From positions 101,113-165,112 of the forward strand of contig JACAEM010000004.1 in assembly GCA_013388855.1 (NCBI GenBank): DNA of 64,000 bases, read 5' to 3'. A program made the position numbers and the translations under genes. Shown here in pieces: positions 1 through 64,000 of this stretch (position 1 is its first letter; each line of letters begins with the position of its first letter). The notes under the pieces were generated by a model that did not search any database, was not told the DNA's origin, and worked only from the letters and a program-made list of their open reading frames with translations. This DNA comes from Chloroflexota bacterium (lineage in GTDB: Bacteria; Chloroflexota; Anaerolineae; Anaerolineales; Villigracilaceae).

Positions 1-389
1 CCGGAAAAACGGTTCTTGAGCGGGAGCAGGGAAATGGAAATTGAGTCCGATTTGCCGTTCAGGTAATCGAACGTTGAATCGAGCACAGCGTTGGTCAGCG
101 CTTTCAATTCCTCCGGGGGCAGGAGTGAAGCAATGATCCTTTCCCAGTCTGCCTGTGTGATGACTTTCAAATAGGGGGCGGCGTTTGGGTTTTCAGCGAC
201 ACTGGAAGTCAAGGCGCCTGCCAGTACCGTTGGCATTCGTTCGTACAAAGCCTGTCTCTCGAATGCCTGCTTGTAGGTGGCCGCTGAAAACGCCTTCCGT
301 TCGACATTGAACAAAAGCAGTGAGATCACTCCCGTGACCACGAACAGAGCTGCGCAAATACCGGCAAGGATTTTTCCCAATGTTCGCAT
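1..389 (-). CDS. hypothetical membrane-anchored protein (partial, runs off window edge)
   Basis: The minus-strand frame is open from ATG at 389 to position 1. Translation MRTLGKILAGICAALFVVTGVISLLLFNVERKAF... has an N-terminal hydrophobic helix. It is absent from the ORF track because there is no in-window stop. No family recognised. Confidence 0.55.
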   Translation of the reverse strand, partial: MRTLGKILAGICAALFVVTGVISLLLFNVERKAFSAATYKQAFERQALYERMPTVLAGALTSSVAENPNAAPYLKVITQADWERIIASLLPPEELKALTNAVLDSTFDYLNGKSDSISISLLPLKNRFS

Positions 390-396
390 GGGCTTG

Positions 397-2373
397 TCAA
401 CCTTTACTTACAATGTCAATATAATCTTCCGTCACCGCCTCGCCGCCATCCGCGCCGAGGATGGAAAGCAATTCGTTGAGGAGGTGTGCCTTGTTGTCGG
501 CATCCTTGCGGCTCCAGGTGCGGCTTTTCACCTCCAGGAAATTCCCCAACGGAGGCTCGGACACCGTATCGAGATTGACGTAGAACTCGGTCTCCTTGTA
601 TTTGATGAACCAACGCAGGCGGTCCTTCTCAATGGCAAATTCGGTTTTCGGCTTGAAATACTCGCGGTAGAAACGCAGGGAATTCGCGGCGGGCGCCAGG
701 AAGCGGCTGCGCGACAACAGCACCTCATGCTCGAACTGTCCCTCCCGTTTTTGACCGAGCAATGTCAGACGGGCGCGTACATTGGAAACCTTTCCTTTGT
801 TATCGACGAAATCGTCCTCACGATAACGCAGACGCCCCTGCGATGGATCATCGAACTCGAAATAGACATCATGCTGGCGGTAATGCCGTTCGTACAGGAT
901 GTCTATTTCGTTGCGCATCAATGCCTGGATGATGGGGTCTGTTTCCGCTATTTTGACCTTGACCTGCACCTCGAATGACTCTTCCTCCATCGACCCACCA
1001 AGTGCGATCAGCTTCGACAACACGGATTGCTCCCGGTCGATCAGGAAGGAATCGATCCGCTTTGCCAGGTCTGCGGCATGGGCAAGCAGTTCTTCCTCGT
1101 TGAGGGTGAGGAGTTTGCGGTCGCGCATCACCCATTTGCCGTTGATCATTACATCGCTCACATCGGTGGATTTGCTCGCGTAGACGATCTGTGCGTATGT
1201 ATTATCCGACGAACGCCGGAAGGATGGGGAGTTATGTAATGGACTCACATCCACGAGGATCAGGTCGGCGCGTTTGCCTGTTTCAACGGAACCAGTCAAA
1301 TGTCCGATGTGAAGCGCTTGTGCGCCGAGGCGGGTTGCCATGAGCAGGGCTTGCGGCGCGGGCAGGGAGGTCGGGTCGTTGGTTATTGCCTTGGCGACGA
1401 ACGCGGCGAGGCGCACTTCCTCGAACATATCCAGGTCATTGTTCGAGGCGGGGCCGTCCGTACCGATGCCCACGTTCAATCCGAGTTCGAGCATTTTGGT
1501 GACCGGCGCGAAACCGGAAGCGAGTTTGAGATTCGATGACGGGTTGTGCGAAATGCCCGCGCCCGCGTGCTGAAGCGACCGGATCTCGCCCATATCCACA
1601 TGCACACAATGCGCTGCAATAACTTTCGCTTCGAAGAGCCCCTGCTTCTTCACATAGGGAATGACCGGCATGCCGTGCTCGTTGCGGATGTTGTCCACTT
1701 CGAGGGCCGTCTCGGCGAGATGTGTGTGAAGCGGGATGTCGTATTCCTTGGCAAGTTCGGCGGTCTCACGCAAAATGTCCGCTGTGGTGGTGTAGGGCGC
1801 ATGAGGCGCAATCGACGGAACGATGAGCGGATGCCCCTTCCATTTTTTGATGTACTCGCGCGCCTTTTCCATCGCGTCTTCATACGACGCGGCGTCGGCA
1901 GTGGGAAATTTCAGGATGGATTGTCCGCACACCCCGCGCATACCGGACTCTGCCGTGGCGGTGGCGACCGCATCTTCAAAGAAGTACATGTCGTTGAAGG
2001 TCGTTACACCGCTTCGGATCAGTTCCGCACAGGCGATGGATGTCCCAAGCCGCACGAATTCCGGGGAAACATATTCGCGCTCCACGGGCCACATGTAGCC
2101 CTGTAGCCATACGTCGAGGCGCAGATCGTCTGCGATGCCGCGCAGGAGGGTCATCGGCACGTGCGTGTGCGCGTTGACCAGACCGGGCATCAACACTTTC
2201 CCCTTGCAATCGATGGTCTCGCTTCCCGAGTATTCCTTCTTGATCTCATCTTCAAAACCGACTGCGACGATGCTTTCCCCGCTCACCGCCACCGCGCCGG
2301 GATGGTATTGATTCATCTTTTCGTCCATCGTGAGGACGTGTGCATTTACAAATAGAATATCAACCTTCTGCAT
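397..2373 (-). CDS. mtaD: MtaD/TRZ-ATZ family amidohydrolase (MTA/SAH deaminase-like) fused to a C-terminal CYTH-like domain
   Basis: The ORF is 397..2457. The start was moved to ATG 2373 (MQKVDILFVNAH), which has GGAGAC just upstream. Amidohydrolase motifs are PGLVNAHTHVPMTLLRGIADD, HLAET and IGTDG. The C-terminal ~190 aa (about 397..978) has CyaB/CYTH-like FEVQVKVKI and LGNFLEVKSR. Confidence 0.85.
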   Translation of the reverse strand: MQKVDILFVNAHVLTMDEKMNQYHPGAVAVSGESIVAVGFEDEIKKEYSGSETIDCKGKVLMPGLVNAHTHVPMTLLRGIADDLRLDVWLQGYMWPVEREYVSPEFVRLGTSIACAELIRSGVTTFNDMYFFEDAVATATAESGMRGVCGQSILKFPTADAASYEDAMEKAREYIKKWKGHPLIVPSIAPHAPYTTTADILRETAELAKEYDIPLHTHLAETALEVDNIRNEHGMPVIPYVKKQGLFEAKVIAAHCVHVDMGEIRSLQHAGAGISHNPSSNLKLASGFAPVTKMLELGLNVGIGTDGPASNNDLDMFEEVRLAAFVAKAITNDPTSLPAPQALLMATRLGAQALHIGHLTGSVETGKRADLILVDVSPLHNSPSFRRSSDNTYAQIVYASKSTDVSDVMINGKWVMRDRKLLTLNEEELLAHAADLAKRIDSFLIDREQSVLSKLIALGGSMEEESFEVQVKVKIAETDPIIQALMRNEIDILYERHYRQHDVYFEFDDPSQGRLRYREDDFVDNKGKVSNVRARLTLLGQKREGQFEHEVLLSRSRFLAPAANSLRFYREYFKPKTEFAIEKDRLRWFIKYKETEFYVNLDTVSEPPLGNFLEVKSRTWSRKDADNKAHLLNELLSILGADGGEAVTEDYIDIVSKG

Positions 2374-2491
2374 TGGGTCTCCTTGTATTGCTATTTTTGT
2401 GAAACGTCCCGAAAGGTCGCCTTGAAAATTGACTGAGAGTTCGACCCTTCGGGACACTGGAAATCTCAGTGATTAATTGTAGCCAGTTTTC

Positions 2492-3478
2492 TCAGGGCTG
2501 GAAGGTCAAAAGGATGTCAAGAATGGTGAGATTGACACCGAAATCGGTGTCACTATGGTTGGTCAGCTCCAAATCCACGGCGGAGATGCCGGTAGATACG
2601 GCATAATCGGCCAGTGTACCTGTATAAACGCATCCCGTGTCCAGCGGCGGGAAGCGGTACGGACTGACGCCCGCGATTGCCTCCGCCAAACGAACCGAGT
2701 CTTCCTCCCAGGGTTCGCCGCCGGGGAAAATCCCCAGCGCCGCACTGTGATAGCTGATGAGCGCGTCGATGCGATGCCCTCCGAGAAATTCCATCAGTGC
2801 CCGCGTTTCCGGTTCGGAGCCTGCCGAACTGCCGCTGGAGGTGGGCAGGTAATTCCAACAGCCCGCTCGTTCCCAATCCGCCTGCCAGTTGGCAGGAAAG
2901 TTTCGGTTCAAGTCCACGCCGTTGCTGTTCAATCGCCCATATTTGTCGTGTGAGCGGGCTTCTCCGTCCGGGTTGAGGTTGCGCAGGATGTATAGTGTCA
3001 CATCGCTTGGGATCACATCGGGGTATTGATTGACATAAGCGATCAATTGATTGGCGAGCGTGACCGTGTTCCATTCGTCGCCGCCGTGAATGCCTGCCAC
3101 GATCATCCGTCCGTGTGCGCCGGAGCCAAATGTGTACACTTCCAATGGCAGTCCGTTCACTGAATACCCGATAACTTCCGGCTCCTGTTCGTTCGCCAGC
3201 GCAAGCGGAGTGACTGTCGGGCTGGGGAATGTTTGGGTGGGTCGAACCGGCTCAGGCGTGGAAGGAAGCGTGGCGGTATCCTGTGGATGGCTCTGTGCAG
3301 GCGTCTGCGCCGGTTCGGTTGCGATCAGTCGGGGAACGTTGTCCGCTATTGCCGGGGTGGATGCCGCCGGTTTCGGATTCATGAACGCGCCGAATTTTTG
3401 AAAATTGACCGCTGAAAAAAGGAGTAGCCCACCGACGAAGAAGCCGATGAGAAATGATCTGCCGTTGTTGTTTTTCAC
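2492..3478 (-). CDS. M14 zinc carboxypeptidase (gamma-D-Glu-mDAP peptidase-like), membrane-anchored, paralog B
   Basis: Motifs are HGGDEWNT, NPDGE, VDLNRNFP and SYHSAA. The proposed GTG start at 3478 overlaps the TGA stop of the upstream paralog (GTGA). This start gives an N-terminal TM helix SFLIGFFVGGLLLFSAV like the paralog. The longer track ORF overlaps the upstream gene. Confidence 0.8.
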   Translation of the reverse strand: MKNNNGRSFLIGFFVGGLLLFSAVNFQKFGAFMNPKPAASTPAIADNVPRLIATEPAQTPAQSHPQDTATLPSTPEPVRPTQTFPSPTVTPLALANEQEPEVIGYSVNGLPLEVYTFGSGAHGRMIVAGIHGGDEWNTVTLANQLIAYVNQYPDVIPSDVTLYILRNLNPDGEARSHDKYGRLNSNGVDLNRNFPANWQADWERAGCWNYLPTSSGSSAGSEPETRALMEFLGGHRIDALISYHSAALGIFPGGEPWEEDSVRLAEAIAGVSPYRFPPLDTGCVYTGTLADYAVSTGISAVDLELTNHSDTDFGVNLTILDILLTFQP

Positions 3479-4446
3479 GGCCGCCAGTTTAGAAATACTT
3501 TCAAGGCTTTCAGGTTCTGCTCGAAATCGGTATCGCGATGGTTGGTCAGTTCCATGTCCACTGCCGCATCGACGCCATTTTCCACCGCCCAATCTGCCAG
3601 GGTGCCGGTGTAATCGCAGCCGGTGTCGATTGGCGGATAGGGATATTTTGTCACCCGGGCAAGTGCCTTCGCCAATTCCTTGGATTTTTCCTCCCACGGT
3701 ACGCCGCCGGGAAAGACCCCCAACGCTGCGCTGTGGTAACTGATCACTGCCGTCAGGTTGTGCGAATTGATAAAGCTCATCACCGTTCGTGTTTCCGGCT
3801 CCGAGCCTCCGTACGCGCCGCCCGTGGTGGGGCGGTAGATCCAGCAGCCGTCACGGTCCCAGTTGGCGGTCCAATTTTCGGTGGGAAAGTTGCGGTTCAG
3901 GTCCACGCCGTTGTTGTTGACGCGTCCATCCACGCCGCGGGCGCGCGCCTCGCCGTCAGGATTCATGTTGCGGATGATGTACAGTGTCGCGTCGCTGGGG
4001 ATGACTTCCGGGTGTTGGTTGATGTAGGTAATCAACTCATTGGCAAGGGCAACCGTGTTCCATTCATATCCGCCATGGATGCCTGCCACGACGAGATATT
4101 CCCTCTCGCCAACGCCAAAGGTATAGGCTTCGATGGGACGCCCCGCCAGTGAGAAACCGATGATGGTGGGGAGCGGTCCATCCGCCAGGACGAACGGCGT
4201 GGACGTTTCGAAGACGGGCGGTGTGTAATATGGATTTGGCGTCAGTGTCGGGAGCCAGTAACTGGTCGGCGGGATGGCTCGCGTCGGGGCGGGGCTTGTT
4301 GCATCCGTCGTGGTTGATTCGGCGGCGGAGGCGCGTTGTCCATTTAGGTAAAAGACTGCAAACGCCAGCAGGCAGACCACAACAAGTCCGTTGATGCCCC
4401 AAATGAGGTACACCCATGTATGCGACTGCGATTTTCGCCGTGCCAT
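3475..4446 (-). CDS. M14 zinc carboxypeptidase, membrane-anchored, paralog A
   Basis: Motifs are HGGYEWNT, NPDGE, VDLNRNFP and SYHSAA. The start was set at ATG 4446 (MARRKSQSHTWVYLIWG..., TM helix), one nt after the cinA stop. Confidence 0.8.
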   Translation of the reverse strand: MARRKSQSHTWVYLIWGINGLVVVCLLAFAVFYLNGQRASAAESTTTDATSPAPTRAIPPTSYWLPTLTPNPYYTPPVFETSTPFVLADGPLPTIIGFSLAGRPIEAYTFGVGEREYLVVAGIHGGYEWNTVALANELITYINQHPEVIPSDATLYIIRNMNPDGEARARGVDGRVNNNGVDLNRNFPTENWTANWDRDGCWIYRPTTGGAYGGSEPETRTVMSFINSHNLTAVISYHSAALGVFPGGVPWEEKSKELAKALARVTKYPYPPIDTGCDYTGTLADWAVENGVDAAVDMELTNHRDTDFEQNLKALKVFLNWRP

Positions 4447-4447
4447 G

Positions 4448-5575
4448 CTAATCACCCTCCAGGGCGCGGCGGCGAAGCCAGTCGAGCGCAAGATTGACCG
4501 ACCAACGCGGCAGGCTGCGCGGCGGGCCGCCGTAGGTGATGCGATGGGTCTTTTCGCCTGCCGGGGTAATGAGCGCCATCTCGGCGGCGCGTTGCTCCAT
4601 GGAAACGGCGACTCCCAACGCCGCGTCGGCGTTGGCTTCGGCGCGGGCTTTACGCAGCGTGTCCATAAGGGAATTGGGACTCAGGTCCGAAAAAGAAGCG
4701 GTGTGCGGGATTTTCTGCGCGAGCAATCCGTCCAATCCGGATTCGATGGCGGTCAACGTCCAGCCGCGTTTTGCCACCGTTTTGAGGACCACATCCTCCA
4801 GCCGGTCTTCGTCCGCGCCGAAGATGACGTCGCCCAGCCGTTCGCGCACATCAGCTTCGATCTTTGCGATCATCTCGCTGGCATCCGCTTCGTTCTTTGC
4901 CTTTGCCGCGATGCGGATATCGACCACCCCGGTATGCGCGGCAAGCCCCACAGTGGGGTTGCTGAGCGTTTCAAGGTCAGCGATCTTTTCGTCGATCATA
5001 CCCTCGCCCAGTCCGGCGCAGTGCAGGATGCGAATCTTGATGATTTCATTGAGGGCGAATCGTTTTTGCAGATACGGGATGATCGACTCGTGCAGGATGT
5101 ATTCCATCTCATTCGGAACACCAGGCAGGGAGATGACTGCGTTGCGTTCCGTTTCGACGATGAAACAAGGCGCGGTGCCAACCGGATTGGGAACGCCGAT
5201 TGCCCCCCGGGGCACATATGCCTGCCGCTTTTGATTTTCAGAGGGTTTCCGTCCGTACCGCGTAATGACAGCGACCACCTGTTCCCACAGGTCTTCGCGG
5301 AATTCCGTCTCCACGCCGACAGCTTTTGCCACCGCTTCACGCGTGGGATCGTCCACGGTGGGCCCCAGCCCGCCGGTGGTGATGACGATCTCGGCGCGCT
5401 GCATCGAATGATTGATTGCAGTAGCAATGCGTTCGACGTTATCGCCGATGGTGATGGTGCGGTACAAATCCACGCCCAGCCCGCGCAAGGCGCGTGCAAT
5501 ATACCGCGTGTTGGTATCGACGATCTCTCCAAGCAATATTTCCGTGCCGATAGTGATGATTTCTGCTGAAGGCAT
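4448..5575 (-). CDS. cinA: CinA-like competence/damage-inducible protein (MoCF-binding domain plus divergent C-terminal domain)
   Basis: The N-terminus MPSAEIITIGTEILLGEIVDTNTRYIA...VITTGGLGPTVDDPT is typical of CinA. The C-terminal GWTLTAIESGLDGLLAQK resembles the PncC-like domain. Confidence 0.85.
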   Translation of the reverse strand: MPSAEIITIGTEILLGEIVDTNTRYIARALRGLGVDLYRTITIGDNVERIATAINHSMQRAEIVITTGGLGPTVDDPTREAVAKAVGVETEFREDLWEQVVAVITRYGRKPSENQKRQAYVPRGAIGVPNPVGTAPCFIVETERNAVISLPGVPNEMEYILHESIIPYLQKRFALNEIIKIRILHCAGLGEGMIDEKIADLETLSNPTVGLAAHTGVVDIRIAAKAKNEADASEMIAKIEADVRERLGDVIFGADEDRLEDVVLKTVAKRGWTLTAIESGLDGLLAQKIPHTASFSDLSPNSLMDTLRKARAEANADAALGVAVSMEQRAAEMALITPAGEKTHRITYGGPPRSLPRWSVNLALDWLRRRALEGD

Positions 5576-5605
5576 ATTAAGCTCTAGGCGGCGGGCGTCA
5601 ACGAT

Positions 5606-6760
5606 TTAAACCACATTGTACTCTTGAATTAATCTGCCTTCCTCGAAGCGCGCCAGGTCAAGTATGGACACATCCACGGTGGAGAATGTACCATCCAATA
5701 TTAATTCGCTCATTAATTTTCCAGAGACGGGTCCGTGCATGAAACCATGCCCCGAAAAGCCGGTGCAGACCAGAAAACCTTCCACGTTCGTTTTTCCATA
5801 AATCGGGTGTGCATCCGGTGTCACCTCGTACAACCCCGCCCAATGCGAAGCGCGGCTGGCTCGTTCCATGAGCGGCATTCGCGCGATGGCGGCTTCGAGA
5901 TTGACCAGTTCGAAATCCTCGTCCACAGTTTGGTCGAACCCTGGTTTCTCGTTTTGATTGCTCATGCCAACCAGCAGCCCCTCGCCCTCACGATGAAAAT
6001 ACAACGACTGTGCGAAGTCGATCACAAACGGAAAATCCGCGGGGATTTCCTTCATCGGATTTGTGGTGAACATCTGCCTGCGCAATGGGATGATGGGAAG
6101 TTGAACTCCCGCCATCTGACCGACCCGCCCCGACCACGGTCCCGCCGCGTTCAAGACGAGACGCGTCTGGACTACGCCCTGAGTTGTTTCCACGGCTTCG
6201 ACCTTTCCTCCGCTGACGCGTATGCCGGTTACCTCCACACCGTTGATGGCTTTAACGCCCATCTTCTGCGCGGCATTGACATATCCCATCACCACACTGT
6301 TTGGGTCCACGATGCCGTCCTTTTGGTTGAACGTTCCGGAGAGGGCATCGTCGAATTTCATCAGCGGCAGCCGCCTGCGGACCTCATCCCCGGTCAATAA
6401 TTCGGTGGGAACGCCGAGGCTGTTTTGCAATGCCACATTCCGCCCGAATGTGGCGGCGTCCTTTTCGTTCGTCGCCACAAGCAGGTATCCGCACTGGCGG
6501 TAGTTGATGTCCTGCCCCATCTCCTCCTTGAACCGCTCGAACATGGGCAGGCTCTCCATCGAAAGTTTTACGTTGATCTCCGTGGAGAACTGGTAGCGCA
6601 CCCCGCCCGCACACCTGCCGGTCGCGCCTGTTCCGAAGAATCCCTCTTTCTCCAGCAGGAGGATGTTCTTCACGCCGCGTTGGGCGAGATGATAGGCGGC
6701 ACTGGCTCCCATCACCCCGCCGCCGATAATGACAATATCTGATATTTTTTGCAGTTCCAT
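5606..6760 (-). CDS. FAD-dependent oxidoreductase (DAO / sarcosine oxidase beta-like)
   Basis: The dinucleotide-binding motif is DIVIIGGGVMGASAAYHLAQRG. The start was set at ATG 6760 (MELQKISD). Confidence 0.85.
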   Translation of the reverse strand: MELQKISDIVIIGGGVMGASAAYHLAQRGVKNILLLEKEGFFGTGATGRCAGGVRYQFSTEINVKLSMESLPMFERFKEEMGQDINYRQCGYLLVATNEKDAATFGRNVALQNSLGVPTELLTGDEVRRRLPLMKFDDALSGTFNQKDGIVDPNSVVMGYVNAAQKMGVKAINGVEVTGIRVSGGKVEAVETTQGVVQTRLVLNAAGPWSGRVGQMAGVQLPIIPLRRQMFTTNPMKEIPADFPFVIDFAQSLYFHREGEGLLVGMSNQNEKPGFDQTVDEDFELVNLEAAIARMPLMERASRASHWAGLYEVTPDAHPIYGKTNVEGFLVCTGFSGHGFMHGPVSGKLMSELILDGTFSTVDVSILDLARFEEGRLIQEYNVV

Positions 6761-6776
6761 CGCGTTGTTTTCTTTT

Positions 6777-7760
6777 CTAGAATGGAATTTCCAACCCCAC
6801 GCCCATTTTTCGGGCATTCATGACCGCGAGTTGCGCGGCAATGGCATCCTGCACTGCCACTCCTACGGACTTGAAATATGTAATGTCATTTTCCGTTTCC
6901 CTTCCCGGTTTCCTGCCAAGCAAGACTTCTCCCAATTCTGTGATCTGCGTCTCCGAGACCTGCCTGCTGGCGATGGGATGGATCAAATCACCAGTTTCAG
7001 CGAGCACCGCGCTGCGTGAATCCACGAACAAGCGAGAGCGCCTGATCGTTTCGGGCGGGACCTCCACCATATCCGGCGTGTACGAGCCGATGGCAGAGAT
7101 ATGCGCGCCGGGTTTAAGGTCTGCATCCGCGAAGACGGGCGTCAATGAAGTGGTGGCGGTGCAAATGATATCCGTATCTCTGACTGCCTCCTGCGGCGTG
7201 GAGGCGGGTCTCAGGTCTTGAGGGATGGGACCTCGTCCTGCCAGTTCTTGCGCAAAGAGCCTGGCGCGTTCCATGTCCCGGTCATATACCCATGCCTTTT
7301 CGATCGGACGCGCGGTGCAAGCCGCTTCAAGTTGTGTGCGTCCCTGCGCGCCTGCGCCGAAGATTGCCGCGATTTTGCTGTCCTTGCGAGCCAACACATC
7401 GATTGCCGCGCCACTTCCCGCGCCGGTTCGGATCGCGGTGAGGGTACCGCCTTCGAGGAGCGCAGTGGCTCGACCGGTCTCCGGCTCGAATGCAAGCACT
7501 GCCGCCTGGATGTAGGCGAGTCCGCGTTGAGGGTTCCCGGGGAAGAGGGAAACGATCTTGACCGCAAGCGCCTCCGATTCACCGCCGACGTATGCCGGCA
7601 TGAATAGACTGAGTCCGTCATGCCTGGGGATGGGTAAACGCGTCCGAAGCGGTACTTCAGCCTCCCCGTTGGAGAGCGAGGCGTAGGCTTTTTTCATCGC
7701 TTCGATCACTTCGCGCATGGGTAATGCCCTCTGGACTTCCTCCGCATTAAGAATGATCAT
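6777..7760 (-). CDS. ornithine cyclodeaminase / mu-crystallin family protein
   Basis: Family-typical N-terminus MIILNAEEVQRALPMREVIEAMKKAY and Rossmann segment AIFGAGAQG. GGAGG lies upstream of the ATG. Confidence 0.85.
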   Translation of the reverse strand: MIILNAEEVQRALPMREVIEAMKKAYASLSNGEAEVPLRTRLPIPRHDGLSLFMPAYVGGESEALAVKIVSLFPGNPQRGLAYIQAAVLAFEPETGRATALLEGGTLTAIRTGAGSGAAIDVLARKDSKIAAIFGAGAQGRTQLEAACTARPIEKAWVYDRDMERARLFAQELAGRGPIPQDLRPASTPQEAVRDTDIICTATTSLTPVFADADLKPGAHISAIGSYTPDMVEVPPETIRRSRLFVDSRSAVLAETGDLIHPIASRQVSETQITELGEVLLGRKPGRETENDITYFKSVGVAVQDAIAAQLAVMNARKMGVGLEIPF

Positions 7761-7772
7761 GTGCCTCCGATG

Positions 7773-8387
7773 TTAATTGGTTGTCTCTTGTGGGTCACAG
7801 CCTTCGGGCTTTTGCCAGTGATCTGTAATCATGGCTTCGACGTTCGGTGGTGTACAAGAAAGCCAGGGCTGGTCGGTAAGATTTGCGGCTCTCAGTCCCT
7901 GTGAGCAGGGATCGTTGACCTCTGTAAAGACGAGAACGCCACCCTCCAGTTTCCAGATGTATTCTCCCGTATCCCAATTGCAGTACGGGTCATTAAACAG
8001 ATAAATGTGATCTCCTGAAATGGTATAGGAGCCAAGGCTGCGCCAGCCATTCATTGTGTAATAGATTCTAAAAATACCTTTGTTCAAGCTGAATTTCCAT
8101 AAACCGCCTTCGAGAGCATAGTCCGGGCATCGTTTGCATGGAAAGGGCGTTGCCTGCCGCGGGTTGATCTTAACGTAGGTTGCATCGATGTCGGTTGCCT
8201 TCAGCGGCGGCAGGGGGGTGGTCCATGGTACGGGTGTTCGTTGGAAGAGTGCGTTCCAAATATCGGTTGGGATGCCTGGCGGTTGTGTATCCGTTGGTGT
8301 GGCGGGTGAACTGGCGGACGGAATGGCTGCGCAGGCTGGTAAAAGAACCAATAAAACAACAATCGAATACTTGATAACGTTTTTCAT
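7773..8387 (-). CDS. hypothetical lipoprotein
   Basis: Signal peptide with lipobox (VVLLVLLPAC). The ATG at 8387 lies 9 nt downstream of a TGCTATAAT box. The track start (TTG 8396) is less likely. No family recognised. Confidence 0.6.
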   Translation of the reverse strand: MKNVIKYSIVVLLVLLPACAAIPSASSPATPTDTQPPGIPTDIWNALFQRTPVPWTTPLPPLKATDIDATYVKINPRQATPFPCKRCPDYALEGGLWKFSLNKGIFRIYYTMNGWRSLGSYTISGDHIYLFNDPYCNWDTGEYIWKLEGGVLVFTEVNDPCSQGLRAANLTDQPWLSCTPPNVEAMITDHWQKPEGCDPQETTN

Positions 8388-8396
8388 GACTGACAA

Positions 8397-8405
8397 ATTA
8401 TAGCA
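8397..8405 (-). promoter_or_regulatory. extended -10 promoter TGCTATAAT, 9 nt upstream of the ATG (near-leaderless)
   Basis: The minus strand reads TTTTGCTATAATttgtcagtcATG. The same 9-mer and the same 9-nt spacing occur at the aspS leader ORF. The same 9-mer also precedes asnS. Confidence 0.45.
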
Positions 8406-8437
8406 AAAAGCGCAGAGGAGCGATTTCCTCTGCGCTC
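8405..8437 (-). terminator. intrinsic terminator after livF
   Basis: The minus strand has AGCGCAGAGGA / TCCTCTGCGCT, an 11-bp stem, followed by TTTTT. Confidence 0.75.
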
Positions 8438-8454
8438 ATATGTGATGTTTTGTT

Positions 8455-9168
8455 CTATTCCATGCCCAGGTAGGCTTTTTGGATCATGGAGTTCGTTCGT
8501 AGTTTTTCAGCAGAGTCATTCAACACGATCTCGCCGGTCTGCATCACGTAGCCTCTATGGGCGATGCCCAATGCCATGAGAGCATTTTGTTCGACCAGAA
8601 GGATGGTGACACCCTCTTTGTTGATCTGTTGGATGGTGTCGAAGATGAGTTCCACCAGTACTGGCGCAAGCCCCATGGACGGTTCGTCCATCAGGAGGAT
8701 ATTGGGACTTGCCATGAGCGCCCGACCTGTGGCCAGCATCTGTTGTTCGCCTCCCGAAAGGGTCCCTGCAATCTGGGAACGGCGGTCCCTCAAACGCGGG
8801 AACAGGGAGAAAATTCTTTCCATGTTCCTGTTCAACTGTTCCCTGCTTTTCAGGCTGAACGCGCCCATTTCCAGATTTTCCTTCACGGTGAGTCGGGCGA
8901 ACACACCCCGTCCCTCCGGGACCATGGCAATGCCTTTGTAGACAATCTCATTGGCTTTGAACTTGCCCAGGTCTTCATCGTTCAGTTTGACCCTTCCTTC
9001 GCGTGGCTTGAGCATGCCGGAGATGGTTCGAAGGGTGGTGGTCTTTCCGGCGCCGTTCCCGCCGATCAGGGTGACAATCTCACCTTTTTCCACGGTGAGG
9101 GAAACGCCCTTCAGGGCATGGATGTGCCCGTAATACGTGTGAATATGTTCAACTTCAAGGAGTGGCAT
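8455..9168 (-). CDS. livF: branched-chain amino acid ABC transporter ATP-binding protein
   Basis: Motifs are GGNGAGKTT, LSGGEQQMLATGRAL and LLMDEPS. It is the last gene of a liv-type operon. Confidence 0.9.
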   Translation of the reverse strand: MPLLEVEHIHTYYGHIHALKGVSLTVEKGEIVTLIGGNGAGKTTTLRTISGMLKPREGRVKLNDEDLGKFKANEIVYKGIAMVPEGRGVFARLTVKENLEMGAFSLKSREQLNRNMERIFSLFPRLRDRRSQIAGTLSGGEQQMLATGRALMASPNILLMDEPSMGLAPVLVELIFDTIQQINKEGVTILLVEQNALMALGIAHRGYVMQTGEIVLNDSAEKLRTNSMIQKAYLGME

Positions 9169-9181
9169 GGTTATCTCTCCG

Positions 9182-9979
9182 TTATGCTACAGTTTTTGCC
9201 TGCCCCAAACCACTGGCAGCTCCACGGCCGAGATACGCCTCGATCACATGGGGGTCGTTTTGGATTTCGACTGGGGTCCCTTCTGCGATTTTTTCGCCGA
9301 AATCCAGCACGGTGATCTTCTCGGAAATGCTCATAACCACCCGCATCTGATGTTCGATGAGCAATATGGTGATTTCAAATTCATCGCGCAGGCGGCGGAT
9401 GAAGTGCACCATCTCCTGTGTTTCACTGGGATTCATACCCGCTGTCGGCTCATCCAGAAGCAGGAGCTTGGGCCGGCTTGCCAGGGCGCGGGCAATCTCC
9501 AACCGTCGCTGGGCGCCATAGGGCAGATTCATTGCCATCATGTCGCCCTTCCCGCGCAAACCGACAAATTGCAACAGGCGCTTGGCTTCCTCAATCGACG
9601 CTTTTTCCTCTTCCCGGGTGCGCCGGTCCCGTATGATGCTACCGATCAATCCGGACTTCAGATGTGGATGCATTCCGACAAGAATATTCTCCACCGAAGT
9701 CATGTTCTTGAACAACCGGATGTTCTGGTATGTACGCGAGACACCCAAATGTGTGACCCGATCCGGGGAAAGTCCGGTGACGTTCTTACCGTCGACCAAG
9801 ATCGTGCCTTCCTCCGGGGTGTAAAATCCGGTGACACAATTGAAGAAAGTCGTTTTTCCGGCGCCGTTGGGGCCAATAATGCTGTGGATCGCCTTTTCCT
9901 TGACATCCAGCTCGATCTTGCTCAGCGCATCAAGCCCGCCGAACCGCTTCGTAACTCCCTTTGCAACAAGAATGGACAT
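9182..9979 (-). CDS. livG: branched-chain amino acid ABC transporter ATP-binding protein
   Basis: Motifs are GPNGAGKTT and LLLLDEPTAGMNP, with a LivG-type C-terminal segment. Confidence 0.9.
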   Translation of the reverse strand: MSILVAKGVTKRFGGLDALSKIELDVKEKAIHSIIGPNGAGKTTFFNCVTGFYTPEEGTILVDGKNVTGLSPDRVTHLGVSRTYQNIRLFKNMTSVENILVGMHPHLKSGLIGSIIRDRRTREEEKASIEEAKRLLQFVGLRGKGDMMAMNLPYGAQRRLEIARALASRPKLLLLDEPTAGMNPSETQEMVHFIRRLRDEFEITILLIEHQMRVVMSISEKITVLDFGEKIAEGTPVEIQNDPHVIEAYLGRGAASGLGQAKTVA

Positions 9980-9994
9980 TCTGTCATCTCCTCG

Positions 9995-11698
9995 CTACTT
10001 CGTGGTTTCCGTTGCCGCGGACTCGGCATCTGCCAACTCTTGCGCTTCTTTTTCGAGTTCTTCTTCGTGCAACTCGAGTCGGCGCCGCGCATCAGGCCAC
10101 AGCCCTTCGGGTCTCGTCAGCATCATAACGACAAGCAGGGCGCCATACACGAGATAGCGGTATTCGGCAAATTCGCGTAGAAGCTCAGGGGAACCCATCA
10201 ACACCAGAGAACCGACAAAAACGCCGGGAATACTGCCCATGCCCCCAATAATGATCAGGCTTAACACGTTGATGGAAACCAGGAAGTTCATACTGTGAGG
10301 ATAGACCGACTGTAGTTTGGCGGCAAAGATCGTCCCCGCGATGCCCGAGAACAGCGCACCGGTGGCGAAAGCCATGAGCTTTGTAGCCACATGGTTGATG
10401 CCCATTGCTATAGCAACATCTTCATCCTCTCTCAATGCCATCCAGGTGCGTCCCATCCGCGAGTCTCTCAAACGCCAGGCGATAAACGCCACAATGCCCA
10501 CTCCCAACAGGAAAAGATAATATAACTCCTGTTGTGTGTTCAGTACAAAATTCCCGATTGTTGGCTGGGCGATCAATTGGATTCCCTGGGAGCCTCCGAA
10601 CCAGGGTCTCAGCCAGTCAGAAAGCGCAAGAAGGCGGACGATCTCGCCAAAGCCCAGCGTGACGATGGCAAGGTAGTCGCCGCGCATTTTCAACACCGGC
10701 AGACCAAGAATCATGCCAGAAACGACGCAGGCGATCATCGCGAAGGGGAGCGCCTGCCAATAGGTCATCGGGTCAGCGTTCAACTCCGGGGAAGTCAAAA
10801 CGCCCATGGTATAGGCGCCGATTGCAAAGAATGCCACATACCCCAAGTCAAGCAATCCGGCAAAGCCAACGACAATGTTCAATCCAATCCCCATCAAGAT
10901 ATACATGAAGACTGTGTCCAGAATGTCGCTGAAAAAGATGCCCAGGATGGGGGGAAGTAATAGAAGAAGGACGCCAAGCCCGATCCACTTCGCATAATAG
11001 ATAAGAGGACGTTCCTTGGTCTGGGCGGGTTTTACGACAGGTGCCGGTCTTCCACTGCGCCAATAATTCAGCCCTGCGATAAGCGCAAACAATAAAATGG
11101 CTCCGAGCGGTTTAAGTCCACTGTTGGCGAAGAATAACCTGACCAGCCCTGCCAGTGGGCCCCAGCGTGATGTGACCGTGATAATGAGATCGCGCATCAA
11201 ACCGATGAGAAGTATCCAGGACACTCCCTGAATGATTGCCGTCGCAACTCGTTGCGGGAGGAGGACTATTCCACTTGCCAGCACACCCATTACCATGCAG
11301 ATTGCAATCAGAATCAACAACCCTGGCACCAACGGCTGGTTGAATGTCAGGATATTATGCAGGATGGGGGATGAATTGACGAACATGGCCTGCAGATCAA
11401 CATTTTTGCCAATCACGACGAGCGCGGCTAGGACCACCCCGCCCACAAGTCCGGTAAATAGCCCGGAAAGTATCACTTGCTGCCGGGATTGCGGGGCCGT
11501 GCGGCGGAGGAGCGAATAGGCCATTAACAGGATCGGAGCGAGAAAGATGACCTGTCCCATCGAGAAGACCCCGCTGATAATGAACCGGTCTTTAAAGGTT
11601 GCAACCATCCCGACCAGGGATAATAGCACGGACACGGCGCCGGCAATCACGCCTGCTTGCAGCGGTTGTTTCCAGGGTGAAGAGGATGGAGAATCCAT
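9995..11698 (-). CDS. livM: branched-chain amino acid ABC permease with ~220-aa extra N-terminal membrane domain
   Basis: The C-terminal ~340 aa is LivM-like (GLNIVVGFAGLLDLGYVAFFAIGAYT). The N-terminal ~220 aa consists of additional hydrophobic helices. AGGAGG lies upstream of ATG 11698. Confidence 0.85.
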   Translation of the reverse strand: MDSPSSSPWKQPLQAGVIAGAVSVLLSLVGMVATFKDRFIISGVFSMGQVIFLAPILLMAYSLLRRTAPQSRQQVILSGLFTGLVGGVVLAALVVIGKNVDLQAMFVNSSPILHNILTFNQPLVPGLLILIAICMVMGVLASGIVLLPQRVATAIIQGVSWILLIGLMRDLIITVTSRWGPLAGLVRLFFANSGLKPLGAILLFALIAGLNYWRSGRPAPVVKPAQTKERPLIYYAKWIGLGVLLLLLPPILGIFFSDILDTVFMYILMGIGLNIVVGFAGLLDLGYVAFFAIGAYTMGVLTSPELNADPMTYWQALPFAMIACVVSGMILGLPVLKMRGDYLAIVTLGFGEIVRLLALSDWLRPWFGGSQGIQLIAQPTIGNFVLNTQQELYYLFLLGVGIVAFIAWRLRDSRMGRTWMALREDEDVAIAMGINHVATKLMAFATGALFSGIAGTIFAAKLQSVYPHSMNFLVSINVLSLIIIGGMGSIPGVFVGSLVLMGSPELLREFAEYRYLVYGALLVVMMLTRPEGLWPDARRRLELHEEELEKEAQELADAESAATETTK

Positions 11699-11708
11699 GT
11701 CCTGCCTC

Positions 11709-12770
11709 CTAGGCCTTTGCCTGTGTTAATCGTTCACCAAGAATGCCTGATGGACGGAAAATCAAGATGAAAACAAGGATCGTGAAAGCAATTGCATCTT
11801 TCAGCTGGTATGCGGCTGGAATTCCCAGACCGTCAAGGAACAGGCTAGGCCCAACCGATTCGAGCAACCCAAGGACCATTGCACCGAGAAAGGCGCCCGG
11901 CACATTGCCAATACCACCCAACACTGCGGCGGTGAATGCTTTCAGCCCTGGGAAAAATCCCATATAAAAGTGAGCCACAGGGAACAATAGCAGGTAGAGA
12001 ATTCCAGCCAACCCGGCGGCGGCGCCTCCCAGAGCGAAAGTGGTTGCGATGGTTCGGTTGACATCGATTCCCATAAGTGCTGCGACTTCCTTGTCTTCCG
12101 ACACGGACCTCATGGCTTTCCCCATCTTGGTTCTTTGTACGATGGCGTAAAGGATCAACATAAGGATAATGGCTCCGATGATGGCGGCTGCCTGCGTTTT
12201 GAAAACGCGGATCCCGGCGATCATCCAAAAGCCTTTGAAGATATCCATTTCCGGGTACCCCTTCAGACCAGACCCGTAGAGTCCTCTGAAGGTGTATTGA
12301 AGGAAGAAAGATGCCCCAATGGCGGTGATCAATGGAACCAGGCGCGGAGCGTTGCGAAGGGGACGATAGGCAATACGCTCAACCAGGATCGCGATCAAGG
12401 CGGATACCCCCGCCGAGATCGCCAGGACAATCAACAAGCTAAGCACGGGAAATCTATTCCACCAGCCGAGCCGAACAAGTGCATCTGCTGCAAATGCAGC
12501 GGTAAAAGGTCCGCTCATGAAAACTTCGCTATGGGCAAAATTGATCATGCGCAAAATGCCATATACGAGCGTGTACCCCAAAGCGATGAGCGCATATACA
12601 CCACCCAGCGCCAACCCGGTAATGGCAAGGTCGATCCAGGTCTCTGTGGTGTATTTTCCAAGTGCCAAAGTTTTGGCAGAACCGTAAACCACCATTACCG
12701 CGATGGCGATTCCAATGGTCCAAATGACAATATCTGTTGCAGTAATCCGCTGGCGCCAGGTTCTTAACAT
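11709..12770 (-). CDS. livH: branched-chain amino acid ABC permease
   Basis: LivH-like core (LALGGVYALIALGYTLVYGILRMINFAHSE). AGGAG lies upstream of the ATG. Confidence 0.9.
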   Translation of the reverse strand: MLRTWRQRITATDIVIWTIGIAIAVMVVYGSAKTLALGKYTTETWIDLAITGLALGGVYALIALGYTLVYGILRMINFAHSEVFMSGPFTAAFAADALVRLGWWNRFPVLSLLIVLAISAGVSALIAILVERIAYRPLRNAPRLVPLITAIGASFFLQYTFRGLYGSGLKGYPEMDIFKGFWMIAGIRVFKTQAAAIIGAIILMLILYAIVQRTKMGKAMRSVSEDKEVAALMGIDVNRTIATTFALGGAAAGLAGILYLLLFPVAHFYMGFFPGLKAFTAAVLGGIGNVPGAFLGAMVLGLLESVGPSLFLDGLGIPAAYQLKDAIAFTILVFILIFRPSGILGERLTQAKA

Positions 12771-12800
12771 CTTCTACTCCTGTCGATATGCTTTTATAAA

Positions 12801-12830
12801 GCGAGGGGCGAAAGTTCTTTCGCCCCTCGC
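12801..12830 (-). promoter_or_regulatory. intercistronic stem-loop between the binding-protein gene and livH
   Basis: GCGAGGGGCGAAAG / CTTTCGCCCCTCGC form a near-perfect 14-bp palindrome with a 2-3 nt loop and no clear U tract. The position is typical of partial terminators or mRNA stabilisers that raise binding-protein expression. Confidence 0.55.
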
Positions 12831-12854
12831 CAGTCTTGCTGTCAGACTTGAGGG

Positions 12855-14072
12855 TTACGGCCAGATGCGCTCGGGCGGATACTCGCCAACATGATATTCG
12901 TACACGGCAATCTTCGGATCGGCGCAGTCACCGGTCGGTGTGCAGGTTAAGTTGCCGGTCAACCCCGCGAAATCCTTGGTGGCGTATACGGCATCGCGTA
13001 AAGCCTGGCGGGGGATATGAAGCGTTCCATCTTCATCTTGCACTGCTACTTTTTCGATCGCAGCGAAAATGATGTTGGCGGCATCGAAAGCATGGGCATG
13101 GAAGATGCTGACAGGCTCATCCACACCAGCCAGTTCCTTGTATTTCGGCAGGAACACGGTCTGATAGTCAGCGCTGAAAGCGGCCAGGTCGGGGCTGGAA
13201 ACGAATAACCCTTCCACCTGCTCGCCTGCACCCTCAACCACGTCGGGTGAGAACATGCCATCGGCGCCCATCAGGTAGACGCTCTCCAACCCGGGGACTT
13301 CCTTGGCCTGGCGGGTGATCAAGCTTCCTGCCTTGACGAAGATCGGGAGGTAGATGAATTCCGGACCGCCAGCGGCGATACTGGTGAGAACCGACTTGAA
13401 GTCGGTGGCATTCGGGTCAACAGCTTCCTGTGTGGTAATCTCACCGCCAAGTTCCTGGAAGGTCTTGGCGAAGACTGCCTGCAAGCTTTCGGCGTAGAGC
13501 GAACCATCATGAATGGTCGCGGCCTTCCTCACACCCATTTTCTCATAGGCGAACTGAGCGGCGGCGGCGCCCTGTACCTCATCGTTGTGGGCGGTGCGCA
13601 GGTAGCCAGGGTGATTGTTGGGATCACCAGCGCGGGTGAGGTCGGGAGCGGTGTTGGACGCCGAGATGATTACGAAACCAGCCTGCGAGAGCAGAGGCAC
13701 AGCGACACGGGCGGCGCTGGAGCAGGAAGTTCCGAACACGGCAATGATGGTCGGATCGGCAGCCAGTTTGGTGCCGGCAGCCTGACCGCCTTCGGCGGAG
13801 CAGCCATCGTCTTCACCGGTCAGGGAAATGTCGTGACCGAGCAGTTTTCCCTTGAGGGCAATGGCGACCTCGACACCGGTGCGTGAGTCGATACCGAGGG
13901 TCTCATCCGGTCCTGAAATGACCATGGCATAGGCAAGGTGAATGGGCTCACCGGGGGCAACCGTTACACACCCAATTGCGTCAGTGCATTCGTATGGTGC
14001 GGGTCCACAAGCGGGAAGCAACATACTTACGGCCAGAAGCACTGAAAGTAATACGAGCAAACGCTTGTTCAT
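12855..14072 (-). CDS. livK: branched-chain amino acid ABC substrate-binding lipoprotein (type I periplasmic binding fold)
   Basis: Signal peptide with LLPAC lipobox, Leu/Ile/Val-binding-like sequence, GGAGG upstream. It is the first gene of the liv operon. Confidence 0.88.
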   Translation of the reverse strand: MNKRLLVLLSVLLAVSMLLPACGPAPYECTDAIGCVTVAPGEPIHLAYAMVISGPDETLGIDSRTGVEVAIALKGKLLGHDISLTGEDDGCSAEGGQAAGTKLAADPTIIAVFGTSCSSAARVAVPLLSQAGFVIISASNTAPDLTRAGDPNNHPGYLRTAHNDEVQGAAAAQFAYEKMGVRKAATIHDGSLYAESLQAVFAKTFQELGGEITTQEAVDPNATDFKSVLTSIAAGGPEFIYLPIFVKAGSLITRQAKEVPGLESVYLMGADGMFSPDVVEGAGEQVEGLFVSSPDLAAFSADYQTVFLPKYKELAGVDEPVSIFHAHAFDAANIIFAAIEKVAVQDEDGTLHIPRQALRDAVYATKDFAGLTGNLTCTPTGDCADPKIAVYEYHVGEYPPERIWP

Positions 14073-14356
14073 TCTTACTCCTCCAATGTGGTTGACTGAA
14101 TTACGATTCCCGCCTTAGCGGGTTTCACAAACGAGCCGACAAAGCAAAAATGTCAGTATCACCTCCTTTGAATGGAGTATTGACAAAAACCCATTTAGCA
14201 AAAAGCCGGAGAAAATCCCCTCCATGGGCTAGAAATTCTCGCGGCTCTGAAAATGGCGCACCAGTGAATAACTTGTGCAACAAATAAGCATTGTATTTAT
14301 AAGTTCTAATGTTAAGTGAAATTTTGCAGGGGGTCAAGTACCATTTTATTGGACTT

Positions 14357-14860
14357 TCACTTTTTATCCTGGGGTGTATATAACAATTGCTCCCGAATGC
14401 GCAGGTCGGTATTTCGGATTTTCATTGCCAAATCTGCCGCGAGGTTATACATCAGGCGGTAGCCCAACTGAGGATAGGTATCGCACAGCATGATCAGCTT
14501 GTCGCGCGGGATGATCAGGAGCCGGGTATCCTTTTGTGAAGCGCAGGCGGAAGCCGAGCGCAGACCTTCATCCACAAGGGCTACTTCACCAAACGACTGA
14601 CCGCGTCGGAGCGTGGCAATGACTTTATTTTCGCTTCCCAGGTCCACCGAACTCACGAGGGATGGATCTACAAAAATATCCACCTCCCCCTGAACGATCA
14701 CATATAGTTCCTTGCTGCTGCTGTTTTCCTTGAAGATCAGATCGTCCTTTTGGAACGTCACTTCCTGACAGAGATTCGCCACCAATTCCAACTGGGTGGG
14801 GGTGAATTGAAAGAAAATATCGCTTTGCTTCAGGGAGTTGACAATGGAAATGGTGGACAC
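14357..14860 (-). CDS. stand-alone cyclic nucleotide-binding domain protein
   Basis: cNMP-binding motifs are FGEVALVDEGLRSASA and the beta-barrel pattern. The start is GTG, with GGAGG 5 nt upstream. Confidence 0.8.
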   Translation of the reverse strand: MSTISIVNSLKQSDIFFQFTPTQLELVANLCQEVTFQKDDLIFKENSSSKELYVIVQGEVDIFVDPSLVSSVDLGSENKVIATLRRGQSFGEVALVDEGLRSASACASQKDTRLLIIPRDKLIMLCDTYPQLGYRLMYNLAADLAMKIRNTDLRIREQLLYTPQDKK

Positions 14861-14919
14861 AAGGACCTCCAGAATGTTTTTAGTGTAGCATAAACAGGGA
14901 TGAAGTGCAACGATTCATC

Positions 14920-16317
14920 CTACGGATAGGCCTGATTCAGCCAATCGAGCGGATTCACCTGAATGCCGTTTACCCACACCTCCCAATGCAAATGAGCCCC
15001 CGTCACCCGTCCCGTGCCTCCTACCAAGCCAATTACCTGACCCTGTTCCACCATGTCGCCGACATTGACCAGTATCTGGGATTGGTGCCAGAAACCGCTG
15101 TAGACACCCCAACCGTGGTCGATGATAGTCGCGTATCCGCGTACGGTTAGCGGCGCGGCAAAGACGACCTTCCCGGGCGCGGGAGCAAAGATCTGCAAGC
15201 CCTCTCCGCCTGCAAAATCGAGACCGGTATGAAATCCCTCGGTGGTCAGGTCGCTCCCGGTGCCGTAATACGTCCTGCGGGTCCCATATCGGGAAGTGTA
15301 CTCATCCGGGTAAACGGCAGGGGAAGAAAATATCCCATTCCAGAATTTTGTTGGACTGGCCGGGTTGGTGATCGCCAAGATGTTTTGGTTTTCCGGTTCT
15401 GTCACCGTCGGATCGATGGTCTCCGCAGGGACATATAATTCTTCGCTGTAATAATTCCCCGAAGTAACAAGCACCATCTGCTCAAAAGATTGTTTTGTCC
15501 CATCTGCAAGCGTTGCCTCCACCCTGAGCGGATAGACACCCGGCTCCAGCAGCGCGTGGACGCCTTGCAGAGCGATTTGCTCATTGTTGTCAGACACAAA
15601 GAAATGGAGCGGCATATCCACAAGCGTTCCCGATGCCGGAACGTTATTCTGGGTTTGCACGCGGATGACCTCGGTGCCGCCCTGCACCATTGGCAACGGT
15701 TGAATGCTCGCGCTCAAAAATGCAGACGGTAACCCCGCTGCGTTGCCGCCGCTTCCAGCCGTGGGGGAGTACAACACATCGCCGGGAAGTGTATCCCAGG
15801 TGCCGCTGATCTTGTTGATGGATGCCAGCGTCCACGGGTCGCTGTTTTGTTTGACTGCCAGTTCCAGCAGGGATTCGCCCGCCGCCGCACTCATCCGTGT
15901 GGAGAGGCTCGCCCGACCCTCCTGTGTGGGAATAATCAGGCTGACACCCACGTACAATTCAGTGGGGCTGATTAAGCGGTTCAATTTCTTCAACTGTTCA
16001 TCCGGAACCTGCGTGCGCCGGGTAAGACTGCGCAATGAATCTCCAAAGGCGATGACCTCCGTTTCGAGCACGCCGGTCACCCCCTCCAGTCCGGGGATGA
16101 TGATCTGTTGTCCTTGATTGAGGAAGTTTGGATCGATGGACGGGTTTGCCGTTATCAGATCATTCACCGTCACATTGAAGCGCGATGCAATGAAGGAAAG
16201 CGTGTCGCCGGGCTGAACGATATAGACAGGTCCGCTCACCTGTGCTGAGACAGGCTGGACCACGAAGCTTGACATGAGGATGAAGAGCAGCAGGAGAATG
16301 GAAAGTCGTTTATACAT
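14920..16317 (-). CDS. LysM domain-containing M23 family metallopeptidase
   Basis: The LysM motif is YIVQPGDTLSFIASRFNVTVNDLITAN. The M23 motifs are HTGLDFAG and GAHLHWEV. The start was set at ATG 16317 (MYKRLSILLLLF, signal/anchor). Confidence 0.85.
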   Translation of the reverse strand: MYKRLSILLLLFILMSSFVVQPVSAQVSGPVYIVQPGDTLSFIASRFNVTVNDLITANPSIDPNFLNQGQQIIIPGLEGVTGVLETEVIAFGDSLRSLTRRTQVPDEQLKKLNRLISPTELYVGVSLIIPTQEGRASLSTRMSAAAGESLLELAVKQNSDPWTLASINKISGTWDTLPGDVLYSPTAGSGGNAAGLPSAFLSASIQPLPMVQGGTEVIRVQTQNNVPASGTLVDMPLHFFVSDNNEQIALQGVHALLEPGVYPLRVEATLADGTKQSFEQMVLVTSGNYYSEELYVPAETIDPTVTEPENQNILAITNPASPTKFWNGIFSSPAVYPDEYTSRYGTRRTYYGTGSDLTTEGFHTGLDFAGGEGLQIFAPAPGKVVFAAPLTVRGYATIIDHGWGVYSGFWHQSQILVNVGDMVEQGQVIGLVGGTGRVTGAHLHWEVWVNGIQVNPLDWLNQAYP

Positions 16318-16681
16318 CCGTGAAATGCACCGTGTCACCGATTTCGAAGTCTCCCCATCGTTCGGGATGAATTTCAATCACATATTTCGCCGGTTTTTTT
16401 GAGACATACATGGGATGCCAGGATTTGGCGAGTACCTTGTCTACCACTTTCATTTCGGTGTTGACCCACAGCACGGTCAGATCAAAAGCCACAAAGAACA
16501 TGTGGATGGAGGACTCAAGGCGGGAATCACGTGTCCCAACGAGGACCAACCCCTCGTCTCGCGAGAGGCGGGATCGGAACATCAGTCCGCGTAACTGCGT
16601 GAGAAAGGTGTCGCAATATTTTAATTGCAACCTTCCATTCAACTCCCGATCCCTGTTTTTGATCGCAACGCTTTTGGGCAT
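16310..16681 (-). CDS. DUF192 family protein
   Basis: The size and sequence pattern (RGLMFR...GLVL...IHMFFV.FDLTVLW) are typical of DUF192. It overlaps the downstream peptidase gene by 8 nt. Confidence 0.7.
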   Translation of the reverse strand: MPKSVAIKNRDRELNGRLQLKYCDTFLTQLRGLMFRSRLSRDEGLVLVGTRDSRLESSIHMFFVAFDLTVLWVNTEMKVVDKVLAKSWHPMYVSKKPAKYVIEIHPERWGDFEIGDTVHFTDV

Positions 16682-16692
16682 AGTGCAGGTTC

Positions 16693-16719
16693 AAAAACGA
16701 GGCGTCTTGCGCCTCGTTT
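16693..16719 (-). terminator. intrinsic terminator after the response regulator gene
   Basis: The minus strand has AAACGAGGCG caag CGCCTCGTTT followed by TTGAA. The stem begins at the stop codon. Confidence 0.7.
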
Positions 16720-17104
16720 ACGCTTTGGATTTCAGCACCTTTTCGACGCTGTTCATCAGATCCGTGGGGCTGAACGGCTTGGCGATGTAGTCGTCCACCT
16801 TGGCGATGTGCAAGCCAAGCACCCGGTCAATGCTCTGTGCCTTGGCGGTGACAACGATGACAGGGATGTTCCTGGTTTTTTCGTCGGCTTTCATCTGCTG
16901 GTATACTTCCCAACCATCCATATCGGGCATCATCAGGTCGAGCAGGACCAGATCGGGCGCTTCCTCGCGGATCATCTTCAAGCCTTCCACGCCGCCGGTT
17001 GCCCCTTTCACTTCAAATCCGCGGCGTCCCAAAATGAGCCTCATCAGGTCGATCATTTCAGGTTCGTCTTCGACACACAAAATGCATTTAAGTTTTGCGT
17101 TCAT
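16718..17104 (-). CDS. single-domain response regulator (CheY-like receiver)
   Basis: Contains DLVLLDLMMPDMDGWEV, a conserved T/K pattern and no output domain. Confidence 0.9.
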   Translation of the reverse strand: MNAKLKCILCVEDEPEMIDLMRLILGRRGFEVKGATGGVEGLKMIREEAPDLVLLDLMMPDMDGWEVYQQMKADEKTRNIPVIVVTAKAQSIDRVLGLHIAKVDDYIAKPFSPTDLMNSVEKVLKSKA

Positions 17105-17184
17105 AATACTTTTTTATGTAGTTTACCACAGCATGGCCGTCCTGTGGACGGGCAAAGCCAGTCTTGTGGGATAAAGCAAAAACA

Positions 17185-17946
17185 ATGAAGATAATCACAT
17201 GGAACGTCAACGGACTGCGCGCTGTCCTGGGAAAACAGGGACTCGACTGGGCATGGCGGGAGCGCCCCGATGTGCTTTGCCTGCAGGAGATTAAATCCCG
17301 CCCCGACCAGTTGCCGGAAAGCCAGCGCGATTTTCCCGGTTACGAGGCGGTCTGGAATCCAGCCGAGCGCGCAGGATACAGTGGAGTCGCGACCCTTTTG
17401 CGGACTCCCGCTTTGGAGACCCGGTTGGGTATGGATGCGCCTCGTTTTGACACAGAAGGGCGCGTCATTTCCACGCTCCACACCGGATTCCGTTTGTTCA
17501 ATATTTACTTCCCGAACGGACAACGCGGCAAAGACCGCCTCGATTACAAACTGGATTTCTATGCCCACTTGCTCGAACAGTGCGATACCCTCCACGCAAG
17601 AGGGGAGAATCTCATCATCACTGGCGATTTCAATACCGCCCATCGCCCCATCGACCTGAAAAACCCGAAACAGAACGAGAAAAACTCCGGTTTTTTGCCT
17701 GAAGAGCGTGAATGGGTGCAGAAATTCCTTGACCACGGCTTCGTGGACATTTACCGCCATTTGTACCCGGAGCGCATCCAATACACTTGGTGGACCTATA
17801 TCGGTAATGCCCGCCAGCGCAACGTCGGTTGGCGGCTGGACTATTTCCTCGTTTCCGAGGCCCTGATTCCCCGGGTAAAAGATGTGGTTATCCGGGATGA
17901 AATCCATGGCTCGGACCACTGCCCGGTGGAGTTGGTCATCGAGTAA
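17185..17946 (+). CDS. xth: exodeoxyribonuclease III
   Basis: Contains MKIITWNVNGLRA, LCLQEIK and GSDHCPV. The start was set at ATG 17185. Confidence 0.9.
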   Translation: MKIITWNVNGLRAVLGKQGLDWAWRERPDVLCLQEIKSRPDQLPESQRDFPGYEAVWNPAERAGYSGVATLLRTPALETRLGMDAPRFDTEGRVISTLHTGFRLFNIYFPNGQRGKDRLDYKLDFYAHLLEQCDTLHARGENLIITGDFNTAHRPIDLKNPKQNEKNSGFLPEEREWVQKFLDHGFVDIYRHLYPERIQYTWWTYIGNARQRNVGWRLDYFLVSEALIPRVKDVVIRDEIHGSDHCPVELVIE

Positions 17947-18051
17947 GAGCGGGGTGATTTTCTGCATCCAAGCCCCTGATTCCCTTGCGGATTGGCAATA
18001 TTAGAGAAATGTATAAAGATTTCCAGCAGGCTATTCCTGCATCCCCCATGT

Positions 18052-18060
18052 TGGTATAAT
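18052..18060 (+). promoter_or_regulatory. extended -10 promoter TGGTATAAT upstream of ftsH
   Basis: TGGTATAAT lies 28 nt upstream of the GTG start. GGAGG is 5 nt before the start. Confidence 0.4.
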
Positions 18061-18088
18061 CCCGCTTGGAATTATATTTGGAGGCACA

Positions 18089-19972
18089 GTGAACCCTAGA
18101 AACCAATCGTTCGTAGTGACTTTATTGTTGATTGTCGCGGCAGTCACCATGGTGGTCATGGCTTTGAACCGGGAGTCAACCACGGAAAGCGCGTTAACGA
18201 TCAACGAGGTCGCCCGCGATATCAAGGCAGGCCAGGTTGCCCGCGTTGTCATCAAGAATAATGGCAGTTTGCGCGTGATATACAATACCGGGGATGAGAC
18301 CCAGACCCAGACCGGGGTGGAAGCTTATAAGGAAAACGACTCCACTCTCGTCCAGCAGTTGGTGAGCCTTGGTGTGACCCCTGAACAACTCTCGGCGGAT
18401 AATATCAAAATCGAAGTGGAAGCCCCATCCATCTGGGATGGTGCGCTCGGCGGCTTCTTCGCCTATCTCCTGCCTGTCCTTTTGATGGCGGGCGTGTTGT
18501 GGTTTATCTTCCGCCAGGCGCAGGGATCGAACAACGCCGCCATGTCGTTCGGAAAATCCCGGGCGCGCATGTTCAGCGGCGAGCATCCGACCGTCACCTT
18601 CCAGGATGTCGCCGGGGTGGAAGAATCCAAGCAGGAATTGGCGGAGGTCGTCGAATTCCTGAAAGAGCCGCAGAAGTTCATCCAGTTGGGCGCACGCATC
18701 CCGAAGGGCGTTTTGCTCGTCGGACCTCCGGGAACCGGCAAGACTCTGCTGGCAAAAGCCGTCTCCGGCGAAGCGGGAGTCCCGTTCTTCTCCATTTCCG
18801 GCTCTGAATTTGTGGAAATGTTTGTGGGCGTAGGCGCCAGCCGCGTCCGCGACTTGTTCGATCAAGCCAAGCGGCATTCGCCCTGCATCGTCTTCGTGGA
18901 TGAGATCGACGCGGTCGGTCGTCAGCGCGGAGCGGGACTGGGCGGCTCACACGATGAGCGCGAACAGACCCTCAACCAGATGCTTGTCGAAATGGACGGC
19001 TTCGACACCGACACGAATATCATCATCATCGCGGCGACCAACCGTCCCGATATTTTGGACCCGGCGTTACTGCGTCCCGGTCGCTTTGACCGCCGCGTCA
19101 CGCTCGACCGCCCCGATATGAAAGGGCGCGAAGCCATCCTGAAGGTGCATGTCAAAGGGAAACCGCTGGAGCCCTCGGTTGACCTGGCTTCGCTCGCGCG
19201 CGGTACACCCGGTTTCGTAGGCGCCGACCTTGAAAACCTTGTCAACGAAGGAGCCATTCTGGCAGCGCGCCGCAACAAGAAATCCATTGGTCAGCAGGAC
19301 TTGGAAGAAGCCATTGAGCGCGTCGTGATGGGACCGGAGCGTAAGTCGCGCTTGATCTCCGATGAAGAAAAACGCATCATTGCCTACCATGAGGCTGGTC
19401 ACGCTGTCGCGATGAACGCCATCCCCGAAGCGGATCCCGTTCAAAAAATCACCATTGTTGGACGTGGGCAGGCTGGCGGGCTGACGTGGTATCGTCCCGA
19501 AGACGACCGCATCCTGACCTCCCGCAAGAAGATGATTGCCTCGCTGGTCGGCTTGCTCGGCGGGCGCGTCGCGGAGGAACTTGTTTTCGACGATGTGACT
19601 TCTGGCGCCTCCAACGATATTGAGCGCGTGACGCAAATGGCGCGTATGATGGTCACCCGGCTGGGTATGTCCAGCGAATTGGGTTTGATGACCTACGGCC
19701 AGAAAGAGGAATTGATCTTCCTTGGACGCGAAATCTCCGAACAGCGCGATTATTCAGAAGCCGTCGCCGAAAAGATCGACGCCGAAGTCCGCAAGTTGGT
19801 GGATGATGCCTACAAGATGACCAGGAAAATTCTCACCAAATACCGCAAAGAATTGGATGCGGTTGCCCAAAAACTCCTGGAGGTGGAAACCCTCAATCGT
19901 GAGGAGTTCGAAGCGATTTTCCCGCCGCCGTTTCCCAAGAAAAGTGGCACCCCGCAAGTCCAACCTGCATAA
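18089..19972 (+). CDS. ftsH: ATP-dependent zinc metalloprotease FtsH
   Basis: Contains [13 protein letters not shown], the second region of homology and the HEAGHA zinc site. The start is GTG with GGAGG upstream. Confidence 0.96.
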
Positions 19973-19977
19973 ACAGA

Positions 19978-20009
19978 AAAGCCCCGCAATTTGCGGGGCT
20001 TCTTTTTTC
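19978..20009. terminator. bidirectional intrinsic terminator between ftsH and fadD
   Basis: GCCCCGCA aatt TGCGGGGC is flanked by AAAA and TTCTTTTTT. Confidence 0.8.
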
Positions 20010-20016
20010 GGCGAAC

Positions 20017-21720
20017 CTATCCGCCGCTGGCTTCCTTGTGTTGTCGCACCAGTTCACGGCGTAGGATCTTTCCAACCGTGGTCTTGGGTAGTTCACTCCT
20101 AAACTCGTAGTGAGTGGGGACTTTGTACGGCGCGAGATGTTCTTTGCAAAACGCTTTGAGTTCCTCCACGGTAAGAGTCTCTCCCGGCTTGACGACGACC
20201 CATGCCTTGACCGTCTCACCGCGGTTCGGGTCGGGGATGCCGCCCACGCCAACTTCCAGCACTTTCGGATGTGCGGAAATCGCCTCTTCCACTTCGCGCG
20301 GCCACACCTGGAAGCCGCCCGGCTTGATGAGTTCCTTCTTGCGGTCGACAATGTAGAAATAGCCATCCTCATCCATGCGGGCGATGTCACCGGTGAACAA
20401 CCACGTCTTGCCGTCCTTCATCTGGCGCAGGGTGTTTGCCGTCTCGGTGGGCATGTTGTGGTACCCCTTCATCACCTGCGGACCGTGGATGACGATCTCG
20501 CCGATCTCGCCTTGTTGCAGTTCGGTCTCGCCGTCATCAAGACTGATGATCTTCACATCCACGTCGGGAAGCGGCATGCCGATGGAGCCGGTTTTGTTTA
20601 CGCCGTTGAGTGGATTGCAGTGCGTGGCGGTCGGCGCCTCGGAAAGACCGTACCCCTCGAAGACCTTGCCGCCGGTCAGCTTCTCGAACTGTTCCTTGGT
20701 CTCGCGCATCAACGGTGCGGAACCGGAGATACAAGCCTTGATGGAGGACAGATCGTATTTTCCCGCTTTCACGTCCGGGTGATTGTTGATTCCATTGTAG
20801 AGAAGGGGTACGCCGGGGAAGATGGTCGCCTTGTACTTGCTGATATTTTGCAACACATCCTTCAGATCGCGAGCGTTCGGCACCATGACCATGCTCGCAC
20901 CGCCTGCCATGGCAAAGTTCATCCCTGCCACCATACCATACACATGGAAGAGCGGGATACCCATCAACACCACTTCCTTGCCTTCCTCCAGCCCGGTCAT
21001 CCACGACTTGATCTGGAGCGTGTTTGCCACCACGTTACGATGCATTGCCACTGCACCCTTGGGCACACCGGTCGTCCCGCCGGAATATTGGAACAGGGCG
21101 GTATCATCGGGTGTGATCTCCACATTCGGTCTGGGTGAATTGGCGTGTTTGGCGAGCAGATCCTTCATCCAAACATCGCCGCTTTCCAGCGCGTCCACAT
21201 GATGCCCCTCTTTTTTCTCCTTCAAAAGGGTGAAGAGCAGGCTGGTAAAGGGGGGCAGTGCCTCCTTGATGTTGGAGACGATGATTTTCTTGAGCTTCGA
21301 CTTTTCGCGGACGGTTTTCAAAACACTGTAAAACCGCGTCAATGTGAACATGATCTCGATATTTGCATCATTGACAGGTATCAACACTTCGTCCGGCGGA
21401 TAGGTCGGATTGACCGCCACCACCACACCGCCTGCTTTCAAAATCCCAAAATACGCGATCACGAACTGCGGAGTGTTCGGCATGAAGATTCCCACCCGGT
21501 CGCCTTTCTTGACGCCCATCTCTACAAGCGCGGCCGCCATATGATCGGTCAGAGCGTTCATCTCCTTGTACGAAATGACCGCTCCTTTGAAGATTGTACA
21601 GGCGCGGTCAGGGTATTTGCGCGCCGACTCCTCCAAAAAATAAAACAACGGCGCTTTCGGATATTCGATTGTCTGTGGAACCCCCTTATCGTAATGAGCA
21701 AGCCACGGACGTGCATTCAT
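20017..21720 (-). CDS. fadD: long-chain fatty acid--CoA ligase (AMP-binding family)
   Basis: AMP-binding motif YSGGTTGVPKG. The start was set at ATG 21720 (MNARPWLAHYDKGVP), with AGGAGGAGG upstream. Confidence 0.9.
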   Translation of the reverse strand: MNARPWLAHYDKGVPQTIEYPKAPLFYFLEESARKYPDRACTIFKGAVISYKEMNALTDHMAAALVEMGVKKGDRVGIFMPNTPQFVIAYFGILKAGGVVVAVNPTYPPDEVLIPVNDANIEIMFTLTRFYSVLKTVREKSKLKKIIVSNIKEALPPFTSLLFTLLKEKKEGHHVDALESGDVWMKDLLAKHANSPRPNVEITPDDTALFQYSGGTTGVPKGAVAMHRNVVANTLQIKSWMTGLEEGKEVVLMGIPLFHVYGMVAGMNFAMAGGASMVMVPNARDLKDVLQNISKYKATIFPGVPLLYNGINNHPDVKAGKYDLSSIKACISGSAPLMRETKEQFEKLTGGKVFEGYGLSEAPTATHCNPLNGVNKTGSIGMPLPDVDVKIISLDDGETELQQGEIGEIVIHGPQVMKGYHNMPTETANTLRQMKDGKTWLFTGDIARMDEDGYFYIVDRKKELIKPGGFQVWPREVEEAISAHPKVLEVGVGGIPDPNRGETVKAWVVVKPGETLTVEELKAFCKEHLAPYKVPTHYEFRSELPKTTVGKILRRELVRQHKEASGG

Positions 21721-21766
21721 AATGCCTCCTCCTTTACCAATTTTTATCAGTATATACAAGGAGGAA

Positions 21767-22735
21767 TCAAAAGTCAACCAACCGCCGGATGTTTTTTACA
21801 ATATCTTCCACAACTCTGTCCTGGACTCGGAACCAGTTGATATTCGGATCGGATTCCTTGAACCAATTCGCCTGCCTGCGGACGAAGACCCGCGTCGCGC
21901 GTCGAATCTCAGCCTTGGCCTGCTCCTCGTTGATTTCGCCGTTGACAACCCGTATACACTCCCGATACCCGATGGCAGACAACGTCGGCAGGGAAGGGGA
22001 ATAGCCTTTTGCCAGCAGACCTCTGACCTCGTCAACGAATCCATTTGCGAACATCGCTTCGATGCGTTGATCCACGCGTTCATACAATTCCACACGAGGA
22101 CGTGTCAAACCGATGGTCACAAGATGATAGGGCGAATCCGATTGTCCGCGCTGCTCGGAAAATCTCCTGCCCGTGGTCAGAATCACTTCCAAGGCGCGAA
22201 TGGTCCGCCTGTAGTTTCGTGCATCAATCTTTTCTGCCGCCACCGGGTCGAAACCTTTAAGTTTGTCGTGTAGCCAATAAACCCCTCTTTCCTCCTTCAT
22301 TCTTTCCAATTCACTCCTTAGTCTCTCATCCGGTTCCACCTCTGGCGGAGTCCATCCTTGAGTCACCGCACGGACATATTGCCCGGTTCCTCCCACCAAA
22401 AACGGTAATTTGTTACGTGTATGAATGTCTGCAATCGTCTCACGCGCCTTCTGTTGAAAGACTGCCAGGCTCAAAATCTTGTCAGGATCGGCGATATCGA
22501 TCAAATGATGCGGCACGCGCTCCCGCTCTTCGTGCGCGGGTTTGGCGGTGCCGATATCCATGCCGCGATAAAAAAGACGCGAATCGGCAGAGACAATCTC
22601 ACCGTTGAGCCGTTCTGCGAGTTGGATGGCGATTTCCGTCTTGCCGACGGCAGTGGGCCCAATGATGAGGACGAGTGGCGGTTTGCTCCTCTCTCCTTGT
22701 AGGAGAGGGGGCAGGGACGAGGTCTCAGATTGCAT
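21767..22735 (-). CDS. miaA: tRNA dimethylallyltransferase
   Basis: P-loop GPTAVGKT and DSRLFYRGMDIGTAKP. ATG 22735 is the nearest canonical start. The repeat element 22686..22724 lies inside codons 4-16. Confidence 0.88.
   Translation of the reverse strand: MQSETSSLPPLLQGERSKPPLVLIIGPTAVGKTEIAIQLAERLNGEIVSADSRLFYRGMDIGTAKPAHEERERVPHHLIDIADPDKILSLAVFQQKARETIADIHTRNKLPFLVGGTGQYVRAVTQGWTPPEVEPDERLRSELERMKEERGVYWLHDKLKGFDPVAAEKIDARNYRRTIRALEVILTTGRRFSEQRGQSDSPYHLVTIGLTRPRVELYERVDQRIEAMFANGFVDEVRGLLAKGYSPSLPTLSAIGYRECIRVVNGEINEEQAKAEIRRATRVFVRRQANWFKESDPNINWFRVQDRVVEDIVKNIRRLVDF
22686..22724 (+). repeat. palindromic G-rich repeat element, copy a (hairpin CTCTCCT/AGGAGAG plus GGGGCAGGGACGAGG tail)
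   Basis: A 7-bp stem with a 3-nt loop is followed by a G-rich tail. It is related to the copies at 32114, 33078, 41286 and possibly 47698. Confidence 0.6.
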
Positions 22736-23075
22736 TCTCAAAGTAAGTGACTTTCGGCGTTGACCCTGGGTTTCCCTCAATGGCAATCACATCGATTTGC
22801 CAATGGTCGATCTCATGTTCTGCGGCGTAATGCTCGGCGCACGCTACCATATGTCCCTGTTTACGCGGAGTAATGGATTCTTCTGGGAGTCCTACCTTAT
22901 TTGATGTCCGTGCTTTCACTTCCACAAAGATGATGGTATCTCCCTGCCGGGCGATGACATCGATCTCGCCGTAGGGAGTGCGTGCATTTCGGGCGACGAT
23001 CTCGTAACCGCGTCCAGTGAGGTAGTCCACGGCGGTATCTTCACCCCACTTGCCGATGCGCTGGTTGTGTTTCAT
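22725..23075 (-). CDS. yraN: YraN family (UPF0102) endonuclease-like protein
   Basis: Typical size and motifs (GEIDVIA...FVEVKAR). It has an ATGA start/stop overlap with the upstream glycosyltransferase gene. Confidence 0.85.
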   Translation of the reverse strand: MKHNQRIGKWGEDTAVDYLTGRGYEIVARNARTPYGEIDVIARQGDTIIFVEVKARTSNKVGLPEESITPRKQGHMVACAEHYAAEHEIDHWQIDVIAIEGNPGSTPKVTYFENAI

Positions 23076-24274
23076 TTCAAAAACTCTTCCAGGATCGCCA
23101 TCAGCTTTTCATCGAGGCTTTGCTTGATGGGCTTGGTGTTCTGTGTCAGGCGATTGTAGTGTCCGAGCATGATTTTGGTCGTCCGCTCGATGGAATACTG
23201 TTCAGAAGCCGCGCGAGCCGCCGCGCCCATCTCTTTTTGAAGATCCCGGTTCAGGCACAAATAGGTGAGTTTGGCGGTGTAGGATGCGATATCCTCCGTC
23301 GAAAGCAGACCAGATTCTCCATCCACGACCGAATCGCCGACTCCGGGTGAATCGATGCCCATGATAGGCAGTCCTGCCGCCATCGCTTCGATCACGGTGA
23401 ACGGGTGGACCTCCGTGACAGAGGCGGTGACGAACGCGTCGCACATTGCCAGGTGGGACGGCAACTTGTCATACGGGATCATTCCGGTAAAACGGACGCG
23501 GTCTTGAATGCCCAATTCGCCTGGAAGGGGTTTCAGCACTTCCTCGTGTTCTTTTTGCCCGCCGCCAATGATGAGGAGATACACATTCGGTATAACCTTA
23601 GATACTCCGGCGAAGGATTGGAGCAGGAACCCGATATTTTTTTCAGGAGCAATGCGACCGGCATAGACCAGCAGGATGTCATCTTCCTTGAAACCGAATT
23701 CGGCGCGTGGGAGAGGCTGGGCGTTGTGGAAAGGTTTCAGGTTTGCACCGTTGGGAACGACCTCAATGTGACTCTCCACACCGTATTGCCGGAGGACTTT
23801 TTTCATACCCGGTGATGGAGAGATGACCAGGTCTACAGCGCTGCAAAAATCGGGCATATATGCCTGCAACATGCTCTGGCTCACTTCCACGGGCATGAGC
23901 GGCAGACGGGCTTGTGCGTACAGGTCATAGCGTGTGTGATTGGTGAAAATGACAGGGATCTGTTTTGGTCGGCAGTAGCGCAGGGCAAGACGTCCACTGA
24001 GGAAGGGGTGGTGGACATGGACCACGTCCATCGTTTGAAGGAGTTTTTTGGCGGCGGTTTTGTATCTCAGGGAGAGGTAAAAGCCTGTATCTGCGAGAGG
24101 CAGCCCCGGGCTTCGGATGACGCGGGGTTCATTATCCTGGTAATCGAGGTCGCCGAAGGTGAAGACATATACCTCGTGACCGGACTCCTCGAGCGCCCGT
24201 TTGTTCAGGTCGATATAAGTCGTGATGCCGCTGACATACGGCTTGTAGGTGTCTGCCATCATTCCGATTCGCAT
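23072..24274 (-). CDS. glycosyltransferase family 4 (GT-B fold)
   Basis: N-terminal GT4 pattern (PYVSGITTYI) and C-terminal E-x7-E region (EVHPFTVIEAMAAGLPI). Confidence 0.85.
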   Translation of the reverse strand: MRIGMMADTYKPYVSGITTYIDLNKRALEESGHEVYVFTFGDLDYQDNEPRVIRSPGLPLADTGFYLSLRYKTAAKKLLQTMDVVHVHHPFLSGRLALRYCRPKQIPVIFTNHTRYDLYAQARLPLMPVEVSQSMLQAYMPDFCSAVDLVISPSPGMKKVLRQYGVESHIEVVPNGANLKPFHNAQPLPRAEFGFKEDDILLVYAGRIAPEKNIGFLLQSFAGVSKVIPNVYLLIIGGGQKEHEEVLKPLPGELGIQDRVRFTGMIPYDKLPSHLAMCDAFVTASVTEVHPFTVIEAMAAGLPIMGIDSPGVGDSVVDGESGLLSTEDIASYTAKLTYLCLNRDLQKEMGAAARAASEQYSIERTTKIMLGHYNRLTQNTKPIKQSLDEKLMAILEEFLK

Positions 24275-24326
24275 GGGGCTATGCTAAGGCAAGGAGAGGA
24301 GAGTGTCAAGGCAGGAATTGTCCTCG

Positions 24327-24335
24327 TGATAAAAT
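24327..24335 (+). promoter_or_regulatory. extended -10 like box TGATAAAAT, 6 nt upstream of the ATG (leaderless candidate)
   Basis: The sequence is TGaTAAAATcggatcATG, with no Shine-Dalgarno sequence before the ThiS-like ORF. Confidence 0.35.
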
Positions 24336-24341
24336 CGGATC

Positions 24342-24542
24342 ATGCCTGTAAAATTAATTTTGCGAAACAAGGAATATGAAGTAAAGCCTGGGATGATGCT
24401 TCTGGACGCGCTCAAGAAGATCGGCGTCGTACCCGAGTCGGTGATTGCGACTCGGAACGGTGAGATGATTCTGGAAGATGAGATTCTCAAAGACGGTGAT
24501 GTAATCAAACTGGTCGCGGTGATTTCGGGCGGGATGTGGTAA
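24342..24542 (+). CDS. ThiS/MoaD/TtuB-like ubiquitin-fold sulfur carrier with GG followed by two extra residues
   Basis: The protein is 66 aa, has a beta-grasp-like pattern and ends ...VAVISGGMW. It sits immediately upstream of a TtuA/Ncs6-type PP-loop enzyme. Confidence 0.7.
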   Translation: MPVKLILRNKEYEVKPGMMLLDALKKIGVVPESVIATRNGEMILEDEILKDGDVIKLVAVISGGMW

Positions 24543-24574
24543 ATGATTATTGGTGACTGGTATGGAGATTGCTC

Positions 24575-25513
24575 ATGAAGTGCAAGAAATGCGGTGAAAA
24601 AGCCTCGGTAAACATGCGCCAGCACAAACTGGCGTTGTGCAAAGAACATTACCTCGAGTGGGTCCCTGAGCAAACCGAGCGCTTCATCAAAAAATATGAG
24701 ATGTTCACGCGCGACGAGAAGATTTTGGTCGCGGTTTCGGGCGGAAAGGATTCGCTTGCACTGTGGGACATCCTTCACCGCCTCGGCTATCAGGCGGACG
24801 GGCTGTATCTCGGTTTGGGGATTGACGGGGGCATCGGTTACTCGCACGAGTCGCAGCGGCTGGCGCAGAAGTTTGCCGATGAGCGCGGTCTCAAACTCCA
24901 TGTGGTGGACATCGAAAAAGAATATGGTCAGCCCATCCCCGTGCTTTCGGAAATCTCCCATCGCGGACATGGCAAGCCGTGCGCCGTGTGCGGGTTGGTG
25001 AAACGCCACGAAATGAACCGCATCGCGCGGGACCTCGGGTATGCTGTGCTGGCAACGGGACATAACCTCGACGACGAGGCGGCTGTGCTCTTCGGCAACA
25101 CGTTGAACTGGTCGAGCGAATATCTTTTGAGACAAGGACCGGTGCTCCCCTCGAGCGACGGGCTGGCGCGAAAGGTCAAGCCGTTGTGCCGCTTTTACGA
25201 GCGCGAGATGACCGCCTATGCGCTGGCACGGGGGATTGAATATATTTACGAAGAGTGTCCTTACGCAGATGGGTCGCAATCCATTTATTACAAGGAACTG
25301 CTCAACCAGTTGGAAACGACTCGCCCCGGTGCCAAGCTGACGTTCTACCTGCGCTTCCTCGAAGCTCGTAAACGCGGCGACCTGTTCATCGAACAAAACA
25401 TCGAGCATGCCCATTTACATGCCTGTCCCAAATGTGGACAGCCCACTTCGACCGACGATTACTGTTCCTTTTGCCGGATGATCGAAAAGGTGAACGCGGT
25501 TTCGGCGAAATAA
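24575..25513 (+). CDS. TtuA/Ncs6-family PP-loop ATPase (tRNA thiolation-type enzyme)
   Basis: Features are an N-terminal CxxC...CxxH, the PP-loop SGGKDS, the cluster-type cysteines CAVCG...C and a C-terminal CPKCG...CSFC. The start was set at ATG 24575, with GGAG 7 nt upstream. Confidence 0.85.
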   Translation: MKCKKCGEKASVNMRQHKLALCKEHYLEWVPEQTERFIKKYEMFTRDEKILVAVSGGKDSLALWDILHRLGYQADGLYLGLGIDGGIGYSHESQRLAQKFADERGLKLHVVDIEKEYGQPIPVLSEISHRGHGKPCAVCGLVKRHEMNRIARDLGYAVLATGHNLDDEAAVLFGNTLNWSSEYLLRQGPVLPSSDGLARKVKPLCRFYEREMTAYALARGIEYIYEECPYADGSQSIYYKELLNQLETTRPGAKLTFYLRFLEARKRGDLFIEQNIEHAHLHACPKCGQPTSTDDYCSFCRMIEKVNAVSAK

Positions 25514-25545
25514 GTTGAAAAAAGAGAATCAAGATGGATTGTTGT

Positions 25546-25582
25546 GTAGAGGCAGGTCTCAGACTTGCCTCTACGTGTTTTT
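25546..25582 (+). terminator. intrinsic terminator after the TtuA-like gene
   Basis: GTAGAGGCA / TGCCTCTAC form a 9-bp stem followed by GTGTTTTT. Confidence 0.75.
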
Positions 25583-25618
25583 AGAATATATGTGCTAAAA
25601 TCGAAAGCGAGGTGACCA

Positions 25619-25957
25619 ATGGCAATTTCCCTTGAAAATGCAGAGCATTATGTGTGGGGTGAGGTGTGCGATGGCTGGCATCTGCTCAAACGCGATGATA
25701 TGAGCGTGATCCAGGAACGTGTCCCGGCAGGCGCGGCGGAAGTGATGCATTATCATGAAGTTGCCCGTCAATTCTTTTATGTTCTTGACGGTGAGGGAAC
25801 AATGGTTTTTGATGACTGCGAAGTGATTTTGAGCAAAGGTCAGGGAATCGAAATTCCGCCGCAGGTGAAGCATCAGTTCACGAATCGATCGAATGCTGAT
25901 GTACATTTTTTAGTAATATCCATCCCGACGACGAGAGGTGACCGGGTCAACGTATGA
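25619..25957 (+). CDS. cupin domain protein
   Basis: Cupin motifs HYHEVARQFFYVLDGEGTM and IPPQVKHQFTN. Confidence 0.75.
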   Translation: MAISLENAEHYVWGEVCDGWHLLKRDDMSVIQERVPAGAAEVMHYHEVARQFFYVLDGEGTMVFDDCEVILSKGQGIEIPPQVKHQFTNRSNADVHFLVISIPTTRGDRVNV

Positions 25958-27228
25958 CTCCTATTACCATTTCCAAACAAACTGCACGAAGATTTATTCT
26001 CGGCAAGCAGGGATTATGGCCTGGTCGCCGCTGGAAGGGCAGGAAAGGCACTGCGGAGGCGATCCGTGCATGTGAAGCGGTGCAACTGGACCCGCTGATT
26101 GTCGTAGCACGCAGTCAGGATATTGTGTTGCATAGCCGCGTGTTGGACTACAAGCCGGATTTCCTGTATCAAGCGGCGTACAAAGACCGACAGTTCTTCG
26201 ATTACGGCAGCTGGCTGGCGATGTATCCCATGCCTGATTTGCCTTATTTCCGTGTGCACATGGAGCGGCGCAGTCACGAAAAGCGCGTGGAGGATTTTGT
26301 TCTGCCCAACCCGGGGTTGTTCGAGCGGGTACGCGCCGAGTTGCGGACGCGTGGACCGCTGGGGAACCGCGGTCTGGATGGGAATCATTTCGGCGCGTGG
26401 AATTATCGCGGGCGCAAGGATACGTCGCTGGCGTTGTTCGATATGTGGCTTTCGGGGGAGGTCATGATCCATCACCGTGATGGCTTCGAGCGCGTCTATG
26501 ATTTTCGCGAGAACATCGCGCCTGAACAATATGATTATGTGGCGGCTGAAAAAGCGGCGGAATATTTCTTTGCGCGAAAGGCGGTCTCTTTCCACGGGTT
26601 GTTGCGCGAAGCGGGGATGAGAATCGCTCTGGAGTACGACATGCGACGCAAATACGGACGCGAGGAAACGCGTCAGTTGCTTCAGGGTTGGATCGAGTCG
26701 GGGATGTTGAGTCAGGTTCAAGTCGAGGGCGGACGCGAAACATTCCTTTGTTTGGCGGAAGATGTTCCGATGTTGGAAGCCCTTACAAATGGGAAGACGC
26801 CCAAGGGATGGAATCCAAAAGAGACATCTACACTGGAAGAAGTCACGTTCCTTGCACCGCTGGATATTGTCAGCGCGCGCGGACGGGCGAAGAAAGTGTT
26901 CGATTTTGAATACAAATGGGAGGTATACACACCGGTGCATTTGCGCCGTTGGGGGTATTATGTGTTGCCGGTTCTTTATGGTGACGACCTGGTGGCGCGG
27001 CTCGACCCGAAGCTTGACCGTTCCTCGATGACTCTGGAGATTAAGGGTTTCTGGCATGAGGACGACGCGCCGGTGAGGAATGCGGGTTTTGCGAGCGCGT
27101 TGGCAAAAGGCTTGATCCGTTTTGCCAATTTTCTGGAAGCGAAAAGAATAAAAATGAGTGCACTTCGACCGACTGCGCTGCGGCAGGAAGTGCGGCGGCT
27201 GATCAAACCAACGGGCTTGGTTTCATGA
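25954..27228 (+). CDS. YcaQ/AlkZ-like winged-helix DNA glycosylase family protein
   Basis: The N-terminus ISKQTARRFILGKQGL...AVQLDPL and the overall length are typical of the family. It has an ATGA overlap with the cupin gene. Confidence 0.78.
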   Translation: MTPITISKQTARRFILGKQGLWPGRRWKGRKGTAEAIRACEAVQLDPLIVVARSQDIVLHSRVLDYKPDFLYQAAYKDRQFFDYGSWLAMYPMPDLPYFRVHMERRSHEKRVEDFVLPNPGLFERVRAELRTRGPLGNRGLDGNHFGAWNYRGRKDTSLALFDMWLSGEVMIHHRDGFERVYDFRENIAPEQYDYVAAEKAAEYFFARKAVSFHGLLREAGMRIALEYDMRRKYGREETRQLLQGWIESGMLSQVQVEGGRETFLCLAEDVPMLEALTNGKTPKGWNPKETSTLEEVTFLAPLDIVSARGRAKKVFDFEYKWEVYTPVHLRRWGYYVLPVLYGDDLVARLDPKLDRSSMTLEIKGFWHEDDAPVRNAGFASALAKGLIRFANFLEAKRIKMSALRPTALRQEVRRLIKPTGLVS

Positions 27229-27288
27229 TGGTTTACAGGGGGGTGATTTTTACCGGATTGAAAAAGTTTACAAATACTAGATTTTAAC

Positions 27289-27317
27289 TAGACAAAAACT
27301 GTGCATCATGTTATATT
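27289..27317 (+). promoter_or_regulatory. candidate sigma70-type promoter TAGACA-17-TATATT (TGT upstream of -10)
   Basis: Hexamer spacing was counted directly. It lies about 65 nt upstream of the peroxiredoxin-like gene. Confidence 0.3.
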
Positions 27318-27382
27318 ATAGCAGTCCGATTGAACGGACAGTTGTTTGCATGGAATTGTGAAACTGGAAGGTGAAAACTCGA

Positions 27383-27985
27383 ATGATGGCAAATCTTGTT
27401 CAGCTAAAATTCAACGACCCTGCTCCTGACTTGGAACTGCAGGATGTGGACGGTGCCCCTGTGAGGCTCTCCTCGTTTTGGATGCGGCAGGTGCTCATTC
27501 TGGCATTTACGCGTCATTTTGGCTGCCCACAATGCAAGGAAATGGTCGATCAGCTGGTGAAAGTCTTGCCGGAGTTTATGGCGAAGAATCTCGGGCTGGT
27601 CATCGTTACGCAGGGCACGCCAGAGGAGGCAAAAGTCTTTTGCGCCGAACGCGCTCCCGGTGTAACGTGCCTTGCTGACCCCGAGCGTAAGGCCTATCAG
27701 GCGTATGGGTTGGAGCGGGCGAATGTGTGGCAATCCTTCCTTTCGCTCAATGTCTGGCGTTCGAACCGCCGCTTGAAAAAGGAGCGCGGTTGGAACACTG
27801 ACCTGCCTCCCAAAGGGCAGGATGCGCTGCAAATGGCGGGAACATTCGTCATTGCTCCCGATGGACGCATTCGTTTGCCGTATTACTACGACAATATCGC
27901 CGACCACCCGGATATCGATCTGCTCTTGCACGGCGTGATGGGTATGGATTGGAACAAACCTTTCATTGGACCGGTTGTGCCCTGA
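27383..27985 (+). CDS. peroxiredoxin-like (AhpC/TSA-2 type) thiol-redox protein
   Basis: The redox motif is FTRHFGCPQC. The start is ambiguous (GTG 27371, ATG 27383 or ATG 27386). The stop is 2 nt before the permease ATG. Confidence 0.72.
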   Translation: MMANLVQLKFNDPAPDLELQDVDGAPVRLSSFWMRQVLILAFTRHFGCPQCKEMVDQLVKVLPEFMAKNLGLVIVTQGTPEEAKVFCAERAPGVTCLADPERKAYQAYGLERANVWQSFLSLNVWRSNRRLKKERGWNTDLPPKGQDALQMAGTFVIAPDGRIRLPYYYDNIADHPDIDLLLHGVMGMDWNKPFIGPVVP

Positions 27986-27987
27986 TT

Positions 27988-29148
27988 ATGAAAAATATTC
28001 TTCTTGCTTTTTATCTCGCTCTCAAGGAAGTTTTCCGAAACAAAGGACGTTTCCTGCTGGTCAGTCTGGTGATTGCACTGATCACGTTGTTGGTCTTGTT
28101 CATCGCCGCGCTTGGTGAGGGGCTTGCCAATGGCAACCGTCAATATATTGCCAATCTGGATGCGCAATTGATTGTTTTCCTGGAAAAGTCGGATTTCATT
28201 ATTCCCTCCAGTCGATTGGAGACGAATACTGCGCGCACGGTTCGCCGCGTGGACGGGGTGGCGGATGCCGGTCCGATTTACACGTCCAACACGGAGATTG
28301 TCTCTCTTCAAGAGCCGCTGAAAGTTTCCATGCTGGGAGCCGAGCCGGGCCGCCCAGGGATGCCGGAGATTCTTGAAGGGCGGGAGTTCCGCGGCGGAGA
28401 GGCGCGCGAAACGGTGATTGACCGTGGTGTTGCGATCCGCTCAGGTATCAAGGTTGGCGACGAGATCGAGATCCGCTCCACGCAAGGGACGGACGACCAG
28501 TTTTTTACACTCGAAGTTGTTGGTTTGGTGGATGGACAATCCTACGCCTTCCAACCAACCATTTTTGTGCCGGTTACAACCTGGGAGAAGATCCGCCCGC
28601 AATCCGAAGCGGACTTGAATAGCGATACGCCATATCCGAATATCATCGCGGTGAAATTGGAAGATCCCGGTCAAATCGAACTGGTCAAGGCGCGCCTGCT
28701 GGCCAATGTGCCGAACATCGAAGTGGCTGATATTGACACCACCATCAACAACGTTCCCGGCTATTCCGCCCAGCAAGGGACGGTTCAGACTCAGGGATTT
28801 TTCACCCTGTTGATCGGCGTGCTGGTCATCGGTGGGTTCTTCCAAATTCAAATTTTGCAGAAGGTGCCGCAGATCGGGGTGCTGAAAGCCATCGGTTCGT
28901 CGAACGGGGTAGTGGGTTGGGCGGCGGTCATTCAAATCGTCGTGGTGACAGCCATCGGCGTCGCGATTGGAGGCGGGCTGACGTACGTGTTCTCGCTCTT
29001 TTTGCCGGCGACGATCCCGTTTGTGTTCGATGGGGTCCGTTCGATTGCGGCGGTCATCCTGCTGCTGTTGATCGGTCCATTCGGCGGGTTGGTTTCGATT
29101 ATTTACGCGGTTCGAATCGAGCCGCTCAAAGCGTTGCGGTTGGGGTAG
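27988..29148 (+). CDS. FtsX/MacB-type ABC transporter permease
   Basis: It has an N-terminal TM helix, a ~220-aa extracytoplasmic domain and a C-terminal FtsX-like three-helix bundle (VLKAIGSSNG). Confidence 0.85.
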   Translation: MKNILLAFYLALKEVFRNKGRFLLVSLVIALITLLVLFIAALGEGLANGNRQYIANLDAQLIVFLEKSDFIIPSSRLETNTARTVRRVDGVADAGPIYTSNTEIVSLQEPLKVSMLGAEPGRPGMPEILEGREFRGGEARETVIDRGVAIRSGIKVGDEIEIRSTQGTDDQFFTLEVVGLVDGQSYAFQPTIFVPVTTWEKIRPQSEADLNSDTPYPNIIAVKLEDPGQIELVKARLLANVPNIEVADIDTTINNVPGYSAQQGTVQTQGFFTLLIGVLVIGGFFQIQILQKVPQIGVLKAIGSSNGVVGWAAVIQIVVVTAIGVAIGGGLTYVFSLFLPATIPFVFDGVRSIAAVILLLLIGPFGGLVSIIYAVRIEPLKALRLG

Positions 29149-29155
29149 GTGCGTG

Positions 29156-29887
29156 ATGTCGAATGTTGCTCTTGAAGTCAAAGACCTGGTCAAATCCTTT
29201 TCACTGGATGGTGCGACCATCCATGCCGTGGACAATGTCTCGTTCCAGGTGAAGTCTGGTGAGTTTGTGGCGTTGGTTGGTCCCAGCGGTTCCGGCAAGA
29301 CCACGATGCTCTCCATCCTTGCCGCATTGCTGGCGCCCACCAGCGGGCAGGTCTTGATCGATGGGCAGGACCTGGCTCAGATGGACGAAAAACGCCGCGT
29401 GAAACTGCGCCGCGAGAAGATCGGGTTTACATTCCAGTCGAACAACCTGATTCCATTTCTGACTGCGCAGGAAAATGTGGAATTCATGCTACGCCTGAAT
29501 GGTCAGGCGAACAAGGCGGGGCGTATGCGCTCGGCGGAAATCCTTGCCCGGCTCGGTCTCAATGACCGGCTGCACAACCTGCCTGCCCAACTCTCCGGCG
29601 GACAGCAGCAACGCGTTGCCATTGCCCGTGCGCTCATCCACAATCCCGCCGTGGTGCTGGCAGACGAACCGACCGCCTCCCTCGACACCGAACGCGCCTT
29701 CCAGGTGGTGGAAACCTTTGCGAGACTGGTGCATGAAAACAACCGCGCGGGAATCATGGTCACCCATGATCTGCGGATGTGCCAATATGTGGACAGGGTG
29801 TTGCAAATGCAGGACGGTAAACTGGTGCGGGTCTATGAGACAAAAGACGAGATCATGGGGCTGGCGATGGAAACAGTGAAGCATTGA
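29156..29887 (+). CDS. ABC transporter ATP-binding protein (MacB/LolD-like)
   Basis: Motifs are GPSGSGKTT, LSGGQQQRVAIARAL and LADEPT. Confidence 0.9.
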   Translation: MSNVALEVKDLVKSFSLDGATIHAVDNVSFQVKSGEFVALVGPSGSGKTTMLSILAALLAPTSGQVLIDGQDLAQMDEKRRVKLRREKIGFTFQSNNLIPFLTAQENVEFMLRLNGQANKAGRMRSAEILARLGLNDRLHNLPAQLSGGQQQRVAIARALIHNPAVVLADEPTASLDTERAFQVVETFARLVHENNRAGIMVTHDLRMCQYVDRVLQMQDGKLVRVYETKDEIMGLAMETVKH

Positions 29888-29891
29888 GAAA

Positions 29892-29927
29892 ACATCCGAA
29901 GTCTCGCAGGCTTCGGATGTCTCTTTA
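29892..29927. terminator. bidirectional intrinsic terminator
   Basis: ACATCCGAAG / CTTCGGATGT form a 10-bp stem. T-rich runs follow on both strands. Confidence 0.7.
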
Positions 29928-30000
29928 TAACAAGGTTTATCGTTGAATGATTTCAGGAGCGAAATTCAGCCTTCGAGATGTTCATCCCAAAATGATGTCT

Positions 30001-30564
30001 TTAGTTGCCATGAAAGAACTTATCCATGGGCGGAGCGATGTTTTCGGGAATATCCTCGCCCCACGCGCTGCCGTCGATGACTTCGCCGGTCTGCTTTCCT
30101 TCCGAGTCCAGTTTGAAGTAGACCGGAATGGCATCGAAGGCAAAATTCTGCACCCTGCCGTCGTCCCACTCCCATTCATCCACATCCAGTTTGATGATGT
30201 ATGTGCCATCGTAGGCATTCATCATCAAAGGGTCTTTCGACTTGATCCATTTATCGATTGCCTGACAGGGCGGACACCACTTCGCGTCGAATTCGACCAC
30301 GGGCATCCGCCCCTGTGAAGTGGCTTTTTGCGCCTCTTCTTTGAGCATGGCTTGCAGGTCGCCATCTCCGGGGTGGAGGCGGACAATGGTAAAACCGGTT
30401 GTCTCTTCCGGTTCCTCTGCCGGGGGCAGGGGACCTGTCTCGACAGGCTTGTCTGTCGGGATCGCTGGTTGCGTTGGCATTGCTTCCTGCGCCGGGGAAA
30501 GGATGTTACACGCCAGGACAATCACCGGCAAGAACAAAAACACAATCCTTTTATTCATTTTCAT
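30001..30564 (-). CDS. thioredoxin-fold lipoprotein (WCPPC)
   Basis: Signal peptide with VLAC lipobox (MKMNKRIVFLFLPVIVLAC), a Pro-rich linker and the active site AKWCPPCQ. Confidence 0.75.
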   Translation of the reverse strand: MKMNKRIVFLFLPVIVLACNILSPAQEAMPTQPAIPTDKPVETGPLPPAEEPEETTGFTIVRLHPGDGDLQAMLKEEAQKATSQGRMPVVEFDAKWCPPCQAIDKWIKSKDPLMMNAYDGTYIIKLDVDEWEWDDGRVQNFAFDAIPVYFKLDSEGKQTGEVIDGSAWGEDIPENIAPPMDKFFHGN

Positions 30565-31093
30565 CTCCCATGATTGACATCCCTGCTCCCGGCACGCGGA
30601 TTGGGATGAGTTTTCCAACGACTGGAGCCTTGCACCCGTTTCCACTGCAAGACATATATGTGACTTTAACGGTCTCATCCACCCATTCGTTCCCGGGAGG
30701 AAGTTGGACGGGCAGGCTCAAGGTCACTATCCCGGCTGGATAAACGAGCAATTCCATCGGCTCAAAATCCGGGATTTCCGAGGGAACACATTCGAGTAAC
30801 CCGCCCAATGACCTCATCTGGCTATTTGCTGACAACTCAAGCAGTGTGGGGCGGCCAAGTCCTTCCACGCCGGTGAGGGGGATGTCCTTGCTGTACAGAT
30901 GATGCCCATTTGGCGGTATGAACGTTGCCAAGAGAAAATGGTTCCCATCCGTGTTGGCTTCGAGGCGAATGGAGACTTCCACATCATTTTCAGTGAATGT
31001 CGCCAGCAACAGGGCATCGTTTTTCTGTTTTATACAGGCAGAAATGAGCACACTCAACGCGAAAGTAAGCAGACACTTAACTCCCAGTTTCAT
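30551..31093 (-). CDS. lipoprotein resembling the DsbD/DsbC N-terminal disulfide-corrector domain
   Basis: Lipobox LISAC, an aromatic HHLYSKD segment and the C-terminal YMSCSGNGCKAPV pattern resemble DsbD-alpha-like domains. The assignment rests on motif resemblance only. The start was set at ATG 31093. Confidence 0.5.
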   Translation of the reverse strand: MKLGVKCLLTFALSVLISACIKQKNDALLLATFTENDVEVSIRLEANTDGNHFLLATFIPPNGHHLYSKDIPLTGVEGLGRPTLLELSANSQMRSLGGLLECVPSEIPDFEPMELLVYPAGIVTLSLPVQLPPGNEWVDETVKVTYMSCSGNGCKAPVVGKLIPIRVPGAGMSIMGDENE

Positions 31094-31164
31094 GAGATCA
31101 TTATAAAACAGGACCTCCGAAGGATGAACTCCCTCGGAGGTCTCATGAAATACTCCGGCTATCT

Positions 31165-32097
31165 TCACTCGATTTCTTCCGGCACTAGATCCTTTGCAGC
31201 TTGTCTGCTCGAAACCTGCCGCGCATAATTAATCAGGAAGACCGATCCGATAATAATGGCAGACGCAACTGCAATCCGGGCATTCAATTCCTCCCCAGCC
31301 AAAAGCCAGCCGAGAAAGACCGCCACAACCGGATTGACGTACGCGTAAGTCGAAAACAGGGATACCGGCGCATTCTGCAACAACCAACCATAGGATACGA
31401 AGCCGACGAGCGACCCAAACGTAATGAGGTAGATGAGTCCCAACCAGGAGCGCATCGAGACATCCCCGAAGCTGAATCCGTTTAATTCGCCGGTCGCCAC
31501 GCTGACGATGAACAACGCAACGGAGCCGACCAGCATTTGCATGGCTGTGGAGAGCAGCGTGGACTTGGGCATATCCGCGCCGCGGGCGTAGATTGACCCC
31601 ATCGACCAGAGTACCGGGGCGATCAACAGGAGTGTGATGCCAAACTTGTCGAAGGAATGTCCCGCGCCCATGATCTCCGCCGGACCCACCAGCAGGAACA
31701 CGCCGCTGAAACCGATCAAAAGTCCCAGAATCGAGAGCAGAGTGGGTCTATTCCCACCTGAGCGCATGGATTCGAACAACACCAGCCAAAATGGCGATGT
31801 GGTGATGAGTAGAGCCGCAATGCCCGAGGGCACACTTTTCTCAGCCAGCCCGACCAATCCATTCCCCCCAAGCAGCAGAAACGTCCCGACGATGGCTGTG
31901 GATTTCCAGTTGGATCTTGTCGGCAGCGGGTCGCCTGCCATGCGCCGCCAGAAAAACAGGATCGCGCCGGAAATCAGGAATCTCAGCGACGCGTGCATAA
32001 ACGGCGGGATGGTCTCCACTGCAAATCGAATAGCCAGATATGTGGAACCCCAGACAATATACAAAGCAATCAAAGCAGTCCAAAGTTTTGTTTTCAT
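31165..32097 (-). CDS. EamA/DMT family transporter
   Basis: Ten predicted hydrophobic helices, a duplicated EamA pattern and N-terminus LIALYIVWGSTYLAIRF. Confidence 0.85.
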   Translation of the reverse strand: MKTKLWTALIALYIVWGSTYLAIRFAVETIPPFMHASLRFLISGAILFFWRRMAGDPLPTRSNWKSTAIVGTFLLLGGNGLVGLAEKSVPSGIAALLITTSPFWLVLFESMRSGGNRPTLLSILGLLIGFSGVFLLVGPAEIMGAGHSFDKFGITLLLIAPVLWSMGSIYARGADMPKSTLLSTAMQMLVGSVALFIVSVATGELNGFSFGDVSMRSWLGLIYLITFGSLVGFVSYGWLLQNAPVSLFSTYAYVNPVVAVFLGWLLAGEELNARIAVASAIIIGSVFLINYARQVSSRQAAKDLVPEEIE

Positions 32098-32113
32098 TCT
32101 TCTCCAATAGATG

Positions 32114-32153
32114 TTCTCTCCGGCGGAGAGGGGCGTCCGAGGACAAGAGGTGG
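32114..32153 (+). repeat. palindromic G-rich repeat element, copy e
   Basis: The CTCTCC ggc GGAGAG hairpin is followed by GGGGCGTCCGAGGACAAGAGGTGG. It is intergenic, between the EamA gene and the Ogt-fusion gene. Confidence 0.55.
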
Positions 32154-32165
32154 TGAAATCCAGCC

Positions 32166-33014
32166 TTACAATCGATTCACTTGTGCCGACTCATAGGCCA
32201 GCAGCGCCATCTTGCGCGGTGTGCCATACCGATACTTTCCAAATTCACCCACTTTGCGTATTACGCGATGGCACGGGATCAAGACTGCAATGGGATTATG
32301 CCCAACCGCAGCGCCCACAGCTCTGGATGCAGTCGGTTGCCCAATCCTTTCGGCGAGTCCTTCATAGGTGGTCACTGCCCCGATAGGAATGGTGAGCAAA
32401 GCCTCCCACACCTTCAATTGAAAGTTTGTCCCGCGCAGGTGAATATTCAACCTGCCGCGTGAATTCAGGTCGAAGATCGGCTCGATTAATGGAGCTGTGG
32501 CTTTGTGATCTTCGATCAAGCGGGCGTTTTTCCAATTGGCAACTAAATTGTCGATGGCGTCGCCTTCGCTTTGTTGGATAAAGCCCAAGTGGCAGATTCC
32601 ACGCTCGGTAACGGCGACCAGACATTTCCCGAAGGGCGAAGCGTGTAATCCATAGCGGATGGTTACTCCTTCGCCGTGTGATTTATATTCGCCGGGCGAA
32701 ACTGCCTCTGTTGTCACGAAGAGGTCGTGTAGCCGCCCCAGGCTGGAGAGTCCCACCTGATGGGTGGTATCCAACAGATTTTCCGAACGGTTGAGCAGTC
32801 CTTTGGCGCCTTCCTTGGTCAGAAACTGTAAAAAGCGCTTCGGGCTGACCCCTGCCCAGCGTGTGAACAGGCGTTGGAAATGATACTCGCTCAGTCCAAT
32901 ACTTGCCGCCAGTTCTTCGAGGCTGGGCTGGTCTTTGTAATGGGTTTCAAGGTACAGGATCGCCTGTTCGATACGCAGGTAATCCTCTGAAAGTTGATTG
33001 AGGTTTGTGTTCAT
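32166..33014 (-). CDS. AraC-type HTH fused to methylated-DNA--protein-cysteine methyltransferase (Ada/Ogt-like)
   Basis: The HTH is LSEYHFQRLFTRWAGVSPKRF and the Ogt active site is IPCHRV. The start is ATG 33014 with AAGGAG upstream. The rest of the 614-aa track ORF is antisense to the oxidase gene. Confidence 0.85.
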   Translation of the reverse strand: MNTNLNQLSEDYLRIEQAILYLETHYKDQPSLEELAASIGLSEYHFQRLFTRWAGVSPKRFLQFLTKEGAKGLLNRSENLLDTTHQVGLSSLGRLHDLFVTTEAVSPGEYKSHGEGVTIRYGLHASPFGKCLVAVTERGICHLGFIQQSEGDAIDNLVANWKNARLIEDHKATAPLIEPIFDLNSRGRLNIHLRGTNFQLKVWEALLTIPIGAVTTYEGLAERIGQPTASRAVGAAVGHNPIAVLIPCHRVIRKVGEFGKYRYGTPRKMALLAYESAQVNRL

Positions 33015-33077
33015 AGCGTCTCCTTGTGAACCAATTCTATGAACAAGATTTGTCCTTGTCGACCCGATTCTTGCTAT

Positions 33078-33119
33078 GTTCCCCTCTCCTGATGGGAGAG
33101 GGATGGGGTAAGGGTGAAC
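33078..33119 (+). repeat. palindromic G-rich repeat element, copy b
   Basis: The CCCTCTCC tgatg GGAGAGGG hairpin (8 bp) is followed by ATGGGGTAAGGGTGAAC. It lies in the divergent promoter region. Confidence 0.6.
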
Positions 33120-33224
33120 TTGATAAAACTCGCCAATCTTATCATGCCTTACTCCCACCATGCGCCCCTTGTTCCTCGACCAGTTATTGGATAAGATATA
33201 TCCATATTCGTTTTGGAGGTTTTC

Positions 33225-34658
33225 ATGCAATCTGCTCATTCCATTCAGGATTATATTGACGTGGTCAGGCAGGGGATCGAAAAGAAATTTGGTTCCGGGA
33301 AACCGAAAAAAGTGGTGATCGTGGGAGCGGGTCTCGCGGGACTGGCGGCTGGATTCGAACTGAAGCGCGCCGGACATGCCCCGATCATCCTCGAAGCGCA
33401 ACAGCGCGTCGGCGGGCGCGTGTACACCCTGCGCGCTCCCTTCACCGATGGGCTGTACGCCGAAGTCGGCGCGATGCGTATCCCGCGTGTGCATACTCTG
33501 ACGATGGAATACATCGAAAAGTTCGGGCTGAAGACCAACGATTTCACGATGGATAATCCAAACGCATATTATTACATGGGCGGCAGAAAGGTCCGGGCCC
33601 ACGAGGCGGCGAAGGATCCGTCCCTGCTGGGATTCGACGTGGCACCGAACGAAAAAGGGAAGACCGCCAGTCAGATGTACATGAAAGCCATTCAGCCGCT
33701 GATCGACCTGATCCAGCGCGATGGCGAGGAAGGTTGGGAGGAAATTGTCGCGGACTATGACCAATATTCCACGCGTGAATTTTTGGAATTGAACGGCTGG
33801 TCGGAAGGCATGATCGAAATGTTCGGTCTGCTGGCGAATCAGGAGTCGGTCATGAACTCCTCCTTCCTTGAGTTGTTCCGGGAGGATTCGGGGAACTATT
33901 ACACGAACATGATCGAAATCCAGGGCGGCACCGACCGGCTTCCGTACGCTTTTCTCCCCGAATTGAAAGACAATATCCGCTTTGGCGCGAAGATGATCGC
34001 CATCGACCAATCACCCGATGACGTGACCATCCATTATCAAACGCTGGCAGGAAAGTTCACGGAGACGGGCGATTATGCCATTATTACCGTCCCCTTTCCG
34101 GTCCTGCGCCATGTGGAAGTACTCAAACCGTTCACGCGTGCCAAACAGCGTGCCATCCGACAATTACATTACGACGCTTCGGCGAAGATCCTTTTCCAGT
34201 GCAAACGCCGCTTCTGGGAAGAAGATGACGGCATCTTTGGCGGAGGCACACTTACCGACCTGCCGATCCGCAATTTGTATTATCCCGATCATGGAAGGGA
34301 GACCGGTCGCGGCGTGATCCTGGCCAGTTACACCTGGTCAGAGGATGCCCAGCGCTGGGGTTCCCTCAAACCGGACGATCGCATCATCCAGGCGCTGGAC
34401 GATGTCGCGGAGATCCATCCGCAGGTCACAAAGGAATTTGAGGTGGGCGCCTCCTGGATGTGGCACGACGACGAATTTGCAGGCGGCGCCTTTGCATTGT
34501 TCGACCCCGGACAGCAGACACTGTTGCACGATGAGATTATCAAACCGGAGGGACGCATCCATTTTGCAGGGGAACATGCCTCGCTCTATCATGCATGGAT
34601 TCAAGGGGCGTTCGAGTCGGGTCTGCGTGCGGCGACGGCGATTCATCAAGCCCCGTAA
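33225..34658 (+). CDS. flavin-containing amine oxidase (L-amino acid / monoamine oxidase-like)
   Basis: The FAD motif is VVIVGAGLAGLAAGFELKRAGH, followed by EAQQRVGGRV. The start was set at ATG 33225, 5 nt after GGAGG. Confidence 0.85.
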   Translation: MQSAHSIQDYIDVVRQGIEKKFGSGKPKKVVIVGAGLAGLAAGFELKRAGHAPIILEAQQRVGGRVYTLRAPFTDGLYAEVGAMRIPRVHTLTMEYIEKFGLKTNDFTMDNPNAYYYMGGRKVRAHEAAKDPSLLGFDVAPNEKGKTASQMYMKAIQPLIDLIQRDGEEGWEEIVADYDQYSTREFLELNGWSEGMIEMFGLLANQESVMNSSFLELFREDSGNYYTNMIEIQGGTDRLPYAFLPELKDNIRFGAKMIAIDQSPDDVTIHYQTLAGKFTETGDYAIITVPFPVLRHVEVLKPFTRAKQRAIRQLHYDASAKILFQCKRRFWEEDDGIFGGGTLTDLPIRNLYYPDHGRETGRGVILASYTWSEDAQRWGSLKPDDRIIQALDDVAEIHPQVTKEFEVGASWMWHDDEFAGGAFALFDPGQQTLLHDEIIKPEGRIHFAGEHASLYHAWIQGAFESGLRAATAIHQAP

Positions 34659-34664
34659 ACATTT

Positions 34665-34705
34665 AGGACCTGGCAGGTTTTTGGAAACCTGCCAGGTCCT
34701 TTGTA
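34665..34705 (+). terminator. intrinsic terminator after the amine oxidase gene
   Basis: AGGACCTGGCAGGTTT / AAACCTGCCAGGTCCT form a 16-bp perfect stem followed by TTGT. Confidence 0.7.
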
Positions 34706-35018
34706 GTCGATGCCCCGCCAATGCCGTGTGTTGCGGAGTTTTGAACCTGCTTTCGCAGGTGGGTCCCGACCCAGAAACGCCGCCTTGGCTCAGGCCTATC
34801 GCGTTATTTCTATAGGAGTTAGAGACCCGTTTAGTGAGTGTTGGCCCAAAACGGAAGGTGCAACATCACGCACACAGCAGGGACACAATTTTTATACCAT
34901 AAACATTCGTGCAAGGGTAGAGATAAATTAATTACGAAAAGTTAATCTTGGTTGCGTTCCCGATTGATTTGTGCTACTCTTGACTTGCTCGAAGATCAAC
35001 TTTCACAAGGAGAGTTCC

Positions 35019-36008
35019 ATGGCTACCGTTCCAGGGATCGATGTTTCTTATTGGAATGCGGGGATCGATTGGCCAAAAGTCCGTGCGACAGGTCAGCGGT
35101 TTGTTTTCGTCAAGGCGACTGAAGCGGATTATTACCGCGATCCCACCTTCGACGACAACTGGTTTGGCGCGAAGTCCGCGGGACTTCTACGAGGTGCCTA
35201 TCATTTCTTCCGCTGCAACGTGGATGCAAAGAAACAGGCGGATTATTTCGTCAATTATGTGAAATCATTCAATGACGAGGGTGAATTGCCTCCTGTGCTC
35301 GATCTTGAAACTCACGATAATCAGAAAAAAGAAAAGATCATTCCCGCAGTGAAGGTTTGGCTCGACCGAGTCGAATCTGCGTTCGGGCGAAAGCCCATCA
35401 TCTATTCCGGCCAGTATTTTCTTCAGGATTATTTTTCCGAAGCAGGCGGTGGGCCGCCTTCATGGGCAAAAGATTACCCGCTTTGGCTGGCGCAATATCC
35501 CAATCAATATACACCAGGTATGCAACCGTTCCTGCCGACCGGCTGGTTCAAATGGACGCTCTGGCAATACAGTAAACGCGGCTCGGTCAACGGCATTAAC
35601 GCCGATGTGGATCTCGACCTTTTCAATGGTACGCTGGAGGAGTTGTATAAATTCGCAGGCGCAAAACCGGCGGGTACCACACCCGAAACACCCAAAAAGC
35701 ACAAAGTGGTTGCAGGCGATACATTCGAGACCATTGCGATCAAATATGGAATCACCGTCCGCGAATTGGTCAGCGCCAACCCTCAATTGCTCAAGTCAGG
35801 CGATCAATTGACCATTCCCACGCCGGTGGCGATCCCAGCCGAAAACGGGGGCGCGACGACCGCTCCGCGCACCTATACCGTAAAGTCGGGGGATACGTTA
35901 TCATCCATTGCCGTCAAATTTGGGACAACCGTTGCAAAGATTGCTTCGGCAAACAATATCAAGAATGTCAACCTGATATCCGTTGGACAGGTGCTTGTCA
36001 TTCCGTAA
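35019..36008 (+). CDS. GH25 muramidase with two C-terminal LysM domains
   Basis: The GH25 N-terminus is [13 protein letters not shown]...FVFVKATE. Two LysM repeats are present ([17 protein letters not shown] and [17 protein letters not shown]). AAGGAG lies upstream of ATG 35019. Confidence 0.85.
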
Positions 36009-36021
36009 TCTGATATGAAAA

Positions 36022-36058
36022 AAACATCCCCGCTACGCGTCACGCGGCGGGGATGTTT
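36022..36058. terminator. intrinsic terminator between the GH25 gene and asnS (strongest on minus strand)
   Basis: The CATCCCCGC / GCGGGGATG stem is followed by TTTTTTT on the minus strand. Confidence 0.7.
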
Positions 36059-36072
36059 GCTTCCGTCATGGA

Positions 36073-37416
36073 TTACGGATAGATTCGCTTGATCGTGCGC
36101 GGGAAGGGAATGGCCTCGCGGATGTGTTCAATGCCGCACATCCAGGCGGTGACGCGTTCGGTGCCCATGCCAAAGCCCGAGTGCGGGACTGATCCGTATT
36201 TTCGCAGTTCCAGATACCACTTGAATGCTTCCTCTGGCAGACCTTCCTTGCGGATGCGCGCCAGCAATTTGTCCGGGTCGCTCATGCGCTCGGAGCCGCC
36301 GCAGATTTCGCCGTAGCCTTCGGGCGCGAGCAAATCCACCGACTTGCAGACTTCGGGGCGACCGGGCCACGGCTCCATGTAAAACGCCTTCACCGCGGAC
36401 GGATAGCCATACACGAACACCGGCTTATCGTGCAGTTTGGTCAGTTCCACTTCGTGCGGCGCGCCGAAATCCATGCCCCATTCGAATTTGAGCAGTTCCT
36501 TGCGCTCAGGATCGGCCTCTTTTTCGTAGAGATCAATCAGGTATTTCGCCGCATCATCGTAGGACATACGCGGGAAGGGCGCGACGACCTTTTCAAGCTG
36601 GGAAGTGTCGCGCCCAAGGAATTTCAATTCAGCGGCACAATCCTTCAACACGGATTGCGCGATGTGGGTAATTAGCCCCTCTTCGATCTCCATCAATTGA
36701 TCTAGATCACAGAACGCGATCTCAGGTTCAAGCATCCAGAACTCAGTCAGATGGCGACGCGTCTTGGACTTCTCCGCCCGGAAGGTGGGACCATAGCAGT
36801 AGACTTTCCCAAAGGCGAAGATGTTGGCTTCATTGTAGAGTTGCCCCGTTTGGGCGAGGTAGGCAAAGCCTTCATCGAAGTAGGGCGTCTCGAAGAGAGT
36901 GGTCGTCCCTTCGGCGGCGGCAGGAGTGAGGATGGGCGTGTCGAGGTTGAAAAAGCCCTGACCATCGAGATATTCGCGCACCGCTTTCATGACGCGTACA
37001 CGTACGCGCAGGATCGCCCATTGACTCTGCATCCGAATCCACAGGTGACGATTGTCGAGCGCAAAGTCCACGCCATGATCTTTGAGCGCCATTGGGTAGT
37101 CCAGCGCCGCCTCCTGCACGATCTCGATTTGCCTCACGCCGATTTCATATCCGCCGGGGATGCCGGGAGCGCGCTTGTCCTCGCGAACAGAGCCTGTAAT
37201 AATGACCGACGACTCTTGCGGCAGATGAGAGACCCGATCGAAGACTTCGGGGTCGAGGTCGCCTTTGAAGGCGACGCATTGAATGAAGCCCGAGCCGTCG
37301 CGCACGAGCAGGAAACACAATTTGCCCTTATCCGTGCGGTTATAGACCCAGCCTTTGATGACGACATCCTGCCCGACGTAATTTGATATTTTTGAAACGC
37401 TGATGTATTCAGCCAT
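36073..37416 (-). CDS. asnS: asparagine--tRNA ligase
   Basis: Class IIb motifs, including FRAEKSKTRRHLTEFWMLEPE (AsnRS-type), plus an N-terminal OB fold. Length is 447 aa. Confidence 0.88.
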   Translation of the reverse strand: MAEYISVSKISNYVGQDVVIKGWVYNRTDKGKLCFLLVRDGSGFIQCVAFKGDLDPEVFDRVSHLPQESSVIITGSVREDKRAPGIPGGYEIGVRQIEIVQEAALDYPMALKDHGVDFALDNRHLWIRMQSQWAILRVRVRVMKAVREYLDGQGFFNLDTPILTPAAAEGTTTLFETPYFDEGFAYLAQTGQLYNEANIFAFGKVYCYGPTFRAEKSKTRRHLTEFWMLEPEIAFCDLDQLMEIEEGLITHIAQSVLKDCAAELKFLGRDTSQLEKVVAPFPRMSYDDAAKYLIDLYEKEADPERKELLKFEWGMDFGAPHEVELTKLHDKPVFVYGYPSAVKAFYMEPWPGRPEVCKSVDLLAPEGYGEICGGSERMSDPDKLLARIRKEGLPEEAFKWYLELRKYGSVPHSGFGMGTERVTAWMCGIEHIREAIPFPRTIKRIYP

Positions 37417-37448
37417 GTACGGGATCCTTTTATGTGGAGATTATGCCC

Positions 37449-37457
37449 ATTATAGCA
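37449..37457 (-). promoter_or_regulatory. extended -10 promoter TGCTATAAT upstream of asnS
   Basis: The minus strand reads CTGCTATAATggg..., 32 nt before the asnS ATG. Confidence 0.45.
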
Positions 37458-37527
37458 GAGACACTTCCCTCTAACCTTCCTCTGACGCCACGTTAATCTT
37501 TATCCGACAGCGCGTGATTAATATTTT

Positions 37528-37552
37528 CTCCGAAACGGCAATTATTTCGGAG
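37528..37552 (+). promoter_or_regulatory. 5' UTR hairpin sequestering the clpB Shine-Dalgarno sequence (RNA thermometer candidate)
   Basis: CTCCGAAA (37528..37535) pairs with TTTCGGAG (37545..37552) across a 9-nt loop. The 3' arm contains the GGAG of the GGAGGA SD, 5 nt before ATG 37558. Confidence 0.4.
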
Positions 37553-37557
37553 GAAGT

Positions 37558-40161
37558 ATGAATTTGAACAACTACACCCAAAAATCGCAGGAAGCGATTC
37601 TCAACGCGCAGCATCTGGCGCAGGACTACCACCATCAGGCAATCGAGCCTGTTCATTTATTGTTGGCATTGCTCAATCAGGAGGAGGGCATCGTCCCAGC
37701 CATCGTCAGCAAGGTGGCGGGGAGCGCCGACGCGCTGCGGAACGAACTGGTCCGCGAATTGGAACGCCGTCCCAAGATTCACGGATCGAATGCCGAGGTG
37801 GGGCTGGCGCAGCCGACCGCGGACGTTCTGCGCGCCGCCGAGCGGTATGCCAAAGGGATGCAGGATGACTACGTCTCGACCGAACACATCTTGCTCGGCT
37901 TGACCGAATCCATCGAGGGCAAACGTCTCGCCTCTTTCGGTTTGACGAAGGATGCGATTCTTTCCGCCCTGAAAACGGTTCGCGGCTCCCAGAGAGTGAC
38001 CTCCCCGAATCCCGAATCCACCTACCAGGCGCTCGAACGCTACGGGCGCGACCTGACCGCCTACGCGCGTCAGGGCAAACTCGACCCTGTGATCGGGCGC
38101 GATGAGGAGATTCGCCGCGTCGTCCAGATTTTGACGCGCCGCACCAAGAACAATCCCGCGCTGGTGGGCGAGCCTGGCGTCGGCAAGACCGCCATCGTCG
38201 AGGGGTTGGCGCAGCGCATCGTCAAGGGCGACGTGCCAGAAGGTCTGAAAAAGAAGCGGCTGGTTCAACTCGACATGGGCGCGCTCATCGCGGGCGCGAA
38301 GTATCGCGGCGAGTTCGAGGAACGTCTCAAAGCCGTCCTCAAGGAAGTGACCGACGCGCAGGGCGAAATCATCCTGTTCATTGACGAGATGCACACCGTC
38401 GTCGGCGCGGGCAAAGCCGAAGGCGCCATGGACGCGGGCAATATGCTCAAGCCCATGCTGGCGCGCGGCGAACTGCACATGATCGGCGCAACCACGCTGG
38501 ACGAATATCGCAAGAATATCGAGAAAGACCCCGCGCTGGAACGGCGCTTCCAGCCTGTGATGGTGGGCGAGCCGAGCGTGGAGGATACGATTTCGATTCT
38601 GCGCGGACTCAAGGAACGTTACGAAGTGCATCACGGCGTGCGCATCACTGACCCCGCCGTGATCGCCGCCGCGACTCTCTCGCACCGCTACATCGCCGAC
38701 CGTCACCTGCCCGACAAAGCCATTGACCTGATTGACGAAGCCGCCGCCCGCTTGCGTACGGAGATCGACTCCAAGCCGCAGGCGTTGGATGAGGTGGACC
38801 GCGCCATCATGCAGTTGGAGATCGAGCGCGAGGCATTGAAGAAGGAAAAGGACAAGGCGTCGAAGGAGCGGCTTGCCAGCCTTGAAAAGGAACTCGCCGA
38901 TTTGCGCGAGAAGTCGAAGGGTCTCTCCGCGCGCTGGCAGACTGAAAAGCAGGCGATTGCCGAACTCCGCGCGCTGAAAGAGAAACTCGAACAGACTCGC
39001 GTCGAGATCGAACGCGCCGAGCGTGAAGCGAACCTGGAACGGGCGGCGCGGCTGAAATACGGCGAACTGCGTGAACTCGAGCAGAAGATTCAAACCGCCG
39101 AAGCCCGCCTGAAGACCATGCAGAGCGAAGGCGCGCTGCTCAAAGAGGAAGTGGACGCGGAGGAAATCGCCGCCATCGTGGCGCGCTGGACGGGCATCCC
39201 CGTTTCGCGCCTGCTCGAAGGCGAGACGCAGAAATTGATTCACATGGAGGAGCGGCTGCATCAGCGCGTCGTCGGTCAGGACGAAGCGGTGAACGTGGTC
39301 TCGAAAGCCGTGCGCCGCGCCCGCGCAGGTCTGCAAGACCCGAACCGCCCGATTGGTTCGTTCATCTTTTTGGGACCGACGGGCGTCGGCAAGACCGAAC
39401 TTGCCCGCGCCCTGGCGGAATTCCTGTTCGATGACGACCACGCCATGATCCGCATTGACATGAGCGAGTATCAGGAAAAGCACACGGTCAGCCGTCTCAT
39501 CGGCGCGCCGCCTGGCTACGTCGGTTATGAGGAGGGCGGGCAGTTGACCGAAGCCGTCCGCCGCAGACCGTACAGCGTGGTGCTGTTCGACGAAATCGAA
39601 AAGGCGCATCACGAAGTCTTCAACGTCCTGCTGCAACTGCTCGACGACGGTCGCCTCACCGACGGTCAGGGGCGCACCGTGGACTTCCGCAATACGGTCG
39701 TCATCATGACCAGCAATCTGGGAAATGAATTGTGGCAAGGCGAACGTGACACTGTTACACGTGACACGGTAACACGGATGCTACAAAAGCACTTCCGTCC
39801 CGAATTCCTCAACCGCATTGACGAGATGGTCATCTTCCATCCGTTGAGCCGCGAACACCTGACAGGCATCGTAGACATCCAACTGCGCCGCGTCAGTCAA
39901 CTACTGGCGGACAAGGGCTATCGGCTTGAGGTCAGCGAAGCCGCGCGCAAATATCTCGCGGAGGTCGGCTACGATCCCGACTTTGGCGCGCGTCCGCTCA
40001 AACGCGCCATCCAGCGCGAACTGCAAGACCCGCTCGCGCTCAAGATTCTGGCGGGCGAATTCCGCGAGGGCGATGTGATTCAGGTGGATAGGGGTAAAAC
40101 TGAATTGACATTTTCCGCTGCCGCGCAGGGAGAGGTAGTGGAAGGAGAGGTGGTGGCGTAA
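37558..40161 (+). CDS. clpB: ATP-dependent chaperone ClpB
   Basis: Two AAA+ modules (GEPGVGKT and GPTGVGKT), a long coiled-coil middle domain and a Clp N-domain. Confidence 0.97.
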
Positions 40162-40165
40162 AGCA

Positions 40166-40200
40166 AAACGTCCCGAAGGCTTTGTTCCTTCGGGACGTTT
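40166..40200. terminator. bidirectional intrinsic terminator between clpB and gatB
   Basis: AAACGTCCCGAAGG / CCTTCGGGACGTTT form a 14-bp stem with A/T runs on both sides. Confidence 0.8.
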
Positions 40201-40201
40201 C

Positions 40202-41699
<1,498 letters not shown>

Positions 41700-41707
<8 letters not shown>

Positions 41708-41795
41708 AGTCTGATGGTCTGGTAGTCTGTTAGTCTGATAGTCTGATAGTCTGATGGTCTGATAGTCTGTTAGTCCGATGGTCTGATGGTCTGGC
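41700..41795 (-). repeat. tandem octamer array (about 11-12 units of RGTCTGNT; ATCAGACY on the mRNA strand) abutting the gatB start codon
   Basis: The units were counted directly from 41708: agtctgat ggtctggt agtctgtt agtctgat x3 ggtctgat agtctgtt agtccgat ggtctgat ggtctggc. The gatB ATGAGACC is itself a unit variant. Confidence 0.9.
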
Positions 41796-41805
41796 TGTTG
41801 GACAG

Positions 41806-41833
41806 TAATTGGTAATTGGTAATTGGTAATTGA
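41806..41833 (-). repeat. tandem heptamer array TAATTGG x4 (CCAATTA on the mRNA strand), gatA-gatB spacer
   Basis: The sequence is taattgg taattgg taattgg taattga, read directly. Confidence 0.9.
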
Positions 41834-41837
41834 CCGC

Positions 41838-41886
41838 CGACCGCAGACGGACGACCGTTTATAATGCGGTCTGCGGTCGGTCGTCC
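41838..41886 (-). other. GC-rich permuted inverted repeat giving two overlapping alternative helices just after the gatA stop
   Basis: CGACCGCAGAC (41838..41848) pairs with GTCTGCGGTCG (41869..41879). GGACGACCG (41849..41857) pairs with CGGTCGTCC (41878..41886). The two helices cross, so they are mutually exclusive or pseudoknot-like. No U tract follows. Confidence 0.6.
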
Positions 41887-41890
41887 ACGG

Positions 41891-43351
41891 TCATAGGTTC
41901 GGAGTTTGTTTGTGCCAGTCTGTCACTTGCTGGTAGGCATGAGCAGCTTGGAACAGGGTTGCCTCGTCCAAGTGTTTGCCGATGAGTTGCATCCCGACGG
42001 GCAGGTTGTTGGAAAAGCCGCAGGGCAAGGCAATGGCAGGGACGCCAGCAGGGTTGGTCGCAACAACATAAATATCCGAGAGATACATTTCGAGCGGGTC
42101 GCTGGTCTTTTCGCCGAGTTTGAAGGCGGTGGTGGGACAGGTGGGGGCGAGGAGAAGGTCCACTTTGGAAAAAGCAGACTCAAAGTCACGGCGAAGAAGC
42201 GTGCGGACTTTTTGCGCCTTCAAGTAATACGCGTCGTAATATCCCGCCGAGAGGGCATACGCGCCCAGCATGATCCTGCTCTTGACCTCATCGCCGAATC
42301 CTTCGCGGCGGGTTTGGAGGTAGATGTCAATCACGTCCTTTGCGCCCTCCGAAACGGAGAGACCGAAGCGCGTGCCATCCATGCGGGCGAGGTTGGCGCT
42401 GGCTTCGGCAAAGAGCAGCAGATAGTAAACGGGCAAGCCGTATTTGGTGTGAGGGAGCGAGACTTCGTGAATCTCCATGCCGAGTTTTTCGTAGGTGCGA
42501 ATCGCTTCCTGCAGCGCAGACTCGACTCCCGCCTCCATGCCTGCGACGAAGTATTCCTTCGGGATGCCGAGTTTCATTCCCTTGACGGGCTGGTTGATAT
42601 GTTGTGTGTAATTAGGGACTGGGAATTGGTAGGTGGTGCTATCGTGCGGGTCGTGACCAGCGATGTGTTCGAGGACGGTGGCGCAATCGTAAGCATCCCG
42701 CGCCATGGGACCAATGCAATCGAACGAAGAGACAAGCGCGATAAGCCCGTAGCGCGAGACGCGTCCATAGGTTGGTTTGATGCCTGTGACGTTGCAAAAC
42801 CCTGCAGGCATGCGGACCGACCCGCCCGTATCTTCGCCGATGGTGAATGCCGCGAGACTTGCCGCCATGGCTGCCGCCGCGCCTCCGCTCGAACCGCCAG
42901 GGACGCGCTCCAAGTCCCAGGGGTTGTGGGTGTTGAAGAAGGCGGAGTTCTCGCACGAAGACCCCATGCCGAATTCGTCCATGTTGGTCTTGCCGAGGAG
43001 GACGGCGCCTGCCTCTGCGAGTTTATCGGTGACAGTGGCGTTGTATTGGGGGACGTAGTTTTCGAGAATCTTCGACGAGCAGGTGGTACGGACGCCGCGC
43101 GTGGAGATGCAATCCTTCATCGAGAAGGGAATGCCCGTCAGCGGGGTAACGTTCTCTCCTTTGGCGATGCGCTCGTCGGCTTTCTGCGCCTGCTCGAGGG
43201 CAAGTTCTTCCGAGACCGTGACGTAGGACCTGACCTTCGGGTCAATTTCGCGGATGCGCTGAAGAAACGCCCGAGTCAACTCGACAGAGGAAACCTGCCT
43301 GGCGATTAGTAACTGGTGAATTTCTCGAATTGTGAGTGAGTGGAGTTGCAT
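41891..43351 (-). CDS. gatA: Asp-tRNA(Asn)/Glu-tRNA(Gln) amidotransferase subunit A
   Basis: Amidase signature GGSSGGAAAAMAA and typical length. No Shine-Dalgarno sequence is visible upstream. Confidence 0.95.
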   Translation of the reverse strand: MQLHSLTIREIHQLLIARQVSSVELTRAFLQRIREIDPKVRSYVTVSEELALEQAQKADERIAKGENVTPLTGIPFSMKDCISTRGVRTTCSSKILENYVPQYNATVTDKLAEAGAVLLGKTNMDEFGMGSSCENSAFFNTHNPWDLERVPGGSSGGAAAAMAASLAAFTIGEDTGGSVRMPAGFCNVTGIKPTYGRVSRYGLIALVSSFDCIGPMARDAYDCATVLEHIAGHDPHDSTTYQFPVPNYTQHINQPVKGMKLGIPKEYFVAGMEAGVESALQEAIRTYEKLGMEIHEVSLPHTKYGLPVYYLLLFAEASANLARMDGTRFGLSVSEGAKDVIDIYLQTRREGFGDEVKSRIMLGAYALSAGYYDAYYLKAQKVRTLLRRDFESAFSKVDLLLAPTCPTTAFKLGEKTSDPLEMYLSDIYVVATNPAGVPAIALPCGFSNNLPVGMQLIGKHLDEATLFQAAHAYQQVTDWHKQTPNL

Positions 43352-43360
43352 GGCAAAGGG

Positions 43361-43388
43361 TAATTGGTAATTGGATATTGGTAATTAG
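43361..43388 (-). repeat. tandem heptamer array (TAATTGG TAATTGG ATATTGG TAATTAG), gatC-gatA spacer
   Basis: This is the same heptamer as at 41806..41833. Inverted CCAATTA-like copies lie at 43439..43463 in the same spacer. Confidence 0.85.
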
Positions 43389-43466
43389 AGTCTGAAGAAT
43401 GAGATGATTGATTGGTCAAGTAACTGGTGCAAAATCGCCCAATTACTATTTACCAACTACCAATCT

Positions 43467-43763
43467 CTATTCCTCTCCCAGAACCGTCGGCACTTTGATA
43501 TAGCCGCGCTCCGATTGCGGCGCGTTCTTGAGGAATTCTTCGCGGCTCATCGAATGTTGCACAACATCCTCGCGCAGCACGTTTTCGGCGTTGGCAATGT
43601 CCGAGGCGGGCGGGACGTTCGTCGTATCCACTTCGTTGAGCATGTTGAAGTAGTCAATGATGGAGGAGAACTGTCCGCTGAAGGTTTGCGCTTCCTCTTC
43701 GGAGATGCCGAGGCGGACGAGGAAGGCGATGTGTTTGACGGTTTTGGTATCAATGGTTGTCAT
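43467..43763 (-). CDS. gatC: Asp-tRNA(Asn)/Glu-tRNA(Gln) amidotransferase subunit C
   Basis: 98 aa. Contains MTTIDTKTVKHIAFLVRLGISEEEA...FNMLNEVDT, typical of GatC. The start was set at ATG 43763. Confidence 0.9.
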   Translation of the reverse strand: MTTIDTKTVKHIAFLVRLGISEEEAQTFSGQFSSIIDYFNMLNEVDTTNVPPASDIANAENVLREDVVQHSMSREEFLKNAPQSERGYIKVPTVLGEE

Positions 43764-43776
43764 AAGAGCCTCTAAA

Positions 43777-43803
43777 CACAAAGGACACAAAGTTCACAAA
43801 GAG
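43777..43803 (-). repeat. tandem 9-mer array CACAAAGNN x3 (NNCTTTGTG on the mRNA strand), aspS-gatC spacer
   Basis: The sequence is cacaaagga cacaaagtt cacaaagag, read directly. Confidence 0.8.
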
Positions 43804-43848
43804 TTAAAAGAGTTTTACTTCGTGCCCCTTGTGCTCTTCGTGTTTAAA

Positions 43849-45612
<1,764 letters not shown>

Positions 45613-45627
45613 GATGCCTCTCATTCC

Positions 45628-45692
45628 TGTCATTGCAATGTGGACAACCCGAAGCAATCCGCTCGTTGCCCTTTGAGCTCATCGCAATGACA
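45628..45692 (-). promoter_or_regulatory. 13-bp helix in the aspS 5' UTR between the attenuator terminator and the Shine-Dalgarno sequence
   Basis: On the minus-strand RNA, UGUCAUUGCGAUG (45692..45680) pairs with CAUUGCAAUGACA (45640..45628), with one G-U pair. On the plus-strand RNA the same position would be an A-C mismatch. Confidence 0.5.
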
Positions 45693-45700
45693 TGTTGTGA

Positions 45701-45745
45701 TGTAGATAAAATAAATCGCCCTTCGCGTGTGCGTTGGGCGATTTG
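45701..45745 (-). terminator. intrinsic terminator of the aspS leader (attenuator segment 3:4)
   Basis: On the minus strand, AAAUCGCCC (45745..45737) pairs with GGGCGAUUU (45722..45714). An inner CGC/GCG extension is possible. AUUUUAU follows the stem. Confidence 0.75.
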
Positions 45746-45791
45746 ATTTGACCTGTCTCTATCCATCAACTAGCAAAGCTTCGCCCAACGA
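45733..45791 (-). promoter_or_regulatory. antiterminator helix (segment 2:3) of the aspS leader
   Basis: CGUUGGGCGA (45791..45782, leader codons 22-25) is perfectly complementary to UCGCCCAACG (45742..45733). That segment shares 6 nt with the terminator 5' arm. Confidence 0.65.
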
Positions 45792-45854
45792 TAGGTCGTA
45801 TCGTCATTGTCATTATTATTGTTATTATAGGCGGGGCTGTGCTTGTTTTTCATA
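45771..45854 (-). CDS. candidate aspS-gatCAB leader peptide, 27 aa, MKNKHSPAYNNNNNDNDDTTYRWAKLC
   Basis: Translated by hand codon by codon. Codons 10-18 are AAT AAC AAT AAT AAT GAC AAT GAC GAT. The stop is TAG. There is no SD, but TGCTATAAT lies 9 nt upstream. The ORF is below the track length cutoff. Confidence 0.65.
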
Positions 45855-45863
45855 ATAGCGGCA

Positions 45864-45874
45864 TTATAGCACAG
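45864..45874 (-). promoter_or_regulatory. extended -10 promoter (TGTGCTATAAT) for the aspS leader transcript
   Basis: The minus strand reads ctgTGCTATAATgccgctattATG. The 9-mer and spacing are identical to the box at 8397..8405. Confidence 0.5.
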
Positions 45875-46188
45875 AGTTAACTTTCAAGGGCAGATTCCTG
45901 CAGGTTAGAGGGTATCTATATTACCTGTGCACCAATAAGATGGCGGGCGGCAATGCTTTGTGCCTCGCGAGTGATCTCCATGTCGAGCATTGTTCGTATG
46001 CTTTGGTCGTTTGGGCGCAGGCGTCAAGCCTGAAAATGGCGGGAAGCATACGGTCCGAGAGGAGATGCGCAGTCGAGGAGGACAATGCCAGGTCCAATGA
46101 AAATCCGGGTGCAATTTTGTCTCACGTTTGATTTGCGATATCGTATATTTTTATTGTCGATATCCATTTCACTCTACAGGAGATTGCC

Positions 46189-46581
46189 ATGAGTTACAAA
46201 TTGTTGTTTGCACTGTCTGCCATCGTTGCCGTGATTTTTGGACTAGGGTTCATGATCGTTCCCGACCGGGCGCTCCCGTTGTTTGGAACCACCGAACAGT
46301 ATGCTTCCACAATGTTTGCCGCCCGCTTCTTTGGTTTTGCGGCCTTTGCGTTTGGTCTGGTTCTCTGGTTCGCCAAGGACGCTTCAGACCCGAAGGTTCA
46401 GCGGAATCTCGGCGTGGCAAACCTGATCGTTTCCGTCGTCGGGCTGGTCATGACGCTCTACGGAACCATGGCGGGCAACGCTGTCATCCGGACGAACGCA
46501 TGGGCACCGATTGTGCTCTTCGTTCTGGGCGGTCTCGGATACGCCTTCATGATTTTCATCAAGCCAAGGATGATCCAATAA
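46189..46581 (+). CDS. small hypothetical membrane protein (four predicted helices)
   Basis: AGGAG lies 7 nt upstream of the ATG. There are four hydrophobic segments. No family confidently recognised. Confidence 0.7.
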   Translation: MSYKLLFALSAIVAVIFGLGFMIVPDRALPLFGTTEQYASTMFAARFFGFAAFAFGLVLWFAKDASDPKVQRNLGVANLIVSVVGLVMTLYGTMAGNAVIRTNAWAPIVLFVLGGLGYAFMIFIKPRMIQ

Positions 46582-46601
46582 TAGTCGAGGAACGGCAATT
46601 G

Positions 46602-46634
46602 AACGCCCGTCGCAAAAACGACGGGCGTCTTGTT
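46602..46634. terminator. bidirectional intrinsic terminator
   Basis: ACGCCCGTCG caaaaa CGACGGGCGT forms a 10-bp stem followed by CTTGTTT. It lies between convergent genes. Confidence 0.75.
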
Positions 46635-47566
46635 TACTCCAAAATTTGGTCGCTGATCTCATCTAGCTTTGCCACTTCCGCTTCTGTCAGCCTCCAGCCG
46701 AGGGCGCCGGCGTTTTGTTGTGCCTGCTCGGCATTCTTCGCTCCCGGAATTGGGAGGGCACCCTTGCAGATGACCCAGTTCAATGCCACCTGTGCATTCG
46801 ACTTGCCGCCATGGTCCTGACCAATCTCGGTCATTTTTTTGATGAGCGGCTGAATTTTGGGGAGCAGGGTAATGTAGCTCCCGGCGCGTGAACCGGGCGG
46901 AGGGTTGCTTGGACTGTATTTTCCAGAAAGGAGTCCCTTTTCGATCGGGCTGTAGGCAATAAGACGGATGCCGAGTTCCTTGCACCGCGCCAGGGTGCCG
47001 TTCTTTTCCACGGTGCGGTTTAGCAGGCTATAGTGGACCTGATTCGACGCCAGCGGTATGTTGTGGCGCGCCAGTGCAGAATAAGCCGCCAGCATGCGCG
47101 TCTGACCGAAATTCGAGACCCCCACTGTCCGAGTCGTTCCACTTTTCACGCATTCGACCATGCCTTCCATCAGCCCATCCGTGCTAAGGGTGACACTGGG
47201 CCAGTGGACTTGATAAAGATCCACACTTTCCACGCCCAGACGCGCCAAGCTGCCCCTCAAGGCTTTCGGCAGTGCGCCTTTTGTAAATCTCCATGGCCAA
47301 GGAAAGAACTTGGTGGCGATCAAAACGGGTTGCTCCGTATCCTTCAGAAACCGCCCAAGCAGCCTTTCGGAAAGCCCGTTTCCGTACAGTTCGGCGGTAT
47401 CCACGAACCGGATACCTTCATTCAACGAAGCCTCAAAGGCAAGTTTCACATCCTCGACACTGTATCCGTGCCCGTATTGCCAGACGATACGGTCTCCCCA
47501 TTGCCATGCCCCCAGCCCCATCTCGATCGCGTGCAAAAATCTGGTTTCGCTGCTGATGTCGGTCAA
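46634..47566 (-). CDS. aldo/keto reductase
   Basis: AKR pattern with GLGAWQWG, catalytic D/Y/K/H context and IPGAKN. Confidence 0.9.
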   Translation of the reverse strand: MTDISSETRFLHAIEMGLGAWQWGDRIVWQYGHGYSVEDVKLAFEASLNEGIRFVDTAELYGNGLSERLLGRFLKDTEQPVLIATKFFPWPWRFTKGALPKALRGSLARLGVESVDLYQVHWPSVTLSTDGLMEGMVECVKSGTTRTVGVSNFGQTRMLAAYSALARHNIPLASNQVHYSLLNRTVEKNGTLARCKELGIRLIAYSPIEKGLLSGKYSPSNPPPGSRAGSYITLLPKIQPLIKKMTEIGQDHGGKSNAQVALNWVICKGALPIPGAKNAEQAQQNAGALGWRLTEAEVAKLDEISDQILE

Positions 47567-47697
47567 GGTTGTATCCTCCGGGAAGAACGGCTGGATTGTA
47601 TCTTAAAATATGACAGTATCATAGCCAGTCGGCATAATTCGGGTTAAAATTCAGCCCGCTCATTATTCCGGAACTAATGGAATGTCAATCTTGTCCC

Positions 47698-47730
47698 AAA
47701 CCCCTCCACGAAACGAGAGGGGGGTTGATG
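47698..47730 (+). repeat. possible degenerate copy (d) of the palindromic G-rich repeat element
   Basis: CCCCTC cacgaaacga GAGGGG is followed by GGTTGATG. This resembles copy c2 but has a short tail. Confidence 0.3.
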
Positions 47731-47755
47731 TTCCCTGAGTTCCGGGGAGGTTTTT

Positions 47756-48472
47756 GTGAAATCCGACTTTCATTCATGGAGCTTCGAAACCGCCTCCGAA
47801 CTAAGCCGGAGGCTGGGTTTGACCTTTTCCAATTTATCTCTGCTGACGCGTGCGCTGACCCACCGTTCCTATGTCAATGAGAATCCCAATGTCATGGAGG
47901 ACAATGAACGCCTTGAATTTCTCGGCGATGCCGTCCTGGACTTCATCGTCGGCGCGTGGGTGTATCACCGTTTCCCTGAAATGCCCGAAGGCGAGCTTAC
48001 CAAGATCCGCTCCGCCATCGTCCGCAACGACCAGCTTGCCGAGTTCGCCCGGGAACTGGACTTAGGGAAGGCCCTGCGGTTGGGGCGCGGCGAGGCATCC
48101 TCCGGCGGCTCCGACCGGGATGGGTTGCTGGGGTCCGCCTTCGAGGCGCTGATTGGCGCCTTGTATCTGGATTCAGGTTTGGGGGCGGTGGAGGCGTTCG
48201 TGCATCCCATGCTGGATCAAGCGCAGGAATATATCCTGGAGGAGATCCAGGACCCGAAAAGCCGCTTGCAGGAGTGGGCGCAGTCGGAGAAATTGGGGAC
48301 GCCGCAATATGTGACCGTCTCGTCGAAGGGACCCGACCACGCCAAGGAGTTCGAAGTGGAGGTTCGTATTCAGGGAGTCATGTACGGCAGGGGACATGGC
48401 TCCAGCAAGCAGGTGGCCGCGCGCATCGCCGCGCAGACCGCGCTCGAAGCGCTGGGAATCACATTTAAGTAA
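47756..48472 (+). CDS. rnc: ribonuclease III
   Basis: Signature ERLEFLGDAVLD and a C-terminal dsRBD. The start is GTG, 5 nt after GGGGAGG. Confidence 0.93.
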   Translation: MKSDFHSWSFETASELSRRLGLTFSNLSLLTRALTHRSYVNENPNVMEDNERLEFLGDAVLDFIVGAWVYHRFPEMPEGELTKIRSAIVRNDQLAEFARELDLGKALRLGRGEASSGGSDRDGLLGSAFEALIGALYLDSGLGAVEAFVHPMLDQAQEYILEEIQDPKSRLQEWAQSEKLGTPQYVTVSSKGPDHAKEFEVEVRIQGVMYGRGHGSSKQVAARIAAQTALEALGITFK

Positions 48473-48497
48473 ATCATTCTGGGATCAATAAACCAAT

Positions 48498-51400
48498 ATG
48501 CCTCTTCGTCTTAAATCGCTGGAATTGCAGGGCTACAAAACATTTGCGTCGAAAACGGTCTTTGAATTTGCGAGCGGCATTACTGCCATCGTCGGACCGA
48601 ATGGCTCCGGCAAATCGAATGTCGCCGACGCTTTGCGCTGGGTGCTGGGGTAACAATCATACGCGTTGTTGCGCGGCAAAAAGACCGAGGATATGATCTT
48701 CAATGGCTCCGAACATCGCGCCCGGGCCAGTATGGCGTCGGCGCAAATCCTGTTTGACAATTCCAATGGCTGGCTTCCCGTGGATTTCACCGAAGTTACC
48801 ATGACGCGCCGCGCCTATCGCGATGGTCACAACGATTATCTGCTTAACGACCAACAGGTACGCCTGCGCGACCTGAATGAATTGCTCGCCGCCTCCGGTC
48901 TGGCGGACCGGACGTATACCATCCTTGGTCAGGGGCTGGTGGACGCCTCGCTGGCATTGAAAGCAGAAGATCGCCGCCGCCTGTTCGAGGAGGCGGCTGG
49001 AGTGGGGCTATACCGCACCCGTCGTGAAGAAGCCCTAAAGCGGCTCGAAAATACCACGCGCAATCTCGAACGCGTGCTCGACATTATGTCTGAATTGGAG
49101 CCGCGCTTGCGAAGTTTGGAGCGGCAGGCGAAGCGCGCCATCGAATATTCCCGCGCACAAGCCGATCTCAAGATCATCCTGCGTGAGTGGTATGGCTATC
49201 ACTGGCACCGCGCCCAGCGGGAATTGACCGATGCGCGTGAAGTTGTCAAAGCGCAGGAGGCTCGCGTGCAGGAGGCGCGCGAGACGCACGCGAAGGCGCA
49301 GGCGGAGTACACCGCCTTCCGTGAACGACTCAGTGGCTTGCGTGCTCAACTCAATACGTGGCATCGTCAATCCGCAGAGTTGCACAACCAGCGCGAAGAA
49401 GTCAGCCGCGAACTGGCTGTTTTGGAGGAGCGCCGCCGCTCATTGTTGGCGACCCAGTCCTCCGTGTTGTCGGACAAGGAACGCGCCTCCGATGAAGAGA
49501 AATTAGTGCGCGAACGCCTCGAGGAAGCCGAGAGAGAGGTCACGCGCTTGCAGGCGGAATATGACGAAGCGCAACGCCAGTACGCAAGCGCACAGCAAGC
49601 CATGCAGACGCGGCAGGCCGAGCGTGCCTCGCTGGAGGAAAAACTCGCCATTGCCCGCGCTCAGATCGAAAAATGGAGTGCCCAACTGGTCGAAACCCAG
49701 GCGCGCCTGGATGAATTGAAATTGCGCCTGGAATCCCTGCAAACCCGGCTGGATGCCGCAGACAAAGCCATTGAAACAGCCGAGTCTGTCTCGCGCGAAG
49801 CGGAGATGACGTATTCCCGCGCACGCGAGAAACGAGAAACCGCCGAATTGGAACTGAAGGATGCGCAAGAAAAAGAGGCAGGACGAAAGAAAGAGGTTGA
49901 GACTCTCGAATTCGAACGGCGCGCCAAAAACGAAGAACGCGCCCAACGGCTCGCCGAATATACACGTTTCAAAACACAACTTGAAGTTCTTGAACAAGCC
50001 GAACAATCGTTGACGGGCTATGCCGAGGGGGCGCGTTTCCTGCTGGATGCTATGCGCCAGTCGCGGCTCAGAGGCGCGCGGGGCGCATTGAGCGCGGCAT
50101 TGGATGTCCCTGCCGAGTTGGAGATGGCAGTCTCCGCCGCGCTGGGAGACACCCTTGATGCCATTCTGCTCGAAGCAAACGATATCGAAGAGGCCCTGCG
50201 GTTGCTCGAGTCGGATGAAGCCGGACGCGCCGTCCTGCTTCCGCTGGAGGGGAACAGCCGCCAGACTCTCTCGAAACCCGATGACGAAAATTGCATTGGT
50301 GTCGCCTCCGAACTTGTCCACGCGCCAGATGACCTGCAGAACGCCGTTCATGTCATGCTTGGGCAGACGCTTGTCGTTCGCGACCGGGATACGGCGCGGC
50401 GGTTTGTTCGGGAATTACCGACTCATGCCCGCGTGGTGACCTTGCGGGGGGAAGTCTTTCGCGGCGACGGTTTGATCATCGCCGGGAAGACCGCCTCTTC
50501 CTCCGCCCTGAGCCGCCCCCGTCAAAAGCGCGAATTGACCGGGGCCCTGTCCGCGTTGAACGCGCAGATCGAGTCGTTGAACAGCGAAGTCGATTCGCTT
50601 TCCGCGCGCATCGCCAATGCGCAACAGGAGTTGGTCCAAGCCGAGGGCGCGACGCGCGAAGCGCGCCTCCGTTTGGATGAGGCGCTGGGGTCTGAACAGC
50701 AGGCTGGATTGGAGTCTGAGGCGGCGCGTCGTCAGTTGGAATGGCAGAAGAGTCAGCGAGTCCAGTTGAAAGCGGAAGCGGATGAAGCGGTTGCATTCCG
50801 GCAAAACTTGTTCCAGACGCAGTCCGAGATCAATTCGCAATCAGCAGGCATGCAGGAGGAAGCGCGCGCCATTTCGGCGCAGTTAGCCGGGATGGATATT
50901 GCGGAAACGCAGGGACAGGCGACCTATTGGAGCACGCGAATGGCGGTGGTCGAACGTGCCTTGGGCGATGCGAATGCAAGGAAAGAGGAAAGAAGGAAGG
51001 ATACCGAGCGGTTTGATACCAGGCGTTTTGAATTGACGACGCGTTTGAGTGAAGCGGAAACATCCTTGAGCAACCTGGATGCAGACAAGGCTTCGATGCG
51101 CGAGCGCGAAAGCATTTTGCACAGACAGATCGAAGAATTGAATGTGTTCATCGAACCGGCTGAAAAAGACCTGGAGACCGCCGAACAGGAGGAGGCGCGT
51201 TTGCAGGAAACAGAAGCCAATGCCCAGCGCGCGCTGGCAACGGCGGAACGTCTGTTTGGTCAGGTCCAATTGGAGCAGCTGCGAAAGCAGGAGGCGTTGG
51301 ATAATCTCCGCCAGAAGATCATGGATGATTTTGGTCTGGTGATGTTTGAGTACGCGGCAGATGTTTCCGGTCCGGTGCCTTTGCCGTTCGAAGGGATGGT

Positions 51401-52103
51401 CGAGGAATTGCCCGTGGTGACGGAGGTTTCTCCCGATCTGGAAGCCCAATTGATACAAAACCGGACTCAAGTCCGACGGATGGGACCAATCAACCCGGAA
51501 GCAAAGCAGGAATTCGAGAGGGAATCCGAGCGGTACGCGTTCATGCGAACGCAGGTGGATGACCTGAAGAAAGCCGAAGAGGATTTGAAACACGTCATCG
51601 CTGAGTTGGACGAGTTAACCAAGCAGGAATTCTCGAAAACGTTTGATGCAGTGGACAAACAATTCCGCGCCATGTTCACGCGGTTGTTTGGCGGCGGCTC
51701 AGCCCGGCTCTCATTGACGGATCCGGACAATCTGGTGGAGACTGGCATCGAGATCGAAGCCCGCCTGCCCGGTCGCCGCGAACAGGGATTGGCGCTGCTC
51801 TCCGGCGGCGAGCGCAGTCTGACGGCTGTGGCGCTGGTGTTTGCGCTGCTCAAGGTGTCGCCCACCCCTGTCTGCGTGATGGATGAAGTGGATGCGATGC
51901 TCGATGAAGCCAATGTCGGGCGCTTCCGTGACTTGCTGCAGGAGTTGAGCAAGGATACCCAATTCATCGTCATTACGCACAACCGCAATACCGTGCAAGC
52001 CGCAGACATCATTTATGGCATCACGATGGGGCGCGATTCGGCCAGTCAGGTGATCAGTCTGCGGCTGGATCAGGTGACGGATGAAATGCTGAAGCGGGGG
52101 TAG
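48498..52103 (+). pseudogene. smc: chromosome segregation protein SMC, reading frame interrupted by an in-frame TAA at codon 52 (48651..48653)
   Basis: ATG 48498 opens [16 protein letters not shown]...[40 protein letters not shown]. The track ORF 48666..52103 is in the same frame. That ORF contains the LSGGERSL signature and the CVMDEVDAMLD Walker B motif. Identity as smc is very confident. Pseudogene status is uncertain, because a sequencing error or readthrough is possible. Confidence 0.8.
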
Positions 52104-52161
52104 GGAAGGTCTGATTGTTGGCGGTGTTTAGGGTGGATGAGAAGTTGGGAATTGTGCAATG

Positions 52162-52195
52162 AAAAATCGCCCGGCTCGTGCGAGCGGGCGATTTT
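52162..52195. terminator. bidirectional intrinsic terminator between smc and the PPIase gene
   Basis: AAAAATCGCCCG / CGGGCGATTTT form the stem, with A and T runs on either side. Confidence 0.7.
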
Positions 52196-52215
52196 GCTTC
52201 CTTATGCACTCCTTG

Positions 52216-53517
52216 TTACGGAGTGGGCGTGTTCAATTGTTGCGGTTCGGTGGGAATCCGATCCTGCCAGATGTCATAGGTCGTGATGGATGCGGACTCT
52301 TTGATCGCGGCAAGCCACTCAGTGAAGGCTGTCTCACGTTTCTGCTCGTACTGACTGTCGGTCAGGGGCAGATCCGCTTTGCCAAGCACTTGGATGATGT
52401 GATAGCCAAACTGAGAGCGAACGACCTCGCCAATTTCGCCAACCGGCTGGCTGAAAGCGGCTTCTTCGAATTCAGCGACCATCGTGCCTCTTCCGAACCA
52501 TCCCAGGTCGCCACCATTCGCGCCGGAACCAGTATCCTTTGAATATTTCCGCGCGGTGGCGGCAAAGTCGTTTCCGTTCTTCAACAGGGAGTAGACAACT
52601 CCTGCCAGAGAAGGATCTTCAACGAGGATATGTCGCGCCCAAACCTGCTCGTCGGTGCGGGGGGTATCAGCAGTGACCGCCTCGAGCAACTTTTTGCGGA
52701 TCAGTTGGAATTCGTAGATGGAGCGAAGGGTCTCTTCTTCGATACCATAGGATTTGAGATTCTCTATCGACTTGTTGAATTCGGATTGGAAGCCCTCCAG
52801 GGTGTAGGGCGTGGGAGTCGCTGTCGCCAGTTCCGGCACAAAAGTGGGGGTGGGGGGCGCGGCAGTGGCGGTCGGTGTCGATGTCATCGCGGGGTCAGGT
52901 GTGTTTGTGGGGGTGACCGTGTAAACAGGGGTCTTTGTCGGGGTGGCGGTGGATGGGTACAGGGTCAATTGTGCGGATGACATGGTCGGGAAAGTGATAT
53001 CCGTCGGGGTGATGGTGGGGGATGGGGTCCCATTCGGGAAAAATGAATAACTTTCCTGAATGGACGCCTCCACTTCCTCCGCCGAGACTGTGATTCCCAA
53101 TTTCTTTGCCTCCTGCCGGATGATGAGTTCCTCGATCATCTGATCCAAGACCTGCTGACCGATGATGGACGGAGTGCCCAGGTTCATCAGGATCTCCTGC
53201 TGTTGCTGGGAGGTATCCATGCCGAAACTTTGCTGGTAAAGGAGATAGGTCTGGTACAAGTTCAATTCGCGCACGCGTTCGAGTTTCACGCGTTGCTGCC
53301 ACTGACCGGTGGTAATTACCTCGCCGTTAACCTCGGCAACCGGCTCACGCAGTGCAAACACATTCAATTTCAGATAACCGTACACGATCAACAAGACCGC
53401 TGCCGCGATGCCGGTCACCGCGACAGCAGTAATGATTCTGGTCTGGGTCGCTTCCCGTTGCTGGCGGGCAATATGTTTTTTAGTGACAATTTTTGGGGTA
53501 TGACTTTGATTGGCCAT
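52216..53517 (-). CDS. membrane-anchored parvulin-type peptidyl-prolyl isomerase (SurA/PrsA-like)
   Basis: N-terminal TM helix, SurA-like N-domain, Pro/Thr-rich linker and parvulin motif GGDLGWFGRGTMVAEFEEAAF...FGYHIIQV. Confidence 0.85.
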   Translation of the reverse strand: MANQSHTPKIVTKKHIARQQREATQTRIITAVAVTGIAAAVLLIVYGYLKLNVFALREPVAEVNGEVITTGQWQQRVKLERVRELNLYQTYLLYQQSFGMDTSQQQQEILMNLGTPSIIGQQVLDQMIEELIIRQEAKKLGITVSAEEVEASIQESYSFFPNGTPSPTITPTDITFPTMSSAQLTLYPSTATPTKTPVYTVTPTNTPDPAMTSTPTATAAPPTPTFVPELATATPTPYTLEGFQSEFNKSIENLKSYGIEEETLRSIYEFQLIRKKLLEAVTADTPRTDEQVWARHILVEDPSLAGVVYSLLKNGNDFAATARKYSKDTGSGANGGDLGWFGRGTMVAEFEEAAFSQPVGEIGEVVRSQFGYHIIQVLGKADLPLTDSQYEQKRETAFTEWLAAIKESASITTYDIWQDRIPTEPQQLNTPTP

Positions 53518-53584
53518 TCAATTCCTCCATGACGCAAAGACGGGGTCCCGCGCCTCGCGGGACCCCGCGCTTGAGTCTGCGGAC

Positions 53585-53875
53585 TTAGCGTGATTCTTCC
53601 CAGTGCTTGCCGGTGTAGGGAAGCAGGGCGATGAAGCGGGCTTGTTTGACGGCTTCAGCCACCGCACGCTGATGTTTCGCACATGCGCCGGTCTGGCGGC
53701 GCGGGCGGATCTTGCCTTCTTCGGTGACATACTTCCTGAGCAAATCGGTTTTCTTGTAGTCGATTGTCAGGGTCTTATCAGCGCAGAATTGGCAGAATTT
53801 GGGCTTGGCAAAGAAGCGGCGTTCACCACCGCCAGACTCTTCGCCTGCCTCGTTGTTTCTTCGATCGTCAGCCAT
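53585..53875 (-). CDS. rpsR: 30S ribosomal protein S18
   Basis: [34 protein letters not shown] and ARFIALLPY are typical of S18. Confidence 0.95.
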
Positions 53876-53920
53876 TTGTTACTCCAATTTTTCTTGTGGA
53901 AGACCTTTCGGTCTGATGAT

Positions 53921-54343
53921 TTAAAATGGAAATTCATCCTCGTTGGCGGTCATCTCATTTTCGTCAGAGACGATGTCGTTCGCTTGCTGGGTATGATTGT
54001 TGTGATCGCGGCGTTCGCCGAGCATCATCATCTCGTTCGCAACGACTTCAACGCTGGTGTGTTTCACACCTTCCTTATCGTCCCAGCGGCGGGTCTGCAG
54101 ACGTCCTTCGATGTAGACCTGTTGCCCCTTGGTAAGATACTGCTTGCAGATCTCGGCCAGGTTGCCCCATGCGACCACGTTGAACCATTCCGTTTCGTTG
54201 TGGCGCTCGCCGTCCACGGTATTCCATGAGCGGCTGACCGCCACAGTAAAAGTGGTGACGGGCCTCCCGGATGGGGTGTAGCGCATTTCGGGTTCGCGTC
54301 CCATATGACCGATAATTTGTACTTTATTAAGTCCTCGGCTCAT
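53921..54343 (-). CDS. ssb: single-stranded DNA-binding protein
   Basis: Contains MSRGLNKVQIIGHMGREPEMRYTPSG, an OB fold and an acidic tail ending DEFPF. The start is ATG 54343, 6 nt after AAGGAG. Confidence 0.93.
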   Translation of the reverse strand: MSRGLNKVQIIGHMGREPEMRYTPSGRPVTTFTVAVSRSWNTVDGERHNETEWFNVVAWGNLAEICKQYLTKGQQVYIEGRLQTRRWDDKEGVKHTSVEVVANEMMMLGERRDHNNHTQQANDIVSDENEMTANEDEFPF

Positions 54344-54393
54344 ATCCATCTCCTTGATAATAAAAGGACCGAGATTCACATACGGTATGGTTC

Positions 54394-54675
54394 TTACATG
54401 GCGACCAGCATGTGGCGCAGGACAGTTTCGAGATAGCGGATGTTGCGTTCCAGACCGCTGGCGGACTTCGGATCGAGCGTGATGTTCAGGAGAACATACT
54501 GTCCGTCGCGCTGTTTGCGGATCGGGTAGGAGAGACGGCGGCGTCCCCACACATCAACCTTATCCACGCTTCCACCTGTCTCCGTGACCCAGCCCTGGAC
54601 GCGGTCGATCGCGCCTTTAAAAGCTGTTTCATCCAGATCAGGCTGGACGATGCAAACCAATTCGTATTTGCGCAT
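54394..54675 (-). CDS. rpsF: 30S ribosomal protein S6
   Basis: MRKYELVCIVQPDLDE... is typical of S6. GGAGG lies upstream of ATG 54675. Confidence 0.93.
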   Translation of the reverse strand: MRKYELVCIVQPDLDETAFKGAIDRVQGWVTETGGSVDKVDVWGRRRLSYPIRKQRDGQYVLLNITLDPKSASGLERNIRYLETVLRHMLVAM

Positions 54676-54896
54676 GAGGGTTTTCCTCCTTTCCATGGGA
54701 TTGTTCCTGTTCAAACCGTGGGTTTGCCGGGAACGGAAAGGCACGTAAGACGTACCTGCCTGCCCCGCACGTTACACAAAACACTTGAAGGAGCGTGCGA
54801 GGTTTCAAGCGGGCGCAAGTTTATCACAGTTCTCGAAATTGGGGAGGGTTATAATCCGTAAAAAAGACCTTCGAGGTCTGGAACCGAGGCGTATCC

Positions 54897-56246
54897 ATGT
54901 TTGATCTCCCCAACGATGAAATTCTACCCCTCTCAAAAGAGCATGTTTTCTACACCTGGTCGGCGCAGGCAAAAGTGAATCCCATTGCAGTGTTGCGCGC
55001 CAAAGGGGTCTATTTTTGGGATGTGAACGACAAGCGCTACCTTGACTTTAATTCCATGACCATGTGTGTCAACATCGGTCATGGCGATGAGCGTGTGATC
55101 AAAGCCATACAGGAGCAGGCGGCGGAACTCCCCTACGCTGCTCCGGGAATGACCACCCGGATCCGTGCGCTGGCAAGCAAAGCTGTGGCGGATATAACCC
55201 CGCATCAAGCCCTGACGAAGGTACTGTTCACACTTGGCGGGGCGGACGCCAATGAGAATGCCATGAAACTGGCACGCGGCTATACTGGGCGACACAAGAT
55301 CCTGACGCGCTACCGTTCTTATCATGGGGCGACCGCCGGTGCAATGGCGGCGACCGGCGACCCGCGCCGCGTCGTCTGGGAACCGAACCTGATGACCGGC
55401 ATCGTACATTTTCTCGACCCTTACCGCTACCGTTCCACCTTCCACCGCACGAACCCGGATATTTCGGAGGAGGAGTTCGCGCGCGATTACGTCAATCACC
55501 TGGAAGAGATCATCCGCTATGAGGGGCCGGAGACCATCGCGGCGATTCTAATGGAATCGGTAACCGGTACGAACGGCATCATTATCCCACCGCAAGGATA
55601 TATGCAGGGTGTGCGCGCCCTGTGCGATAAATATGGCATCGTGATGATCGCCGACGAAGTCATGAGCGGATTTGGTCGCACGGGCAAATGGTTTGCGGTC
55701 GAACATTGGGATGTGGTTCCGGATATTATGACCATGGCAAAGGGGTTAACGTCCGCATATGCGCCGCTCGGAGCGGTGGCGATGAAGCCGGAGATCGCCG
55801 CGGCGTTCAATGACACCCCCTTTGAAAGCGGACTCACGTACACTTCGCATCCTGTTTCCCTTGCGGCGGCAGTGGCAAACATCAACGTGATGAGGGAGGA
55901 TAAGCTTGTCGAGCACGCGGCAGGCATGGGCTCGGTGTTGAAACGTATGCTCACCGATTTGGGCGAGGCGCATCCATCCGTGGGGGAAGTCCGTAATATC
56001 GGTCTGTTCGGTATCATCGAACTGGTCAAGAACCGCGAGACAAAAGAACCGATGACGCCATGGAATGGATCGTCGCCCGAAATGGTCGCGATGAGGAAGT
56101 ACTGTCTGGATAACGGTTTATTCCTGTACACACACTGGCATACTGTATTGATTATCCCGCCTTTGATCATCACAGAAAAGCAGTTGAAAGATGGCTTTGA
56201 TGTATTGGATAAGGCTTTGGAAGTGACGGACAAGGCAGTGAAATGA
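54897..56246 (+). CDS. class III (omega-type) aminotransferase
   Basis: PLP-fold motifs, including DEVMSGFGRTG and the lysine region MTMAKGLTS. Confidence 0.9.
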   Translation: MFDLPNDEILPLSKEHVFYTWSAQAKVNPIAVLRAKGVYFWDVNDKRYLDFNSMTMCVNIGHGDERVIKAIQEQAAELPYAAPGMTTRIRALASKAVADITPHQALTKVLFTLGGADANENAMKLARGYTGRHKILTRYRSYHGATAGAMAATGDPRRVVWEPNLMTGIVHFLDPYRYRSTFHRTNPDISEEEFARDYVNHLEEIIRYEGPETIAAILMESVTGTNGIIIPPQGYMQGVRALCDKYGIVMIADEVMSGFGRTGKWFAVEHWDVVPDIMTMAKGLTSAYAPLGAVAMKPEIAAAFNDTPFESGLTYTSHPVSLAAAVANINVMREDKLVEHAAGMGSVLKRMLTDLGEAHPSVGEVRNIGLFGIIELVKNRETKEPMTPWNGSSPEMVAMRKYCLDNGLFLYTHWHTVLIIPPLIITEKQLKDGFDVLDKALEVTDKAVK

Positions 56247-56253
56247 TGCCAGC

Positions 56254-56285
56254 CTCCGGCGAAAACCCGGAGTCTCTCTTTATCT
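56254..56285 (+). terminator. weak candidate terminator after the aminotransferase gene
   Basis: CTCCGG cgaaaac CCGGAG forms a 6-bp stem followed by TCTCTCTTTATCTT. Confidence 0.3.
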
Positions 56286-56597
56286 TGCCTGACGGATAGG
56301 AGCCACGCATAGGTGTTGATTTACTGCTTAATTGCGAACCTTAATGTTTGTTACAGCCTGTATGGAAAATCCTCTTGATGACTATATAATATCATCCTCA
56401 ATAATGTCGTTTTCTTTTGAGCGGCTGTGATGAGTCAGATTTATTTTTTTTCAATCGATGAGCGGGGTACAGGGTGCGATTTTTCTTGTAAGGGTGCTGT
56501 AAGTAATCCATGACCTTTGTATCTTGAGGGTAGCTTTATCCTCTTTTATACTGATGTAGACAGGTGTGTTTTTGTCAGATGTTACAAAGGAGTAACG

Positions 56598-59231
56598 ATG
56601 AACAGTAACCGTTTTTTCAGTATTTGCATGGTGCTGGCGCTGGTGGTGACATCGTTTGCAGTGTCGCAACCGGTTGCTGCACAGGGATCAGCTAGGTTCA
56701 CCGCGCGTATCAATCCGGGCGCGCAGACCGCCCCCGGAGAGGTGGTGGTGGCTTTTGCCGATTCAGAGGGGAAGAATCTAGTCGAAAAGATCGAGCAGGC
56801 TGTCGAAACAGCGAACACCACTGATGGTGAGGTAGCGCGCCTGAGCCTGGATGGCAACGCCGTGATTCGCGTGGATGGCGACCCCGCCGCCGCCGCCGCC
56901 GAACTGAACGATCAGCCGGGTGTGCTGTATGCCGAACCGAACTACATTTACTCGGTCCCAAAGCAACAGGGGACAGATGACGGCTTTAGTCCATCATCTG
57001 AGTATGTCTATCAACAGGTCACGCCCTCTTCCGGCACGAACTGGAAGAGCGTCATGGCTGTTCCGAGTTCGACCATTCAAGGTATGGTCGCGTTGGGAAC
57101 CTATCCGACGGATACCTATCTCACGTCCAACCAGGGTTGGTTTGCGGTGGGCGCCGATATTGTGTGGCCCAATGCCACTAAAAGCGCCAATATTTGTGAG
57201 GTCGATACTGGCGTAGATTCCAATCATCCTGATTTGAAATCCAAGAGTGGCAAGACTACTGTATACAATATCATCAAGGGATATGACTTTGTCAACGCGG
57301 ATGCTTCACCTGATGATGACAACGGACATGGCACGCATGTCGCGGGCATCATGGTCGCGGTTAAGAACAACAAGATCGGTATCTCCGGTATTTCCACAGG
57401 CAAAGTAGTCGCGGTGAAAGCCCTGGATGCGCAAGGCGTCGGTACGAACTTCGACATTGCCGAAGCGATCAAATATTGCGCGAATCGCACCGACATCCGC
57501 GTGATCAACCTGAGCCTTGGCGGACCGGATGACTCGACCGCCATTTATAACGCGGTCATGTATGCCACAGCCACAAAAGGCAAATTAGTGGTTGCCGCGG
57601 CCGGGAATGAAAACTCCACAACCCCGGTATATCCCGCCGGTTATGCTGACGAAGTGACCTTCCCGGATTTCCCGGAAAACAGCATTCTCTCGGTGGGCGC
57701 GACGGGCATCCCCGAAGGCGAGGAAATCCGCTATGAATGCCGGTGGACTCAATCGAACTATGGGGATTGGGTGAACGTTTCCGCCCCGGGTTTGGAAATT
57801 TACTCCACCACACCCTATGATATACCGTTTTACCAGAACTATTATGGCGCCATCAACACGCGCTATGATTACATGAGCGGCACATCCATGGCGGCGGCGT
57901 TCGTTTCGGCGGCGGCGGCGCGCAGGATGGGATACAAACCATCCGAGACCAATGTTCAGGTGGGCACGGCGATCCTCGATACGGGCGATCCGCTGGATGA
58001 TACCTGCACGGTGAACGAAATGTTGCAGGCGAAGAAGGTCAACGTTGCTACTCTGATGGACCGCGCTGGGGTACGTGCAAGCGTCTTTGATGCCGCGAGC
58101 GGCGTTCCTCTTAATGGTGCCCAGGTATCTGTGACCTATCTCGACGCTGGCACTGCGGCGTCCAAAGTTTCGACGATCACCCCGAACGCTTACAAGGAAG
58201 TCCTTGGCGTCGATCTCGATCCGAACCGCCTGTTCACCTACTACTTCCCGGTAACGGACATCCTTGATATTCCCACCAAGGACAAGAACGGTAATACCAT
58301 CTTCAACTATGTCCCGAAGGTCAATAAATCAGGTTATACGACAAGCTACCAGCCTGCCTTCCAGCAGGACTCTCTGGCGACCCTCACACCGGGCACTTTT
58401 GCTGTGATCACCAATGGCGCAGTTCCGCCCAAGAGTGCTGACTTTAATGTAGTGTTGGGATGGCATAAATGGCAGCAGGCTGGCTATGAAGAAGCTGTCA
58501 ATGCGCAAGACCTGGACTTGTACGTTTGGTTACCTGACAAGAACGGAGTCCTGCCAACCCCCGGACAGCCTGATAATTTCATTGTTGGTTATGGCGGTGA
58601 CGCTTTTGGCGCTGCTGTAGGCGACCCCTATGGGACCCTGGTTGCCTTCCCCTATGCACGTCTCAAACGGGAAGGCGGTTATCTGGATGGTGGCCCGACT
58701 ATTGAAATGAGCACGATTCTGAGACGCGCAGCGAACGCTCCATACGTCCCGGCTCCCTCGCTCCCGGTAAATAACGCAGTTCCGTACTATACCGGTGCCT
58801 ATACCATCATGGTTACAGATTACGGTCAGATCATCGATCATGACGGCGATGGCTGTGGCGATAATTACGGCTATAACTATAATTCAAGCTATACGCCCGG
58901 CGCTGAATGTGCGGGTAAGACTGCCGGCATTCCGCTCCTTGGCGCCTATTTCACACCGTACATCTATGTCTGGAAGGATGGCGCCGTCAAATTCTTCATT
59001 GACGGCTCGAACAATTTCGGTCCCTTCCCGGCGAACGCAGACTGCAACGAACACTGGTGGAAAGCGTTTGAGATCAAGACTATCGAGACCGATACCGCTC
59101 CTACCTATAACACCGTATTCTCACCGGATCCCACTACTTGCGATGACGGTGCACAACCGAATTTCATCCCCTACGTCGGCTATTCCGACATTCCCGGCGA
59201 CCGCATCACGATCAGCGGACTTGGAAAATAA
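56598..59231 (+). CDS. secreted S8 subtilisin-family serine protease with ~450-aa uncharacterised C-terminal region
   Basis: A signal peptide is present (MNSNRFFSICMVLALVVTSFAVSQPVAAQG). The catalytic triad contexts are VDTGVD, HGTHVAG and GTSMAAA. AAGGAG lies upstream of ATG 56598. Confidence 0.9.
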   Translation: MNSNRFFSICMVLALVVTSFAVSQPVAAQGSARFTARINPGAQTAPGEVVVAFADSEGKNLVEKIEQAVETANTTDGEVARLSLDGNAVIRVDGDPAAAAAELNDQPGVLYAEPNYIYSVPKQQGTDDGFSPSSEYVYQQVTPSSGTNWKSVMAVPSSTIQGMVALGTYPTDTYLTSNQGWFAVGADIVWPNATKSANICEVDTGVDSNHPDLKSKSGKTTVYNIIKGYDFVNADASPDDDNGHGTHVAGIMVAVKNNKIGISGISTGKVVAVKALDAQGVGTNFDIAEAIKYCANRTDIRVINLSLGGPDDSTAIYNAVMYATATKGKLVVAAAGNENSTTPVYPAGYADEVTFPDFPENSILSVGATGIPEGEEIRYECRWTQSNYGDWVNVSAPGLEIYSTTPYDIPFYQNYYGAINTRYDYMSGTSMAAAFVSAAAARRMGYKPSETNVQVGTAILDTGDPLDDTCTVNEMLQAKKVNVATLMDRAGVRASVFDAASGVPLNGAQVSVTYLDAGTAASKVSTITPNAYKEVLGVDLDPNRLFTYYFPVTDILDIPTKDKNGNTIFNYVPKVNKSGYTTSYQPAFQQDSLATLTPGTFAVITNGAVPPKSADFNVVLGWHKWQQAGYEEAVNAQDLDLYVWLPDKNGVLPTPGQPDNFIVGYGGDAFGAAVGDPYGTLVAFPYARLKREGGYLDGGPTIEMSTILRRAANAPYVPAPSLPVNNAVPYYTGAYTIMVTDYGQIIDHDGDGCGDNYGYNYNSSYTPGAECAGKTAGIPLLGAYFTPYIYVWKDGAVKFFIDGSNNFGPFPANADCNEHWWKAFEIKTIETDTAPTYNTVFSPDPTTCDDGAQPNFIPYVGYSDIPGDRITISGLGK

Positions 59232-59315
59232 CATCTCGACAAACCGCTCCATCGGGGAGTCCGCAGGTGCCTGCGGACTCCCTTTGATTTCCGTGATGGG
59301 AGTAAAATACTCTTC

Positions 59316-60320
59316 ATGAGTTCCGATATGGAAAACAAACCGCCTGTTGACCGCACCACGCTGTTCCCAATTCTACTCGGTGTATTCTCCCTGTTTGGCA
59401 TCCTGCTTGTATTCATGATTGGACGGTACAATGCTAACCGCCCCGCCGTGCCCGTCCCGGCCACCGCCACGCCCTTCAAATATCAATTGATCGGAACGGA
59501 ACCGGGCATTTCCACAGCCGAAACCATTGACCCGAATTTCACAGAAAACCCCGCCGGTTCGCCCCAGCCGGGACTGGTCGTCACCGCGCTACAGGGACAA
59601 ATCTCCTCGTCCAACTTGACATCCGGTCCATCCTCCGGCACGAACGTTGCCAGAACGAAGACCTCATCCTCGGTGAACCAGACCGCAGTGGGGAGCGGCA
59701 CAGATCCCATCATCGTTTTAAATCCCGGAACCAAATCTGCCACCCCGCCGTTGGTGGTCATCGAGCGGACTCACACACCCACACGGACACCCGGTCCTAC
59801 AATCACGAAAACCCCCTCTCGCACCCAAAATTCCACGCCAACGACGGGGCAGGTGGTCACCAGCACACCCTCACGCACGCGTACGAGTATTCCCACTGGC
59901 GCGACCCAGGTCCCGCTCGTCCCGGGTACCTACGACGACTCCCATCCCTTGATTGCCTATGATGGCTGGTCCCCCGTGACCGACCCATCCGCGTATCAAA
60001 GCACGATACACGTTTCCAACACTGCGGGTTCCACAGCGACGTTCAGTTTTGTCGGGCAGCAGATTCGCATCACATTCATGGGTGGAGGCAGTCTCGGCAC
60101 CATCCGTATCAATATCGGCGGCTTGAACTTTGACCTCGATCAATCGAATGGCACCGAAGAATGGGTCTCAGCTTTGCTCACACAGGGAACCTACACGGTG
60201 ACCATCACCCATTCAAGCGGCGGGTCGGTCAACATCGACTCCATCATCATCCCCGATTTCACCACCACCGCCACGCCTCCCACTCCCACCTCAACTACCG
60301 CTCCGGGTGGAGTAGATTGA
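59316..60320 (+). CDS. membrane-anchored Pro/Thr/Ser-rich protein with a C-terminal beta-rich domain, hypothetical
   Basis: One TM helix (LFPILLGVFSLFGILLVFMIG), a long low-complexity PT/S linker and a C-terminal ~130-aa globular segment. No family recognised. Confidence 0.6.
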   Translation: MSSDMENKPPVDRTTLFPILLGVFSLFGILLVFMIGRYNANRPAVPVPATATPFKYQLIGTEPGISTAETIDPNFTENPAGSPQPGLVVTALQGQISSSNLTSGPSSGTNVARTKTSSSVNQTAVGSGTDPIIVLNPGTKSATPPLVVIERTHTPTRTPGPTITKTPSRTQNSTPTTGQVVTSTPSRTRTSIPTGATQVPLVPGTYDDSHPLIAYDGWSPVTDPSAYQSTIHVSNTAGSTATFSFVGQQIRITFMGGGSLGTIRINIGGLNFDLDQSNGTEEWVSALLTQGTYTVTITHSSGGSVNIDSIIIPDFTTTATPPTPTSTTAPGGVD

Positions 60321-62600
60321 CCGCATCGGCGGGTGGAGTAGATTGACCGCATCGGCGCGCATGAAATACGCGCGGTACGCGGCGGTCTCCTCGAGCACTC
60401 CCTTCACGGCGAGGTACAACTCCTTCTGGAGATATGGATTCGCTTCCCCATTCCCCCTCGATAAAAGCAACGCATCCCCCTCACCGGTCACTGTCACGTG
60501 CCCCCCAGCCGCCAGCCACTCCAAGCCGATCCGCACGGCGCTTTCGCGTGCCGCCATCGCGGAGGCAAGCTCCTGCAATGTGACCTTGCCGCGCCGCTGA
60601 TTCAACACATATTTACACAACCCGGCCAGATGAGATAGAAACTCATCAGGTTTTTCCTCCGCAGGCGGGATACCAAACACATAAACGATTTTCGGTTGGA
60701 CAATTTCCAACGCCTTGTGTAGTTCGGCGGGGGAGGGAGGAATGGTGTAGATGGAAAACTCATCCGATGGGTGTAGTTCAAAACGCGACACACCAACAGA
60801 CTTATCGGGTCCCTCCGCCCAGATGAGGGTGGAAGGCTGGAGATTCAACAGAGAGGGTTGCAGGCGCATATCCCGCACTTCCAGTTTGGGTTTGTGAATT
60901 TCGACGGGCTTTTCTTCGGCGAGGCGATACTCCTCGAACGTCAGGCTGACCTGTCTCTGTCCGCGGTAGGCGGAGGCGCGCAGGGCATAGGCGATGTCGA
61001 GTTTGGCGCCGGTTTCCGGCAGGTCTTCCCCGGCGCCGCCCCACCAGAGGAGACTTTGCACATTGCCGCGTTCGTCTTCCACGGTCAACCGCAGATGCTC
61101 TTTCGTCTTTCCGATTTCGGTTGCTGATTTGAGCGTCACATTTCGTGTCGCCAAAATCAACTCCGGATTTCCCGCGCCGAAGGGCGCCAGCATTTCCAGC
61201 GCGTCTGCCAGTTCGAGATTGATTTCGTGCAATTCCAGCCACGCGTCAATTTGAAGCGTTGGCTCCTCGCGGACGATCTCGCCCAGTTGGCGTTCGATGG
61301 CTTTGCCCAGTCCGCGGCGGAAGGCGGGCAGGTTTTCTTTGGGGAGGGAAAGTCCTGCCGCCATGGGATGACCGCCAAAGCCGAGGAGCAAGTCTTTTTG
61401 TGCGGCGATGGCTTCGGTAATGTGCAGTCCCTCCACCGAGCGGGCGGAGCCGCGCAGGATGCCGTCTTCGCCTTCGGTGAGGAGCAGGGCGGGTTTGTGG
61501 TAACGCTCGACGAGGCGGTTGGCGACGATGCCCACCACGCCGCCGGGCCAATTGGGATGCGACAACACAATGACGGGTTCGCTCAACAGGCTGGGGTTCT
61601 CGCGCAACTGCGCCTCCGCCGCTTCCGTGACCTGACTGGTCAACAGCCTGCGCTGGGCGTTGAGACCCTCGATCTGCGCGGCAAGGACGCGGGCTCTGGA
61701 AGCGTTGTTGGTAATTAGTAATTCGACGGCGGGGTTGGCGTCACTCAAGCGTCCAAGTGCGTTCAGGCGCGGCGCGAAGGTAAAGCCGATGGTTTCCTCG
61801 GTGAGGGTTTCGAGACTTGCGCCCGCCAGTTCTGCCATCACCTTCAAGCCAAGCCGTTTCGTCTCGCGCAGTTTTCGAATTCCCTTTTGCGCCAGTGAGC
61901 GCGTCTCGCCTTTCAACAGCGCCACATCTGCAATCAACCCCAGCGCCACCAAATCGAGCAGTTCTTGACTTTCGACCTTTGACTTTTGACCCGCGAGCAG
62001 CGCCTCCGCCAGCTTATATGCCACACCGACGCCTGCCAGGTTTTTCAGCGGATGATTTTCGGAAAGTAATTTGGGGTTGATGATGGCTTTTGCATTGGGG
62101 AGTGTTTCGCCGGGGTCGTGATGGTCGGTGACGATGACCTCCACGCCGCGCGAGTTGCAGTAGTCAATGGCTTCGTGGGCGGTGATACCGGTATCGCAGG
62201 TGAGGAGCAGGCGGACACCGCCATCCAGGATTGGTTCGAGACTCTCGATGTGAACGCCATGGTTTTCTTTGCCGCGAACCGGGATGTAGTACACCACGTC
62301 TGCGCCGAGGGCTTGAAGGGTTTGGACGAGCAGGGTGGTGGCGGTTTGCCCGTCCACATCGAAGTCGCCCCAGACGCAGATTCTCTCTTGTTTGCGTATA
62401 GCCGCTTTGATTGTCTCTGTTGCCTTTTCTGTCTCAGGAAATGGCACAGATGGACTTTCATCGGGATGTAGAAACGCGCGCGCGGCGTCAGGTGTGTGAA
62501 TCCCGCGCCAGACGAGAGTCTGCGCGATGAGGGGAGGCAGGTTCAGGTCCGCGAAAGAAGCGGGGATGTGAATCGGTGAGGGGTCGAGCCAGCGGGTCAT
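60291..62600 (-). CDS. recJ: single-stranded-DNA-specific exonuclease RecJ (long form)
   Basis: DHH motifs DFDVDGQT, LLTCDTG and VTDHHDP, plus the DHHA1 GGHPMAAG. The C-terminal residues are altered by the 26-bp duplication. Confidence 0.9.
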   Translation of the reverse strand: MTRWLDPSPIHIPASFADLNLPPLIAQTLVWRGIHTPDAARAFLHPDESPSVPFPETEKATETIKAAIRKQERICVWGDFDVDGQTATTLLVQTLQALGADVVYYIPVRGKENHGVHIESLEPILDGGVRLLLTCDTGITAHEAIDYCNSRGVEVIVTDHHDPGETLPNAKAIINPKLLSENHPLKNLAGVGVAYKLAEALLAGQKSKVESQELLDLVALGLIADVALLKGETRSLAQKGIRKLRETKRLGLKVMAELAGASLETLTEETIGFTFAPRLNALGRLSDANPAVELLITNNASRARVLAAQIEGLNAQRRLLTSQVTEAAEAQLRENPSLLSEPVIVLSHPNWPGGVVGIVANRLVERYHKPALLLTEGEDGILRGSARSVEGLHITEAIAAQKDLLLGFGGHPMAAGLSLPKENLPAFRRGLGKAIERQLGEIVREEPTLQIDAWLELHEINLELADALEMLAPFGAGNPELILATRNVTLKSATEIGKTKEHLRLTVEDERGNVQSLLWWGGAGEDLPETGAKLDIAYALRASAYRGQRQVSLTFEEYRLAEEKPVEIHKPKLEVRDMRLQPSLLNLQPSTLIWAEGPDKSVGVSRFELHPSDEFSIYTIPPSPAELHKALEIVQPKIVYVFGIPPAEEKPDEFLSHLAGLCKYVLNQRRGKVTLQELASAMAARESAVRIGLEWLAAGGHVTVTGEGDALLLSRGNGEANPYLQKELYLAVKGVLEETAAYRAYFMRADAVNLLHPPMRSIYSTRSGS
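60305..60356. repeat. perfect 26-bp tandem duplication (GGGTGGAGTAGATTGACCGCATCGGC x2)
   Basis: Copy 1 is 60305..60330 and copy 2 is 60331..60356, identical when read directly. They lie in the convergent 3' overlap of the 59316..60320 ORF and recJ. Confidence 0.95.
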
Positions 62601-62639
62601 AAAAATAGAGCCATGTTTGGGGTGGCTCTATTGTAGCAG

Positions 62640-62840
62640 TTACTTGTCCTGGTCTGGGAAAAATATCTCTTCGATCTTTATCCCAAACAACTGGGCGATC
62701 TTGAATGCCAGCGGCAGGCTGGGGTCGTATTTGCCCGTCTCGATGGCGTTGACGGTCTGCCGGGAGACGTTGAGTTTTTCGGCAAGGTCAGCCTGTGACC
62801 AATTCCGCTCAGCGCGCAGGACCTTGAGGTTGTTTTTCAT
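62640..62840 (-). CDS. XRE-family helix-turn-helix transcriptional regulator (66 aa)
   Basis: Contains LRAERNWSQADLAEKLNVSRQTVNAIETGKYDPSL. Confidence 0.85.
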   Translation of the reverse strand: MKNNLKVLRAERNWSQADLAEKLNVSRQTVNAIETGKYDPSLPLAFKIAQLFGIKIEEIFFPDQDK

Positions 62841-63226
62841 TGATACCTCTTGTTGAAGTAGCCAAGACTCAAACCCCAGAGCGCAAACATCATCGGAAGA
62901 ACCCAGATGGTGGGGAAATCGGGAAAGCCAACATTTTCGAGAAAGCCATAACCGAATGTGATCAAGCCGGTGACGATGGCTGAAAACGTCACCGCCTGGA
63001 GTTGAATTCGCTGAATCAATTCGTCGCTGTCGCGCATGGCGCGCAGGATGGCAGCGAGTACAAAGACAATCGGGATGACAGGGACAAGCGCAAGAGCGAT
63101 TTGCAGAGGCTTGGAAAGTTCCAGCCGTTCGAGTAACGAAGTGGTGAGAATCAGGACGAGCACATACGCACCCATCGAGAGAGCGAATTCCCGGTAATAT
63201 CGTTTTAAAATTTGATTTTGATTCAT
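62837..63226 (-). CDS. hypothetical membrane protein (four helices) translationally coupled to the XRE regulator
   Basis: Hydrophobic helices are present. It has a 4-nt ATGA-type overlap with the downstream HTH gene. Confidence 0.65.
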   Translation of the reverse strand: MNQNQILKRYYREFALSMGAYVLVLILTTSLLERLELSKPLQIALALVPVIPIVFVLAAILRAMRDSDELIQRIQLQAVTFSAIVTGLITFGYGFLENVGFPDFPTIWVLPMMFALWGLSLGYFNKRYQ

Positions 63227-63265
63227 TGAATTTCTCCTTTCAAACGTTTTCCGTGTTTGTTCGGT

Positions 63266-63424
63266 TTACCGGCTGCCGCGATAGTTTGGGATGACCGTGT
63301 TCAACACCAGTCCCACTGCCGCGCCAATGACCAGCCAGAGCGCCATGTTGCCGGTCGCCGCGCCGATCCCTGCTCCGATGGATATTCCAATCGCGATCCA
63401 TGTTCCTGAATTTTTCGATTTCAT
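63266..63424 (-). CDS. unannotated 52-aa glycine-zipper-like small membrane protein
   Basis: Hand translation gives MKSKNSGTWIAIGISIGAGIGAATGNMALWLVIGAAVGLVLNTVIPNYRGSR. AGGAG lies 6 nt upstream of ATG 63424. The overlapping 82-aa track ORF in another frame looks spurious. Confidence 0.55.
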   Translation of the reverse strand: MKSKNSGTWIAIGISIGAGIGAATGNMALWLVIGAAVGLVLNTVIPNYRGSR

Positions 63425-63461
63425 GATTTTTCTCCTGTAAAGTTTGCTTGACTTTCCGGAG

Positions 63462-63491
63462 TATAAAATACCCTTGACATATTGTCAAGGG
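63462..63491 (-). terminator. intrinsic terminator after the tryptophanase-family gene
   Basis: On the minus strand, CCCTTGACA ata TGTCAAGGG is followed by TATTTTATAC. Confidence 0.7.
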
Positions 63492-63514
63492 TATTTGACA
63501 TTAAGTTTCTGTAT

Positions 63515-64000
63515 TTACAACGGCTCGAACCTCGCCGTGAAGTGGCGGAGTAATTCTGGGGCATAGGTAAATTTGTAGCCGCGCAACCCGCTTGCTCTTG
63601 ATTTGATTTTACAGAGCGTATCTGCCACATAATCGAAATGACTCTGTGTGTAGACGCGCCGAGGGATGGTCAGGCGGAGGAGTTCAAGGGCGGGATAATG
63701 CCAGGTATTGTCTTCGGGGTCGAGGCAGGCGAACATGACCGAACCGATCTCCACGCCGCGGATGCCGCCTTCGCGATAGAGCTCGACTCCCAGTGACTGT
63801 GCAGGGAATTCGTAATTGGGGATGTGCGGCAGGAGTTGATTTGCGACAACGTACACGGCGTGTCCGCCCGCGGGTTGGATGGTGGGAATACCTGCGTCGT
63901 TGAGTCGCTGAGCGAGATACGCGGTCTGCGCGATGCGATAGGCGAGGTAGTTTTCGTCCAAGCCTTCGTACAAGCCGACTGCCATCGCGTCGAGGTCGCG
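63515..64000 (-). CDS. tryptophanase / tyrosine phenol-lyase family beta-eliminating lyase (C-terminal part, gene continues beyond the window)
   Basis: Contains ...[16 protein letters not shown]...GGHAVYV...[16 protein letters not shown]...[11 protein letters not shown]. The frame stays open to position 64000. Confidence 0.85.

Follow-up and report, generated by a model that had tools for sequence, protein, structure and literature searches.

The gatB gene of the window (the whole stretch of 64,000 nucleotides of DNA that was analysed) is preceded by an array of 11 tandem octamers that runs in phase into its start codon. We read this array, with about as much confidence as doubt, as a local instance of a class of intergenic 7–8-nt tandem repeats spread across an Anaerolineales clade, serving at gatB as a translation initiation leader that is unstructured, independent of a Shine–Dalgarno (SD) sequence and expanded by slippage. 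A conserved SD-less, A/C-rich leader with a phase of 8 nt (ACUA in the register of the AUG), which travels with gatB within the family, would have been expanded to 11 units, and the copies beyond the first few may be neutral. The AUG would then be located in a long single-stranded tract free of start codons, since the G-poor repeat cannot fold, and the 30S subunit could load directly onto this tract, probably assisted by ribosomal protein S1.

The three gat genes are arranged as gatC, gatA and gatB on the mRNA strand. The spacer between gatA and gatB is 183 nt in length and is made wholly of repeat modules. The features of the locus, in window coordinates, are as follows.

43776..43801: 9-nt repeat upstream of gatC, 2.9 copies, T/G-rich on the mRNA, then a GAGG motif
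43467..43763, minus strand: gatC, 98 aa, GatC domain (Pfam)
43359..43386, minus strand: four AATTACC-type heptamers, ending 7 nt upstream of the gatA ATG
41891..43351, minus strand: gatA, 486 aa, Amidase domain (Pfam)
41839..41892, minus strand: strong RNA hairpin of inverted heptamer-like GACCGMC units, overlapping the gatA stop codon
41805..41832, minus strand: four perfect AATTACC heptamers (GTAATTG on the plus strand)
41708..41795, minus strand: octamer array, 11 in-phase units, consensus ATCAGACT/ATCAGACC on the mRNA plus one-mismatch variants
41700..41707, minus strand: ATGAGACC, nucleotides 1–8 of gatB, an in-phase one-mismatch variant of the unit
40202..41707, minus strand: gatB, 501 aa, GatB_N and GatB_Yqey domains (Pfam)

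Following the gatA stop codon the spacer thus begins with the hairpin, which is not followed by a T-run, and continues as the AATTACC block (41832–41805). After a further 9 nt it forms the octamer array, read from 41795 down to 41708, the last unit of which directly abuts the gatB ATG (41707–41705). The sequence-only reading had described the octamers within the 183-nt spacer; that description stands, with the correction that the remainder of the spacer, comprising the hairpin and the four AATTACC units, is likewise built of repeats. No SD-like motif lies between the heptamers at 43359..43386 and the gatA ATG. Short tandem repeats precede all three gat genes, and an SD-like motif is kept only at gatC.

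The array itself is returned by Tandem Repeats Finder at 41701–41793 with a period of 8, 11.6 copies, 84% matches and a score of 123. A double-unit pattern allowing up to two mismatches gives 11 matches in the window, all located at the array, compared with 0.09 expected from shuffles, and 11 such matches were reached in 0 of 100 shuffles. On these two grounds the array proposed from the sequence alone is real, and its proposed phasing with the start codon is borne out, the units running up to the base that precedes the ATG. The register continues into the gene, so that the start codon falls inside it; ATGAGACC was correctly recognized as a unit variant. The base composition on the mRNA strand is 38% A, 32% C, 16% T and 15% G. 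There is no ATG, GTG or TTG within 41708..41795, and the consensus ATCAGACY octamer contains no stop codon in any of the sense frames. The motifs GGAG, GAGG and AGGA are all absent from positions −20 to −4 of gatB, in agreement with the earlier statement that the gene lacks an SD sequence, and within the array GGA is found only in one ATCGGACT unit. A search of 40000–45000 against Rfam at E values up to 1 gave two matches, both at chance level; one of these, a miRNA model placed on the array, was rejected with 20.9 bits against a gathering score of 90.

The genome, that of an uncultured member of the Anaerolineales, comprises 4.03 Mb in 46 contigs (99.2% complete, 54% G+C). It was searched in full with Tandem Repeats Finder for non-overlapping arrays of 5–9-nt units in at least 3.5 copies, and genes and start sites were called with our own simple codon-usage caller (3551 genes, 90.6% coding). 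The census contains 80 arrays, chiefly of 7-mers and 8-mers. Forty-seven of the 80 are mostly intergenic, against 9.3% of the genome that is non-coding (p = 5e-28), and 44 of these 47 sit between co-directional genes. Miscalls probably account for a part of the 33 arrays that were scored as coding. A real coding case is an in-frame heptamer array of the TCAGTGA/TCAGTCA type inside hemC (L081:1752-1804, 7.6 copies), which adds to the C-terminal domain a peptide that repeats an ISDQSSV-like motif; the hemC frame ends with ITNYQ, the peptide that is encoded by the AATTACC repeats of the gatA–gatB spacer.

Further arrays of the ATCAGACY unit, which the sequence-only reading had suggested looking for, are found before the genes for hemC, a HemY-like oxidase and a hydrolase. 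Two of these are about as long as that at gatB, and shorter ATCAGACT arrays precede hemC and occur elsewhere in the genome. A heptamer array of another family is listed with the two long ones.

C17:147451-147544: ATCAGACT array of ~12 units before a HemY-like amine-oxidase gene
C4:127554-127646: ATCAGACT array of ~12 units before an alpha/beta-hydrolase gene
L090:1558-1588: TAACTGA-type array (AGTTATC on the plus strand, 4.4 copies), ending 4 nt before the ATG of an ABC-transporter gene

The genes behind ATCAGACT arrays start with ATGAGACT or ATGAAACT, which are again variants of the unit. Some other arrays of the octamer unit contain ATG variants. The genes downstream of the octamer arrays (gatB, hemC, the HemY-like oxidase and the hydrolase) have no common function. 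The genome further contains unit families based upon AATTACC, AACCTTCC, CTCTCTA, AGAGAATT, the TAACTGA type and GTACACAG; in all, at least six families besides the octamer behave as it does. The sense strand has less G than C in 29 arrays as against 13, and the corresponding figures are 20 and 5 for arrays with an end no more than 20 nt from a start. Two properties of the class count against the preferred reading as a general rule: the sense strand is G-rich in 13 of 42 arrays, and many arrays occur as inverted pairs, G-rich in the 5′ arm and C-rich in the arm by the start, that would form a hairpin and so do not fit a general unstructured role.

Support for an initiation leader comes from the relation between arrays and SD motifs. 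An SD-like 4-mer was defined as GGAG, GAGG or AGGA at −20 to −4, and genome-wide it is carried by 1552 of 3538 predicted starts. Among the hexamers that precede starts AAGGAG shows the strongest enrichment; the anti-SD is deduced from this alone, because no 16S rRNA gene was found in the genome. Where an array ends 10 nt or less before the start, the 4-mer is present in 2 of 15 cases and absent in 13; where it ends 11–20 nt before the start, the 4-mer is present in 9 of 11 (Fisher p = 0.0009). Arrays that reach the start therefore occupy the place of the SD sequence, and both gatB and gatA belong to this class.

The initiation regions concerned are also predicted to be exceptionally open. The predicted folding energy of −60 to +20 is −0.3 kcal/mol for gatB and −1.2 kcal/mol for gatA, against a genome median of −14.9 kcal/mol, which places gatB within the least-structured 0.2% of 3538 genes. 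For the 26 array-preceded genes the median is −6.05 kcal/mol (Mann–Whitney p = 1.3e-7). When the whole spacer is folded, pairing is predicted only in the hairpin that follows gatA. By its missing SD sequence and its predicted lack of structure the gatB leader thus fits an SD-independent, structure-free initiation region. According to the available text of Scharff et al. 2011 (PMC3121790), mRNAs that lack an SD sequence can be translated if they are locally free of structure, and according to that of Yang et al. 2014 (PMC3879156), initiation is enhanced by ACA and C/A-rich motifs. The genome encodes an S1 homologue with four S1 domains.

The leader of gatB was compared in two sets drawn from 80 GatB loci. 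The first comprises 41 loci numbered up to L048, with GatB 63–89% identical; L028, L035 and L046 were left out as having no gene start, and L041–L043 and L047 do not form part of the set. The consensus of the last 27 nt before the ATG in this set has ACTA at −27, −19, −11 and −3, and the G content of the last 30 nt is 13%. GAGACY is present in 21 of the 41 loci and an SD-like 4-mer in only 4. At least two in-phase units are found in 22, with an overall range of 1–12 units (12 in L034, 7 in both L011 and L017, 3 in L006). The pattern holds irrespective of what lies upstream, be it gatA, some other gene or one in divergent orientation. The second set comprises 29 of the loci L049–L080, 51–67% identical, the truncated L054, L057 and L059 being left out; none of the 29 has two or more in-phase units, and 14 carry an SD-like motif. 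The phased SD-less leader is therefore a clade-specific state of gatB, of which the 11-unit array is an expansion. The comparison of repeat number among relatives that had been proposed at the outset has thus revealed related leaders in the closer set.

The main rival is that the array is neutral or selfish simple-sequence DNA, so that gatB is translated despite it and not through it. Slippage or a spreading mechanism would seed 7–8-nt arrays in spacers, and they would persist only in positions and orientations that give rise to neither a harmful structure nor an SD motif, a stop codon or a false start. Much in the distribution of the arrays is in keeping with this. Three tandem ATCAGACY units (up to three mismatches) are present in 15 of the 41 genomes searched; within the genus, 10 of 24 congeners carry them, and the number of matches per genome runs from 0 to 219. 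The reversed-pattern control is void for this unit, which when read backwards gives a rotation of itself and so matches the same arrays. Three tandem AATTACC units (up to two mismatches) are found in 42 of 201 genomes of the order, belonging to 11 of 18 families, with 64 matches in the present genome against 0 for the control. Six genes that carry ATCAGACT arrays in relatives were followed into this genome, and the orthologue is free of an array in five of them; the sixth carries an array of another unit family. Several of the array-free orthologues have an SD-like motif instead. Long arrays are therefore dispensable. They come and go, the gatB leader being the kept exception, and this ready gain and loss weighs against the preferred reading. 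The diversity of unit families, the unrelated functions of the downstream genes, the variation from 1 to 12 units at gatB between species and the presence of a heptamer array in frame inside hemC all point the same way. Eleven units also far exceed what a landing pad would need, and the biases of orientation and position could reflect purifying selection alone, with arrays surviving where they are harmless.

The same reading does not explain why the clade as a whole retains the leader at gatB. The phased SD-less leader is kept there despite differing upstream genes, an SD-like motif is present in 14 of the 29 more distant relatives, and the SD sequence is missing exactly where arrays reach the start. 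The gatB gene is essential in bacteria without GlnRS or AsnRS, so that the array must be at least compatible with efficient initiation. Neutrality accounts for the turnover and for the diversity of units, and on balance we consider it a serious but rather less probable explanation of the array at gatB.

The association of the unit with start codons extends beyond this genome. Three exact ATCAGACT units occur at 76 loci in a species-level genome collection; by title 51 of these are Chloroflexota, 6 are given only as 'bacterium' and 19 belong to other phyla, mostly Bacteroidota. On the ATCAGACT strand 26 loci have an open frame whose ATG start falls −8 to +14 nt from where the array ends on its 3′ side, compared with 4 on the opposite strand (p = 6e-5). 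Only 2 of the 26 start-abutting loci are among the 19 from other phyla. These 19 include L109, L127, L168 and L174; the Bacteroidota with three units comprise a Chitinophagaceae MAG (four loci), Neolewinella, Lewinella, Fluviicola and Flavobacterium, and the three units are likewise present in Verrucomicrobiota, Planctomycetota and Gammaproteobacteria.

The regular phase raises another possibility, that ACUA/GAC repeated every 8 nt forms a multivalent platform for an oligomeric RNA-binding protein, which would repress or activate initiation at gatB and the other array-preceded genes. In favour of such a platform are the strict 8-nt phasing in the register of the AUG that is conserved across the gatB leaders of relatives, the size of the four longest arrays of the octamer kind (11.5–12.1 units) and the strong orientation of arrays towards start codons. 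The TRAP sites of Bacillus trp leaders consist of 9–11 GAG/UAG triplets with spacers of 2–3 nt, and the gatB array resembles them in placing about 11 phased short motifs over a translation start. It differs from them in that the spacing is 8 nt and not 5, the array is not gene-specific and the genome has no TRAP homologue: PF02081 (TRAP) matched nothing in the 99.2%-complete genome but did match Bacillus subtilis as a control. CsrA (PF02599) likewise gave no match in this genome. CsrA-regulated leaders carry GGA motifs that overlap the SD sequence, according to the available text of MacGregor 2015 (PMC4679880), and here GGA is confined to the single ATCGGACT unit. The same text proposes S1, Csp or CsrA-like binders for analogous heptamers.

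Further points speak against the platform. Several unrelated unit sequences behave alike, the downstream genes share no function, orthologous genes lack arrays, and tandem duplication yields phasing automatically. The suggestion of the sequence-only reading that the array is a TRAP-like platform specific to gatB is not upheld, given that the octamer precedes unrelated genes, that at least six other unit families are similar in behaviour and that neither TRAP nor CsrA was found. A platform of a more general kind is unlikely, and the conserved ACTA phasing in relatives makes an RNA-binding protein possible. In the most far-reaching form of this idea the SD sequences of gatB and of dozens of other genes would be replaced by phased 8-nt or 7-nt leaders that a dedicated multivalent RNA-binding factor recognizes, be it S1 with its four domains or some oligomer, with the strength of initiation set by the number of units; this too we regard as improbable.

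A gene for a PF05635 protein (23S rRNA intervening-sequence protein) at L083:2129-2835 is flanked by three large octamer arrays: upstream lie a G-rich one of 14.5 copies and its complement, and downstream one of the AACCTTCC unit with 9.6 copies. The cluster around a second PF05635 gene (L085:2741-3205) also holds three octamer arrays, the nearest about 880 nt away. Across 41 genomes the number of PF05635 genes shows no relation to array abundance: the array-rich G014 and G020 have 7 and 6, and the array-free G011, G016 and G017 have 9 each. These genes, which sit beside big arrays, therefore lend no weight to the platform.

The organization of the spacer bears on a different mechanism, in which ribosomes or 30S subunits that have terminated at the gatA stop codon would stay on the mRNA, diffuse along the tract to the gatB AUG and re-initiate there, coupling the synthesis of GatB to that of GatA across 183 nt. 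The 128 nt from the hairpin to the AUG contain no ATG, GTG or TTG, and a promoter and terminator scan of the spacer found neither promoter-like nor terminator-like sites. Translation of gatA ends at a TGA that shares the frame of gatB, and across the spacer (41708–41893) 61 codons follow without a stop in that frame. The location of 44 of 47 intergenic arrays between co-directional genes is also consistent with such a slide. Against it, a strong hairpin stands immediately after the gatA stop codon, the leader follows a divergent promoter region or another gene in many relatives, and other octamer arrays hold ATG variants. Re-initiation by diffusion is accordingly a very unlikely source of GatB.

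Other readings of the spacer were set aside. A promoter that would generate a leaderless gatB mRNA from the last units was not adopted, because the scan found no promoter-like site, and a small bridging reading frame was rejected for want of a start codon in the 128 nt before the AUG. The sole GTG of the spacer sits just past the gatA stop codon and, as read from the sequence, opens a frame of nine codons. Read-through of the single TGA codon of gatA would yield a GatA–GatB fusion with a repeat-encoded linker; the open frame is probably a side effect of stop-free repeat units.

The array is the same in independent data. Three contigs align with the window across it without gaps and with complete identity: one of 651 nt from run X4 (41426–42076), one of 337 nt from X7 (41669–42005) and one of 257 nt from the metatranscriptome (RNA) run X15 (41540–41796), which may stem from contaminating DNA. 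No insertion or deletion is listed in the spanning contigs of these three other public runs, from three studies; contigs lose rare variants, and they cannot show RNA or transcript ends. None of the 92 contig ends of the genome is periodic at lags of 5–12 at the chosen threshold, and there is therefore no sign that arrays break the assembly. Since the contigs of the three other runs are identical, the array is neither an artefact nor visibly hypervariable.

Two observations were not counted as evidence on this genome. In X5 the contigs break inside the array, and part of that run has no contig bridging it. One contig from X7 joins 41698 to 41913 and skips the sequence between, with about 10% differing letters in gatA; it probably represents a related, co-occurring organism in which the gatA–gatB spacer is different or absent.

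A phase-variable contingency locus, in which frequent gain and loss of units within the population would switch or tune gatB expression, is highly improbable, the contigs of the three runs being identical, although contigs may miss rare variants. A tandem repeat does sit at the start codon and its unit number varies between species, yet gatB is a housekeeping gene, and an 8-nt unit outside the reading frame is unable to switch frame. The hypervariable tract envisaged in the sequence-only reading holds for the range of 1–12 units between species and not for the three other runs, which are identical across the array. The artefact that the same reading had allowed for is extremely unlikely: short-read assemblers may collapse or invent repeats and the X5 contigs do break within the array, but the independent contigs from X4, X7 and X15 cross it without one difference and other species hold related arrays at the same position.

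The closest known system is the TAACTGA repeats of MacGregor 2015 (PMC4679880), heptamer direct repeats that the available text of that paper places in marine Beggiatoaceae, some Cyanobacteria and Bacteroidetes. Judged from this text, the arrays described here resemble them in being intergenic and built of tandem short units, mostly facing a start codon and ending a few nucleotides from it, with the SD sequence usually missing, many loci per genome and unrelated downstream genes. Both systems are scattered unevenly among relatives, and the candidate binders discussed for the heptamers are S1, Csp and CsrA-like proteins. The two differ in several respects on the same basis. TAACTGA stops all three frames, whereas the consensus ATCAGACY octamer is stop-free in the sense frames; the present array has 11–12 units, compared with 2–6 TAACTGA units in a Beggiatoaceae genome; the host belongs to the Chloroflexota, many unit families coexist in it, and a phased leader at gatB extends across the clade. 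Since the unit is the octamer ATCAGACY and not TAACTGA, the array is of the same kind without being the same repeat. The words 'Chloroflexi', 'Anaerolinea' and 'octamer' do not occur in the text of MacGregor 2015 (PMC4679880), and a full-text term search of a limited literature collection yielded no paper on such arrays from Chloroflexi or Anaerolineae. At L090, however, the TAACTGA-type array uses exactly the heptamer that is known from Beggiatoaceae, cyanobacteria and Bacteroidetes.

Other systems share single features with the array. It resembles the C/A-rich and ACA enhancers (PMC3879156) and structure-free initiation (PMC3121790), so far as the available texts describe them, in placing an A/C-rich unstructured sequence before the start; those enhancers are single short motifs beside an SD sequence, whereas here a tandem array of 88 nt stands in its place. 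Two further comparisons concern repeats as such. The STRR sequences of heterocystous cyanobacteria, reportedly described by Mazel et al. in 1990, are said to be short tandemly repeated repetitive heptamers. Like the present class they form dispersed intergenic families of tandem short units, and unlike the octamer array they are heptameric and cyanobacterial; we know of no reported rule that ties STRR to start codons. The omega leader of TMV contains three ACAAUUAC direct repeats and a CAA-rich tract, and enhances translation in E. coli too. The block of four AATTACC units before the octamers reads as a repeated CAAUUAC, which we take to be nearly the omega repeat. Both leaders are G-free, and omega is the leader of a plant virus; a literature search for the motif found no paper that contains it.

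The gatB array is thus a real example of a little-studied, already described class of short repeats. What is new is the phylum Chloroflexota, the octamer unit and an essential gene with a conserved phased leader. The class now has quantitative handles: arrays that reach the start lack an SD motif while those that stop 11–20 nt short keep it, starts that follow an array rank with the least folded of the genome, and the gatB clade keeps an SD-less leader phased at 8 nt, in contrast to the SD-like motifs of about half of the distant relatives. From these follows a testable hypothesis, that structure-free leaders built from repeats could be an alternative device for loading ribosomes. Should the arrays be inert instead, they illustrate how much junk can be tolerated in the initiation region of a bacterial gene.

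Some minor features were encountered at the gatB loci of relatives. Fragments of the 3′ or 5′ end of gatB are duplicated at L011:5085-5165, L032:5090-5194, L020:130-213 and L030:3001-3129. In L011, L032 and L020 the duplicate lies about 650–700 nt from the intact end of gatB, as if something had inserted there, while in L030 a duplicated N-terminal fragment overlaps the main gatB match. An insertion or intein in the 2.1-kb gatB match of relatives was considered and rejected, the match being explained by short duplicated end fragments about 650 nt from the gene. A 6S RNA gene (Rfam RF00013, 74.7 bits) is located at L004:7763-7939, about 3.3 kb downstream of the gatB of that relative.

Follow-up and report, generated by a model that had tools for sequence, protein, structure and literature searches.

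What does an unbroken row of nine asparagine and aspartate codons do in a short open reading frame (ORF) upstream of aspS, the gene for aspartate--tRNA ligase? An earlier note on this DNA, a stretch of 64 kb that was analysed as a whole and is called the window here, had read the row as part of a leader peptide whose translation would decide between a terminator and an antiterminator. Our computational analysis supports this reading through conservation, coding-type substitutions, kept helices and the geometry of the stop codon, and we consider it highly probable that aspS and, in this genome, also the co-directional genes gatCAB are controlled by transcription attenuation of the ribosome-mediated (leader-peptide) kind. 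The sequence features of leader-peptide attenuators were found, namely a 5′ ORF, a cluster of cognate codons and an intrinsic terminator between the ORF and the gene, together with an antiterminator that has one strand in common with the terminator, a 1:2 helix at the predicted stall site and a stop codon by segment 2.

The leader ORF comprises 27 codons and encodes MKNKHSPAYNNNNNDNDDTTYRWAKLC followed by a stop; it lies at 45853..45770 on the minus strand, as do all parts of the leader described below. The regulatory run is formed by codons 10–18, AAT AAC AAT AAT AAT GAC AAT GAC GAT (45826..45800), just as the earlier note had counted them. All the parts that the note listed are present, but every coordinate that it gave was one base too high. 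The leader is the sole short ORF on either strand of the window that encodes at least six Asn/Asp residues among nine consecutive ones. Four unrelated ORFs with an Asn/Asp run occur in the 1.17 Mb of all loci collected, and no short ORF of this kind was found in the control loci (745 kb, both strands summed).

Nine nucleotides before the leader ATG stands the extended −10 promoter TGTGCTATAAT (TGnTATAAT; 45873..45863), at the distance previously stated. The box is near-identical in all 23 genome relatives and in most metagenome relatives; its distance from the ATG is 7–10 nt, mostly 9, and an A is conserved at position 7. From these features we infer a transcription start about 7 nt past the −10 box (~45856) and a 5′ UTR of approximately 3 nt. 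With a spacing of 7–10 nt, which leaves no room for a Shine-Dalgarno sequence, the leader ORF is probably leaderless or nearly leaderless, a conclusion that the note had not drawn. Members of a subgroup in which the ATG lies 22–39 nt from the −10 box do have a Shine-Dalgarno sequence (GGAG/GAGG), and its presence where the distance permits is evidence that the leader ORF is translated.

Further evidence for translation comes from the run itself. The 212 run codons of 24 leaders end in T (135) or C (77) and never in A or G, a restriction that argues for translation, given that the genes of the window have many Lys and Glu codons. Across 134 leaders, the runs contain 727 Asn and 367 Asp residues against 26 others, with a median of nine Asn and Asp residues per leader and a median ORF length of 27 amino acids. 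Runs of 3 to 13 codons occur; they differ in length by whole codons and are always in frame with the leader ATG. The N-terminal residues vary freely among relatives, which again argues for translation; conservation of the peptide is confined to the run and to a pair of Phe-Ala codons where RNA segment 1 lies. The C-terminus occurs in two frames, ending in YRWAKPC or in IVGRSFAG over constant nucleotides, and the stop begins 13 nt after GGGCG in 104 of the 134 leaders and 9 nt after it in 15 (together 119/134). Two C-termini with a fixed stop position also speak for translation of the ORF, and we conclude that it is probably translated.

The earlier note had suggested a search for ORFs rich in Asn and Asp upstream of aspS in relatives. 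Such a search found the promoter, the Asn/Asp ORF, segment 2 and the terminator upstream of aspS in 23/23 Anaerolineales genomes with enough sequence, and the design was seen in 0/55 aspS loci from other phyla. When the terminator motif was the only query, a scan of metagenomes returned 120 loci, 115 of which carry an Asn/Asp leader ORF, with 108 distinct peptides. The architecture is thus kept in more than 130 independent sequences. Where enough downstream DNA was available, aspS lies 3′ of the element in 104 of 109 metagenome loci, and gatCAB follows aspS in 21 of 34 loci and is absent downstream of it in the other 13. The link that the note had drawn to aspS-gatCAB consequently holds for aspS but not for the four genes together: judged by gene order, the element tracks aspS and not aspS-gatCAB as a unit, and linkage to gatCAB is frequent rather than universal. 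One locus, L142, has the leader and the terminator and no aspS downstream.

The 171-nt leader RNA folds with −47.3 kcal/mol (z = −4.8), a stability that was equalled in none of 200 shuffles. Segment 2 (45768..45790) includes the leader stop UAG (45772..45770) and contains two overlapping stretches: CGUUGGGCGA (45790..45781), which pairs with segment 3, and GGGCGAAGCUUUGCUAGUU (45786..45768), which pairs with segment 1. At the DNA level, CGTTGGGCGA (45790..45781) is the perfect complement of TCGCCCAACG (45741..45732), which bears out the 10-nt match first reported. The predicted antiterminator 2:3 (45732..45790) consists of a 10-bp basal helix and an apical helix and has −20.6 kcal/mol as long as segment 4 has yet to be transcribed. 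The predicted intrinsic terminator 3:4 (45706..45744), AAAUCGCCC..CGC-ACAC-GCG..GGGCGAUUU followed by AUUUUAU, has −18.3 kcal/mol (ViennaRNA); its DNA arms are AAATCGCCC (45744..45736) and GGGCGATTT (45721..45713), and the GC-rich hairpin followed by ATTTTAT is present as the note described it. The 3:4 hairpin escaped a simple terminator scanner because the internal loop of the stem exceeds the loop limit of the scanner. Segment 1 (45829..45847) forms the 5′ strand of the 1:2 anti-antiterminator in the MFE folds; its core, CGCCU (45833..45829), matches the consensus UUCGCC of the relatives (the Phe-Ala codons) and ends at the first codon of the run. The partner of segment 1, GGGCGAAGC, makes a pairing that is longer than the small hairpin GACGAUA/UAUCGUU (45787..45805; 7 bp including one G-U) and encloses it. 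This small hairpin, the 5′ arm of which is formed by the last Asp codons, had been taken for a 1:2-like helix; it exists, but it is nested in the loop of the main 1:2 pairing. According to these folds, the 1:2, 2:3 and 3:4 helices are mutually exclusive.

The helices are kept across 134 sequences. The 1:2 core is 92.6% paired, with compensatory changes at three pairs, and the nested hairpin is 89% paired, with UA replaced by CG in 16 sequences and AU replaced by CG or GC in nine. The basal helix of the antiterminator, CGUUGGGCGA:UCGCCCAACG, is 98.3% paired; its lone variable pair is UA in 65 sequences, UG in 49 and CG in 15. Segments 3 and 4 of the metagenome members were preset by the search pattern, an ascertainment bias. 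For 2:3 and 3:4, the helices in which the note had suggested looking for covariation, segments 2, 3 and 4 are near-invariant, and covariation is limited to this one pair and to the divergent leader L022, which keeps all three helices with a different sequence. In every member, the leader ORF is followed by a GC-rich hairpin and then by a U-tract in which 8 of 10 nt are U.

A comparison of the two conformers had also been suggested. When a 30-nt ribosome footprint was masked in a thermodynamic fold, 1:2 and the terminator were still predicted in nearly all sequences, which did not reproduce the expected switch. Because masking of this type ignores steric exclusion and the order of co-transcriptional folding, it was replaced by stage-by-stage folds of the nascent RNA, the source of the two energies given above for the window. 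Among 133 leaders, these folds contained 1:2 in 115, 2:3 in 130 and 3:4 in 133, with median energies of −21.3, −21.7 and −18.7 kcal/mol, respectively. The masked fold taken alone gives 1:2 plus the terminator, and the antiterminator outcome would thus depend on the usual steric and kinetic arguments; likewise, it is on steric grounds that a stalled ribosome would be expected to disrupt 1:2. The position of the stop codon agrees with the claim that a terminating ribosome covers segment 2, since in both reading frames the stop, at its fixed distance from GGGCG, sits where such a ribosome would do so.

We propose the following mechanism. Transcription would start a few bases past the extended −10 promoter, and ribosomes would begin the 27-codon leader ORF at a 5′ end that is leaderless or nearly so. 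If both Asn-tRNA(Asn) and Asp-tRNA(Asp) were ample, the ribosome would traverse the nine codons and then occupy segment 2, because the leader stop lies within the 5′ strand of the antiterminator and a ribosome heading there would cover it. With segment 2 covered, segment 3 would pair with segment 4, the terminator would form, and RNA polymerase would halt before aspS. If no translation occurred at all, 1:2 would pair and the terminator would form too. If either charged tRNA were scarce, the ribosome would stall in the run, on or beside segment 1, and would sterically block 1:2; the free segment 2 would then pair with the newly made segment 3, the terminator would not form, and aspS (with gatCAB where linked) would be transcribed. 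We know of no study of the coupling of transcription and translation in Chloroflexota.

Between the terminator and the aspS ribosome-binding site (RBS; GAGAGG, 45622..45617, minus strand) lies a palindromic, repeat-like hairpin (45628..45693, minus strand; −31 kcal/mol). It occurs at the same place in most relatives, a different type of repeat stands there in others, and in L011 the palindrome sits between aspS and gatC; the motif is not repeated elsewhere in the 64-kb window. Its position in L011 and the substitute repeats of other relatives led us to take it as mobile and to reject it as a second regulatory element, and it is probably a REP/MITE-like insertion outside the switch. The aspS RBS, which is unpaired in the predicted fold of the window, lies 90–150 nt past the terminator among the members (~90 nt in the window), behind this variable palindrome. 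No promoter-like site turned up in the stretch from the terminator to aspS when 45400..46400 was scanned.

These observations bear on explanations other than transcription attenuation by a leader peptide. The AAY/GAY repeat might be a non-coding motif that binds a protein or an RNA, for example an (ARN)n site for Hfq, a Crc-type A-rich site or an autoregulatory site for AspRS or GatCAB, in which case the bound factor and not the ribosome would choose between the terminator and the antiterminator. AAN repeats do resemble known A-rich motifs, alternative helices would suit a protein-controlled switch equally well, and the sole near-hit to Rfam on this strand, CrcZ, was made via AAnAAnAA (E = 0.93, 12 bits). 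However, a free N would not leave the third position devoid of A and G in 212 run codons, and the first-position switches between A and G (Asn to Asp and the reverse) break the ARN pattern. Nor would a binding site be expected to remain in frame with an ATG that is positioned for leaderless initiation or supplied with a Shine-Dalgarno sequence, to change its length only by whole in-frame codons, or to be followed by a stop that is fixed in two different frames. We therefore regard a non-coding motif as highly improbable. Also highly improbable is the explanation that the short ORF makes a functional Asn/Asp-rich peptide, that the hairpin merely terminates its transcript and that aspS has a separate promoter. 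Such a peptide would be in keeping with a conserved and probably translated ORF and with L142, where no aspS follows, but the residues beyond the run and the Phe-Ala codons, where RNA segment 1 lies, are not those of a conserved peptide, and the C-terminus changes frame over nucleotides that stay constant. In nearly all members, segment 2 complements segment 1 as well as segment 3, which a plain terminator would not require; aspS follows in 104 of 109 cases, and the scan of 45400..46400 offers no separate promoter between the terminator and aspS.

An attenuator might also act mainly on translation or mRNA stability, through occlusion of the RBS or through processing, or it might sense general translation stress. 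Sequestration of an RBS is the mode of action of the mycobacterial polycysteine ORFs (bioRxiv 10.1101/834739), which among leaderless sensory ORFs are the most closely studied, and a long hairpin does stand between the terminator and the aspS RBS. Against this, every member has the GC-rich hairpin with its tract of eight U in ten nucleotides, the RBS is remote from the switch, past a mobile palindrome, and unpaired in the fold of the window, and a sensor of general stress would not account for codons specific to Asn and Asp. We consider such modes of action very unlikely, and we return to transcription attenuation in comparing the aspS leader with known systems.

A cmscan of 45400..46300 against all 4227 families of Rfam 15 (E ≤ 10) gave only two matches, both at chance level: STnc310, on the opposite strand, which arose from the terminator hairpin, and CrcZ, which arose from the A-rich repeat. 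On the basis of this permissive scan, we rejected T-box, known leader and sRNA families; neither the T-box riboswitch model (specifier loop, T-box sequence, stem I) nor the His, Trp, Thr, Leu and other leader families matched in it. The lack of a match to any leader family indicates that the element is a separate family. The earlier note had known of no Asn/Asp leader controlling aspS-gatCAB, and none for aspS or gatCAB was found in Rfam 15 or in the literature searchable here; an earlier description may stand in Saad et al. or in Lopatovskaya et al. 2010, a paper that reportedly treats attenuation in operons for amino acids and aminoacyl-tRNAs. The main text of Weinberg 2017 does not mention aspS.

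The computational evidence gives good support for counting the aspS leader among the leader-peptide transcription attenuators, as a new and apparently undescribed member of this classic type of control. The E. coli pheST operon (pheM) is a leader-peptide attenuator of an aminoacyl-tRNA synthetase operon with codons cognate to the synthetase. The aspS leader shares with it a synthetase operon, cognate codons, the 1:2, 2:3 and 3:4 helices and an intrinsic terminator. However, pheST is a proteobacterial system with Phe codons only and a Shine-Dalgarno leader ORF, and no similarity in sequence or to an Rfam model was found, whereas the aspS leader has two types of codon, an enzyme that probably charges two tRNAs and an ORF that is probably leaderless. 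The enterobacterial trp, his and thr attenuators follow the same logic of three helices, and their stop codon plays the same part, but they control biosynthetic operons rather than tRNA charging, belong to another phylum and gave no Rfam match; in the thr and ilv leaders, too, codons for different amino acids are combined. For the indirect pathway to Asn-tRNA(Asn), the only regulatory example known to us is a T-box in Clostridium. This T-box riboswitch, on tRNA-dependent amidation genes of Clostridium acetobutylicum, is said to have been described by Saad et al. 2012 and to be able to read two specificities. It would resemble the aspS leader in its pathway, in antitermination that responds to tRNA charging and in its two specificities, but its RNA binds uncharged tRNA directly, without a ribosome or a leader peptide.

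Outside Proteobacteria and Actinobacteria, Naville and Gautheret (2010; PMC2965389) predicted His leader peptides in front of the hisS paralogues of bacilli; they are likewise predicted attenuators before a synthetase-family gene, but they have His codons, belong to Firmicutes and are unrelated in sequence. In mycobacterial polycysteine leaderless ORFs, stalling of the ribosome reports amino-acid supply to the downstream genes of the operon (Canestrari et al., bioRxiv 10.1101/834739). These are also sensory short ORFs with consecutive codons of one kind, leaderless as is predicted here, but they are actinobacterial, carry Cys codons and unmask an RBS, whereas the output of the aspS leader would be an intrinsic terminator.

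With the aspS element, the range of classical leader-peptide attenuation would come to include Chloroflexota (Anaerolineae), with a new specificity, Asn plus Asp codons over aspS and often gatCAB, that is undescribed in the sources searchable here. Anaerolineae are abundant in sludge, sediment and soil, and we know of almost no characterised gene regulation among them. Because the mechanism is that of the textbooks, we see in the element a solid addition but nothing conceptually surprising. Its more than 100 distinct leaders, in leaderless and Shine-Dalgarno versions, are suited to a study of how switches evolve and to the definition of an Rfam-type family.

The genes downstream are those named in the earlier note, each assigned above the NCBIfam curated cut-offs and all on the minus strand: aspS (43849..45612; NF001750, 859.8 bits), gatC (43467..43790; TIGR00135, 100.9 bits), the true start of which may lie a few codons inside the ORF because the match begins at residue 13, gatA (41891..43351; TIGR00132, 598.4 bits) and gatB (40202..41707; NF004012, 631.9 bits). 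Because the genes are separated by gaps of 58, 115 and 183 nt, co-transcription of aspS-gatCAB is presumptive; a terminator scan found a terminator with a 14-bp stem after gatB (40166..40200). A non-discriminating AspRS would make both Asp-tRNA(Asp) and Asp-tRNA(Asn), and GatCAB would convert the latter to Asn-tRNA(Asn), such that Asn and Asp codons jointly would reflect what the entire pathway delivers. The leader would then link a regulatory signal to indirect Asn-tRNA(Asn) synthesis. We suggest tentatively, as a possibility of which we are less than convinced, that the leader is a dedicated feedback sensor for this tRNA-dependent route. Asn and Asp codons at a ratio of approximately 2:1 would read AspRS alone and AspRS plus GatCAB from one transcript, and leaderless 70S initiation would load the first ribosome once the 5′ end leaves RNA polymerase. 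If this suggestion is true, no ribosome-based sensor of a transamidation pathway would have been described before this one, and Asn codons in an aspS leader would predict a non-discriminating AspRS from sequence alone.

The AspRS of the window is likely to be of this type. In alignments with PDB sequences, it has His31 and Gly83, as do two non-discriminating enzymes, 4wj3 from P. aeruginosa and 5w25 from M. tuberculosis; the discriminating enzymes of E. coli and T. thermophilus are without these residues. The His31/Gly83 signature is a weak predictor of non-discrimination. By a loose motif pattern, His occupies the equivalent of position 31 in 109 of 111 family members and in 24 of 51 sequences from other phyla. 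GatCAB requires a U1-A72 pair in tRNA(Asn), and no tRNA gene was found in the 64-kb window in a search for this tRNA. The Asn codons of the aspS leader themselves argue that the enzyme charges tRNA(Asn), a hint of non-discrimination from the sequence of the leader, and Asn codons dominate the leaders even where gatCAB is not linked.

The leader upstream of aspS is very probably a ribosome-mediated transcription attenuator that responds to the supply of Asn-tRNA and Asp-tRNA, as predicted from its sequence. It would add one more example to an established class of regulator and does not found a class of its own. The leader element is real, strongly conserved and specific, and its parts, conservation, coding signature, helices and folding energies were observed directly. 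The attenuator had been proposed in an earlier note, and conservation, coding signature and helices support that reading with three refinements: the position of segment 1, a leaderless start, and a link to aspS itself.

Inspection of the minus strand of 45500..46300 recovered every element of that proposal, although each coordinate had been placed one base too high. An extended -10 box, TGTGCTATAAT (45873..45863; all leader coordinates are on the minus strand), is seen 9 nt before the ATG (45853) of the expected 27-codon ORF, which ends at TAG 45772..45770 and encodes MKNKHSPAYNNNNNDNDDTTYRWAKLC. Codons 10-18 are nine consecutive Asn/Asp codons (AAT AAC AAT AAT AAT GAC AAT GAC GAT; 45826..45800). 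The 10-nt complementarity is likewise exact: CGTTGGGCGA (45790..45781) is the complement of TCGCCCAACG (45741..45732), which shares bases with the 5' arm (AAATCGCCC, 45744..45736) of a GC-rich hairpin, and the 3' arm (GGGCGATTT, 45721..45713) is followed by ATTTTAT. The downstream ORFs are aspS, gatC, gatA and gatB, as had been stated, with NCBIfam matches far above the curated cut-offs. The 171-nt leader RNA has a fold energy of -47.3 kcal/mol (z = -4.8 relative to dinucleotide-shuffled sequences). A simple terminator scanner made no call on the 45744..45713 hairpin because of an internal loop in the hairpin. Among short ORFs with at least six Asn/Asp in nine residues, the leader ORF is the only one in the whole 64-kb window, and the 745 kb of control sequence contain none; only four Asn/Asp-rich short ORFs unrelated to the leader were found in the 1.17 Mb of all loci collected.

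A search with the AspRS protein against one genome per GTDB species returned 80 loci, the 25 closest of which (AspRS identity 70-93%) are Anaerolineales/Chloroflexota MAGs; the remaining loci belong to other phyla (about 47-56%). Four features recur in 23/23 Anaerolineales loci with enough upstream DNA: the extended -10 box, unchanged; a short upstream ORF containing a run of Asn/Asp codons; the stretch CGTTGGGCGAAGC; and the terminator AATCGCCCRACGC..GCGAAGGGCGATTTATTTTAT. The Asn/Asp short ORF was found in 0/55 aspS loci of other phyla. A metagenome search with the terminator motif only yielded at least 120 loci, and among the matches listed, 115 of 120 carry the Asn/Asp leader ORF, with 108 different peptides. 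The leader had been assigned to aspS-gatCAB; the tie to aspS stands (downstream in 104 of the 109 loci with enough downstream DNA, among the matches listed), but gatCAB is a less constant neighbour: of the 34 loci that extend 2.5 kb or more beyond aspS, only 21 have gatCAB after it on that strand. In the other 13, aspS lacks gatCAB and the leaders are still Asn-rich; therefore, the leader is an aspS element. Several other loci have 0.6-2.3 kb between aspS and gatC, a distance suggestive of insertions of genes or repeats. The five exceptions (among the matches listed) comprise a chance coding-region match, a strand-assignment artefact, a too-short contig, and L113 and L142, two loci with intact leader and terminator. 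In L142 (970..1114, minus strand) a convergent membrane-protein gene is found instead of aspS, and in L113 (1343..1493, minus strand) the DNA that comes next is unrelated and possibly belongs to a mobile element. Either an orphaned attenuator or a rearrangement could explain these two.

Translation of the leader ORF is indicated by four independent lines of evidence. The 212 run codons of 24 leaders (AAT 98, AAC 46, GAT 36, GAC 30, two others) have T or C at the third position in every case and A or G in none, even though the genes of the window use Lys and Glu codons at least as often as Asn and Asp codons. The runs of 134 leaders, among the matches listed, contain 727 Asn, 367 Asp and 26 other residues. 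The run might have been a non-coding A-rich binding motif, and this candidate is excluded by the third positions together with the Asn/Asp make-up. As expected of a translated ORF, the run, which is 3 to 13 codons long, is always in frame with the ATG. Outside the run the peptide is variable, except for Phe-Ala directly before it, the codons of which coincide with an RNA helix. Downstream of the run, two reading frames are used over conserved nucleotides, ending in YRWAKPC or IVGRSFAG; among the matches listed, the stop starts 13 nt past GGGCG in 104 sequences and 9 nt past it in 15. Gln occurs at position 2 in 31/134 and at position 4 in 31/134 leaders (alignment A2, among the matches listed; e.g. 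MQYQLRF...). GatCAB also produces Gln-tRNA(Gln) in bacteria without GlnRS.

Start signals provide the fourth line of evidence. In most members the -10 hexamer lies 7-10 nt, mostly 9, before the ATG; therefore, the 5' UTR would be about 3 nt and the start leaderless, given the transcription start that we infer. The same layout occurs at one other gene of the window, where TTTGCTATAAT (8385..8407, minus strand) is followed after 9 nt by the ATG of an ORF of about 204 aa (MKNVIKYSIVVLLVLL...), likely a second leaderless gene. Because of this gene, leaderless starts seem normal in this organism. The spacer of the leader (45854..45862) is conserved at the same position in relatives and GC-rich, with A at position 7 (consensus GCCGCC-A-YN-ATG). 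In E. coli, a GC-rich discriminator is a hallmark of promoters under stringent control, and by analogy the spacer could, speculatively, add growth-rate control to the operon.

A divergent subgroup (L085, L098, L111, L117, L122, L151, L166, L170, L185, L089, L119, L147, L160) shares the terminator. Most members scored have an AspRS only 59-66% identical to that of the window; the AspRS of L147 is 87.5% identical, and L085 fell outside the scoring. Where AspRS identity to the window enzyme is 59-63%, the -10 box lies 22-39 nt before the ATG and a GGAG/GAGG Shine-Dalgarno sequence is found 7-12 nt before the ATG. Leader ORFs of the subgroup have a Shine-Dalgarno sequence and a 5' UTR of 19-39 nt; they contain no more than 3-5 Asn/Asp codons, and the peptide tail differs, ...LRRARGFRLQGN.

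According to the proposed mechanism, when charged tRNAs are plentiful the ribosome would pass the Asn/Asp codons and cover segment 2 up to the stop codon, which lies inside the 5' strand of the antiterminator (2:3), and with the ribosome there the terminator (3:4) would form. Without translation, segment 1 would pair with segment 2 and the terminator would form too. When Asn-tRNA(Asn) or Asp-tRNA(Asp) is scarce, we infer that the ribosome would halt within the run and thereby prevent 1:2 pairing; segment 2 would then capture segment 3, and termination would give way to transcription into aspS.

The small hairpin described as 6 bp in the earlier note is present at 45805..45787, but it has 7 bp including one G-U and is nested inside a longer 1:2 pairing. 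It is supported by folding and by covariation (UA to CG in 16 sequences, AU to CG/GC in 9, among the matches listed). Segment 1 is the stretch directly before the run (consensus UUCGCC), with the core CGCCU at 45833..45829 and further pairs up to 45847 in the folds, and its partner is GGGCGAAGC... of segment 2. The 1:2 core helix, both strands of which lie outside the search pattern, is 92.6% paired across 134 sequences, with compensatory changes at three pairs, and the basal 2:3 helix is 98.3% paired (both among the matches listed). Covariation in 2:3 is found at its only variable pair (UA 65, UG 49, CG 15, CA 2, among the matches listed) and in L022, the most divergent genome relative, whose sequence differs (GCUCGGGCG:CGCCCGAGC) but whose three helices are all retained; however, segments 3 and 4 provide little independent covariation because they hardly vary and, among the metagenome loci, were set by the search pattern itself.

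We folded 133 leaders in stages, using the RNA available at each stage of transcription. Among the matches listed, 1:2 forms in 115/133 (median -21.3 kcal/mol), 2:3 in 130/133 before segment 4 exists (-21.7 kcal/mol) and 3:4 in 133/133 (-18.7 kcal/mol), and the terminator is part of the full-length minimum-energy structure of 127/133. The masked-fold check did not bear out the expected switch: masking a 30-nt stalled-ribosome footprint alone leaves 1:2 plus the terminator, with no antiterminator. As in textbook cases, the antiterminator outcome would rest on steric and kinetic arguments, namely that a ribosome between segments 1 and 2 would leave no linker for 1:2 pairing, and that segment 2 would meet segment 3 before segment 4 is made.

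AspRS residues at positions 31 and 83 reportedly influence tRNA(Asn) recognition, and we compared them by aligning the AspRS N-terminus with solved structures. The window enzyme has RRRDHGG at position 31 and Gly at 83, as do the non-discriminating Asp/Asn enzymes of P. aeruginosa (4wj3) and M. tuberculosis (5w25); the discriminating enzymes have RRRDLGG and a deletion at 83 (T. thermophilus, 1efw) or RRRDLGS and Lys at 83 (E. coli, 1c0a). His at position 31 occurs in 109/111 family members, among the matches listed, versus 24/51 of other phyla. The two-step route consists of a non-discriminating AspRS and then GatCAB (PMC4206432). The Asn codons of an aspS leader would make sense if this AspRS charges tRNA(Asn). 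No tRNA genes were found in the 64-kb window.

The leader is of the same functional type as the pheST, trp and his attenuators and agrees with them in every structural feature that sequence and folding can test. No Rfam family, including T-box and amino-acid leaders, matches it at E <= 10. The closest functional analogue by regulated pathway is the T-box reported for the tRNA-dependent amidation genes of Clostridium acetobutylicum. For a sensory ORF with a leaderless start, the nearest counterpart is the polycysteine system of mycobacteria, in which the target is translation and not termination (Canestrari et al., bioRxiv 10.1101/834739). Outside Proteobacteria, leader peptides have been predicted before synthetase-family genes, the hisS paralogues of bacilli (Naville & Gautheret, 2010; PMC2965389). 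In agreement with the earlier note, the literature searched describes no leader with Asn/Asp codons ahead of aspS or gatCAB.

The attenuator promoter sits in a 315-bp divergent intergenic region (45874..46188), and the opposite-strand gene (ATG 46189, 130 aa, MSYKLLFALSAIVAVIFGLGF...) encodes a small membrane protein. A similar gene adjoins the aspS leader, on the strand opposite to it, in L128. Between the terminator and the aspS RBS lies a palindromic element of about 65 nt (45628..45693, minus strand; GTCATTGCGA..GGATTGCTTCG..ATTGCAATGAC; -31 kcal/mol) that resembles a mobile family of the REP/MITE type in Anaerolineae. Its homologues occupy the same position in most relatives, and the palindrome was noted upstream of aspS in L001, L002, L009, L011 and L018; in L011 the element is seen between aspS and gatC (4766..4860), and several relatives have a different repeat (AACCACAAAGGACA...CTTCGTGGT) at the palindrome's position. 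Between the convergent gatB and clpB, a hairpin with a 14-bp stem (8 G-C pairs; 40166..40200) is likely a bidirectional terminator that ends the aspS-gatCAB unit.
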